Source: Octopus vulgaris (lineage: Eukaryota). From it: DNA of 64,000 bases. The notes under the pieces are model-generated. The model did no database searches. It was not told the DNA's origin and saw only the letters and a program-made list of their open reading frames with translations. Where the stretch lies: the NCBI GenBank assembly GCA_951406725.2, contig OX597827.1:33666001-33730000 (forward strand), written 5' to 3'. This document shows, in pieces, positions 1 through 64,000 of this stretch (the stretch's first letter is position 1; every line of letters starts with the position of its first letter). The translations under genes and the position numbers were made by a program.

Positions 1-310
1 TGGAGTAAAATGTATCATGATACATCCAAACAATTTGAGTAGAAGAAAAAGAACAATAGAATTGTATTCTGCAATCAACAGACACACTAGCCCAATCCCA
101 AGCAAAATCAAAATCATCAATGTCCCCACTGTGACTTCATAGCAAAATCATTACCTGGACTGAAATTACATTCATGCATCCATTGCAAATAGATGTAGTT
201 TCTTAATTTTTTGTTTTTTTGCTTTCTTTCTATTTTCCTTTTTAAGTCCTCTCTTCTAACACTATATGTCAAAACCAATGGGAGTGACCATCATCATCAT
301 CATCATCATT

Positions 311-1115
<805 letters not shown>

Positions 1116-2805
1116 TGGTAGGATTAATCTACCATCCTGTTTAATACCACCAAGCATTAGGGCCAGGCCTCCAATTCGAGAATAGTTTACTCCTACCAGT
1201 TTTAGAGGCCTTGATTAAACTGAATAATGAAAACTCTCCTTCCTTGATTGGCTACAAAAATTAAAGGCTTGCTCGTTTTTCATAGAAGTTATTAGTTTAT
1301 TTTTGATTAATCATAAATGTACTATATTTTAGGGAGCGAAATTGAAGTTGTAGTATTTTGTCAGGGACGTTAATATGAATGTTATCAGGGGGTACCAAAT
1401 TCCTTTCGGGTTCCTTTCCTAAAATCTAAATCTTGGTCTTAAATAAAGGCCAACATTTTCTAAAACCCCACTAAATTTCCGGACAATATACTCCACATTA
1501 TAGACCTAGAATGAACGTTATAACTTTTAGAATTCTTACTAAAACGTAGATATTACTACTAACATTTGACTATTTCCCTGGCAATACAAAATGAAACCTC
1601 TCCGAACGCAAATTGAAATCATATCTCAGGTTTGCCGTCAGCTAATTTATCTTCCGCTCTAAAGTACTCGCGACGTTCTAGATACACTGATTTCTAACGC
1701 AGACACAAAGCCATACATTTGGGGTACAGAGGGTGGGGGAAATAATCTGTGCAAGCCACCGCAGTACTTGGCTGCTAATTATTCGAGTCAACAACCAAGC
1801 CTTTTTACGTAGTCGCTCGAATTGCTAGAAATAGCCAAATTCTCTCAAATCATACACTCCGACCTAAAAAGGAAATATTGGACAACGTGTCATTGATATT
1901 CAAAAAGACTGGGTAGGCACGATTGGAAAGCCTTTCATCATAGGTCTAAAAACAAATGTACTTTATTTTATCGACCTTGACTAGATTTGAACTCAGGATG
2001 TAAAATGACAATATTTAATTACAAATATTTCGATGCGACGCTTAGTTATTGCTAGCATTCCATACTTCCAAATTTGATTAGCAACGTCTGGACAATTATA
2101 ATAAATCATTATATGATAAATGAATAAAAATGGTAATAGCGGTCGATATTGCCATAAAATGTTAAGAATAAAAATATTTCAATAAAATTAACAACGACAC
2201 ATTATTAACCTAAGTAAAATTATTCAAAGTAAAAATAATATATGATTAATATATTTATTGTAAATTATTGTGAAACTATCTGTGATATATTGCAAAATAA
2301 TAATACGCGAAAGAATTGTAATAGAATTATAAAATGAAGGCGACAAGTAACGGAAATTGGCGGACATTAATACATTAATTATATTTTTATCTTCACATAT
2401 TAAGTAAAATGAATTTACAAGCTTATTTTTAAATACACAAATATGTGCTCTAATTCAATCATAGATAGATTAGTTAATAAAAAATCATATATATCCTATC
2501 TTTTTTTATCAAGTGGCAATCTGTCTCCCGCTACCCATCTTTTTCCCTTCCCCTCTTCTCTCTCATGTATGCAAGCTCTTTCACTTTTCAATATTGATTT
2601 ATTTTTTCATTTTCGTCCCCTTTCTGTCTGCTTTTATTCCCTATTTCTCTCCCTGTCTTTCCTCTGTTTCCCGATCGGAAACATTTCACTACATTTATGT
2701 TACAAATTCATGTCATCTCTCTCTCTCTCTCACTCTCATACACACTCCATCTCGTCCTCTTTGTTTTTAATTCTCTTTCTCTTACACTTTTGTATGCATA
2801 CATAT

Positions 2806-2836
<31 letters not shown>

Positions 2837-3444
2837 CACACATGTATGTGTGTGTATGTACACACACTCATGCAGACATACAAAGAGAGAGAAGGGGAGG
2901 GGAGATTTCTCCCCCCTCGTCATTGTACTTCTGTTTTTCTTTCTCAATTTCTCTTTGCTAATTCTCATTCTTTCTATCTCCCGCCAATAATGGCAACACT
3001 AACGTTCTCTTTTCGTTTACTTTTTTAAATTTTAATTTATCAATATTTTTCTCCGTTTAACAAAGAAATCATGTTGATCTTTGGTTTTAGGTAATTATAT
3101 ATATATATATAAATATATATCTGCAGGGTTGATAGTGAAGCCAAAATTGATGTAATAACTTCAAAAAATTAGGCCGTTTAGCAATTAAAAAGAGAAATAT
3201 GTAAAAATGACATTTAATAAGTGACTTTTAAGTATTTATATATTCGTTTCGCTTACTCGGATATCTACGTCTATTTTTGTATTTGGTTCGCAAATATAAA
3301 GACTAAGAAATTATGAAAATTAATTCCAAAAATCTATAATTATTTTTCTGTTTTTAATTAAAAAAAAAATGTCTAGCACACAAGCAAGATTTAGTTATAT
3401 GAACAGCATGCACATTACAAATATTCAAGTTAAACACTATAGCG

Positions 3445-3670
3445 TTACCGATACCAGCAACTGACAAGAAAGCTGTAGCATTTTGGGCATGGCATCAGGG
3501 CCCAAAACCTCAGCACCCACATCCTAGCGTGAAGTGTCAATGGGGAAAGGGGAATGGATGGATCGAGAAGACGCGGGCTGGACGTCAATGAATAGACCAG
3601 AAGATGCCTGGTGGAATACAGGAATGGATGGCGAGATGATCCTTGACCCTCAACAATAAGGATGGGAATA
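3445..3670 (+). pseudogene. Degraded RTE-type LINE C-terminal fragment
   Basis: Cross-frame translation resembles the RTE tail motif (HFGH..R...LSTHIL..VNG.RG.G..RRR...W). It contains many stops and frameshifts. Confidence 0.45.
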
Positions 3671-3953
3671 AACAAGACAAAATAATTCCCTATTTGTGAC
3701 ATAAAACTCCTTTTTGTCTTTCTCCCTCACTATTTAAGCTATAGGATTTTTTCCAAACACAGAAAACTACCGACTTGTTAGGAACAGTAGTACTTATTAA
3801 ATGTTCTTTTTACTTGTCTTGGTCAATTGACTGTGACCATGCTGGGGCGCTGCCATGGAAGGTTTAGTTGAACTTTTAGACCCCAGGAGTTAAACGTGCG
3901 CGCACACACACACGGGTACATATATATTTACAGGAAGTTAATTAAATGGCCAA

Positions 3954-4017
3954 TAGAATGACCAATGGTTTCGCATCCATAAAGCACTTAGCCTTATATA
4001 TCATTCATCAGACTCTA
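3954..4017 (-). ncRNA. Type I hammerhead ribozyme motif (minimal, Penelope-like)
   Basis: Minus strand reads TAGAGT-CTGATGA-AT-gatatataaggc/taagt/gctttatggatgc-GAAA-CCATTGG-TC-ATTCTA. This gives a 6-bp stem I, canonical core boxes, a short near-palindromic stem III and a GUC triplet. Stem II is imperfect at its base. Confidence 0.7.
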
Positions 4018-4121
4018 ATGACTGCAAACATATAAACCTCTCTTCAAACTGGAGATAGAAAACCGTTATGGTCAGTTAAGCCTATTTAAAAACAAAATCG
4101 CACAATTAAATTAAGGCTTAA

Positions 4122-4343
4122 CCCTCTAGCATTTAAACTGGTTGAATCCAGCCAAAATAGTATCTATGTTTTATGTTCCAACTGGACAGATGCTGCCTCT
4201 GACACCTACACTACAATGTTAGTCTAAAAAAATATATGGTCACATCACTGAAATATCTAAGCTACAAGATAATCTAGGATAGATTCAAATCAATGTGAAT
4301 AAATAAGCATTACATTTGACAGAATAATCTGAACGCTAAAGGG
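4122..4343. mobile_element. piggyBac-like MITE
   Basis: TTAA at 4118-4121 and 4344-4347. Ends are CCCTCTAGCATT ... AACGCTAAAGGG (10/12 inverted match). A related partial copy ends at 19931 followed by TTAA. Confidence 0.8.
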
Positions 4344-4405
4344 TTAAACCCTTATTGTTGTGATAAAGTGTTTTGTTGCCTGCTGGATGAGTTGGATCAG
4401 TAATA

Positions 4406-4601
4406 TCGGTTTCAAATTTTGGCACAAGTCCAGCGATTTTGGAAGAGGGGATAAGTCGATTACATCGACTGGTATTTATCAACCCCGAAAGGACGAAGGG
4501 CAAAGTTGACCTCAGCAGCATTTAAACTCAGAATGCAAAGAAGGATGAAATGCTGCTAAGCATTTTGCTTGGCATGTTAACGATTCTGCCAGCTCACCAC
4601 C
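4406..4601 (-). mobile_element. SINE family B copy
   Basis: Reverse complement of the family B core (CCCCGAAAGGACGAAGGGCAAAGTTGAC...AACTCAGAATG). Confidence 0.8.
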
Positions 4602-5094
4602 CCTTTGGATCAGTAATATTGGTGAAAAGAAAATAGAAGATAACAACAGCAATGTATATCTTATTGAATTTAGTATGCTACCTGAATAATCTGGGTTCAA
4701 ATATTAGCAAGATTCCACAGGGATCTGTTTAGTCTTTCATTCCAATAAACTCAGTAAAATAAGTATCAGTTATTGTATAAATATGGCCAAACAAAAAATT
4801 GTGGTTTCTCCATTGGTATGAACAGTAAGTTCTCAGTGGTTTAACCAACTGAATGCTTCTAAAATGATTGTGTAAGTCGCTGAGTATTCCACAGTATAAG
4901 TGTATCAATGGGAATGTTTGTTATGGGTGATCTAAACTCATTTCTCCACTTAGCTATATCTCAATTCTTTTCACATTTTAAGTAACATAAAATATAGAAA
5001 TAAACTTTTTCTTTAAATCAAAATTGAGAAATATTGGCAATTGATCTTTAACCAACCCTACCTTCTGTAGGACAATGTTACACGAAATAATTTT

Positions 5095-5480
5095 TTCTTT
5101 CAGTTGTGAGACTGTGGCCATGCTGGAGCACTGCCTTGAAGAATTTTTAGTCGAATGAATCTACCCCAGTGCTTTTTTATGCCTGGTACTTATTCTATCA
5201 GCCTCTTTTGCCAAACCACTAAGTTATGGGGAAGTAAACACACCAACATCGGTTGTCTAGTGGTGGTGGGGAATAAACACAGACACAAAGATACACACAC
5301 ACATATATACATAGAACAGGCTTCTTTCAGTTTCCGTCTATCAAATATATCACAAAGCTTTGGTTGGCTCAATGCTATAATAGTAGACACTTGCTCAAGG
5401 AGTCGCACAGTGGGACTGAATCCAGAACCATGTGGTTGGGAAGCAAGCTTCTTAGCACATAACTATGCCTGCACCTATAT
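5095..5480 (-). mobile_element. SINE family A copy (tRNA head, central CA/TA microsatellite)
   Basis: Reverse complement of the family A consensus (GACTGTGGCCATGCTGGAGCAC ... TTCTTTCAGTTTCCGTCTA ... GTGGGACTGAA). Confidence 0.85.
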
Positions 5481-5842
5481 TCACACAGCTACTTCTTGCT
5501 AATGTTCAATTTGTAATTGAGACCTTACTTGTAAGTGCATGAAATTTTATATAAGGACTTATTAATAAAAAAACCAAGCTGGAAGCTTAGTTTTTCAAGA
5601 AAAACAAAATGACAGTAAATTCTACCTTCATAACCATACCATTTAATCTTTTATGTTTTTTAGTCATTAGATAGTGGCCATACTGGAACAGTACCTTGAA
5701 GGAATTGGGGAAACAAATCAAGTCTTGTATTTATTTTTAAGCCCCACATTAATTGTCAGTCCCTTAAAAGCCATTAAATTGTGGACATGAACAAACCAAC
5801 ACAGGTTGTCAAGCGGTGGTGGGGGCAAACACAAACACACAC

Positions 5843-6750
5843 ATCATCATTATCATTTAATGTCTGTTTTCCATGCTGGCATGGGTTGGACAGTTTGACT
5901 GAAAACTGGTAAGCTGCACAAGGTTCCAATGTAATTTGGTATGGTTTCTACTGCTAGATGCCCTTCCTAATGCTAACCACTCTGAGAGTGTAGTGGGTGC
6001 CTTTCACATGTCGCTGGCATGGGTACCAGTTATAAAGAACTGGCACCAGCCACAATTACGATCTCACTAGGCTTGGCAGGTCTTCTCAAGCACAGTATAT
6101 TGCCAAAGGTCTTGGTCACTTGTCACTGCCTTCACGAGGCCCAAAGTTCAAAGGGTGTTGGTTATGCACCACTGGCATTGGCCATGATTATCATCAACAT
6201 TTAACATGTTTTCATGCTGGCATAGGCTAGATGGCTTGACAGGAACTGGCAAGGCCAGGTGCCACACCAGGTTCTGTTTAAGCTTCATTTCTATAGCTGA
6301 ATGCTCTTACAGTCTACACAGTGTACCAGGTGCTTTTTACATTGCACCAGTACCCACACCAATGTTTTTTATGTGGCACCTTGGTTTTAGGATCTCAATT
6401 CTGTTGTGGTGGATGGGTCTTCTCGTGTACAGCAATGCACTACATATCTTGGTCTTCTGTCATCTTTTTTGTAAGATTCAGCATTTTAAGATCAACCTTC
6501 AATACTCCATCCCATGTCTTTCTGGGTCTCCCTCTTTCACAACTTCCCTCCACTTTAACTGATCAGCACTTCTTTATGCAACTGACCTCATCCATCCACA
6601 TCACACGACCAAACCAGTAGTCTCCTTTCTTGCACCCTGCATATAATTCCTCTTATGCCCAAATTCTCTCTCAATACACTAATGCTCCATTGCACATGTA
6701 CACTGACATCACACATTCAGCAGAGCATAGCAACTTCATTCCTCTCATAC
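5843..6750 (-). mobile_element. RTE LINE 3' fragments (coding remnant, 3' UTR and (GAT)n tails)
   Basis: 6450-6750 on minus translates to an ERNE..M..MC.VSVH...S..LRE.L.IR...VQERRL..GRPRKTWD-like sequence matching the 61098 ORF. 5843-6010 matches the RTE 3' UTR and ends in CATCATCAT on plus. Confidence 0.8.
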
Positions 6751-6810
6751 ATAGAAACTAGAATCCAGAGGGAACTAATGATATATACAACTATGATGAA
6801 CAACTCTCTC

Positions 6811-8003
6811 TCTTTTACTCTTTTACTTCTTTCAGTCATTTGACTGTGGCCATGCTGGAGCACTGCCTTTAGTCGAGCAAATCAACCCAGGACTTATTCT
6901 TTGTAAGCCTAATACTTAGTCTATTGGTCTTTTTTTGCCGAACAGCTAAGTTACGGGACGTAAACACACCAGCATCGGTTGTCAAGTGATGTTGGGGGGG
7001 ACAAACATAGACACACAAACATACATAGACACACACACATACATATATATATATATACATATATACGACAGGCTTCTTTCAGTTTCCGTCTACCAAATCC
7101 ACTCACAAGGCTTTAGTAGAAGACACTTGCCCGAGGTGCCACGTAGTGGGACTGAACCCGGAACCATGTGGTTGCTAAGCAAGCTACTTACCACACAGCC
7201 ACTCCTACGCCTCTTTTACTCTTTTACTTGTTTCAGTCATTTGACTGCGGCCATGCTGGAGCACCGCCTTTAATCGAGCAACTCAACCCCGGGACTTATT
7301 CTTTTGTAAGCCCAGTACTTATTCTATTGGTCTCTTTTGCCGAACCGCTAAGTAACGGGGACATAAACACACCAGCATCAGTTGTCAAGCAATGCTAGGG
7401 GGACAAACACAGACACACAAACACACACATGCATATATATATATATACATATATACGACAGGCTTCTTTCAGTTTCCGTCTACCAAATCCACTCACAAGG
7501 CTTTAGTAGAAGACACTTGCCCAAGGTGCCACGTAGTGGGACTGAACCCGGAACCATGTGGTTGCTAAGCAAGCTACTTACCACACAGCCACTCCTACGC
7601 CTCTTTTACTCTTTTACTTGTTTCAGTCATTTGACTGCGGCCATGCTGGAGCACCGCCTTTAATCGAGCAACTCAACCCCGGGACTTATTCCTTTTGTTA
7701 GCCCAGTACTTATTCTATTGGTCTCTTTTGCCGAACCGCTAAGTAACGGGGACATAAACACACCAGCATCGGTTGTCAAGCAATGCTAGGGGGACAAACA
7801 CAGACACACAAACACACACATGCATATATATATATATACATATATACAACGGGCTTCTTTCAGTTTCCGTCTACCAAATCCACTCACAAGGCTTTGGTCG
7901 GCCTGAGGCTATAGTAGAAGACACTTGCCCAAGGTGCCACGCAGTGGGAATGAACTTGGAACCATGTGGTTGGTAAGCATACTACTTACCACACAGCCAC
8001 TCC
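6811..8003 (-). mobile_element. Three head-to-tail SINE family A copies (about 390-bp period)
   Basis: Units at about 6811-7210, 7211-7600 and 7601-8003. On plus each runs from CTCTTTTACT...TCAGTCATTTGACTG to ACCACACAGCCACTCC. Confidence 0.92.
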
Positions 8004-8379
8004 AGTTATAAAATAAATTTCTGAAAGAGAGTTTGAAAATTTCAGGCTGAGTTTTTTTTTTCCTTCATGAAAGGTGAGTTTGTTTGCCTTGATAAGAAAG
8101 GGAATCTAGTATTTTGTGGCCCTTCATAGTCCATGAATTTCAGGAACAATATTACTGAAAATCTCAGTATTCTATTGGAAATTTCTCTCAGTTCTAATAT
8201 CTCTAACAATTATCTGGATAAAAATTTCATGTACCTTTTATAATTTCTATGGTGGGCTTCACTATTAATTAGTTTAGTTAAACTATAGGCAAGGTCTCAA
8301 TTACAAAATGAATGTTAGCGAGAGAAATTACCAATAAATGGTTCATGTAATAATGACCCACAGAAGATTTCTGATTTCT

Positions 8380-8785
8380 CTCTTTTACTTGTTTCACTCA
8401 TTTGACTGTGGCCATGCTGGAGCACTGCCTTTAGTCAAGCAAATCGACCCCAGGACTTATCTTTGTAAGCCTAGTACGTATTCTATTGGTCTCTTTTGCT
8501 GAACTGCTAAGTTATGGGGACGTAAACATACCAGCATCGGTTGTCAAGCGATGTTGGGGGGGGGACAAACACAGACACATAAACATACACACACATGATG
8601 GGCTTCTTTCAGTTTCCATCTACCAAATCCACTCACAAGGCTTTGGTTGACCCGAGGCTATAGTTGAAGACACTTGCTCAAGGTGCCAATGCAGTGGGAC
8701 TGAACCAAGAACCATGTGGTTGGTAAGCAAGCTACTTACCACACAGCCACTCCTTTGCCTATGCACACAGCCACTCCTATGCCTA
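8380..8785 (-). mobile_element. SINE family A copy
   Basis: Full-length match to the copies at 6811-8003. Confidence 0.88.
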
Positions 8786-10574
8786 TTAAAAAAAAACAAA
8801 AAAAAAAACAAGAAGCTAATCACACTTAATAACTGAATGAAACAATTATGGTCATAATGAACCTTCAGTCTTCTGGTTTGATATATATACATGTGTGTAT
8901 GACATAATATCCAATCAAACTCAGAATAAATTAGGCACTGCCAAAGTCTTGGTCTTTATAAATTCATAGATTTAGTTACTTTTCTCTTTGCTGAATTTAG
9001 TCTTGTGGTCTGTGACTATGCTGGAGCACTATTCTGAAAGGCTTTAGTTGAATACTTGACTACATACATTACTTGGGTATGTATTTCAGCAATCCCACAA
9101 AGTCTGAAATGCAAGAATGTTGAAATAAGGGGAGATAACTCAATCGAGCATAACTGGTTTAAATGTACCAGATCACCTCCACACTGAATATATATATACA
9201 TATATATAAATAGCTAATTTTAAAATCTCTGAATGAAATCTAAGTAGTAACGATATTGTAGAGTAAAGTTTATTTGCCAATGTAAAGTGGCCATCCTACG
9301 TAGAACTGTTACTACCTTTTAACCTCAGGAAAACACCTTTTCCAGCTGGCTATCAACACATTATCTGTGTCTGAAATATACTGTGAGCAGTATATATATA
9401 TGTGTATACACAATAGACTTGCTTGCCATCTTTGTCTTCAAAGTTCCATTCACAATGTTGCTATCAAAGGTACTTGCCCAAAATGCTATGCAGTATTATA
9501 AAAGCAAAGACTGTTGTTGCACAGGTAACTTCTTCACCAACTTGCCTGTACCTGTAATATTATTATACCAGCAGTACCTGCGGAAATTCCAGTTATTTTG
9601 AAAATTCTATGATGAAATTGTATAGTTTTCTGAAACTGTTGATTCTTGAGATGTAAAAATTCAGACAGAGTTTTGAAGGGACAATCAATCAATTTAACTA
9701 ATCTTTCTGTTTATCAATCTATCCATCCTTCTATTTATCTATCATATTCTTACATTTCTGTCGACTGTGTATTTGTCTACAATAAAACTATGAACAAACA
9801 TCTAAAACAAATAACTAAAAAAGCCTAAATAATTACTGCCCCAGGCTTTGGGCTGCTACACATAAAAAGGTAAAAGTAAAATCTGCAGCTATTTGCTACG
9901 GTTACTTCACTTTGATATAACTGTGTTGATATATCTAGCCATCAGTCTTTTTATCTTCTATCTGTCCACTGAGATACATCGATGGATTGAAGATTTAGAA
10001 ACAGTTGAACATTAAAACCTTTAATAACTTAAGTTAATTTTTATTGTCTGTCACAATATTTTATTATGTTTAAAATCACGTAACTGTTCTCCAATTCTGC
10101 ATTTCTTTCAGTCAACACTTACTCATTCACTCCCACTTTTCCTCAAACTTCAGCTATAACCAAATACCCTTGCACATAACATATTTATCTCTCTTTCTCT
10201 TTACCTCTTCCTTGAACCAACCATACAATATAACATCAATACCTTTCTCTAACCTCTCAACACTGACGCTCTCTCTTTTTGTTTCTCTCTTGAACCACTT
10301 GACATCTTAGCATAATAACTATTACCTCCCCCACTATCTCATGTGAACACTTCTCTCTTTCGCTTCACCACTCCCTTCAGCTAACCACATGACAATATCA
10401 TGCATTGCAATTAGTGACCAATAGCAACAAGACCACAAGCTTCCTATGAGCCTAACACATATTCAACATATTTTGGCAAGGGTGCTGAAGCTTTTCAATG
10501 GAAATCCACTCAATAAAACTGAAAGTAAATGTAAGTCAACTTCATCAAAATTGTGAGAAATCTTTTTTCTCCTC

Positions 10575-10778
10575 TAGGCATAACGCCTGAAATTTTGGAG
10601 GAGAGGGGCAGTCGATTAGATCGACCCCAGTGTGCAACTGGTACTTAATTTATTGACCCCGAAAGGATGAAAAGCAAAGTCGACCTTGGCGGAATTTGAA
10701 CTCAGAATGTAAAGATAGACAAAATACCACTAAGCATTTCGCCCGGCATGCTAATGTTTCTGCCAGCTTGCTGCCTTC
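10575..10778 (-). mobile_element. SINE family B copy
   Basis: GACCCCGAAAGGATGAAAAGCAAAGTCGACCTTGGCGGAATTTGAACTCAGAA. Confidence 0.85.
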
Positions 10779-11439
10779 AAAATTGTGAGAAATCTGCCAG
10801 ATATACTTGGTTTTCTTTAAAAGCTTAACTCCCAAATTATATTTTTAAAAAAAATGATAAAAGAAGTTTACTTTCAAAACGTGTGAACTCAGCTTCAGTT
10901 ACAGAGTGCAATGCCTTAGGCAGATCTTCTAGCCTTGGGTCAACAAAAGGCTTGTGAAAGGATTGGGGAGACGGAAACTGAAAGATGCCTGTTGTGTGTG
11001 TATATATATATCATCATCATCATTTAACATCTGCCTTCCATGCTGGCATGGTTAAGACACATATGTGTATATGTTTATGTATACCCTCGTCTTGACTTCA
11101 TGTGATGGCTAGAAATGAGCATCATCAATATTGTTGTTCCATTCCACTCTTCCATGAAAAATGTCAGGCTGTAGAAAATCTGCCTCATAAAAGTTCCTTG
11201 TGACCCACGCAAGCATGGAAAAGAGGACATTAAATGATGATGATATATATTATCCACTGCTAAAGATAAAATGAATTAGCTTTCATGGAATTGTCCATTT
11301 AATCTGAATGTCACAATTACCACAGAAGGTATATTTTTAAAATTCAAATACAGTAGTTTTTTTCCTCAGTTTTCATGCTGATGTGTATGTCTTTTAATGG
11401 GCACACATTTGTGAGATACATACACACACACACACACAA

Positions 11440-11660
11440 AGGTATGTGGCTTGGTGGTTAGGGTATTCAACTCACAATTGTAAGGTCATCAGTTCAATTC
11501 CTGACAGTGTGTTGTGTCCTTGAGCAAAACACTTTATTTCCTGTTGCTCCAGTCTACTCAGCTAGCAAAAAGTTGTACCAGTTGTTCAAAGGGCAAGCCT
11601 TGTCATATTCTGTGTCACACTGAATCTCCTTGAGAATTACATTAAGTTGTACACGTATCA
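11440..11660 (+). mobile_element. Third tRNA-derived SINE family (CORE/V-domain-like)
   Basis: A-box-like TGGCTTGGTGGTTAG and B-box-like AGTTCAATTCC, followed by GTGTCCTTGAGCAAAACACT. Confidence 0.6.
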
Positions 11661-13642
11661 TAATTGATGGAGTGCCAGCTTTTCTTCATACACACTCATA
11701 CATATGCCCAAGGTGTCATCTAGTAAGATCAAACTCAGAATAATGTAAACACCTTAATCACAGTCACATTTGCTTTAACAATTCACATCTGTTGGATTGT
11801 ATTGCCGAGTTTCACAAATATTTTAATTTCTTTTTCTTTTATGCAAATTGAATTATTTATTGTTTAATCTGTTTGTCATTTGACTGCGGCCATGCTGGAG
11901 CAACCCCAACCCCAGGATTTACTGTAAGCCTAGTAATTATTCAACCAGATCGACCCCAAAACTTATTATTTTTAAAATCTGGTACTTATTCTTCTGGTGT
12001 CTTTTCTTGAACTGCTGGTATGTGGCTATAACAAACCAACACCAGTTGTTAAGCAGTGGTAGTGGGGGACAAGATCAAATACACATATGATGAGCTTCCA
12101 CACAGTTTCCATCAACCATATCCTCTCACGAGGTATTGCTCAGTCCAGGGTTAGAGTAGAAGGCACTATTGCAACCACATGGTTGCAATATGAGTTTCTT
12201 AAACACATCTATACTCATGACTTATACTAACAAAATTTTCTAATAAAAGCACAATAAGCTCCCATTGCAAATGGATGTCTATAGTTAAGTTGACCCAAAC
12301 AGATCACTGGTACTTAATTTAATCAACTCAGATAAAATGAAAAGCAAAGTCAACTCTAGCAAGATTTGAACTCAGAATGTTGATTTGTAAATTCGGCAAT
12401 TGTATCATTTCTGGCTTAAGTACAAGACCAAATTTAAGACAAGGAGTCAGTTGATTACACTAGCCCTCAGTACTTAACTATATTAACCTCCAAAGAATGA
12501 ATGAGAAAACTGACCCCGGAAAGCTGTGTGGGAAGTCATTTGCTTCCCACATTCAGTCCTACTTTGTGGTACCTTGAGTATGTGTCTTCTACTATAGCTC
12601 CAGGCTGACCAAACCCTTGTGATTGGATTTGGAAGACTGAAAGAAGCCCATTGTATGTGTGTTCCCCCAACCACTACCTGACAACCAGTGTTGATTTGTT
12701 TATATCCCATATAACTGAACAGTTCAGCAAAAGAGACAGATAGAATAAGTATGAGGCTTACAAAAATAAGTACTGGGGTCAATTTTCTCAACTAAACCCT
12801 GTTGCTGCAGTCCACTGACTGAAACAAGTAAAAGAAAAAGCTGGAACAAAAATCACAAAGCATTTTGTCAGATGCTCTAACGATTTTGCCAAAATTATGA
12901 TAATTATTTTTAATTTAGGATTAACTTTTGGGAAGGAGTTTTGTTGGTTATGTTGATCACAGTATTTGACTGATACATTATTTTATCAATCCCAAAGGGA
13001 TGAAAGGCAAAACTCACCTTGACTGGATTTGAACTCAAATAATAACAAGCACAATAAAAAGAGACATTATTAGAATAAAAAAAGAACAAGTCATTCAAAA
13101 TATCAGTTTTTGTTTATGTTTTCTTTTAGTTTTTTTTTTGTTATTGTTTAACCTTCTCCACCAACTCCTCTTCCTTCTCCTTCAAAGTTACCTTGTATGT
13201 GTGTGTGTGTGTGTGTGTGTATGTGCATTGGTTTCTTTTCTTTGGTTTGTTCTGGCGGCATAGAACATTCAGTGTGTAATATTGTCCTTGATACAGAGGA
13301 TGGGGTGGAGAAAAGTGAAACTGAAAGGGAAAAAAGAGATTAAGTAAAAGTTAATGAGAGAAAGGATTAGAGGTGGGAGAAGGTGGAGATATAGTTGAAC
13401 AATCATCATCGCCATCACCATCACTATCATCATCACTGTAGAACAAGAGGAGGAGGAAATCATGGAAAAAAATATAAAACAAAAAATAAACAATAAAAAA
13501 AGTCAACTAAATTTGACCAGTGGACAGCAATGGCCCAAATGGCTGAAATGTTCATTGCTTTTTTGTTGATTCCCCCTCCACCTCCAATTAAGCTGACCAG
13601 CTACAACCAATTCCCCAGGATACATTTCTGTTCTCGACAGGG

Positions 13643-14827
13643 TCATATATTCATATAATGAGGCACATCTGCATCTTGTTGAGGCTGCACCTCGTGTGAC
13701 GTGGTCTGCTGCGACACACTGATTGTGCCGCCGGCATTAGAGGACACTTGTTGTCCACTGTCATTGGCAGGGACAGTAGTGGCTACAGTGGTTGCTGATG
13801 TTGCATGCTGCTGCCGTGGCACACAGCTTAGTTTACCACCATTTTTGTTGTTCCTCTGATGCCGTTCCAGATGGTCTTTGCGAGCGAAAGCATAGCCGCA
13901 CAGCCCACACCTGAATGGTCGTTCACCTGTGTGGATGCGATGATGCACCTTCAAGTGTGACTTCTGACTAAATGACTTGTTGCAGACTTCGCAGTTGAAC
14001 AGCTTCTCCCTTGTGTGCGCCCTCTTGTGGCGAGTTAGGTAGCTGTTCTCAGCGAAGGCCTTGCCACATAGTTCGCACCGGTATGGCAAAAGTGCAGCAT
14101 GAATGCGCTCATGTAGTCCTGCATCAGTTCGCTCAGTGAAAGCCTTCCAGCAGGCTCGGCAGTTGAAAGGGTTGTCATTATTGTTGTATGAAGAGCTGAA
14201 CCCCGGGTTTCCACCACCTCCTCCACCACCACCACCTCCTCCACCATCACCACCGCTACCACCACCACCACCTCTTCCCCCACTGCTGTTCCCTCCACTT
14301 CCACTACTGCTCCCATATCCAGAATTAAAATTTGGGTTGTTCTGTGGTAGGAGTGACTCCTCATGAGTGCGAAAATGTCGCGTGAGGTCACCATTTCGAG
14401 AAAAAGCTGCACCGCAGACGTTGCACTTGAAAGGCTTATCATTTGCATAGATTTGCGAATGTGTGTGCATGTATGTTTCACTCTGGTTGTCATGGTGCTG
14501 TGTGCTGATGGTTGGGGCAATGCCATGAGTCTTCATATGACGTGTCAAGTTGCCATTTTGGCTAAAGGCTGATCCACACAAATGGCATTTGAATGGTTTC
14601 ACACCTGTGTGGATTACCTTATGCTGCTTCAGGTGGGATTTCTGTGAAAAACTCTTGCCACAAGTGTCACAGCGGAAGGGTTTGTCAACCCGATGGGACA
14701 GCCTGTGCCGCTCCAAGTTATCGTAGCGGGTGAAACCCTTGCCACAGATGTCACAGCTGTGTGACCGCTCCATATTGTGGATGGCCTCAGAAAGTTCAAA
14801 GTTCGATGTGTTGATCATGTGATTCAT
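13643..14827 (-). CDS. C2H2 zinc-finger protein, 394 aa, 8 fingers (3+1+4) with a Gly-rich spacer
   Basis: Intact ORF with repeated CxxC-x12-HxxxH motifs and TGVKPF/TGERPF linkers. GC content is clearly above the flanks. No intron is needed within the ORF, but upstream exons cannot be excluded. Confidence 0.95.
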   Translation of the reverse strand: MNHMINTSNFELSEAIHNMERSHSCDICGKGFTRYDNLERHRLSHRVDKPFRCDTCGKSFSQKSHLKQHKVIHTGVKPFKCHLCGSAFSQNGNLTRHMKTHGIAPTISTQHHDNQSETYMHTHSQIYANDKPFKCNVCGAAFSRNGDLTRHFRTHEESLLPQNNPNFNSGYGSSSGSGGNSSGGRGGGGGSGGDGGGGGGGGGGGGNPGFSSSYNNNDNPFNCRACWKAFTERTDAGLHERIHAALLPYRCELCGKAFAENSYLTRHKRAHTREKLFNCEVCNKSFSQKSHLKVHHRIHTGERPFRCGLCGYAFARKDHLERHQRNNKNGGKLSCVPRQQHATSATTVATTVPANDSGQQVSSNAGGTISVSQQTTSHEVQPQQDADVPHYMNI

Positions 14828-15842
14828 AATGGAGAATGCAAAAAATAGGGAAGGTTAGGTTGCACGCATGTGTGCGTGCATGTGTGCTTGCACACACGAG
14901 TATGTGATTTTTTTTTGTTGTATGAGAAAGGTCAGGTGGAAATCTCAGCAAGTGCTAGGGATTAATGACAGAGTGGTGTGTAATTATTATAATGCAGAAC
15001 AATGAGGTAGCAGTGTTTGGTCTGGTGCAGTAGTGGCCCTATTATCTTAGCAGTTTCACAGCAATGTTAGCAGTAGTGTGACCAAAGTATTTTGAGCCAT
15101 CGATTGACTAGACAAATGTCCACCTGATTTCTGGAAGTGAACATTGCAACTGCTGTACAATTTCAATAGAGATGTTATAAAACAGTTAAAGATATATAAT
15201 GCATAGATATTGCAGCTGATGGGAGGTGACAGTAATGCATGCTGAAATGTAATGAAGTGTGACTAGTTAGCTGAATGGAACGGTGAGACACAAGGAATGG
15301 ATGAAGATGATGATTTTCTTACAAAAAAAAAATAAATAAATAAAAACTACTGGCCTTTCAACAGTTAAAACTGAGAGAGAAGGTGAAAAATGTTTAAATT
15401 ATTAGCAAGGAGGTTGAAGACATAGAGAGAGTGAGTGAGAGAAAATAGATAAACAATTCTTGCTACCCTAAGAAACAATGGAGTTATAGAACTCCAATGA
15501 GTAGTTCATTAGAATCAATGTCTAATAGAGTGTGCCATCAACTACCTTTTAAGTTACTAAAACTATCTACCTACTACTGTAGACATTAGGTAGCTTGGGT
15601 ATAAATATGAGCTGAAATAAAGTCCAATGCCACACCCTTCTTTAATTAAAACTGAAGTCAGAATTTGGCAAGTGTTGATATTTTGGTCTTTGACATTGTG
15701 TGTTTATAGTATGAGCATGGGGGTTATTATATGTTGTGTGTTTAACAACATAAATATTGTATCAAGATTGAAACAGTCTTGAATGTGGCAATTATACTCT
15801 AGATTTTGGTATTAATACAAGAAGTATGCCAGCATTAACATT

Positions 15843-15884
<42 letters not shown>

Positions 15885-16657
15885 TGTATATGTATGTATA
15901 TATAAAATTAATGTAATGACAAGACACTTGGTATGCTATGAGTTCAATATGGATCACAGGACATCATTTGCCCTTGTTTATCAAGTAACTGCTGTCTTGC
16001 TTTATCTTCTCACATCTTCAGCTGTAGCAAGAAAAAAAAAAGTCAGTGTCCTTTGTCAATGAATACTGTAAAAAGAAAAAGAAAACAAAGAAATTAGGGG
16101 GAAAAAAATCAAGTTTAAAATAATATAAAACAAATGAAGTAAAACAGAACAAAAATATTGGGCTGTTTTTGTTTTTTACCCCCAGACCATCTATGATCAA
16201 AAGCGTTAACATACAAGATCAATGTTGATTATTTGTTTTTCTTTTTGAGGTGTCTAAGATTCTATGATCTAAGCATATTTTCAATTTCTAAGGTAGTAGA
16301 GTAAAATATGCAGGAAATTTTTCAAAGGAAGTTATTCTCAGTCCAGAACCTTAATTTTAATGTTTGCAATAGTGTAGAATCCACTAACAGCAACAAGAAG
16401 CAAGAAGTGATGTTAAACCGAGCAATTGATTAAGTCTACTATCTATATGACATTAGAATAGAAGATTGGCTTATAAAAATATGACACTGAATATTTCAAG
16501 CCTTCAATTCATCCTGACAAGAATGCGACCATTTTTCTCTGTTAAACTAAAAATGTGGGTATAACAAGAAAGAAAATTAATGCAAATGAAGTGAGATGTA
16601 TAAATGGTACACAAACTTATCCTAACTCACAAAATTGGTCATATATTTGGCTGGGCA

Positions 16658-16862
16658 AAGGCAGTGAGTGGGCAGAATCATTAGCACACTGGGCAAAATG
16701 CTTAGCAGCATTTCATCTGTCTTTACGTTCTGAGTTCAAATTCTGCCGAGGGTGACTTTGCCTTTCATCCTTTTGGATAAGTACCAGTTGAACACTGGGG
16801 TTGATGTAATCGACTTACCCCTTCCTCCAAAATTGCTGGCCTTGTACCAAAATTTGAAATCA
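16658..16862 (+). mobile_element. SINE family B copy
   Basis: AAGGCAGTGAGTGGGCAGAA...TTCTGAGTTCAAATTC...GACTTTGCCTTTCATCC. Confidence 0.85.
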
Positions 16863-17987
16863 ATATATTTGGCTGGGGTGTCTGTATTTCTTATGTACAA
16901 CAGACATGGAAGCCACCAGTTAAACGAAGTACAAAGATAATGCTACTGATGATGATGATAATGACATTGATAGTGGTGATATGTATTTACCTGAAATAAA
17001 TGACATTGCTCTCCTCTTCCATTTCATTACAAGATGATAACTTCTATAATGGATGTGCCCATTATGAGACACATGTGAGGGGTTTCCTCATGGCAAAGCA
17101 GCAGAGCACTGAAGAGGCAACCGTTCTCCCAGCAGTGGAATCAAATAAAGGTTACCTAGAAAGACAAACAGAGAGACAGGCAGGCAAAGATTAATAGGAG
17201 TTTCTTACACAGATAGATAAATGATAAACCCAAACAAATTACTGAGAGAATACTTCAAAGAAAAATTAACATTAATGTGATTGAGTATTTAGTATATGTG
17301 CATATGTTGAAATAAAATGTGAACATACATGATTGATCACTGAAACTAAACACAAGATAATTGGCTATAAACAAGAAACCTGCATAGGCCCTTGCAAGAG
17401 GCATAATAAAGAGAGTGAATCACAAGAGCCTGACAAACCCATGCAAGTGTGGAAATGGACATGTGCTGATGACAAGGAGGAGTATGATCACGAAGCTATT
17501 ATTTCAGAATATATTTAACACACACACACACACTTTCATAACCTAAATAGCTGACAGTCATGTAGTTAAAATGTCTACTTTGCTCCTACATGGATCCATC
17601 CTCACAGTGTAGTACTTTGCTTAAGTATATTGTATCACAGCCTTGGGATGTAAGAAGAATTTGGCAGATGGATAATGTGTGTGCGTATATGGTCCCTCCC
17701 TCTCTCTATGTATATATATATATATATATATATATAAAGCAATAAGAAATGGAGCAATAATAACAGTTAGAAGTTAGTGTTTTAAAGTCATTTAATAACG
17801 ATGAGAGTATGTTTACAGCTGTTTCAGTATATCAAGCTGGGGTAAATTTAACTTGTTTTTATATATATATTAAACCACCTTATAACAAGGACCATACATA
17901 CTGAGGTAATACCAAGAGTGCCTTTGGATACATCTATCCCTCAGACAGTTACATTACCTCTAACTTATATCTTTCACAACACACACA

Positions 17988-18043
<56 letters not shown>

Positions 18044-19073
18044 TTAAAAAAACATTATAAATGCACAGTCACCAACTCCACATCAGTTATCGGCCAGAAG
18101 GTCAAATGCAATTTTGCGCCCTACGATATTATTTATATAATACACACACATACAATCCTAAATTCAGTGAGTGATTGGCCTGTTACTAATAATGCTATAT
18201 TTGTGATGTAAAAACAATATTGATTTGTGCAATGCATGAGTGAAGTCAGGAGACTATTTAGGTAGCTGGCTTAGAATCTGCACATGTGACTCTCCAAAGA
18301 CACTCTGACGAGTCTAGGATTACGCATTTAACATAGCCTAACTTTAACTATGGTCTTCCAGGTCCAAAAAACTGGGAACAATGGAGAAAAACCAGTGAAT
18401 GATAGTCATGGCATTTAATATTTATAAAGAAAAGAGGTAATAACAGATGAACAATATAACTGTGTAACATGATTTTTGTCCTTGTGTAGCAACTGTTACC
18501 TTCTATTTGCTTACCCCTAGAAAGTAAGAAATATAGCTAATATTTCCTTCAAACTCTAAAGAATTTAGAACATTTATTCAAACTCTAAAGAATTCCTCTC
18601 AACACATGGTTATGATGCTTCCCCACTACACCTGCTCATGATCAGAGATGCTTATACTGTAAGCCACTAAGGGACATGCTTAAGTGGTTAAGGCCAAGTA
18701 AATGACAAGCAAATCTGTGGTATTGAGCAGAATATTTGTTATAACGATATTTCTGCTTCAGTACTGAATCTGTCTGAAATGTAATGGAAAATAAGTCAGT
18801 TTCAAAAAATTGACATCCATTTCACAAAAGCAAAGTTTCAAAGGAATAGAAGTTATTTCCTTTGATTTCTAGATAGAAGCAAATAGGAAATAATACTTAC
18901 CAACCAAAGACAAAAGAAAAATAAAGTCTTGTTTGAATTATGCTTACCTAATCTACACAAAAATATATTTTGTATTTTATGTATACTAATCAGTGTAACC
19001 TTCATGATTTTATTGAATTAGGTGGATATTATGCCATGAAAGGAAAACACTGCTATCAATCTATTTTATTCAA

Positions 19074-19460
19074 GGCGCAGGAGTGGCTGTGTGGTAAGTA
19101 GCTTGCTTACCAACCACATGATTCCAGGTTCAGTTCATCTACGTGACACCTTGGGTAAGTGTCTTCTACTATAATCTCAGGCTGACCAAAGCCTTGTGAG
19201 TGGATTTGGTAGACAGAAACTGAAAGAAGCTCGTTGTATATGTGTGTGTGTGTGTGTGCGTGTGTGTGTTTGTCCCTCCATCATCGCTTGACAACCAAGG
19301 CTGGTGTGTTTACATCCCTGTAACTTAGTGGTTCAGCAAAAGAGCCCGATAGAATAAGTACTAGGCTTACAAAGAATAAGTCCTGGGGTCAGTTTGTTCG
19401 ACTAAAGGCAGTGCTCCAGCATGGCCGCAGTCAAATGACTGAAACAAATAAAAGAATAAA
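19074..19460 (+). mobile_element. Full-length SINE family A copy
   Basis: GGCGCAGGAGTGGCTGTGTGG (A box), GGTTCAGTTC (B box), CCTTGGGTAAGT, central (TG)n and an AAATAAAAGAATAAAA tail. Confidence 0.9.
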
Positions 19461-20789
19461 AGTGTATTTAGTTGTGTATTTCTAGTAGTGAACATGTGTA
19501 TGCGTGTATAATTATAGACACTGCTGGCATGTTCTAAACAGAGTACAGGATCTAATGAGTCCAAAGATTGCGGCATGCTCCAGTGCTGGCTTTGGCATGG
19601 TTTTTATGGCTGGTTTGCAATGTTGATGAAACAGTTTTTTTTCTGGAAGATCATCTTTGCTGGAGCAAAGATTCCTTGAGAAGGAAAATCAACATCAAGA
19701 TTTAAAGCTCATAAAAAGCATATAATCTGGCCATATCTGGCCCAAATATTCTATTTGTTTTGACATTCGAATTGGCCATGTGTAGCTTCTCACACCTACT
19801 CTACAATGCCATTTTAAAAACAAACAATCACCTTATTGAAACCTCAGAGCTGTGAGATAATGCATGATTAATAAAAAACAATATGAATAAGTAAAGATTA
19901 CATTTAATAGAGTAATCTGAACACTAAAAGGTTAATGCTTCTCCTGGGAGGAAATGTCACTGGTGGTTTGGAATTAAAGCTCCTACATGTGTATCAGTAT
20001 GAAAATTCAAGAGCTTTCAAGAGTTACACAAAGTTTAGTTTACCTCTGATTTGGCATTAAAATAAGAAGGCATGAATGACTAAGATCCTTTTCAAAAAGT
20101 GTACAAACAATTTTTTGTCATACTGTAGAAAGAGACAGTGCTACAATTTAATATTTCCAACAGTCTCCTCTGTAAGGTGGTTAGTGTTAAGAAGAGCATC
20201 CAGCAATAAAAATCCTGACAAAACAAACAATGAAGTTTGGTAGTCTTCTGCTTAACTAGCCCCTGTCAAACTGTCCAACCCATGCCAGCATGGAAAACAA
20301 ACATTAAATGATGATGATGATGACAATGATGAACTTAGATGAGCTTTCTGATAACACAAGAGTAGAGTATATCTCAAGAATATAAATATTTTGCTCCAGT
20401 TAATGAATCAAGGTGTTACAGCTAAATTCAAATCATTATGCAAGAACTTTCAGACAACATATGTATATGACAGGGAGGATAACACTGTGATATAACTGCT
20501 CAACAGCAAGAAACCTGTTCTACTCTGGACCTTTTCTCTTATACTTTACCCCACTTTACTTCTCATCTCCTAGCATAAAGTTGTCACTTCTGGTTACATA
20601 GTCTTGAAAGCTGCATGGTGACCTCAGTGGTGGTGACACAAAAGAAACACCCAGTACACAGTGTGAAGTGATTAGAGTACAATGTAGTCCTGGGGCCCAC
20701 TGAATCCTATCAAACCATCTAACCCATACCAGCATGGAATGGAACATGGATATCAAATGATGATAAATCTACAGTTAGAGACTTCTGAT

Positions 20790-21060
20790 AGAAGATCAAC
20801 GTAACGGATGCTGAGTCATGGAATGAAGTAAAACCCACAAATTTGAATGGTGTTTGGAAAAAAAAAATGGCCAATTTGTATCTGCAAATTTACAAGTTTT
20901 CAACAAACATAAAATCTACATCAAATTTGCAAAGACATTGTGACACTTTTCTGCAAAGAATATAGCTATGGGATTGGCACTTATAGAAGGTCCGCAAGTT
21001 TTTGCTGATAATGACCATAATCATGAGTGTAACATAAAAATTATAAGAGGAGTTTACAAT
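20790..21060 (+). pseudogene. Tigger/pogo transposase C-terminal fragment
   Basis: Translates to ESWNEVKPTNLNGVWKK, resembling the TIGD1-type AW.EV....LNGVWKKLWP motif. It is frameshifted. Confidence 0.5.
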
Positions 21061-22496
21061 GAGTCCTGTTCCTATACTGAGCTGTAAAGAGATGATATAT
21101 GATAAACATCAAACAATTCTGGCTAAGTTCTTTGATCCTCAAGGAGATGATTGATAATAATTTTTTCTACTATAGGTACAGGGCCTGCAATTTTGAGGGA
21201 GGGGTAGTTGATTCCAAAGCTTGGCTGATACTTATTTCATTGACCCTGAAAGGACAAAAGGCAAAGTCAACCTCAGTGAGATTTCAACTCAGAATGTTAA
21301 GCGGGAAGAAATGTTGTTAAGTATTTTATCTGGTATGGTAACAATTCTGCCAGCCCACTGCCTTAGATGTTTGATAATAATGAACTGTATGATAGAATAT
21401 AATGACCCTCATCCTCCCAGTAGCTCTCAGTCAACCACCACCACCCTTACACCATATTCAACATACTTGTTATTCCCTAATATATTTTTCTTCAAATGAT
21501 TTTATGCATAAATATTGTACTATATATGTTTAGAAATTGTTATATTCAAGTGGTTGTGTTGCTTTGTATGTTTTAAAAATTCTGTTAGAAAGCATTATCA
21601 CTTTATAATATGAAAAGCAATTTTGCATCATGGCAAGTTTTCCAGGAATGATTATTTCTGTAATGTAGGGGATTCCTGTATATGTATGTTGTCATACTGA
21701 GTATTACAAGATAAATTTGAATCCTTATCATCATTTATATACTTTGTTTTCATGTTGGCAGAGGTTGGGCAGGTCTTACAACATTTTACATGTCATGGTG
21801 CCTCATCACCTGGCACATACAACAATAGAGAACACTACCAAATTTTGTTGATGTGTATCGTGTTATGGGTTTCACAGCAGGATACCTCCACCTCTTGTAA
21901 CCAACAACTTAACAGTATGGACTTGAGTATCTTCTCAAACCTATCACTAGAGGAAGAGTCTCCTCCACACTGTCTCAGTCCATTCCTCCTTCTACGGTGT
22001 AAGTTTCACAGCTGGATACTCTTCATATCATCAACCACTTCACAATATGAACTTTAACAAAAAACAGACAGAATGGTTATATCTAGAAAGCCTTTTGAGT
22101 TTAGATCTGCTGGATCAAGATTTAGCTGGGATTAAACAAGAATAATCAGTGAGTATCATACACAAACATATATTGGGTAATTCCTAAAAGAAATCATGCT
22201 TAGTGACAACTCAGAAGGTGAATGATTACTTGGAACCCTAGCATGTCACATGGGCACCTTCTGTTAGAATCACATCGCATATCAATCTTGATCTGTTCTT
22301 ACTGGTGAGAAATATTTGTTGTTCTCCCGGAGTGTCATTAGTAACTTGTTAAAATTAGCAACACTTAAAATGAAAAACAAGTGCAAGTAGACTTCATGAT
22401 TATGTATACCCACACTTGAGAATGCTGGTTTATTAACTACGAAGACAGTAATAACTGATAGTAGCAGACAATGAAAGAGGAAATCCTTCTTATATA

Positions 22497-23767
22497 TTGG
22501 GTCATCCCATAAATAATGCGTTTTTTTTTATACTTCTTTTATTCTTCAAAATTAAGTTAAACAAAGTTCTTTTTAATCTAAAATATACTCTCCTTCATTT
22601 TCTACAATGCTCTTCCATCTATCTGGTAGACTTGCAAGGCCCCTCTTCCAAAATTCATATGTCGGTATTGAAAAATACTCCTCCAGTACTGTTCTAACCT
22701 TGTCAACAGAATTCATATTTTTTTTTTGTCCAAATGATTTTGAAGACTGTGGAATAAATGGTAATTAGATGGGGCAATGTCCAGTGAATATGGTGGGTAG
22801 GGCATCATTTTCCATTCAAACTGCTCCAGCTTGTGGAATGTCATCCTCACTATATGTGGCCGAGCATTATCCTGATGGAAGAATACCTTTCTTCTTGAAA
22901 CTAAAGATGGTCATTTTTCTTCAAGCGCTGACTCAAGCTACTCACAATAGAGCTCCTTTGTTATCATTTGGTTTGGGTTTAAAAGTTCAAAATGGACTAA
23001 ACCTCTCATATCCCACCAAACAGATAACATCTTACATGGGTGAAGACCTTCTTTAGCCTGGAATGTCAGTGTATTTCTTTTCCCAACTCACTGTCTTCGG
23101 TGCTTGACATTTTTATAGAGAACCCATTTCTTGTCAACAGTCACTATTCAGTCTAAAAAAAGGGTCATTCACAAGACGTGACAGCAAAAAGCGCACATTC
23201 ATTCTCTGCACATGATTAGACTTGGAAAGTTTGTGAGGAACCCATTAACCCAATTTGCTGACTTTCCTGATAGCATGAAGGTGTCAATGAATGGTTGAAT
23301 GACCAAATCCAAGTTTCTCTGCTAGTTCCTCAACAGTTACAATGGGATTTTGTTCCATCAGGATTTGCAGGATGTCCTTGTTGAGCTCTACAGATCTTCC
23401 AGGACACACTCATCTTCTAGGCTGTAGTTTCCAGCTCGGAATTTCTGGAACCACCATTGACACTGGCTTACACTTACTGTCCAATCCCCATATACTACGT
23501 TAATATTCCTCACACTTTCCGTTGCATTGTTGCTTTTATTCAACTCAGAAAGTATAATATACCAAATATTCTTTGTCACTTCCATTATAGCTTTGAAAAA
23601 ATAACTGTTAAAATCAAATTACATTCTTTAAAACTTGCACTAAGAATAAGTACAAGGTAAATTTACTACCTGCTTTTATAGCAAATTGATGCAGGTAGTT
23701 TATCCCGTCCCCCTCTGACTTTTGGTTCAAGCAACTGAAAAAAAACGCATTATTTATGATGACTCAA
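22497..23767 (-). mobile_element. Full-length but dead mariner element (about 1.27 kb)
   Basis: TA-flanked TIRs TTGGGTCATCCCATAAATAATGCG / CGCATTATTTATGATGACTCAA. Minus-strand transposase motifs include an N-terminal HTH (23388-23585 ORF), IVTVDKKW, HQDNARPH and PYSLDIAP. It has multiple frameshifts. Confidence 0.93.
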
Positions 23768-26700
23768 TACAAAATGATAAGATGACCATAACTAGAGAGT
23801 CCTAGATCTTTCAGCTTAGGGCTTACCCATTGTAAATAACAGCACATGTGCAAATGGTTATATAATTTCTCATGTCACCATGTATGTTTTAATATCCTTC
23901 ATATATATCCTTTGGATATTAAGTTATTTGACATTGCAGTACAGTGATATAACATACACTTCCATTATCTCTCCAGTGTTTATAATTTGTTAAGTATTGA
24001 TAATACTTAATGCTTAAATTACCTACTGCCATATGTTGACGAGAGGAGCCTCTATGTGGTTGCTTGATCCACTATAAAAAGCAGCCAAATTTCCCTCAAA
24101 TCATACATTCAACTCTCCTAAAGAAAGAAATGACACAAAGTTGTTGTAGCTATACAAAATCAGGATGGTAAAGACTGAAACACTCTGTGTCATAAGAATA
24201 CTGGAATAAGTTTGACCAAAGAACAACCTCCAACCATAATCTAACTAATGAAAGAACCTCTTTATTTCAAGAACGGGGAGACCCTTACCAGGAGTGAGGA
24301 AACTCTTAGCCTGCAGAGAAAATTTCCACCTTATTCATATTTAGGAGCAGTATGATCAAGAAGTTTGTTTCACTGCTACATGATTTCAGATTCCATACCA
24401 CTGTGTGGTACCTTGGACAAGTGTCTTCTACTGTCACAAGCATTTGTACTAGGTCTCTGGTCTGAGGATTCTTTCACCTACCAGGAAGAGAGGAAGTGAT
24501 TTTGAGGTTGGAGAAAGATCTCAGGTTCATTCCTCCTTTTGACAAAGCCATGAAAGAAAAAAAATCATCCCATGTCAGTAAAAACTGGTTAAAACCTTTA
24601 ATACCAGAACAGTAGTTTAAATTATCACCATCACCACCATTTAATGTGTTTTTCATGCTGGCATGTGTTGGACAGTCTGATGGGAGCAGACAATCCAGAG
24701 GATTGCACCATGCTCCAATGTCGGCTTTGGCATTGTTTCTAGATCTGGATGCCCTTCCTAATGCCAACCACATCACAGTGAAGTGGGTGATTTTTATTAA
24801 GTCACCATATAACAAGACAAGAGCCCCTCAACTGAAGGAAAGAGGTATATCATTGAGGGAGGTGGTTTTATGCAAGGAGATGAGAGGTTTAAGTATGATA
24901 TAGAGTCACAAACAGATGTCTTGAAGTAGAGGAGATACACGGTTATCTCACTTGGAAAAGGAGAGAAAATGGTGAAGAGGTTTCAATTACAAAGGTGAAA
25001 ATAAGAGGAGTGAACCAGAGGACTGGACAGCATGAATGGATAGTTAAGTTTGCAAGAATGTGATAAAGGGTGTTCTAGCCTTTCTCATCCTGTCTTTTGT
25101 ATATTTACAACTACATTGTCTCATTTCTTTTTTTAGAAAAGTTGAATGTATGATTTGAGGGAGATCTGTTTTGCTGCTACTTTTAGCAGATCAAGCAACC
25201 ACCTAGAAGCTCTTTGTTGGCATGTGGGGGTAGGTAATTTAAGTATTAAGTTATAAAACTATAGATTATTTATATCAGATTTTATCCTCACAAGTTCTTA
25301 CACTCTTGCAATTTGCCCCCCTGCTCAAAATAATCACTCGACTTAGTAGAAACAGCAGCCAAATCAACCTCAGATCACATTCTATCTCACATAAACAATA
25401 CATTAAATAATGTAGTCCGGTAGGATGGTCATGGTTGGAATGCCTATGGTCATAAACTGCAAGATGAAGAAAGAGCTGAGGTTAATGAAGAAAACTTCTA
25501 GCTAGTCGCTCAACCTGCTAGAAACAGCAGCAACATCTTCCTGAATTTTGCCCTACCTTACTAAAATTAATTAAGACACAGAATAATGTAAGATCTAGAT
25601 ACACTTTCTCGATTACGACTGAAAACTTACCAAAATGTAAACTTAAAACTAACAAAATAGTTTTGATTCTGGCGTCATTTTATAATTATTATCTCTAGGG
25701 TGGCTAGCATCTCATCTACTATTTCACAGTGTATTTAGAACTATGTTATCCAACGAGCCTTTCGTTTTTAAAGACTCTAGTGTGAGTAGAAGGCGGCTTG
25801 GCTGCTATTCTTAGCAGGTCGAACGACCAAATAGAAAGTTTTGTTGGTTTGTTATTGAGTCATTAAGTCGGTGGTACACAAAGGTCAGAGGCGAGAAACG
25901 GGAGTGAAAATGTGTCTGAGAACCGAACAATAATATATATATATATACACACATGTATGTTTACATAGGAGTATAAGAGAGAGAGAGAGAACGAGTGTCA
26001 GGTGTTGTTTAGCCTCAGGTTAGTTCTCATTCCACGATCGAAAGACATTTTAGCTATCGAAGACTAAGACTACATAGTTCAAATTGTCCATCATTTTTGA
26101 AGACAGTTCAGTGAGATCTAAGGAAGATTTGGCTACTGTTTTTGGCAAGTCGAGCGACAACGTAACAGCTTCTTTCGTTGGCTCATCCGAACTTGATCTG
26201 GCAAGCCTATAATCAAAAGCAATCTAGTTATGACCTCTCCGTCTCTTTTTCACAGTAAATCTACGGTTATAGAATACTTTTTTATGATGTTGGTGACATG
26301 AAGGAGATTTAGTTGCTATTTCTAGCAAATGAAGCAACCACGAAGTGGCTCCGTCGAAAGTACTCCCTAATGGTGAAAATTAGTTGCAGAGTGAGAAGGA
26401 ATTAGGAGAGAATAGTTTTTAATGACATAACTATGTAGATGGAAAGTGAGAGATAAATAAATATGAGGGCAAGTGAGAGTAAGAAAATCAATAGAAAGGA
26501 ACAAGAGAGAAAGTGATTCGAAATCAAGTGGAGAGAAAGAAAGAGAGAGGTGTAAATGAATAGAGATTTGAGAATTAAGATAGGGAAGATAAAAAGAAAG
26601 AGATGAAGGTATTTGTGAGCTAGAGCGAAAGAGAGAATCGATGAGCAGAACAAGAAAGCGAACAGATGGAAGTCTAACGAAAAAGGTTGCCCCAATTCGA

Positions 26701-27134
26701 GATAAAACATATCAGATCCTAACTCCATCTACTCCCCATCTAAAAGATTATTACCGTAACTTGTAACCTCTATCTACATTTTTACTCAACCTGCTACAAA
26801 AAGCAGTCAAATAACACCCTTACATACTTAAAAGAAGTCGAAAATACATTGGATAATCAGCCTGATGTAGTCCTAGATAATATACAAAAAGCAGTTTGAA
26901 TACTCCTGGCCTAGGTCTGTAAGAACAGTTTTAATCTGTTAAAAAAAGGCAATTAGCTAGTATTTTGAAAACATGTAGATGTCTATATTTCTACTTTTCT
27001 GACTTTAGTGATACTTTTTACCGATCTTTTATAATGACAACAGAAGGAATGAGAGAAAATGAAAGAGAGAGAGAGAGAGAGGGGGGAGAAGACTATTTCA
27101 ATCACAACAGTTTAACACATGTTCAATAGTATAG

Positions 27135-27660
27135 TCAGTTGCAGTATCCACACCTGCTGGCATCTTTGCGCCTCGCCTCTTCCACCTCTTTCACTCTTGT
27201 TTGTTGTTGTTGCCGTTCGAAACAAGACTTAAGGAGGGAAGGAAAGAGCATGTTTTGTCTGCATCCAGATATCTGTAGCCAAGCATGACGACACTCACTG
27301 AACGACAACGGAACGTCATTTGTCACGCTCGGCCTGCTGCTTACAGTTCAGCCTGTCGGGACACAACTTACTGGAGGATGTGTGAAAGAAGTTAAAGCGT
27401 TAGACATTTTTTTGAGAAAATGTAAATGTTAATTGCAAAACCAAAAATGTAAGTAAAACAATAAATAACGAAGAGAGTTCGCCGAAAACTCACATCTTTG
27501 ACGCTCCGTGTGTGTACCGGGAGGAAGTTTGTCCTCCATATTGGTCACATGACAGGTGAAATGCCGATTAACTCCGCTCGACTCGGCTGGACCTCGACTC
27601 GAGGCAGACTCACTCCCTCTCTCCTTCACTCAAGCTTTGCTTTCTATCACGTAATCCTCT
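27135..27660 (-). promoter_or_regulatory. Candidate promoter / first non-coding exon
   Basis: Unique, relatively GC- and CpG-rich island with a GTCACATGAC E-box near 27544. Possible minus-strand donor CCA|GTAAGT near 27365-27370. Flanked by (GA)n and CT-rich tracts. Confidence 0.35.
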
Positions 27661-30587
27661 CTTTCACCCTGAACACCCCCACTCAAGCTTCCTTTACTAT
27701 TAATCCCCTCTTTCACGCAAGCTTTCCTTTCTATCAATTTTTTTCTTCAGCTACTCTTTTTTCTCCGCTTATTTTGGTAGCTTTTTGATTATTTATTTCA
27801 TTCTCGTACATTTCTCTATATTTCACTTATTCCTTTTTACCCCTCATATTTTATCTTTTGAATAATTTTTCCCTCTTTTCAGATGAATTGTTTTGACACT
27901 TATTTCATCTATTCCTCTCTATCTACAACTTGTTTCTTCCTCAGCAGTCTCTTCTTTTCTCTCATTCTCCTTATCTTTAGCAGACAATTATAATTTCCGT
28001 TATTAAAAATAAAATCTAATCCCTGATCACCTCTCGCACTGTGTCTCTCACTCTAGTTTTTTCTTTCTTTTTCATCTCACGCACTTTCCGAATGGTCTCT
28101 TGTTTCTCTTTAACATTCTATTTCATTTCTCTGCGAATCCTTCCCATTTTCTCCTTCTTTCCTCTCTCTTTCCTTAATATCTCTTAATTTCGACTACTTT
28201 CTTTTAGTCTTCTCATTTCTCTCTCTCTCTCTTCCACACACATATCTGTATATATATATATATATCCATCATTCTCTCTTCTGACATATAACTTACCTTT
28301 TCTATTTCTTCCCCCTTTTGCTCTCTCCCTTCACTTGCAATTTTACTCTTCCATTATTTTCACTTACATATGCTTCTTATCCTCTCCCGCCGCAATTTCC
28401 ATGGCCCTTCCTCTCACTACAACTCTCTCTCTCTTTCTATGTGTGTGTGTGTGTGTGTCCGACTATCTTTCCTCTCTATCTCTCTTGTCAAGTTTCCTTT
28501 CTCTCTCTTCTCAACCACTATCCAGTATTATTTCTCCCTTTCTTTGTCTCTCATTCACTCGCTCTCTCTCTCTCTCCTCCTTCCCCTTCTCATGTTTCCC
28601 ACGGTTACCTCCACTTAAGTGTTTAATTTTTGTTTTCCACACTCTCTCATTCTTTGTCTCCCTCTTTTCACAATTCCCCCTCCTTCAATTCTTTCTCTTT
28701 CATTTTCCTATCACTAATCCATCAACATCTGTTTATCTCCTTGATTTCGTACTAAACCATGCCATCCTTCCTTGGATAGACAAGAATTTTATTAGACTGT
28801 TTACCATAATTTGTTACACAATCTTCTTAGACTTGACATCTATTTTCTATTATTAACTTAGACGTTTATTCCTCCGCCTTCTCCCTTCTCCTGACACACA
28901 CACACACATACACACTCTCTATCTCTCACTCTATTTCTCTTTCTCTCCTACTCTATTTCTCTCGCTCTCTCTCTTTGCATTCATTTCTCTGTGTATCGCT
29001 TTCTATGTACATATTTACTCCCCTTCTCAACATGACTTCACTCATCGTCCCTATTTATTTCTCTGTCTGTTCCACCCTCTCCTCCATCACGTGCCTTCAT
29101 CTTTGATTCTCCATATATTCCCCTCTTTTTTTTTTATTGTAAACCTCCCGTCCCTTTTTCCACTACATTACATAAATTCAGTCCACGCACATGTTTCCCG
29201 ACACAGTAATCTTAATACATAGATTTATTGACAGATCATATATATATATTTATATTTATCGTGTATATTTGTTTATATTGAATTATGTATGCATGTGTAT
29301 GTGTGTGCATGCAAATCCATTTGTATTTACCTGCTTCTATGTGTATGAATATGAATCTATCTATCTAGATAGAATATAGATAGCTAGTCAGCTGGAGATG
29401 TCTTCCTGAGGCTACAAGCTACAGTAGCATCAACCCTTAAGGGTTAGTCACATTTAGGTGGCAAATATACTTCACAATATATATATACAGTAACTCACTT
29501 TTTCGATTGGGGTTAAGTTCTACATTCAAAATTATGTAACAAAACAAAGTATCTGACTTAACACACACACAGATATATATATCCAATCTGACTATAAGAA
29601 ATTTCTTTTATACACTGCTGGTCACAATAAACTTCTAATTTTCCCTAGATTGTTTTTTCCGTACGAAAGGCAACCATGCCGCTTCCCGCAAGGCGCTTGA
29701 AATTGTATTTTATGTAATAAAAACATGCTGGAATTTCAATATTTATGTGTAACAATATTTTAAAATATAAAAAAAGAAATATTTCAAACTGAAATCCCCA
29801 TTTACAGAAAAATTAAAAAAAGAAAATGTCTCACTATATATTCACGATTGATTTTATTCCATGTTCAAGCTTATATGGTAACAAATAGCATTGATATTTC
29901 GAAATTTATTTTCCATGCCCAATTTTTTAAACTGTAAATGCACACAAATATGCAGGTTTTATCGCATAAACCACAGGTGTCTATATTTATCCTTTCCAGA
30001 GCGGAGGGGGTAAATAAAAAGTGAAACCGAAGCATCTGTACTCCAAAATTTGGTTACCATGTAAAGTATCCAATTCTAATTATTATATATCAATTCATAG
30101 CTAGGATGCTTAAAAGGAATACTAAAAGTATTTAACTGGGACTATACTTTAGCGACCCTAATCCGAAGTTTTGATATACGGGCATTTGTTCTACGTTCTA
30201 ACGATTCTGCTAATTCACCGTCTTCTGTAAAATAACGGTTTCTTATTCATGCATGAATTCAGGAAGGTAAAATGCGAAGTTGTTACTTTAAAGCTTTCTC
30301 AAAAACATTAATAACGAAATCGATGAAAAGCAGTTCCAACTGAGAACTTACAAACGAGTTACAATTGTTCAATCGGTATTTAACTGCCACATTAAGGCAG
30401 ACGGCGTAGAACCGCGTGTAAGCTTAATATTATTTAACAGGACACACGCACATGCGCGCGCACACATCTTACATAATAAAATGTCACAGATGCAGTGTTA
30501 GACATTAAGCTGTTGCAAAACCAAGTCTGTAACTTCGGTTTGATTCTCGTTGCTATTTTGACTTAATCCGACAATGACGGAAATGTG

Positions 30588-31002
30588 GGATCTTTTCAGT
30601 TTGAACGGCAGTTTTTAACATAATTTCTAGGTAACTAAAAAATTTTAAACTTCGTATACTGGTAGAATGTGTTTATAAAACATCTTTTTCTCTTGGCTTT
30701 ATTGAGAAAATTCTATTGTATGTAAGATATTTGTTGTTTTTTTTTTTCTTCAATTTCTGCAATTTCAACCAATCACTGACGTCTATTGAGTTAAAAACTA
30801 TTCGTGTGAATATGTCCCTCGTTTAAGAAACAGATTGGGTTTATTTACATTTCTAAAGAAAAAAAGATACCCTTCCCCCATCCCTCCAACCCTAACCCTA
30901 AAAGAGATTGAAATGCAATAGATCGATTCTAGGGTCATAATTATGGGTGACAATTTCATATGGCACCGCTAGAAAAAACTGCCGTTCAAACCGAAAAGAT
31001 CC
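30588..31002 (+). mobile_element. Merlin-type MITE, family M1, copy 1
   Basis: TIR GGATCTTTTCAGTTTGAACGGCAGTTTTT / AAAAACTGCCGTTCAAACCGAAAAGATCC. The 8-bp TSD is GAAATGTG / AAAATGTG (7/8). Internal CCCTAA repeats. Confidence 0.9.
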
Positions 31003-32039
31003 AAAATGTGTTAAAACGTCAAGAATCCCATTATCCACTGTTCCAGGTTAATTGGAGTTGGATATGTCTAAATTCGATGTGTCAAGAAATTGCGAACCTA
31101 TCGCATTGAAACGTGGGATTAACAACATCATACTTCAAATTTGTGACGAAGGTGCAAATTTGATGTAATTTATAAAGTAAAATGGGAAATCCAAGAAAAG
31201 TGACAACAACTTCTGTTGACAATAATTACAGGAAAAAAAAGAAATGGTACAGACAACCATAGCTAGCTGAGTAGTAAGAAGTTTGTTTCCCACCCACAAG
31301 GTTCCAGGTTCAGTCACACTCATGGCACCTTGGGCAAGTGTCTTCTACTATAGCCTTGGGCTGAACAAAGCCTTGTAAGTGAACTTGGTAAAGGAAAACT
31401 GAAAGAAGCCTATTGTGTATGTGTGTGTGTGTGTGTATGTATGTATATATATATATATGTATGTATGGTGATGCAAACAGGAAAAGTAGCATTCCAAATA
31501 TGAGTATATGTATATTTTTATTAATATTTAGCAGAAGCAACTCAAGGACCAAGGAGTTTTTTTTTGTGTTGCCAACTCATGAAACTTTTGCCCCTTAACT
31601 CTGATGCTTTTACTAAATATCAATGTTTATATATAAATCTCTTGGAGTGGTTGGTGTTGGGAAGGGCATCCAGCTGTAGAAACTCTGCCAGATCAGATTC
31701 GAGTCTGGTTCGCCAGATCTCAGTCAAATCGTCCAGCCCATGCTAGCATGGAAAGCAGTCGTTAAACGATGATGATGATAAATAAATATATGTGTGTGTG
31801 TGTGTGTGATTCACCCATGGCAGTGGGTGAATATATTAAAGATCAACTTTTAGTTACTTGCGAGCACTTATATGCTTCGTCACTAATTCAGTTCTCAACC
31901 AAATTGAATGTGTTTGTGTGTAATTTTACCAATGATACTCTGGTCCTAAGCTACATTTTGAGATCAGAAAATTCAAATTTGGTTCATTAAAAAAGAAATT
32001 AGGTTAAAATATGTGAGCTCAAAATGGGAGAGTAAGGCG

Positions 32040-32820
32040 AAAAATTGACTTTGAATCAAGATATATCTTATTTTAAAAGAAAAATTTAGATTAATTGGGT
32101 TTAAAAGAGTGTGCCCATTGAGAAAAATCTTTTGGTGAAAACCTCATTAAAAAGTATGAGCTAGGAAAAAAGTTATGTGACCTTAAGTGACAAAAAAATA
32201 GCAACCCCCAAAATTGACATTGAATCAAAATATCTCAGCGATGTTGAAGAAAACTATACAATAGTTGTATTCAAATGAAAGAGCTCTATGAAATGAACCT
32301 TATGGTGAAAACCTTGTCAAAAAAATATTAGCTACAAAAAGAGTAGTGTGGCTTTAAATGACCGGGAAAAAAGGTAATCATTTTAACATTGTCATTTTAA
32401 GACATTTTAGCATTATAAAAGATAGTATCTGATGTCAAGGGCCACTTAGCTTAATGGTAGAGAGCACTTAACCCAAGTTTGAACAATATGGGTTTGACTC
32501 TCTGTAGTGGCTTCCCAGCCACTTTTTTTCTGTTTTTTTTAAAGAATATTTGACTAATCTTTTAAGCTGTTTTCACAGCTATTCTGTATTCAGGGCTTAC
32601 CTCAAAGTAAAAGAGCTCTATGCGAAGAATCTCATGGTGGAAATTTTGTCAAAACATGAGCTACAAAAAATGTTGTGTGGTTTCAAGTGATAAAAAAAAA
32701 GGGTAATTTCAAGAAATCAAAATATTTGTGTCTTTTTAAGAGAAAAATAATATAATTTGAGCTGAAATAAAAAGTGTTTATTGAGATGAATATTTTTGAG
32801 AAAACTTCATCTTAGATTAT
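32040..32820. repeat. Degenerate array of about 160-170-bp units (probable DNA-transposon subterminal repeats)
   Basis: Recurring AAATTGAC.TTGAATCAA, AAAGAGCTCTATG...TGGTGAAAACC and ATGAGCTACAAAAA blocks at about 32040, 32210 and 32600. Confidence 0.6.
32440..32513 (+). pseudogene. tRNA-like (Pol III) pseudogene
   Basis: Acceptor-like stem GGCCACT/AGTGGCT, A box TAGCTTAATGGTAGAG, B-box-like GGTTTGACTC, and T7 at 32523-32529. The anticodon arm is not well formed. Confidence 0.55.
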
Positions 32821-33676
32821 TAAGCATAAAAATAGTTCTGATTTTTTGCAATTTCGTATTAATTTTTATTATTCTGTTTATGTATTAAAATATGTACATA
32901 TTAAAACATTAAATTAAATATTTTATTTATTTAAGAAATTAATCTTATATTATAAAAGAGAAGCTGACCTCTGTCACAACATCTATTAGAGAAGGGAAGG
33001 AAAAGTTGTTGAGAGAGAAATACAATGAGTGAGTGAGAAAGGGTGTGTGTGTATGTGATAGATAGATAGATAGATAGATAGACAGTTAGGTATTGTTGTC
33101 ATCATAATAAGTAACAAATTTTGATTAGAAATACAGTAATTTTCAGTGCAAGTCTGTCAATACAATGCAACACAGACTTAAAAAAATAAATAAAATAATT
33201 AATGGATATATATATATATATATTTATCCTTTTGGTTGTTTGTGTGTGTTTTGCTGTGTGTCTTTCAACATATAGACAACGCAACACAGACTTTAAAATG
33301 GTGCTCCAGCATGGCCACAGTCAGATGACTGAAACAAGTAAAAGAGTAATATAGATAGCACAACACAAACTTTAAAAAATACTTTCACTTCAACAACGGG
33401 TTGTTGTTGAGTATATCAATACAATCCTTGTAGGTTTCTACTGAAGGATCCATTTAATCTTGACTAGGTCATTACCTGGCAGTATAGCGACAGGTATGGA
33501 CCTAGTTATAAAACAAATATGCTGTTATTCATCCTTTGTTAATTTTAGGTGCCACCAAAATTCCTAAGTTTGAACAAAATCTGTATTTAAAAAAATATTT
33601 GCAATAAGGTCACTTTTTCAATTATAAAGGTAAATATCATAATAATAGAAGTGTAGTCTGGAATAAAAATGGACTA

Positions 33677-35113
33677 GAATGAAAAATGCGGGTACAGAAT
33701 CCGAAAGTATTCTAAAGTACTGAACCTGTAAAAGTATAGAACAACCCTTAGAAAATACAAGACAAGAAGAGCAGAAAAAAAAATATTGAAGTATTGTTGC
33801 TGAAGTTAGAATTTGCTAAATAAATTTCTGAAAATATTCATCAGAAGGAGTGGCTCTGTGGTAAGTAGCTTGTTTACCAACCACATGGTTCCGGGTTCAA
33901 TCCCACTGCGTGGCACCTTGGGCAAGTGTCTTCTACTATAGCCTCGGGCCGACCAAAGCCTTGTGAGTGGATTTGGTAGACGGAAACTGAAAGAAGCCTG
34001 TCATGACAAACCTCATCCGACGACAGACACCCATGCCAACCCCCTCTGCTTGCGAAGACATGTTGGGGCAAGCGAAATCGAAACCGAATTGAACCAGCCA
34101 GGATCCCTGGTCTGGTGGTACGTAAAAAGCACTATCCGACTCGTGGCCGATGCCAGCGCCGCTTCGACTGGCTTCCATGCCGGTGGCACGTAAAATACTC
34201 CAATCCGACCGTACGACAGGCACCCATGCCAACCCCCTTTGCTTGTGAAGACATGTTGGGGCAAGCGAAATCGAAATCGAAATCGAATTGAACCAGCCAG
34301 GATCCCTGGTCTGGTGGTACGTAAAAAGCACTATCCGACTTGTGGCCGATGCCAGCACCGCCTCGACTGGCTTCCGTGCCGGTGGCACATAAAATACACC
34401 AATCCGACCGTGGCCGTTGCCAGCCTCGCCTGGCACCGGTGCAGGTGGCACATAAAAAGCACCCACTACACTCACGGAGTGGTTGGCGTTGGGAAGGGCA
34501 TCCAGCTGTAGAAACATTGCCAGATTAGACTGGAGCCTGGTGCAGCCTTCTGGCTTCCCAGAACCCCGGTCGAACCGTCCAACCCATGCTAGCATGGAGA
34601 ACGGACGTTAAACGATGATGATGATGATGATATATATGCGTGTGTGTGTTTGTCCCCCTAGCATTGCTTGACAACCAATGCTGGTGTGTTTATGTCCCCA
34701 TTACTTAGCGGTTTGACAAAAGAGACCGATAGAATAAGTACTGGGCTTACAAAGAATAAGTCCCGGGGTTGAGTTGCTTGATTAAAGGCGGTGCTCCAGC
34801 ATGGCCGCAGTCAAATGACTGAAACAAGTAAAAGAGTAAATAGTGTAAACTTGCAGGCAATTAGTCTTTTCAGTAGAATTGAAAATGAATAGCTTCTTGA
34901 CTATTTAGATTTAAACTTTGTAGTAAAAATTAAAAAAATATAAAAGGGCATTTATTACCATTTTCGTTTTTAAATTCTAACTTCAGCAGCAATATTTTAA
35001 TTTTTTTTCTTCATGTTCTGTTCTTTTCCAGGAAAAATTACTGCTTGTTCTGTACTTCTCCAGGTTCAATACTGAAGAATATTTTAGGATCCTGTGCCCG
35101 TAATTTTCATTCT
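33677..35113. mobile_element. Old long-TIR MITE/foldback element containing nested SINE and RTE insertions
   Basis: About 33677-33825 is an imperfect inverted copy of about 34972-35113 (AGAATGAAAAATGCGGGTACAGAATCC vs GGATCCTGTGCCCGTAATTTTCATTCT; GCTGAAGTTAGAATTT vs AAATTCTAACTTCAGC). Confidence 0.7.
33846..34840 (+). mobile_element. SINE family A split by an RTE 3' UTR insertion (34003-34630)
   Basis: The SINE 5' half ends GAAAGAAGCCTGTC at 34002 and the 3' half resumes after the (GAT)n tail at 34631. The insert has an internal tandem duplication of about 200 bp and matches 61960-62225. Confidence 0.9.
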
Positions 35114-35546
35114 TGTGTGTGTGTGTTCTGTGTGTTTGTCACCCACCACCGCTTGACAACAAGTGTTGGTGTATTTACGTCCCTGTAATTTAGCGGTTCG
35201 GCAAAAGAGACCGACAGAATAAGTATCAGGCTTTAAAAAAAATAAGTACTAGGGTTAATTCATTGGACTAAAATTCTGAGTGCCCCAGCATGGACGCTGT
35301 CTAATGACTGAAACAAGTAAAAGATAAAAGACAATAGGACAATAGAGACCATTCTTCCTGTTGATTGAAGATCGAGGTTACTTCGGTACATTATCTGAAA
35401 TTATTGATAACGTACCGATATTACCGTCCTGTCAACAGCTGACGAGGGAACAAGTATTTTTCATACCTGTGTCTTGTCCTGTGCACTTTACCTGTTGACT
35501 GCGCTTATTTTTTTCTTCCGTCTTATCGTGAGATTGGCAACAATTA

Positions 35547-36050
35547 AGGCGGCGAGCTGGCAGAAACGTTAGCACGACGGGCGAAATGCGCAGCCGTATT
35601 TCGTCTGCCGTTACGTTCTGAGTTCAAATTCCGCCGAAGTCGACTTTGCCTTTCATCCTTTCGGGATCGATAAATTAAGTACCAGCTACGCACTGGGGTT
35701 GGTATAATCGACTTAATCCGTTTGTCCCCTCTGTGTTTAGCCCCCTTGTGGGCAGTAAAGAAATAGATATTTCGTCTGCCGTTATGTTCTGAGTTTAAAT
35801 TCCGCCGAGGTCGACTTTATCTTTCATCCTTTCGGGGTCGATAAATTAGGTACCAGTTATGCACTGGGATCGATGTAATCGACTTAATTTCTTTGTCTGT
35901 CCTTGTTTGTCTCCTCTATGTTTAGCCCCTTGTGGCAATAAAGAAATAAGAATCGTTACCGCGCCGGAATAAAAATGGTTAGCGATATTTCTTCTGACCT
36001 AACGTTTCGCCTTCAAATTCCGCCGAGGTCGACATTGTCTTTCATAAGTA
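35547..36050 (+). mobile_element. Young SINE family B, tandem multimer
   Basis: AAGGCGGCGAGCTGGCAGAAACG head with CpGs intact. The core repeats at about 35600, 35768 and 35985. Confidence 0.88.
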
Positions 36051-37299
36051 CTAGTCAATTAAATAAGTAACCCCAATTCGCTGGAAACCAATATTATGGT
36101 AACAATTAAGAGAGTTTGAAAGGTTTAATTATTGCTATGAATGAAGAATTTAACGGTCAGGGCTCTCGCTCCTTTTGTCTGAGAAAAGATAAAGTGGTAT
36201 CAGTCGCTTTGTGGAGCTTATATAAGATGACGAACTTCAAGGACTCATAAGGGTAACCCCCAAAATAACTTTTATTTTTTTTATTAAACCATATAAAAAG
36301 TTAGTTTTGAGTTAATTATCTTGAGAGTGTATGTCATTTTTATAAGCTTATTTATACTACAATACGTAATACACATGGAAAAAAAAATCATGTGTAGACA
36401 CGTACACACGACATGCGCACGAAAAATCGACACTGCCGAGTTTTATATCCTGAGGACACTACATTTTACTCTCAGCGTCTTCCTTCATCCGTTTTATCGT
36501 ATTGTATTTTAGCATCTATGATCTGGATCACCGGAAACATTAAAAGAAAAAGAACAAAAAACGCCAGATATCCACTTAACGCCAGCTTCTGACTGCCCAC
36601 AGGTCCATGTGGTCAGGAAGCTGGTAGAGACATGGGCGTGACTGGATGCATTCAACACCGCCGCCCTTCCTCTTTTCCTGCGACCTTTGTTGTATGAAGA
36701 AGCCAAGAGCACTTTTATAAAGCAATGCTTTAGGACTACTTAATCTGACAGAAGGGCGAGTCACACAACAAGGCTGACTAGCAAGCAGACAATATCAAGA
36801 CAAGCCGCTAGGTAGGCAGCCAGACAACATTGACTGACATATTTATACATACACACGCATGTCACTTCTCCTCCTCTCTCGTATCCTTCTTTCCCCCCTC
36901 CCTTCCTCTCATGACGGTTGAATGGTAGATGACATAAACATTAGGCAAAATATATTTTAAAAGTGAACATCTTTAATGTAAACTCTTAGTGGCAATAAAA
37001 CTTATACATGAAAACGTCATGGTAGCCTTTTGAAACACACACCCGACACATTTATAGTTGCTTTGTCGTATCAAGATAAACCGAAGAGAGAGAAAAATAT
37101 GGTCAAAAAAGGAATGACGCTGTAAGGGTAAGCAAATGGGAAACGGGAATTTTCATCAGCAATAATCAACAGTTATTTTATTTGACGGCGAAAGAAAAAT
37201 TCATCTTATTTTGACTTAAATGTAATTTACCAGAATTGCAATAATCGGAGTGGAATGTGAACTATGATCTGATAATCTTGATGTGGTACGGACAGCTTT

Positions 37300-38250
37300 T
37301 TAGGTTTCAGATACCGTTAAGCATTAATTGTTTATCCTTGTTACACCCGAAAGAAGTATTAACTTTTATTTGAGGTTCTGTTGCCCCAGAAAATTCCGAA
37401 ATCATTTTTGTGCACTATCTATGATAACTAGTTAAACTCCATTAAAACACTTTCGGTCGGTGAATATTCAAAACAACGCAACACAAGGCTCATTGCTCCC
37501 ACATAAATGGTCATTGAGTCTGTTAATAAATATATAAGAGCTATTCAGATCCTTAGCTTAGGTTGTAACATGAAAAATGTCACGGCTGACACAGATGAAG
37601 AATATATTCGCGATTCATTCATAGCTGGAATCATTTCTGCTCGGATACAAGCTAGAATCTTGGAAAACAAAACTCAAGCCTTAGTGTCAACCGTAAATCA
37701 AGCTGTGTTCAAGAATTAACTGTGGACGATTGGCTTTACTCTTCAAGTATAAAAGGCTCATTCAGAAAATGGCCAGAAGACAATTTTGAATTCTGAGACA
37801 AGTCTGACATTTAAAAGGGGCAAGATTTCTTTTGTGTAGCTAGGCCTCGTCCGAGTCAAAGATGTTATTTCTGCGGGAATTTTTCTGCGACACAATCATA
37901 TTTAATGTCCTAGCCACGACAATAATTGTTTCAAGTATAAGAAAATGGAACACTTTTCAAAGATCTGTAAATCTTAGAAAGAACTGATTAGCGTTTTTAT
38001 TTTCAGCGCAAAACTTGTCTGTATATCTTCTGATTTTATCATAGCCTTAGCCCTTCACGGAACTTCTATAAATGTGTCGTGACATGATACAAGTTTTGAA
38101 AATTTCATCCTTGAATTAGTTGTGCATTTTGAATGTTGTCTACAAAAAACTATAAAAGTATGATAGATGGTTCACCGACTAAGAAATATTGTGAACTAGC
38201 ATTAAAGGTGAAAGACTACACATACTGTCAAATAGACTTCCTCGCATTAG
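37300..38250 (+). pseudogene. Gypsy LTR-retrotransposon gag(-protease) remnant
   Basis: ORF 37507-37719 (ESVNKYIRAIQILSLGCN...EEYIRDSFIAGIISARIQARILENK) is Gypsy gag-like. A degraded CYFCG...HFSKIC zinc knuckle follows. Confidence 0.7.
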
Positions 38251-38255
38251 TGGTG

Positions 38256-38737
38256 TGTAATGTAATGGAACTGGTTAATTCTTCACACTGTTTGGGTGCA
38301 ACCTATTTCCTTTCTTTAATTTCCAGAAACTACCAGTCAGGAACAAGAACGCAACCTTAAAAATATATATACTCTTTATTTCTTATTTGCAAAAGAAGTA
38401 TGTTGAGATATTGGTATCCACTTGGTTCGATATAGCAAGGCTGAACTTTAACATTTGTAAGATTCTTACAACAAATTCAGCAGCAACAGAGCAGGTCAAA
38501 TTCTAAGCGTCTGGGACAGGAGAATGGCTGATCACACGTTTAACACGTCCTTTCTCTTCAATAGCCGTGTCTCAAGTCAACGTCGCTAACAAGGAACGCG
38601 ATAGAATTTTCTTCCCCAGTCTCAAGCGCATGTGCATGAGGGAACTTCCTTAGGTCTTTCCAGAAGGTTCCAGCCCCGCACACGCACACTGAAGAATGAC
38701 GTTGCGTGTGCACACACTGGAAAATGACGTCACTACA
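38256..38737 (-). mobile_element. Probable solo LTR
   Basis: TG...CA termini with a short inverted match (TGTAATG / CACTACA), GGTG on both sides (4-bp TSD), and minus-strand AATAAA at about 38375-38380. Confidence 0.55.
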
Positions 38738-39125
38738 GGTGTCATATGAAATTGTCACCCATAATTATGACCCTAGAATCGATCTATTGCATTTCAATCT
38801 CTTTTAGGGTTAGGGTTAGTTAAGGATGGGGGAAGGGTATCTTTTCTCTTCAGAAATGTAAATAAACCCAATCTGTTTCTTAAACGAGGAACATATTCAT
38901 ACAGCACAGAATGTTTTTTTTACCTCAATAGACGTATTTGATTGGTTGAAATTGCAGAAATTGAAGAAAAAAAAACAACAAATATCTTACAAACTAAAGA
39001 ATTTTCTCAATAAAGCCAAGAGAAAAAGATGTTTTATAAACACATTCTACCAGTATACGAAGTTTAAAAGTGTTTAGTTACGTGGAAATTATTTTAAAAA
39101 ACTGCCGTTCAAACCGGAAAGATCC
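38738..39125 (-). mobile_element. Merlin-type MITE M1, copy 2 (one TIR missing)
   Basis: Reverse complement of M1, ending AAAAACTGCCGTTCAAACCGGAAAGATCC. TTAGGGTTAGGG at about 38804-38815. Confidence 0.88.
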
Positions 39126-39127
39126 GA

Positions 39128-39700
39128 CTAGCACTTAAAATTTGTGTTTTTTAATCTAAACTTGTTAGTTACTATGGTGACAACACTACCTACGGTAACT
39201 ATCTATCTATCCTTCACTCTCTTTCTTTCTTTCTCTCTCTCTCTGTATTTCTCTCTCAGCAACCTGTCATTATAGAGAAATTTTCTTTTTAAAGTCTGTA
39301 GTGCATTGTCTATATGTTGAAAGACATGGAAACACACACACACAAACAAACAAAACGATAACTCTATGTATTACATATACATGTATATATACATATAGTT
39401 ATTTGTTTGAAGTTTGTGTTGCGCTGTGTTGACAAATTTGTACTTAAAATTCCCGCGTTTTTAATAAAAATTTGTTAGTTACTATGGTGACAACACACAC
39501 ACATACACACACACACACACTCTCTCTCTCTCTCTCTCTCTCCCTCTCTCTGTATTAGTTTCTAAACAACTTTTCTTCCCACCCTTCTCACTTTGTGACA
39601 GGGTTTATCTCCTCTTTTGATTTTTCTCTTTCTTCACTCCCTCTAAATAGATGTGACGGACAGACAGGTGGAGATTAGGTTCTCTTTTATAATATGATAG
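39128..39700 (-). mobile_element. Helitron-like repeat, homologous to about 32942-33380 (+)
   Basis: The minus-strand start TCTATCATATTATAAAAGAG...CTGTCTGTCCGTCAC resembles non-autonomous Helitron 5' ends. Internal blocks are shared in opposite orientation with 32942-33380. Confidence 0.45.
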
Positions 39701-40119
39701 AATTTCACCCACAATTCAAACAGAAGAACGAATTCCAATCAAGACGCGAATATCTTAAAATGATGGCCGGAGAACTCCTTGGTGACGAACCTAAAGAAAT
39801 AATTTTAGTATCCAAAAGATAAAAACGGGTAACTCACGAGGATTTTGCGGCATTTGTCCCTTCAAAAAAAAAAAAAAAAAAAGAAAGAAAAAAAAAGAGT
39901 ATAATTTGCTGTCAAGAGTGACAGATTTTCCCATGTAAAACCCACAGAAATGAAACAGTTTTGCGCTCGAACTGTCTAACTTAACTTTTTTAATGTTTTG
40001 TATATATTTTTCTAAGAAAATTTTATTTGGGCCACTGTAACTTTGTTTTTCTTGTTTTCTAGAGACAAACGTTTTAGTTTCGGTCTTACAGTGTTGCATA
40101 TTTCTAATGAATCATGGAC

Positions 40120-40400
40120 AGTTTGCGAAAACGAGGTGGAACGTTGGTTTACGTATTTAGATGACATATATTCAGTCATCCATCCATTTTCCCTGCCCAC
40201 TATTCCTGGGAGAGTCTTTAGAGTAGAGCCCTCAGGCACCTCATCCACAGGCTCCTATCAGAAGCAACCGTCATTATGCTTTCCGTTTGGATTCCCAAGC
40301 ATAACCACTGAGACCACAAGCTTCAAGAATCCGTCTTACATTCCTTTCCTGCGACATTCTAATCCCAAGTCCGTGACTGTGACCTCTAAGCTTCAGACGA
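40120..40400 (-). pseudogene. Possible pogo-type DDE transposase fragment
   Basis: LKTLPGIVGRENGWMTEY in ORF 40012-40248 resembles the pogo/DDE_1 NGWM motif. Confidence 0.35.
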
Positions 40401-41911
40401 CGTCTATATATATGATAATTCCAAAGAACATAACAATAATTTATCTTAATTCTTAGAAGTTACTCATAAATCTAGCATAACACCTAAATAACGATGTAAC
40501 TTAAACAACAACTGTCTGTTGATTGCCTGAAATCACCCAAATTTCCCAACTTTAATTCCAAGTAATATCAGATTCTTTCATTTAAGAGATAAAGTAATTG
40601 GCTGGTCGTAACCAAAATTCAGAGTTGCATCGATACACCAAAATTGAAAGCAATCCGAGCAAAATTAAAGGGGGCTCATTATGCGAATGAAAAAGACCAG
40701 ATTCTGTTTTCTTTACGTGCTAAAAAGGCAGAAGTAAATCTGCCGTCAACTCAGTCACGTGGCTGTGTTTCGCTTATTTTTTTGTGTGTTTTACTACATA
40801 AATGTCACCAACTGCCTACCCTGAGTAAATACTCACAGTACGTCCTGGCGTAGAGGCTCCAAAATCAATTGGTGTTGTTTAAACCCAAGCAAACTGTGAT
40901 CGGGCAGACCTACGATCAAAGGCGTTCGTCCTTTTTATTCAAACAATGTATCAAGTGTTACATTATCCAAATGAAGCTTTCTTCTTTCGTGTGACGATAG
41001 GGTATCATTTGAGATGGCTTTGACTGTTATTTCTAACAGATTAAGTATCACCGTAGAGGCTATTGTTTGTGGTCGCTGATTCCTAAATGCACTACATCGC
41101 GGCAGAATTTGAGCTAAAAAACCCAAACACTGAATTTAGGCCAGTATTGTTCTACTTCCACAAATTCCCTCCTGAACTAGGCAGGCCTACATTAGGATCT
41201 TTGTGAATAACGGGTTGAAAGAAATAGACACATAAGGCTACCAAAAATACTTTGCTACCTTGATCTTGAACTTAATCGTTCTCATATCACGACGGCTGCG
41301 ATGTTATTAGTGGTAGTAGTCATGGTATTGGCGACGGCGGCTTTCGTGGTGGTGGTTGTGACGGTACTGATGACAGCAGTGTTAGTAATGACGCTGGTGA
41401 TGGTGGTAACGGCGTGGAGTGGCAGCGGTGATAGTAGTGGTGGTGATGGCTTTAGTAGCGGTGGTTGTCATGATGATGACGAGAGCAGCTCCGACTTTTT
41501 GTTAATAATTGTATATACTTCGAGTGTGTTGTCCAAGTGGCACTCATGGTGGATCTTTCAGCCTTCCATGGTTACAATCATGAGTTTGCATGCTTGATGT
41601 GTTTAATGTAACATCTGAATTTGCTAAAAATAAATTGGGATCTTTTCTGTTGGTTTGCCAAGATTTCAAAAATCAAAGTTTATTTAAATTTTAAAATTTG
41701 GTACATTAATGTAGTTTTTCAAGCTGAATTGCTGGAGTTATTTAACTTTTTCCAGAAAAAAAAAAATTTTTTTTAAAGTTATAGAGGTTTAAAGTTTGAT
41801 CATTTTCACTCAGTCAGGAAACAGGATTTGGAAGCTGTCATTTTGTGCGTGACTGTACATTTTGTCAACATCCTGAAAATAGCACCTATGTTTTTATATG
41901 AAACCCTAAAC

Positions 41912-44732
41912 CAGGGTTCCGCCAGTACAGTCCAGGGGTTCCATAAGAAGTTACATAAATGCTAAACTCGACAGTAATTTTTAATTCCCCTGTGCAGATA
42001 TGTGTGTACATGTTAGGCCTACGTGTACATCTACGAGTTGCTCGCCAGCGTAGATGACCCTGATCCTTGGTGTGTACATGTACGTGCACATCTACGAATT
42101 GCATTCCTGCTTAGATGATGGTTTAGTTATCTTTTGTAAAATACGAGTGACTATATTTGGAAGAAACATTTTAACTGCGTAAGCCATTTAGGTGTTGTTA
42201 ATACGCCTTTTAAAAGATCTTTAGCTTTTTAAAAGGTGTTTTTGTAAAATCTTTTTCTTGTATGACGTCTATTAATATTTGGTCAAATGTTAAGATTAAA
42301 AAATTCGAGAGTTGAATTACATATGTAGAAAAAAAATAATAGGGAAACTGATACTAAATTATAAGATATGTAAATATGCATAAATATTAATTCCTTACAA
42401 ATTTCTGAATTAGAACAATGAACAAATAAACGACATTTTAAATTCAAATCCGAAAATCTATTTTATTATTATATGCATATTGTTTAAATATAATCAAATA
42501 CCTATTACTAAAAAACATTAATAAAAAAAGCTAAATTTTACATCATTAAACTCGCTATACTTTAAAGATCATTTGATCCTGCCACTATTAGGTTTGCTTT
42601 TATATACATACAATTCTGCTTACAGCCTTACAAGTATGGATAGATTTCTGAAAAAGACGTAAGTTAGATACAGATGAAGAGACGCAGGGTCTGAGGCAAT
42701 CTGTTGAAGCTGCAATCACTGCCAGTGATGCTGCTTCGTCGAAATTACCAAGAAATGATGGAATTAACCTGCAACTAAAAGTTCGTCAATATTGTGAAAA
42801 CTACATAGCTCTGGGATACTTGGAATGGAAACCCAGACTGCTCTTCACCTTTGTGTACTGTTTCTGGGGAGAAGCTGGCTAATAGTGCTATGGCACCAGC
42901 CAAACTGAAACGACACTTAACGACTAAACATCCAGAGTTGTCAGGCAAAAAAAATGAACAATATTTTAAAAGAGAATTGGCATTTAATAAAAGGCAAGTT
43001 TCTATGTTTGCCAAAAAGTTCAAATTGAGTGACAAAGGACAAGAAGCAAGTTATACTGTGGCGGAGATAGTTGCAAGAAAAATGAAATCTCATACCATCG
43101 CTGAAACTGTAATTTTACCTGCATGCCAGGAAATAGTGAGGCTAATGTTTGGAGAGGATGCTATATCAGATCTAAATAAAATTCCACTTTCTGACAACAC
43201 AATAAGTAGGCGCATTCAAGACATGTTAGGAGATATTGAGTGCAATATTAAGTCAAAAATACTGAAACATAAGTTGTTTGCACTTCAAGTTGATAAGAGT
43301 ACAGACATCACTGGTAAATCCCAGCTCCTTGTATTTGTTCGTTTTATTAATGATGAAGCTATTGTAGAAGACGTCCTGTGTTGCAAAGAGTTGCCAGAAA
43401 CAAGAAAAGGACAAGATGTATTTGATGTTTTAAATTCATATTTAGAGTATTGTGGATTGAACTGGAAAAACTGTGTTGGTATTTGTACAGATGGTGCCCC
43501 TTGCAATGACAGGATGTCTTAAAGGCTTTGTCCCAATCGCACAAAAACAAAATCCAAATGTTTCATTCATAGAGAAGTACTAGCTGCTAAAACTATTGGA
43601 CCTGAACAAAAATCTGCATTGGATATGGTAGTGAAAATAGATAATTACTTCAAAATGAGGCCACTTAAATGTCGACAGTTTGCGAAACTTTGTTGGGGTA
43701 TGGAAGTAGGCCATTCCACCTTAATCCAGCACACAGAAATACGATGGTTGTCAAGGGGAAAAGTATTGTCCCGTTTTTACGAATTAAGAGAAGAGTCATT
43801 GACCTTTTGTTTGCAAGAAAACCTGAAAGACTTTGTAGAATGTTTGAGTGATGACCATTGGTGTTCCAAGTTAGCATATCTTGCCGATATATTTCATGAG
43901 GTAAGCCTCTTGAACAATGGCATGCAGGGCAGGAACGAAAATATCTTGTCTTCTACTGACAAAATAAATGCTTTTCAGAAGAAACTGACAATATGGAAGA
44001 AACGCAAAGCTGCAGGAAATTTGGAAATGTTTCCAAGTGTTTTTAAAAGGAATTGTCAAGAAAATGCGCTACTGATTTTGAACCATTTGCACACTTTGTT
44101 AACAAATCTTGACAAATATTTTCCATCGATATCTGTTGACCAGTATGACTGGATTAGAAACCCATTTGTAGAATTTGAGCCATTTGAAGAACAGTTCTCA
44201 TTAACAGAAGAAGAACTTGCTAGTTTTTTAAATGACAGACCATTAAAGTTGAAGCATTCTGAGCTTCACCTAAATGCATTTTGGTTGCTGGTTGAAAAGG
44301 AATATCCTGCAATCGCCCAGAAAGTGAGTTTGGATTTTCAGCCCTGACAACCATCAAGCACAAGAAGCGAGCACAATTGCTGTCGTGTGTGTCTATCGAC
44401 CCAATCTTAAAGAGTTGTGCAAGAAACACCAGGCTCAAGTTTCTCATTGAGTTTTTGATGAGAATAAATGTAATCTATTCAAACTAAAGTTTTTTTAATA
44501 CATGTTTTAATAATAACTGTAGATGCAAGAATAAAGTTGCATATGTACTTGACAATTTTTTTACAGTTTGTGATTTTATTGTAAATAAATCTGAACATGA
44601 GTATTTTCATTTCATTAATTAAATGCTGTTTTTTTTTTTGCATAAGACAATTAAATTATTGCACAGGGGTTCCTCGAGCCAGTGGAATGTTTCCTTGGGG
44701 TTCCGCTCCAGCAAAAAGGTTGAAAAGCACTG
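41912..44732 (+). mobile_element. hAT Buster/Charlie-type DNA transposon, about 2.8 kb
   Basis: Perfect 8-bp TSD CCCTAAAC at 41904-41911 and 44733-44740, fitting the nnnTAnnn Buster target. Right TIR GGTTGAAAAGCACTG. Internal transposase. Confidence 0.93.
42636..44450 (+). pseudogene. Frameshifted Buster transposase (ZBED5/SCAND3-like)
   Basis: MDRFLK start, BED finger (EKLANSAMAPAKLKRHLTTKH), LSDNTISRRI, ALQVDKSTD, CTDGA, CFIHRE, IRWLSRG, KLAYLADIF, WIRNPF and a QAQVSH-stop end. It is split over ORFs 42851-43522 and 43619-44347. Confidence 0.93.
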
Positions 44733-45034
44733 CCCTAAACAAATGAATTCCGCATGACATATAACTCGTCATAACTTTTTTTTTTAAGTTTTCAGAAAAT
44801 TGTTGCGAATTTGTATTCTACACGCGGGACTTCATACGATTATGCAAAAGAAAAAAAAATTGTGGGGGTGCGTGATTTAAGGCCTACTTAGCTGTTATTT
44901 TTAGCACACCTCACAACCACCTCAATGACAAAAACAAAACAAGTAAACAACACGTATTTTGTAGTTTTAAGCATTAAATATGCACTTAATGCGATAAGCA
45001 TCACATTACAAATTAAATATTTTAAAAAAACAAA

Positions 45035-45350
45035 CATCTCAACAATCTTCCCAGGACCACCAACCTTAACTGGATAACGGAGTAGGTCCTCCGCACATAC
45101 TTCCCTAACATAGCTGTAATAATCAACAGCTGTGCAATGGCTCATCCCCAGTTCTTCAACACAAAACCGGACTGAAGTCAATTCTTTAACCTATAAGAAA
45201 AGGAAAAGCACTACAGTCCTAAGAGGAGGGGTGCCACCTTCAAAGCAGACTCCATGCATCCTTGGCGCGTGCATCGCCAATACATATTCCTACCACGTTT
45301 TCTTGTACTCATAAAATGCTTCTTCGTTTTGCATAATTCTTTTCGGTGTA
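45035..45350 (-). pseudogene. Merlin (IS1016/ISXO2-like) transposase N-terminal fragment
   Basis: YWRCTRQGC zinc-ribbon-like segment, then LRTVVLFLFL*VKELTSVRFCVEELGMSHCTAVDYYSYVREVC...KVGGPGKIVE, the motif that precedes the first catalytic Asp in Merlin transposases. Confidence 0.8.
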
Positions 45351-45424
45351 CGAAACCGCATCCCCCTCTGGTACGTGATTTAAGGCCTATTTGGATGCTA
45401 TTTTTAGCACATATGATAACCATC

Positions 45425-46031
45425 GGATCTTTACCTTTTGACCCACAGATTTAAAAAATGATTTTTTGTAACTAAACACTTTCAAACTTCGGACACTGGT
45501 AGAATGTGTCATATAAAACATCTTTTACTCTTAGCATTTTTTAGAAAAAACTTATGTTTACGAAGTAATTTCACGTTAAAGTTGTCCTATTTCGGTAATT
45601 TCAACCAATCAATGACGTGTATTCAGCTGAATAAAATTACTGCCGTTGTTTGTCAACAACTATCGGCGGTGTGTTTTTCGTTTGTCACTGTTATTTATGA
45701 CATCGCTCTTGCGTTTGTACTGGTTTTAGCTTTAAGGTTTCAGGGTTAGGGTCGTCATAAATAACAGCGACAAACGAAAAATACACCGCCGGAAGTTCTT
45801 GTTGACAAACAACAGCAGGAATTTTATTCAGCTGAATACACGTCATTGATTGGTTGAAATTACCAAAATAGGGCTACTTTAACGTGAAATTACTTCGTAA
45901 ATAAAAGTTTTTCTCAAAAATGCTAAGAGTAAAAGATATTTTATATGACACATTCTACCAGTGTCTGAAGTTTGAAAGTGTTTAGTTACAAAAATTATTT
46001 TTTAAATCTGTAGGTCAAAAGGTAAAGATCC
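45425..46031. mobile_element. Palindromic Merlin-type MITE, family M2
   Basis: Inverted arms of about 277 bp (45425-45701 / 45754-46031) starting GGATCTTTACC. TSD TAACCATC / CAACCATC (7/8). The loop has degenerate TTAGGG. Confidence 0.92.
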
Positions 46032-47737
46032 CAACCATCTTAATGACTAGAACATATTAGTCAACACGTGCTTTCTCGCAGACAAAAGAGTTCTCATGTT
46101 TGGCTTGTTATTATGGAAACAGGCACGAATGTGTCTGTGGCTTACGATTGGCTAAAATTACCCCAAATTTTCAAACTTTAATAATTAATAACTCTTTATT
46201 TATTGATTTATTGCGAAAATGATTTTCATCGCATTGATTAGCCTCTAAAAGTGTTTCATTACACTGAATATGAAATCAATTTGAACAGAAATCGACCTTG
46301 GCAGCCAAATTGCCTGAAGATCATTTAAATGTATTGTTATCAATGTTAAGTCCGGTCTCGAGATTGTTTCTAACGTTACTAGTAATTACTATCAAGGTTT
46401 TTTCTTTCTTTTATTTTCTTTTTTATTTTGTATCGTCTGCAACTTCATAACCCATAAACCAACGAGAGAGCAGCCTCTTCATCAGTCATCAACAAATTGT
46501 GATCTCGGGACTATCTAAACGGTGCTCCTAACAAAAATTACCTTGAATTTTCATTTAGTAGTGCACCCTTCCTAATGATACACCATACCTCTTGCAACTC
46601 GCTTCTCGAAAAAGGTTGCCCATGCTTGCTCTACATGTTCGCTTGACCTGCTATAAAATTTAGCGAAATTTCTTTAAATCACAACTATATTGTCTTATAT
46701 GAAAAGAAAACATTAGATGATGTAATCCTTTACACATTTAAAAAAGACCTGGATGGTTATAGATGTGTTTGATCATAGGTCTACTCAATCAAAATCCATT
46801 GGGTTTAAACGACTATAATAAAACAATAGCAACGATGACACCATAAACCTAATAATTATTTCTCAGTAATGTTCAAGGTGTAAATTATAGGTACGAGTAT
46901 CTAAACCAACTAAACATGTTTATCTTACTATTTTATTAACCTACTATGGGATTAAAGACTTGCTGTTATTTTAAATGAAAACGCAATATGACAAAACCTA
47001 TATCCCTCAAGTGTAGGGATTCTTAATCAGGCTATTTATATTCACTCATGGTAACGGAAACAAAGTCTAGAGTAATGGGACTGAGTCGTTCAAAACTTCG
47101 TTTGTGGTAGCCAAGATTTTCGTTCAGAGCCTTGAGTTCGTGTTTTAGAGTAATTAAATTCCCCTCAAGAGCTTGTTGTGAAGAGTCACCATGCAGTTTT
47201 GTTAATATGTTAATAAGATGTGACTAATGAGGTGTAAACTCATTGCTCCTTTTACATTTTATTAAGTTTTTAACTATCCAATATGGCGTCGAAGATTGCT
47301 GATGTTTTCTTCAAGTTTTGTCTTCCATCTAAATTGTTTCGATTTCATACTCCCATTACCATGTATACTGCAGATTTCTCCTAGGTGTACTTTAACAGTT
47401 ATAGCAGCTGGGTGTATGAGAGTATTAATACTCCATGTGCTTTCCAACGACATCATCGTTAACTTTCAACATGAGAGCTGTTGCATTTTTAAAAAACTCT
47501 TGTTAAGAATCGCCTTTTACTTAACGATAGTTTTGAAGCAGTAGAAAAGTTTTCCATGAACTGTAGTCTGAGGATATTTCTAAGTTAAATATATCCCATT
47601 GTTGCGTCTGTTGACTCAACTACGAGAGAATTTAGCGATGGCGGCGGTTTGTTTACATTATTTTTGATCTCTCTTTTGGCAGGTTTTGGCCAGTTCTCAG
47701 TGTTTTGAGAAGACCGATTGCATCACTAGGGCAAGTA

Positions 47738-48075
47738 TGTATGTTTTATGTATGTATGCATGTACGTATGTATGTATGTATGTATGTATGTATGTATGTA
47801 TGTATGTATGTATGTATGTATGTATGTATGTAGGTAGGTAGGTATTAGGTAGGTAGGTAGGTACGTACGTACATACGTGTGTCATCGTTCAGTTTTATTT
47901 CAAGATTTCTTGCCAATAGAGAAAGAGCCGGTTTTTAACCTAGATCCAAGTTTCCTTCATTGGAGTTTCAACATCAGCAAGATATTTTTGTATGTATGTA
48001 TGTATGTATGTATGTATGTATGTATGTATGTATGTATGTATGTGTGTGTGTATGTATGTATGCATGCAAGTATGC
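47738..48075. repeat. (TATG)n microsatellites
   Basis: Two tracts, at about 47738-47860 and 47989-48075. Confidence 0.95.
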
Positions 48076-48702
48076 ATGCATGGTAAGCCTGGTAACATCT
48101 GTTGCATGGTTAGGTCGTCGACGATTAAAGTGGCAACCCCATCAAGCTTGCTTGATGAGGATGGTGATTGTTGAACACCATGTAAGACGAAAAATAAGAC
48201 CTGTCAAAGGGCGGAAGAACTTATGAACAGTCAACAGCCATTCACCAATATGCGTACACGTGTAGGTATGCATGTAAACGCGGGGACGTGGAAATACCTG
48301 GGTTGGTGTCCGGGCGCGCGGTTGGCCCATTGGGAGTTGGAGGTCCCTCTGTTTTGTCACAACATCTCTCTAGGAGAGGGAAACACTGAGAGAAAACTTG
48401 CGACACAGACAATATTCGATGATGTAAACTAGTTCTTTTCGAGTTTATGTTGTCCATGTTCAGAGAGTAGGGTTGGATTTATGCAAATCCTTTTCCCACT
48501 ATAAAAAATCATCATGCACAGGCATCGTTTGTAAAAACGCAAGACCTATCACAACATGGCTGGTCGTAGCCTTCGCATGTGTGAGACTTTCGATCAGGCG
48601 ATGGCAACACTTGAACACAAGTTTGCAGCCATTATGGTAAGCCTGTATATTATAGGCTTGTAGCGCACACTAGAGTGAAATTCCTCTCTCCTTTATTATA
48701 TA

Positions 48703-49217
48703 CTAGCAGTATCGCCCGGCGTTGCTCGGGTTTGTAAGGGAAATAACTATATAAGCATTTTTAGAGAGTTACTTCCCTTATAGATGCCAACTCGGGCTTT
48801 CTTAGCCATTTCTGTTTTGGTGTCTTCAAGCCATGAAGTCGTTGTTCTAAAAGAACGCTGGTCTCCTTGACAACGCTTGACGACGTTGATTTCCTTATAC
48901 TCCCTTCTCCACAGCTTCACGAGGGAGGGAAGAAGGGGGAGAAGCAAACAGGTGCAGGTGTGACCATGGACGCCAACTCCGCCGCCATCGACACACGAAA
49001 AATTATGCATTAAAATGGAATAAAAAATGATGTTAAATTATTTTTAAAATCGTAGACTCATCGTAGACGCGCGCTAATACTCAGACGGGCTCGATATGAA
49101 TCACGACTATAAGATACCCGAATTTGGTTAAACTGCACCGCAAAATGTGGGAGTAGTTAGGAATCTAAATCGAAGGGGACAGACACTCACACAACTACAG
49201 TTTTATATATATATAGA
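48703..49217 (-). mobile_element. Non-autonomous Helitron
   Basis: On minus it starts A|TCTATATATATATAAAA and ends with the hairpin CCCGAGCAACGCCGGG followed by CTAG|T. It is inserted between A and T with no TSD. Confidence 0.85.
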
Positions 49218-49759
49218 TATGTACATTCGGACGTAGCTGATAACAGTTAACCTTTGGCCGCTATTTGGACCCCGTTTTGTCCACTACTCTGATTGGTTGG
49301 TATTGGCGCAATTTGTCTCTTACTCTGTCGTTCCAACATGCAGCGTATAACCAGTCAGAGCCCCTAAGTAAAATCACGTGAGACAGCTTTTTCTCAACCC
49401 CGTTTGAACCTACTGCTTCTTATAAAAACCCAGCTTTTCCTCGTCTCGAGGTCTTTGGTTGCAGACCTTTAAAGGTCTAGCCGCTGACCACACGCATACA
49501 CAGCTCAAGCTTGATCACAATTCCTTCTATAATGGTGACCACGACGTGAACACGCATAACCACGTGACCACGATCATCTAACGGCTTACCAGAATTTCAT
49601 AGGCTCAAAGTGGTATAAACTTCAAATTATAGGTATCAAACCACGCCAACCTCAAATTTAGAGGTATCATAGTTATAGGTGCTTATATGAAAAACTTCTG
49701 TAACGGGTGAGATTGATTATTTTTGTATCGATTGAAATTTAATTGTGACGGTTAAGATT

Positions 49760-50545
49760 TGTTATTATAATAGCCCTTGTAATTGTGCCGAGAGTGTTTG
49801 AATCTGAGCAGCCTGTTGAGCCAGGAGTGCACATAGTTCCAGTAGTTCAGAGGAATCCGAAGAAGCAGCAAAAGGATTGTTGGAAGATATTGGAGCCATT
49901 GTCGAAAACGAGTTGGCTGCCTCAGCGATTCGATCTGCTGTCTCGGCCAATTCATCGACAGTGGCCGATTCTTTTGTAGATGCCAGTATTACTTGTGTGT
50001 TGGCAGGCAGACGTTTCGGGAATATCCCATCTGCAAGGTGTGATCAACTAGCATAGTTGCTTCATCCGTCATAATAGTTGTGACGGAGTTTTATCACCCA
50101 GCTCTTCGGAAATTAAAAGTTGCTGCAGTTGCCGCTGCTCCGAGTCAGAGGTCCTTTTATGAATTAAATCTTAAAAGTGTCGTAAGACACGGGACCTGGT
50201 GGGGCCATAATCAAGTCCCTGACCGCCATCATTATTTCAGGTGAAAGAGCACCAATTAAGTACGTTAATTCCGCTGCGTCGCTCGTTATGCTATTTGCAG
50301 CAAACAGAACCACGACGTGGGTGAACGAGAGGGCCGGATCGAAAGAGCAGAAGGATGGCAGTTTTATTGAAATTGCGGCCTGAGGCAGTGCCATGACTAC
50401 GGAAGAAAAGGATGCAGGCGCGTCTTGCTCTGGAAAGTGCATATATAATAAAAAAAGAGGTGGTAATTTTTCTTTACACAGGGTCACCAAGTTGTTGGTA
50501 ATGCAGCTTCAGAAGGCAACAATTCTTTCGCTCGGGGTCGCCAGT
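49760..50545 (-). pseudogene. Gypsy gag remnant with primer-binding site
   Basis: AISIKLPSF...DPAL.F...ITSD....YLIGALSPE....VRDLIMAPP...YDTFK, then SEQRQLQQLL.SEELGD and AETADRI. A PBS-like TGGCGACCCCGAG follows ...GTTACA (LTR end at 50546 on plus). Confidence 0.85.
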
Positions 50546-52246
50546 TGTAACGATAAAAATTTGTTGTTATAACGGCATTGTGTAGGATGTGAAAGATAAA
50601 CAATGCATGAAGTTTTAAGAAAGTATTTATTTACCGTTATGTTGAAAATATCTTGCCTCGACGAGAAGGTGAAAAAAATCCAAGAGCATGCGAAAGAAAG
50701 TTAGATGTGGTAGAATTTTTCTTTGTATAGTTTTGTGTACACGTTTTTTTTAGCAGTAAGCTACCGATAGCGATAGAATGATGTTGTAAGATAGCAGATA
50801 TAGAGCTAGTGAAAGTTGTAGGGTCATGGGAAGGCGTCTCATAGCTGCTGACAGTAAATTTCATTTCTCTCGCTGACCATTGTCTTTAGTAGCTGCCTTG
50901 CTTTGGATCATGACTTTACCGGTCCGTTCCCTAACTGATTGAGTTGTCACGAGCCTACTCACTCAGTTATCACCAAGTGACCACTCGGTTTTTGTTTGGG
51001 GGTTCTTGCTTTTATAACTATCCAGAAGACATTATTTCGGCCTAGCTAAAGGCAATCTGGCAAATGTAAAATGGCTGTCAGAAAAAAATCATTGTGAGAA
51101 AAGAACTGTTGAACTGTTAATTTAAATTTGGCTATGGGGGATCGAATCCACTTCATGCTGCATGATCCAACACTTCTATGACCCAATTTTCTTTATGCAG
51201 AATGTGTATCCATTTTCTGATTTTCAAATAACCAGAGAGTTTGGGCATGCTTAGGTACCTGTTCATTATTTAAGATAATAAGGTGGGAAAATAATAAACT
51301 TTTATTAATTCTATGATATATTCGGAATTCTGGAAATTTTAAAGCTCGAAGTCATTAAGACTACAACAGCTACTTGTGATTTGAGAGTACAATTACAATC
51401 TAAGTACATTACATACTCGCTGGACCTCTGGTAAAGACAACCAGTACTGGGCTTAGACTGAGCTACGACATGAATATGTTTGTTATTTTGTATGAGTTGC
51501 GCACGTCAGCGTTTTAGTGTTTCCTTCACAGGGATTTAAGTCATTTCAGTGTTAAATGGAACGCATTTCCTGAGCAGATAGAAGACCATGACAGACCCTA
51601 TGTATGTATATATAATATACGTATATTTCTTTGTGTCATTTTGTATGTATTCTGTTCTTACAACTCATCTATTTTGTTTACTGACTTTTTGTTTACAGAC
51701 TTCATAATTTCTGTTACCGTACAGAGCTTTATTTTTTCTGTCCTTGTTCGTTCATTATGACTGCTCGTATACATCCCAACAGCCAAATTGGACAATATTA
51801 TCAAAGCGAGTCGAAATTGTCTCCAATGTTTGCTTTGACATAGTTTCTACAGCAGAATACCTTTTCTAATACCAACTACTTTACCCGCAGGAAAAGACTC
51901 CTCAACTGATGTAGTTATTGAGTGTGGTGACTTTGTGCCAGATGAAGAGAGGTGACATGAGATACATGACTATTCCAGTAGGAAAAGGAGAGATGGTAAA
52001 AGAGGCATCAGTTACATGAAGTGAGTAGAACAGAGTGCTCCAGAGGATTAGAGAGAGTGAGTGGATGGGTTAGTTCGCAAGTTGTAAAAGGAGAGTGGTA
52101 GATGGATAGAGATGAAGATAGAGGTGAACGCAGTCAATGGATGGCTCTTGCGTGATATTCCCATTGGTCTCAGTTTCAACTCCTATGGTCTCAGTTTCAA
52201 TTCTCATGGTTCTGGTTTCACTTCTGAAAGTTATGGTAAGCCAATT

Positions 52247-52247
52247 A

Positions 52248-52320
<73 letters not shown>

Positions 52321-52362
52321 GTCTGTCTGTCTGTCTGTCTGTCTATATACACACACTTACTC

Positions 52363-52393
<31 letters not shown>

Positions 52394-52395
52394 TG
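52247..52395. repeat. (TATC)n(TGTC)n(TATG)n compound microsatellite
   Basis: Seen directly in the sequence. Confidence 0.95.
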
Positions 52396-52878
52396 AATGG
52401 TGTGTATACTATATGAGCATGTATATGTTGTGTTCTTTTACCCCGAGAAAACGAATTCTGTAATCGAGTGGTTGATAGGATGAATTTAAATCTCCTTGAA
52501 GATGGTACCCAAGCATCGCCATATTCTAATGACCAAAACAACATTTTCCAGTCATTTTGATTGGTCTTGTACTTCTACAGAAATCAAAAGGCGGACTACT
52601 GATACTAAACTAAACATACGAAATATTTAATACTTTTTTAAAGAAGAACAAGGATTGGCAGAAACGGAAGACCATTGCTTTGCGAGCCTTTGTCTTGGTA
52701 CTTTTTAAGTTCAAATTCTACCAAGAATGAATTTCGTAAAATTACTATTTTGCCTATTTTGGTGTTGTTTTTAAAAAATAAACTATATCCTTCCACTTCA
52801 AAATTTTGCATCTCGGATGTACAATATTTTCGTATCATTTATTGTTCAGCAATATCACTTTGTAGTTATTCAAGTTAG

Positions 52879-53305
52879 GGATCTTTTCGGTTTGAACGGC
52901 AGTTTTTTAAGATAATTTCCACGTTTAAACTTCGTATACTGGTAGAATGTGTTTATAAAACATCTTTTTCTCTTGGCTTTATTGAGAAAATTCTATAGGT
53001 TGTAAGATATTTGCTGGTTTTTTTTCTTCAATTTCTGCAATTTCAACCAATCAATGACGCCTATTGAGGTGAAAACATTCTGTGCCGTATGAATATGTCC
53101 CTCGTTTAAGAAACAGATTGGGTTTATTTACATTTGTGAAGAAAAAAAGATACCCTTCCCCCACCCCTAACCCTAACTAATCCTAACTCTAACCCTAACC
53201 CTAAAACAGATTGAAATGCAATAGATCGATACTAGGGTCATAATTATGGGTGACAATTTCATATGACACCGCTAGAAAAAACTGCCGTTCAAACCGAAAA
53301 GATCC
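52879..53305 (+). mobile_element. Merlin-type MITE M1, copy 3 (best preserved)
   Basis: Perfect 30-bp TIR GGATCTTTTCGGTTTGAACGGCAGTTTTTT and perfect 8-bp TSD CAAGTTAG (52871-52878, 53306-53313). CCCTAA-like units at 53165-53204. Confidence 0.95.
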
Positions 53306-55179
53306 CAAGTTAGAAGTAAAAAATCCTGTCTCTAAGACTAGGAATCATAGAACCGGTTACCCGCTTTCCAGCCTGGATAAATGAACGTGAAATGCTGTGA
53401 CGTCGCACGGTTACAACATTTACTAAATGGTGTACTAGAGCAATGTGAAATGAAATGTCCTGCTGAAGAACCCAATCCACCACTTTAACCACTAGGCCAC
53501 ACACCTTCACTTGAAAGGGTGAAAATGACACAATAATTGTAGATTTATACATGAAAACCATGCCTTTCCGTAAAATTATTCGGTTTTTCAAAAATAAACC
53601 ATATATAAAAATCCCTTTCCTCCATTTTTTTGTGGATCGAAATCAATGAATACAAAATAGATATAAAAAATACCACAATTTTTTCGGATGGATAATTAAT
53701 CTCAGAAAATTCTTTCATAAATTGGATGTAATGCAAGGGAGATAACTAGATCCCATCTTTGCTCACACATACATACATACACACACACATACTTACACAA
53801 ATCCGATTCAAGTATTTTTTCCAGCTTGTTTATTAATATTTTCTAATCTTTATTGTTTTTGAAAATTGCAATTGAAAAAAAAATCTGATATTGAAATTTG
53901 AATTTAACTCAAAATTTAATCAAATATATTTGCTATCGATTACTGTTTCTACTTTTTAATAAATAAATAAATGATCAATAATTTTGAATTAAATTTAAAT
54001 TTTAATTCCATATTAAAATATTTAGTCTGATTTATTAATTTTTTGCCGTTTTATCCATCTGAAATTTTAAACGCAAAATCAAAATAGAAAATCGATACTT
54101 TTTCTGCAGTTGAAACTTTCGGTAATCCTTCGAAGATGTAAATATCTTGATGGAGACAATTCCGGTAACATTATTGATTAGATGATTGATTGATTTAGCG
54201 TTCGATTACGTTTTTCGTTTAAGTGGTGTAGGTTGGTTATAATCTGGGTTAACGATACAGTTTTATTACTTAGTTGAGTCCCATTCACTCCTGTTTATCC
54301 CTCGTAATTGTGATGTTTAACCCCAGGCTTATGCTTTTGACTTATGATTACAAAATTTGCGATATTTTATAGATTGTTGTGTGACTGTATACAATAAGTT
54401 CCTTATTATTCTTATTATTTTTCCACCGAGACCAATTTCACCTTTTATCCTTTTGGGGTCGATGAAAATAAGTACCGGTCGGACACTGACGCCGATGTAA
54501 TCAATTTACTCATCTCCCTTAAAATTGCTAGCTCTGTGTCAAAATTTGAAACGATCATGATGATGATGATGATGCATCATCATTATTATTATTAGGATGA
54601 CGGATTAGGAAAATCTTTAGCCTTTGAGACAAAAATCTTTGTGGTATTTCTTTCGTCTTTACTTTCTGAGGTCAACTTTGCCTTTTATCCTTTCAGTGTT
54701 GATAGAATAAGTACCAATCAAGTACTGGAGTCACTGTAATCCACTTGCCCCTTCCTCCAAATTTCAGGACTAGTATTTATAGTACCCATACTTAAAGACA
54801 TTTGCCCAAGGTGCCATGCAGTGGGACTGAATCCAGAGCCAAGTGATTGAGAAGCAAGCTTCTTACCATACAGTCACACCTGTGCCTAGACTGGCCCATG
54901 TCACGTTAAAAGCACCCAGCACACACTGTAAAGTAGTTGGTGTTAGGAAGGGGATCTAGCCATAGAAACCAAGCCAAACCAGACTGGAACCTGGTGCGGC
55001 TCTCCTGCTTGCCAGCTCTGGTCAAACTGACAAGCCCATGCCAGCATGGAAAACAGATGTTAAAGGATGATGATGATATGCATGGCAGTTGGTTGAGAAG
55101 TTTGTTTCACAATCACAAGTAAAAGTTAGAAGATAAAAGATATATGTGCAGACATGGCAATATAGGTACTGGTATGGGT

Positions 55180-55575
55180 GAGTTATTAAGAAGCTTGCTT
55201 TGCAACCATGTAGTTTTCAGTTCAGTCTTACTTTGTGGTATAATGGCAAATGTCCACTAATATATGTTGGCTGACTAATGCTTTGTGAGTGAATTCAGTT
55301 GACAGAAACCACGTGGAAGCTCACCATATGTGTGTGTGTGTGTGTGTGTGTGTGTCTGTGTTTGTATCTGTCTCCCCTCCACTGCTTGAAAACTAGTGTT
55401 GGTTTGTTTGCATCCCAGTATCATAATGGTTTTGCAAAACAGAGCAAGAGAATAAGTACCAGACATCAAAAAGGAAAATAAATAAGTACTGAGGTCAGTT
55501 TGTTTGACTAAACCGTTGAAGGGTGTCCCAGCATGGCCACAGTCCAGTGACTGAAGCATGTAAAGAATAAAAGAT
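55180..55575 (+). mobile_element. Diverged SINE family A copy
   Basis: Central (TG)n and a 3' CCAGCATGGCCACAGTC...GACTGAA...TAAAGAATAAAAG end. Confidence 0.75.
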
Positions 55576-55689
55576 AGTCTTAGCATGCATTCTCCCACCC
55601 TCCATCTGTTGGGTTTTCAGGAATGGCATTTTTTTTATTGCCACAAACTGATTTTCAGTTAGGTATCCTATTACATTGTCAGCAATCAT

Positions 55690-56150
55690 TGGCATGTATG
55701 TGTGTGTGTGTACATGTGTGCATGCATGTGTATATGTGTTTGTGTTTATGTGTATATGTGTGTATGTATTTGTGCGTGGGTGGGCTGGAGTACCTAAATG
55801 AGTGTGCATATGTGTTTTAGTGCCCATCTGTATATGTTTGAATGTGTGTAAATATCTTTATGTAAGTATGTATGTATGTATGTGTGTATGTGTGTATGTA
55901 TGTGTGTGTGTGTGTATGTGTGTATGTATGTATGTATGTATGTATGTATGTATGTGTGTATGTATGTGTGTATGTATGTGTGTATGTGTGTGTGTATGCA
56001 TGTTTTATAGTTGTGTGTTTCTGTATTTGTTTCTGTAGCATTGTCTGCATAATTCTGAATGTGTATTGTGTGTATGTATGTATGTGTGTGTTTATGCATA
56101 TATTTTGTATGTGATTGTATGTAAATGTTAGTGTACATATATGTTTGTGC
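55690..56150. repeat. TG/TATG low-complexity tract
   Basis: Seen directly in the sequence. It is the source of the MCVC/HTYI ORFs. Confidence 0.9.
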
Positions 56151-56664
56151 ATTCTGTTGCTGTTGGTGTGTTTCTTGGTTTTCTTGCCTTAATTAGTGAG
56201 AAAAGGAGGAGGGGAGGAGGAAAAAGATACAGTAGGAGACAAGTGGGGGTGGGGTGGGCATAGGAGAGGGGTTGGAGGAGAGTCACTCATGGCCTTCCTA
56301 AACCTTCCAAAAATGCTGAGGTTGTTGTTGTTTAGCCCCAGCTCAGTTCAGACAGAGACAAAGATAGAGATAAGGACATAGAACAAAGGCCTTCCAACCA
56401 TGATCCTCCCATCCATCAAACAAAGTATTCCTGATATTCCTGATTACATTATCTGGTGTGCCCATTATTTAAATGACAGTTTGGTGTGACGTGAAGGAGA
56501 TTGGCTCTATTTCTAGCAAGTCAGGCAACCATGTAACAGCTTTCCTGAAATTCTGTTTCTTAATATTGACAAGGGGGAAAATTTCTAGAGTGTCACAGAT
56601 TTTCATACAAAGAAGCATGGCTGTGAGGTTCAGAAATCTGATTTACAACTGCATGGCTGTAGGG

Positions 56665-56762
56665 CAGTATTTCTCAACCATTTTTTACCTATGGACCCCT
56701 TTGATTCCTATTTTACTTGGATGGCCCCTCCAAGCCATTTGATGTTGAAAAAAATCCTATTA
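56665..56762 (+). mobile_element. hAT (Buster/Charlie-like) left end
   Basis: CAGTATTTCTCAACC preceded by CTGTAGGG (nnnTAnnn). It is interrupted by the Tigger element. Confidence 0.55.
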
Positions 56763-56764
56763 TA

Positions 56765-57815
56765 CAGTAGAACCTCACAGTACGAGTGCACCATTGTATG
56801 GCTGTACGAGCTGAGGCTCAACTGAATTTTTCTCTTGAAGTATGAGCTAAAATCTGCAGGACAAGTGAGTCTCATACAAGTGACCCCTAGTCAGCACTGA
56901 GCTCGCACATGCTCTCCCTTTAAGTGCAGTCTCCAGTCGCTCACTTCACATGTTTATCTCATTGTGGCAGCATCCCTGTTGTGTTTTCCCCAGTGTTTTT
57001 GTTTAGTTTTGTGCATTTTTTTCTATTATTTTATAATAATTAGTTGTGTTAGCCATGTGTCCTAAAAATGTTAGTGCAAAGTACAGTGTTGAAAAGAAGA
57101 AAAACTGATTATGATAGAATTGAAGAAGACAATCATTGATAAGCATGAAAGAGGAATGTGTGTAGTGGCATAGTGCATCAATATGACTGAAGCATGTTGA
57201 TGATCTGCCCCAGCCTGAAGAAAAAAGATGAAATCAAGGCTGATACAACAGCAAAGTTTATCTCCAGACTCTCTAAGTGACATGAATCTGTTCACAACTC
57301 ACAAAGGATACTATTACAGAGACCATCATCTGCAAAAAAGCCTGAGCGCTGTATGGGGATCCCTTGAAGCAGAACCCTGGAACATCGATGGAGGAGACAT
57401 CAGCAGACACATTCAAGGCCAGTTGCTGCTGGTTTGATAATTTCAAGAAGTCTGGTGTTCATAATGCCATCAGGTATGGAGAAGCAGCTGAAGATTATGT
57501 GTGTGAATTCTGTCAGATCATCGCAGCCGAGGGGTACATCACACAACAGGTATTCAACTGTGATGAAACTGGCCTTTTTTGGAAAAAGTGCCCAGAAGAA
57601 CCTACATAACTGCAGAGGAGAAGAAAATGCCTGGCCACAACCCTATGAAAGATAGGCTAACTCTTGCTCTTTGTGCCAATGTGAGTGGAAACTTGAAGAT
57701 TAAGCCACTTCTTGTCTACCATTCTGAAAACTCATGAGCATTCAAATTGCACAAAATCCTGAAGGAGAAGCTGCATGTTATGTGAAGAACAAATGTTAAA
57801 GTCTAGGTCACCAGG
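56765..57815 (+). mobile_element. Tigger (pogo) element, 5' part, with dead transposase
   Basis: TA|CAGTAGAACCTC left TIR. Motifs IELKKTIIDKHERG, FKAS..WFDNFKK, QVFNCDETGLFWKK, MKDRLTLALCAN and KPLLVYHSEN, with frameshifts. Confidence 0.9.
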
Positions 57816-59784
57816 AGGGTCACATAGTGCTGTCAGAGTAAGATAAGTTGTTCAGCAACAGCAGTTCTTTTAGAAAGAGGAATTTCTTTGACTGCATGAC
57901 TGGACAGGAAGCTGGTGGCACCTCAATGTTGTCACACCCTACACCTTATACATCATCCCCCCACCAATCTTCTGATCTAATGCTCCTGAGCCATTTCTAT
58001 CTCCTATCTCACTCCCATCTCCATACTGGTATTTTCCATCAGCTGTAGCTCCACCACCATATCTAACCATATGTTACTCTCCCCTCACACATTTATGAAA
58101 GAACTCCTTTCTCTTCTCCTCTCCTCTGACCCACTATCTGTATCCTTTCTTATACTCATCTTCCTGTACCCCAACTGCTCTCACCCACCACTGTATAAGT
58201 GTGGTAGCCACGTATTCTCTGTGTAACAAGACACCTATTATGGCTGTCCCTCTATCATGCTCTGCCTTGGTATAAAACATCACTTACCTCAAATACTCCC
58301 CATCACCTTGTAGTAGGAGCTTTTTCCCTATTGTTTATCTCTATATTGTAAGTTATTTGCTAACCTCACTAGTGCTGGTGGCTTGAAAAAGGCACCCAAT
58401 ATATACTATAAAGTGATTGGCATTAGGAAGGGCATCCAGCCATAGAAACATACTGGGTATTGTCAAGCTGGAGGAGCTTGCGTCTCCAATTGGCCAATGA
58501 TGGGTAGCAAGCTTTCAGAGCATCATATACTGACTGGAGTTGTTGAGCATAAAGGCTTGCATTGACAGCATGACCATCTGGAACAAGCTAAAAGTACAAC
58601 ACACCTTTGAAATTCCACCAGACACACAACATGACCTTCTGTTCAAACTGTCCTTGTTTGGCAACAGGTTCTGAAGCCTGACTGGAACATAGCCACTGAT
58701 GTTTTTTATTAGAATTATGAAAATAGATCCAGTTACAATTTGATACTAAAATGGGCAGCTTGAGTATTTGCCAGCAGTTGTTTGCAAATGTTCACCTGTC
58801 ATTGAGCCTGGTTATGGAACATGGACATTAAATAATGATGATGATGAGGATATGTATGTGTGTTTATCTGAATATGTATATATTAAAGGAGGATATAAAT
58901 ATTGGCAAGAAACTAAAAAAAAAAATAGAAGTGTTTAAAGGAAGTCTTTTATGATATTTGTTCTGAACCAAGTTATACACATTCTTGTCTCTTTCACTTT
59001 CAGAAATACAGTGAATTAGTGAATGGTTCTACTAAAACCTTCAACCAATGATGCTATTGTTCACCAATTCTGATGTAAAATATATGAAGAACTGAATATT
59101 AAAGCTGAAATATGCTACATTCTTGAAGAGAAAGCCTTGTATTGAGGGCATAGATTTGACAGTGTTAAGTATGTGAGGTCACCACAAGAGATATTAAGAG
59201 ACTATGATGTCTGTAGTTCATGATGAGCGTATGGGAGGTGCATGTATGTTGTGGTTGTATCATTACACTGCTGAAAAAGATTAGGGTTTCCTTTTCATCA
59301 GTTAGTCAAGAGAGAGGGGTAGTGCCTATTACCTTTTACAAGGTCTCCAAGATTAGTTGGTGGGCAGGAGGAGAGGCATTCTCAAACTGAAGACTTACCT
59401 CCAATGATTGTAATGAAACAGATTCCACTAAAGGCACTGACATGCCAAGTGGTGATGTTAGACTGGGTGACTAAGCCCATTGTAAAAGTAGGCCATGGTG
59501 GGGTTTGAACTCTGATCTCAACAAATTGGAACAAATGATCCTAGACATCTCATTTGATGCTCTGATATTTCCATCAGTCCATCACTCTAGATCGGTACTT
59601 CAGCTATCAATCCTGGAAAGACAAAAAGCAAAGCTGACCTTGATAGCTATTGAACTCAGAATGCAAGGAGCCAGAATAAAAGGAATTTTGCTCACCCTTC
59701 TAACTCTTCTCTAAATGTCTCCAGTGAAAGATGACCTTAAAGTCAGTGTGATGGAAGAGTCCTCCATATCTGTTGTTGGGTGTT

Positions 59785-60010
59785 TGGGCTCTGCCCACAA
59801 GGGGCTACACACAGAGGAGACAAACAAGGGCAGACAAACGGATTAAGTCGATAATATCGACCCTAGTGAGTAACTGGTGCTTATTTAATCGACCCCGAAA
59901 GGATGAAAGCCAAAGTCGACCTCGGCGGAAATTGAACTCAGAATGTAGCGGCAAATGAAACGCCGTTAAGCATTTCACTTGGTGTGCTAACGTTTCTGCC
60001 AGTTCGCCGC
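59785..60010 (-). mobile_element. SINE family B copy
   Basis: Reverse complement of the 35547 copy. Confidence 0.88.
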
Positions 60011-60119
60011 TTTATGCCAGTTCACCGCCATCTGACCACAGACTTTTCTAGCTAATTAAGACCTTCATAATGACAATCTTCATTTAGGTACAGATATTGG
60101 TGATGCTTTTTGAGAACAT

Positions 60120-60470
60120 ACTGCATTTGATGTTTGATGTAATATTGATTTTGTTACAATATTTGTATTGCTGCAATATTGATTTTGATGTGATATTGAT
60201 AAGTTTGATGTGAATCTGATTTTGGTATAATATTGATTTTGGTGCAATATCTTGATTTGATTAATATTGATTTTAGTGTGATATTGCTGCTACATTGATA
60301 TTGGTGCAATATTGATTTTGATACTAATTTGATATTGAGATTATTATTATTGATTTTTGAAGTGGTATTAGTATTGGTTTGTTACTGATATTGGTTTAAT
60401 AAATGTTACAATGATATTAATAGCAATATTCATATAGTAATATCAATATTGGTGTGATATTAGTATCAGA
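60120..60470. repeat. Degenerate AT-rich minisatellite (ATATTGATTTTG-like units)
   Basis: Recurring ATATTGATTTTG(G/A)TG motif. Confidence 0.75.
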
Positions 60471-61139
60471 GCAAAAATGTGTGTGTGTGTATGTGTGTGA
60501 GTGTCTATATTCATGTATGTGTGTATGCATGCATGCATATATGTATGAATTTTCTTTGAGTTTTATTTAATTCTTCTTGAGAGAGTTCAAGCCTAACAAA
60601 GTGACAAGATGTTTTGAGTTAAGAGAGTTCCCAGTGTTTGTAAATATGTGATTGAGGTGGTGTGTTGGTTAAACTGTCAATGCATGCACCCAAGTGTGTG
60701 CATCTATTCACTTAAGAACCTCAGATGAATGTCTTATAAATCTTCACTGTGCCACTAATAGATTGGATTTGGAGAATCCGCATGTTTCTTATGTTCTTTT
60801 TTTTGTGAAACTGAGCATTTCTAGTTTTTTTTTTGTGCAAATTTGTTTGTACATAACTTAATGCACCTATGATGATAGGTACAAATGTGTGTGTGTGTGT
60901 GTGTGTGCATGTGTGTATGTGTGTATGTATGTATGTGTGTGTGTATGCATGTATGTATGTCTGTATGTATGTATGTATGTGTGTGTATGTATGTATGTAT
61001 GTACGTATGTATGTGTGCACCTGAAGTATATTTTATATTTTATATATTTATGCTGTGAAATTTGATTTACTAGTAAATTGAATTTTTCCCTGTAAGTTTG
61101 GAGTTATACTCCCTAATATTATTATTATTATTATATATA

Positions 61140-62225
61140 TATAAGAGATGCAGCAACATTAAAGGGAAATTAACAGATAAGATAGCTTTCATGTGCGGCA
61201 GATGCACAGGGACAATAGACACAACAGACACTCAGAAAACAGATTCCATCACACTCCAGGGAGAGAAACTAGAAGTAGTTGATAGTTTCCGCTACCTGGG
61301 TGACCAAGTTAGTAGTGGAGGTGGATGCACAGAGAGTATCACCACTAGAATACGAATAGCCTGGGCAAAGTTCAGAAAGCTCCTACCCCTACTGGCAACA
61401 AAAGGTCTCTCCCTCAGAGCGAAAGGTAGATTGTATGATGCATGTGTGCGAACTGCCATGCTTCATGGTAATGAAACATGGGCAGTGACTGCAGAGGACA
61501 TGCGTAGACTTGAAAGAAATGAAGCTAGCATGATCCGCTGGATGTGTAGTGTCAGTGTGCACGCAAGACAGAGTGTAAGCATCCTAAGAGAAATGCTGGA
61601 TATAAGAAGCATCAGATGTGGTGTGCAAGAGCGACGCTTGCGATGGTATGGTCATGTGCTGCGGATGGATGAAGAGAGATGTGTGAAGAAGTGCCACTCC
61701 CAAACAGTTGAAGGTATCAGGGGGAGAGGTAGACCCAGGAAGACATGGGATGAGGTAGTCAAGCATGACCTCAGAGCATTGGGCCTCACTGAGGCAATGG
61801 CGAAAGACCGAGATCTCTGGAGATATGCTGTGACTGCAAAGACCCGGGCTGCTTTCTGCAGCAATTCCACATACCCCCTACCCATTCAAAGTACCCCGGA
61901 TCCCCAAAGTACCCCAGATCCCCAAAGTACCCCGAATCCCCAAAGTATCCCGGACCCAGTTGCCCCCGTGCCGCTGGCACGTTAAAAGCTCGAACCGATC
62001 GCGACCAATGCCGGACCCCCCGGCCCCTGTGCAGGTGGCACGTAAAAAGCACCCAATCCACTCACGGAGTGGTTGGCGTTAGGAAGGGCATCCAGCCGTA
62101 GAAACTCTGCCAAATCAGACTGGAGCCTGGAGCGGCCCCTGGCTTCCCAGACCCCGGTCAAACCGTCCAACCCGTGCTAGCGCGGAAAACGGACGTTAAA
62201 CGATGATGATGATGATGATGATGAT
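61140..62225 (+). mobile_element. 5'-truncated RTE-clade LINE with an open C-terminal ORF, 3' UTR and (GAT)n tail
   Basis: ORF 61098-61985 contains LEVVDSFRYLG, RIRIAWAKF, RRLRWYGHVLRM and GRGRPRKTW. The tail GGACGTTAAAC(GAT)n ends the element, and (TA)n lies on both sides. Confidence 0.93.
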
Positions 62226-62250
62226 ATATATATATATATATCATCATCAT

Positions 62251-62430
62251 CAAAAACACCCACTACACTCACGGAGTGGTTGGCATTAGGAAGAGCATCC
62301 AGCTGTAGAAACACTGCCAAATCAGACTGGAGTCTGGTGCAGCCTCCATGGCTTACCGGACCCCGGTCGAACCGTTCAACCCATGCTAGCATGGAAAACG
62401 GACGTTAAATGATGATGATGATGATGATGA
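62251..62430 (+). mobile_element. Second RTE 3' tail
   Basis: Near copy of 62045-62225 ending in (GAT)n. Confidence 0.9.
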
Positions 62431-63133
62431 AGTTGGAATAAAGAGCCAGTGTGAAATTTTGCATTAAACTTGGGAACTCTGCTACAGAGGCATGGAGCCA
62501 GCTTCAGCGAGCTTATAATGATAAGGCAATGAGCTGCACGTAATGTTTAGAGTGGCATGGGTGCTTCAAAATGGAAGAACATCCCTGGAAGACAATGAGT
62601 GATCTGGAAAACATACCACAAGTGTCATTCCCAGAAAGGCAGAGAAAATTATTCAGCTTGTGCATGAAGGTCATCAGAGGACAATCAATGATGTTTTAAA
62701 GCATTTGAGAGAGGACATTCAGCAAAAGCAACTGGAGCACAAAGAATTGGATTCTTCATGACAACAATGCATCCAGTCACTGAGCTCTTCTCACTTGTGA
62801 GTTTCTCACCAAAAACAACATGGCATCGCTTCTGTATCTGTCCTATTCACCAGATTTAGCACCTGCAAACTTCCACTTCTCCCCCAAGATGAAAATGCAG
62901 CTCAAAAGTTACTGTTTTAACACTGTTGTTGAGATAAAGAGCAAATTGCAGAAGGCCCTTGACTTGCTTACAGAAAATGACTCCCAGGTCAAATTCCATA
63001 AGTGACAGGAATGCTGGGACCAATGAATTGCTGTACATGGTGACTATTATGAAACAGATAATGTTAAATCTTGGGTAAATAAGTTATTTTTATTAAAAAG
63101 TAACAAGTCTGGGTACTTTTTGATACCACCTCA
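62431..63133 (+). mobile_element. Internally deleted mariner element
   Basis: RASVKFCIKLGNSATE HTH, WILHDNNASSH and YSPDLAPANFHFSPKMK. The right TIR is ...ACTTTTTGATACCACCTCA|TA. A related fragment recurs at about 63640-63750. Confidence 0.85.
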
Positions 63134-63330
63134 TATGTATATGTATGTATGTATATATATATGTATGTGTATAAAAAACCACCCTTTGTCAATTCAACTA
63201 TGAAAAAATCAAATTATACCATATAGAAAAAGATTACACCATATAGATAACAATTAAATATAAGATAAAACATATATCAATGATTAAATAATATACAAAA
63301 TAATAAATAAAACGTATATAATTGGTAAAA

Positions 63331-63413
63331 TGACTACACGTGTTTCGTGGCTATACTTAAGAACTGATAACTGTAAAATCAATTCAATTTAAATACAGCC
63401 ACTCTTCAGGTCA
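63331..63413 (-). ncRNA. Type I hammerhead ribozyme motif (minimal, palindromic stem III, Penelope-like)
   Basis: Minus strand reads TGAC-CTGAAGA-GTGGCTGTATTTAA...TTAAGTATAGCCAC-GAAA-CACGTG-TA-GTCA. This gives a 4-bp stem I, a 14-bp stem II with two G-U pairs, intact core boxes and a GUA triplet. Confidence 0.85.
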
Positions 63414-64000
63414 AAGATAAAAACAATAAAATAATTAAATAAATAAATATACATATATAATCTTGTAAAATACGAAATATCTTAACAAATATATTCTGGT
63501 GTAAATAAAACTAGAATAAATAGGTATAAATATTTATTATATTTATGAAAATAAAATTTTAACTTATATAAGAAAAGAATAACAAACTATAATATCATTA
63601 CTAGAAAAATTAAAATACAATTAATTAAATTATTTAAAATTGGATTCTTCATGACAACAAAGCGCCCAGTCACTGAGCTCTCCTCACTTGTAAGTTTCTC
63701 AACAAAAATAACATTGCATCGCTTCTGCACCTGTCTTATTCACCAGATTCTACCATCTCATCTATACTCTGATACCCGTTCCTTGCAAGTATACCCTGGC
63801 ACTTGCCACCATCTCTCCCCTACCCTTGCCTCTCCTATTCTCTCTTTTCTTTCCTCTCCCCTCTAGCTGAGTAATCATGAATCTCATCTACAGCAACAAA
63901 CGTGTAAGAGATGTAGTGAAATCACAAGTAGATTAACAGATAAGTTCACCTTCGTGTGTGACAGATATGCAGGAACAATAAACACTAAGAGCACATGGGA

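Follow-up and report, generated by a model that had tools for sequence, protein, structure and literature searches.

The window analysed here, a stretch of 64,000 nucleotides from Octopus vulgaris contig OX597827.1, carries near its end a type I hammerhead ribozyme motif with a palindromic helix III (63331–63413, minus strand). The motif lies in an AT-rich insert, which the initial annotation had placed at 63140–63640 with a length of about 500 bp. The insert is real, and family comparison refined it into two parts. One is an element of ~470 bp (about 63174–63640, minus strand), assigned as the 5′-truncated 3′ end (pLTR region) of a putative Hydra-clade Penelope-like retrotransposon (PLE) in its short-end form, lacking an ~80-nt tail. 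The other is a TA/TATG microsatellite at the 3′ end of the element (63133–63173), identified from the sequence and from family 3′ ends, which represents either the target of insertion or an expansion of it.

The flank at the 3′ side consists of a degenerate transposase relic (62420–63132, plus strand). Its translation contains WILHDNNA and YSPDLAP and is interrupted by stops. Judged by these motifs, the relic is probably of mariner type; the one segment of it that was scanned gave no Pfam match. A 112-bp mariner piece (63638–63749, plus strand) adjoins the truncated 5′ end with an overlap of 2–3 nt and is 90% alike to 62745–62856 over 112 bp, in line with the earlier claim that two related mariner fragments flank the insert. 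The two pieces share the base at 62775, which is rare among related copies in the runs examined; at three further sites, the piece at the junction matches the commoner base. A local duplication at the time of insertion may have produced it. The insertion is not private to this assembly, since runs labelled with two other organism names also gave contigs that cross the 5′ junction near 63640, with a single difference. Two runs guessed to be RNA yielded contigs that reveal neither strand, ends nor level; these covered 63180–63420 and 63203–63420 without differences and crossed the predicted cut.

Pfam analysis of 140 of the 219 candidate segments in the window identified only a C2H2 zinc-finger frame and two others. 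The zinc-finger frame (13646–14854, minus strand) has ~390 codons, looks intact, includes a glycine-rich linker and lies ~49 kb from the hammerhead. The others, DUF7041 and a mariner transposase piece, lay at 50167–50508 and 58591–58791 (both minus strand). The stretch 61500–62400 holds the 3′ end of a probably RTE-like RT fragment and, after it, two short repeats that are related to each other and run out into (GAT)n tracts. A second hammerhead-like motif is found at 3950–4017 (minus strand), with CTGATGA at 4011, an odd palindrome ACCATTGGT, a GTC triplet, a 6-bp stem I and a weak stem II base. This is probably another decayed PLE end.

All parts of the hammerhead at 63331–63413 are read on the minus strand. 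The 5′ strand of stem I, UGAC (TGAC in DNA; 63410–63413), covaries with 63331–63334 and is followed by the catalytic core C3–A9, CUGAAGA (63403–63409), which is conserved among copies. Stem II, including both strands and its interior, spans 63347–63402 with pair probabilities of 0.90–1.0. By direct reading, GTGGCTGTATTTAA (63402–63389) pairs with TTAAGTATAGCCAC (63360–63347) to form 14 pairs, two of them G-U, with G10.1–C11.1 at the base; in the predicted fold, the inner extension reaches 22 pairs. G12-A13-A14 and the 8-nt palindrome ACACGUGU (A15.1 to U16.1) occupy 63336–63346, with GAA at 63346–63344, the palindrome (ACACGTGT in DNA letters) at 63343–63336 and A17 at 63335. The palindrome is predicted to act in a dimer. 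The 3′ strand of stem I, GUCA (63331–63334), would form the 5′ end of the downstream cleavage product, as the predicted cut falls after GUA, between 63335 and 63334. All positions required of a hammerhead (C3, U4, G5, A6, N7, G8, A9, G12, A13, A14, A15.1–U16.1 and H17) are present. The initial annotation had described a complete core on this strand, a 14-bp stem II with G10.1–C11.1, stem I as TGAC/GTCA, a palindromic stem III and the same cleavage position, and our reading agrees with it throughout. The motif is a ‘small palindromic helix III’ variant and not a strict min-HHR.

Folding and shuffling set this motif apart from background. A 96-nt segment folded with z = −4.11, and none of 200 shuffles was equally stable. 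A descriptor comprising the core, a stem II of at least 4 pairs, a stem I of at least 4 pairs and a palindromic stem III was applied to both strands. It matched the 64-kb window once, at 63331–63413; 200 dinucleotide-shuffled versions of the window, scanned likewise on both strands, yielded 1 match between them. An Rfam search found no hammerhead at gathering score in the whole window or at E up to 10 in 62900–64000, and the weak matches returned were mostly miRNA-like and to the TA tract. We do not take an Rfam match to be a defining feature, and the Rfam miss is likely due to the long stem II.

To place the insert within a repeat family, we scanned 2.8 Gb of genome for family members and for hammerhead cores. 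A 476-bp insert query listed 45 matches, 39 other main ones being 84–91% identical; since 40 of 2,545 candidates were scored, the match count is at least this number. A 19-mer across the core had 119 exact genome matches, compared with 0 for the control. Family copies have staggered 5′ ends and fixed 3′ ends that enter (TA)n or (ATT)n, and are often adjoined by inverted 5′-truncated pieces. The window copy corresponds to positions 645–1128 of a 1,215-nt reference copy and ends at the shorter of two 3′ ends. A reading of the repeat as non-autonomous and 1.2 kb long was rejected, because the fixed 5′ end that had suggested it was an artefact of the copies sampled. Family copies selected by motif showed an apparent truncation hotspot at stem II.

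Longer copies carry, upstream and on the ribozyme strand, a GIY-YIG endonuclease and, further up, a reverse transcriptase (RT). For example, locus L098 contains the RT motifs FDIPMGTQDYAQATDLVG and GLYRDD, the endonuclease, a UTR, a hammerhead and an inverted second hammerhead piece, and its hammerhead segment is an 83% match to the window insert. The RT-then-endonuclease ORF is collinear with the hammerhead in both L098 and L213; the window copy is truncated and lacks the ORF. The distance from the stop codon at L096 is ~1.4 kb to the ribozyme and 1.7 kb to the 3′ end, giving a 3′ UTR of ~1.7 kb. At L206 and L208, the terminal tail is found ~60 nt upstream of the ORF start, a pseudo-LTR layout. 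This layout, inverted 5′-truncated pieces and the optional tail were all encountered among family copies. No intact full-length ORF was present among the family copies fetched, those examined being truncated or bearing stops or frameshifts, and the family layout is pieced together from several broken copies, no single locus being complete and unbroken. Two other leads were discarded. An RT-like fragment upstream in L021 was judged an unrelated neighbour, being absent from other copies, and two same-strand hammerhead pairs on C4, considered as flanks of an element, enclose no long intact ORF.

These coding regions narrow the earlier description of the motif as a Penelope-associated hammerhead to the Hydra clade. 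According to the portion of PMC8557442 used here, this clade is defined by a CxCX5C linker, absence of CCHH, CxxC and CxH motifs, RWK and DKT motifs, and insertion at (TA)n; its supplement lists Hydra-1_Obim, a family of Octopus bimaculoides, and shows that hammerheads of Hydra families are palindromic. The endonuclease of the insert family has the linker CTCRDKTTC (CxCX5C), a CxxC before the conserved E and a CxH after the N. Only one C lies between VVY and YIG, i.e. CCHH is absent. The close copies L147, L150 and L173 read RIKWKA and DKT (not DKG), the N-terminal KWK aligning with the published RWK and departing from it by a conservative change of R to K. Insertion at (TA)n is indicated both by the family 3′ ends and by the tract in the window. 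Named relatives of the element protein came from Argonauta and Octopus. Pfam returned nothing significant for RT or endonuclease on three ORF pieces of the family. Together, these sequence features support assignment of the element as a Hydra-clade PLE, the named Hydra proteins being compared by eye only.

A sister family shares ~66% endonuclease identity with the insert family. In 11 of 12 stretches, chosen for long frames, it holds an open frame of 821–862 aa. Judging by its sequences, the sister family is young, with intact and near-identical copies (e.g. L134:2711–5266, L136:2636–8946 and L143:2551–9389). In L136 and L143, both pLTRs carry a short-stem hammerhead whose palindrome is ACAAUUGU. 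The two hammerheads are separated by 6.3 and 6.8 kb, respectively, and the sister hammerhead lies ~270 nt before the ATG. Its 3′ UTR of ~3.5–4 kb contains internal repeats, and its units exceed twice the published Hydra length.

The sister family also has two 3′ ends, as in the insert family, plus a homologous tail. This optional tail of ~80 nt (L004:1990–2071 and homologues), absent from the window copy, is kept between the two families. Of 43 tails collected from both, most of the 36 folded as single sequences form a 10–15-bp hairpin, with a smaller one after it. CTAAT tends to precede both 3′ ends. The tail may mark RT start sites.

Conservation was analysed in an alignment of 75 copies (74 distinct), partly selected by motif and hence biased upward in conservation. 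Among the 74 distinct copies, 89.3% of cells were paired (stem I, 93.2%; stem II, 86.6%), compared with 23–43% in slid controls. The stem I pair 16/126 is AU in 36 copies and GC in 31, and both sides of pair 15/127 have changed in 13. None of 500 shuffles reached the observed paired percentage, score or number of doubly changed cells, a result to which one subfamily split contributes most and which kinship among copies can yield without structure; the pair-count and pair-type measures showed no excess over the shuffles (129 and 372 of 500). Stem II shows almost no compensation in these 74 copies. Its two weak positions are pair 29/107, unpaired in 37 of 74, and pair 41/96, unpaired in 44 of 68 copies with both letters. 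The two private stem II changes of the window copy both yield G-U pairs.

In 25 copies chosen by upstream sequence only, the 11 core columns were conserved at 0.967, compared with 0.931 and 0.904 in the flanks, a small excess. The initial annotation had looked to paralogs for a conserved core and a compensating stem II. The core is kept and stem I compensates between subfamilies, which is not the outcome that the annotation had named as refuting; compensation in stem II is almost absent. Of all 75 copies, 34 have both core and palindrome intact; among the 27 chosen regardless of motif, 11 do. Several departures in or beside the palindrome are CpG changes, either C-to-T or G-to-A, which would fit decay after insertion.

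Similar cores are abundant genome-wide. The core plus the ACACGTGT palindrome had 3,149 genome matches, compared with 4 for the reversed control. With ACA-NN-TGT as the palindrome, there were at least 21,323 cores with 40–60 nt between boxes (control, 93) and at least 6,323 with 12–39 nt (control, 126). Among the first 100 long-stem cores listed, ~82 had Watson–Crick palindromes and 98 were self-complementary allowing G-U; the central bases were TA (34), AT (21), CG (14), GC (13), TG (15), GT (1) and AC (2). ACACGTGT had been taken for a palindrome with a special role in being shared, a view given up because all four Watson–Crick palindromes are common. At least seven different-looking families share ACACGUGU. 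The palindromes among the listed cores are the strongest sign of selected pairing between two molecules. The octopus count, well over 20,000, is larger than the roughly 9,000 hammerheads given for Xenopus tropicalis in the part of PMC4209133 used here, and far smaller than the 120,000 retrozymes given for axolotl in that of PMC7229834.

Structure prediction suggests that pairing between molecules would be needed for activity. Within an 85-nt monomer, intramolecular helix III had a probability of ~0.04. When two copies were cofolded, the hammerhead dimer was the minimum-energy state (−65.1 vs 2 × −26.1 kcal/mol), and helix III was predicted in the dimer only. This prediction favours the proposal, already made on architecture, of cleavage as a dimer through the palindrome. 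As helix III is predicted to be absent from the monomer, this copy would cut only with a second RNA of compatible palindrome, and no other such hammerhead was found in the 73 kb scanned (the window and 9 kb past its end). Stem I had a probability of 0.00 in 231-nt and 471-nt contexts. The passages of PMC4209133 and of the review PMC6765202 used here describe metazoan PLE hammerheads whose monomers fail to cleave and whose dimers cleave weakly. For an anole PLE hammerhead, the part of PMC11167929 used here describes a need for the element protein, dispensability for insertion in vitro, two RT start sites that explain an optional tail, and RNA-seq ends at the cut site that were not found.

Extending published PLE work to this family, we infer that tandem or partial-tandem transcripts of the parent element would carry two hammerheads. 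These are predicted to pair via ACACGUGU into a shared 8-bp helix III and cut after GUA/GUC, in a reaction that would be slow and in which the element's own protein would probably assist. The target nicked by the endonuclease would be (TA)n DNA, for this copy the TA repeat at the end of the mariner relic. RT would start downstream of the ribozyme, at ~165 nt for the short end and ~250 nt for the tail end, and in most cases would break off early to leave stubs; here, it would have stopped after ~470 nt from the first start site. We conclude that the motif is very probably the hammerhead of a Hydra-clade PLE family, present in a 5′-truncated tail copy beside a TA repeat. The window copy is a solo truncated relic and, given the folding predictions and the lack of a partner in the 73 kb scanned, likely inert.

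Other readings of the locus account for less of the evidence. Absence of any Rfam hit at the locus is what a chance hairpin carrying hammerhead-like words would give. Against this stand the single descriptor match in 200 shuffled windows, the excess of core plus palindrome over the reversed control genome-wide, and the position of the motif in a pLTR, where PLE hammerheads are known; coincidence is thus a vanishingly improbable explanation. The insert could instead be the monomer of a non-autonomous retrozyme, a short, tandemly repeated sequence that is non-coding, carries a hammerhead and gives rise to circular RNA. It is non-coding, AT-rich and, at ~470 bp, within the monomer size range in the part of PMC7229834 used here, and derivation of retrozymes from PLE pLTRs is proposed in that of 10.64898/2026.07.22.740005. 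A few same-strand pairs also exist, at L213 and on C4 (1.2 and 2.8 kb apart). However, there is no fixed monomer length, and the staggered 5′ ends run on into the coding region. Across 89 loci, some of them overlapping, a strict motif found 61 single hammerheads, 3 inverted pairs and 0 tandem arrangements, with 25 loci missed by that motif. Short non-coding tandem monomers, each with a hammerhead, were not found here, and we consider a retrozyme origin very unlikely.

Retention of the window copy by the host, where it would cut a host transcript alone or in trans, is about equally improbable in our judgement. The intact core and palindrome, the restriction of its private stem II changes to G-U pairs, the difference-free contigs from guessed-RNA runs and the occurrence of the 5′ junction in runs labelled as two other organisms would all fit such a role. 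However, intactness can be explained without selection, as about four in ten of the unselected copies share it. Moreover, the longer-context folds lack stem I, no partner hammerhead was found in the 73 kb, published metazoan PLE hammerheads fail as monomers and are weak as dimers (in the part of PMC4209133 used), and cut-site ends were not found by RNA-seq for the anole element (in that of PMC11167929). A broader and comparably far-fetched scenario is that long-stem-II hammerheads invisible to Rfam are the dominant ribozyme class here, nearly all of them bearing one of a small set of palindromes. Solo relics would then pair in trans via common palindromes, unrelated active families included, in a palindrome-coded network cutting host pre-mRNAs or rival retroelement RNAs. 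A relic of a Hydra-clade PLE remains our preferred reading.

Hydra-clade hammerheads are already known, one from octopus included, and this finding itself matters little given that they are published. Its value lies in by-products, namely over 20,000 long-stem cores of a form that Rfam missed at this locus and an intact young family. The young sister family offers a ready substrate for asking whether PLE hammerheads cleave as dimers in vivo, whether protein assists them and whether families cross-pair. In a literature search that covered mainly open-access papers, we found no description of the insert family or of long-stem-II hammerheads in octopus; on hammerhead ribozymes in octopus, the sole relevant paper was Craig et al. 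(2021). In the main text of the octopus repeat annotation PMC13282606, a term search found no ‘hammerhead’, ‘ribozyme’ or ‘Hydra’. The case is modestly unusual in its long stem II, its ~1.7 kb 3′ UTR and the more than 21,000 long-stem cores genome-wide.

Among known systems, the closest are Hydra-clade PLEs, including Hydra-1_Obim (Craig et al. 2021, PMC8557442, as far as used here). They are alike in their C-terminal GIY-YIG with CxCX5C, no CCHH, CxxC, CxH and DKT, in (TA)n targets and inverted 5′-truncated pieces, and in a sense-strand type I hammerhead with a palindromic helix III, carried by the pLTR near the 3′ end. Hydra-1_Obim itself has a different hammerhead and a protein that, compared by eye only, is clearly homologous but diverged. 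Further differences are the stem II region, 56 nt in the insert family compared with short hairpins in the published Hydra table, and the tail, ~80 nt here compared with 30–40 nt. Units, too, are larger than the published <3 kb, probably ~4.3 kb in the insert family and 6.3–6.8 kb in the sister, with 3′ UTRs of ~1.7 kb and ~3.5–4 kb, respectively.

Metazoan PLE hammerheads, as presented in the part of Cervera and de la Pena (2014, PMC4209133) used here, are likewise type I, with a 4-bp stem I, a long stem II, G10.1–C11.1 and a palindromic 15.2–16.2 region, and occur mostly as solo truncated copies with a predicted dimer need. Unlike these, the insert family has no extra nucleotide between A9 and G10.1, and its stem II has 14–22 bp in place of 6–8 bp; the 8-nt palindrome forming helix III is absent from the strict min-HHR of those authors. 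The Poseidon element PAc of Anolis carolinensis (Frangieh et al. 2024, PMC11167929, in part) shares the two tail-separated 3′ ends downstream of the hammerhead and the AT-rich targets. The PAc hammerhead and start codon overlap, with RT starting within the ORF, whereas here the ATG is preceded by the ribozyme and by both ends. Finally, animal non-LTR retrozymes (parts of PMC7229834 and 10.64898/2026.07.22.740005) are alike in a non-coding stretch with a type I hammerhead needing a second copy, but differ in their fixed-length tandem monomers, the stretch described here being the end of a coding element.
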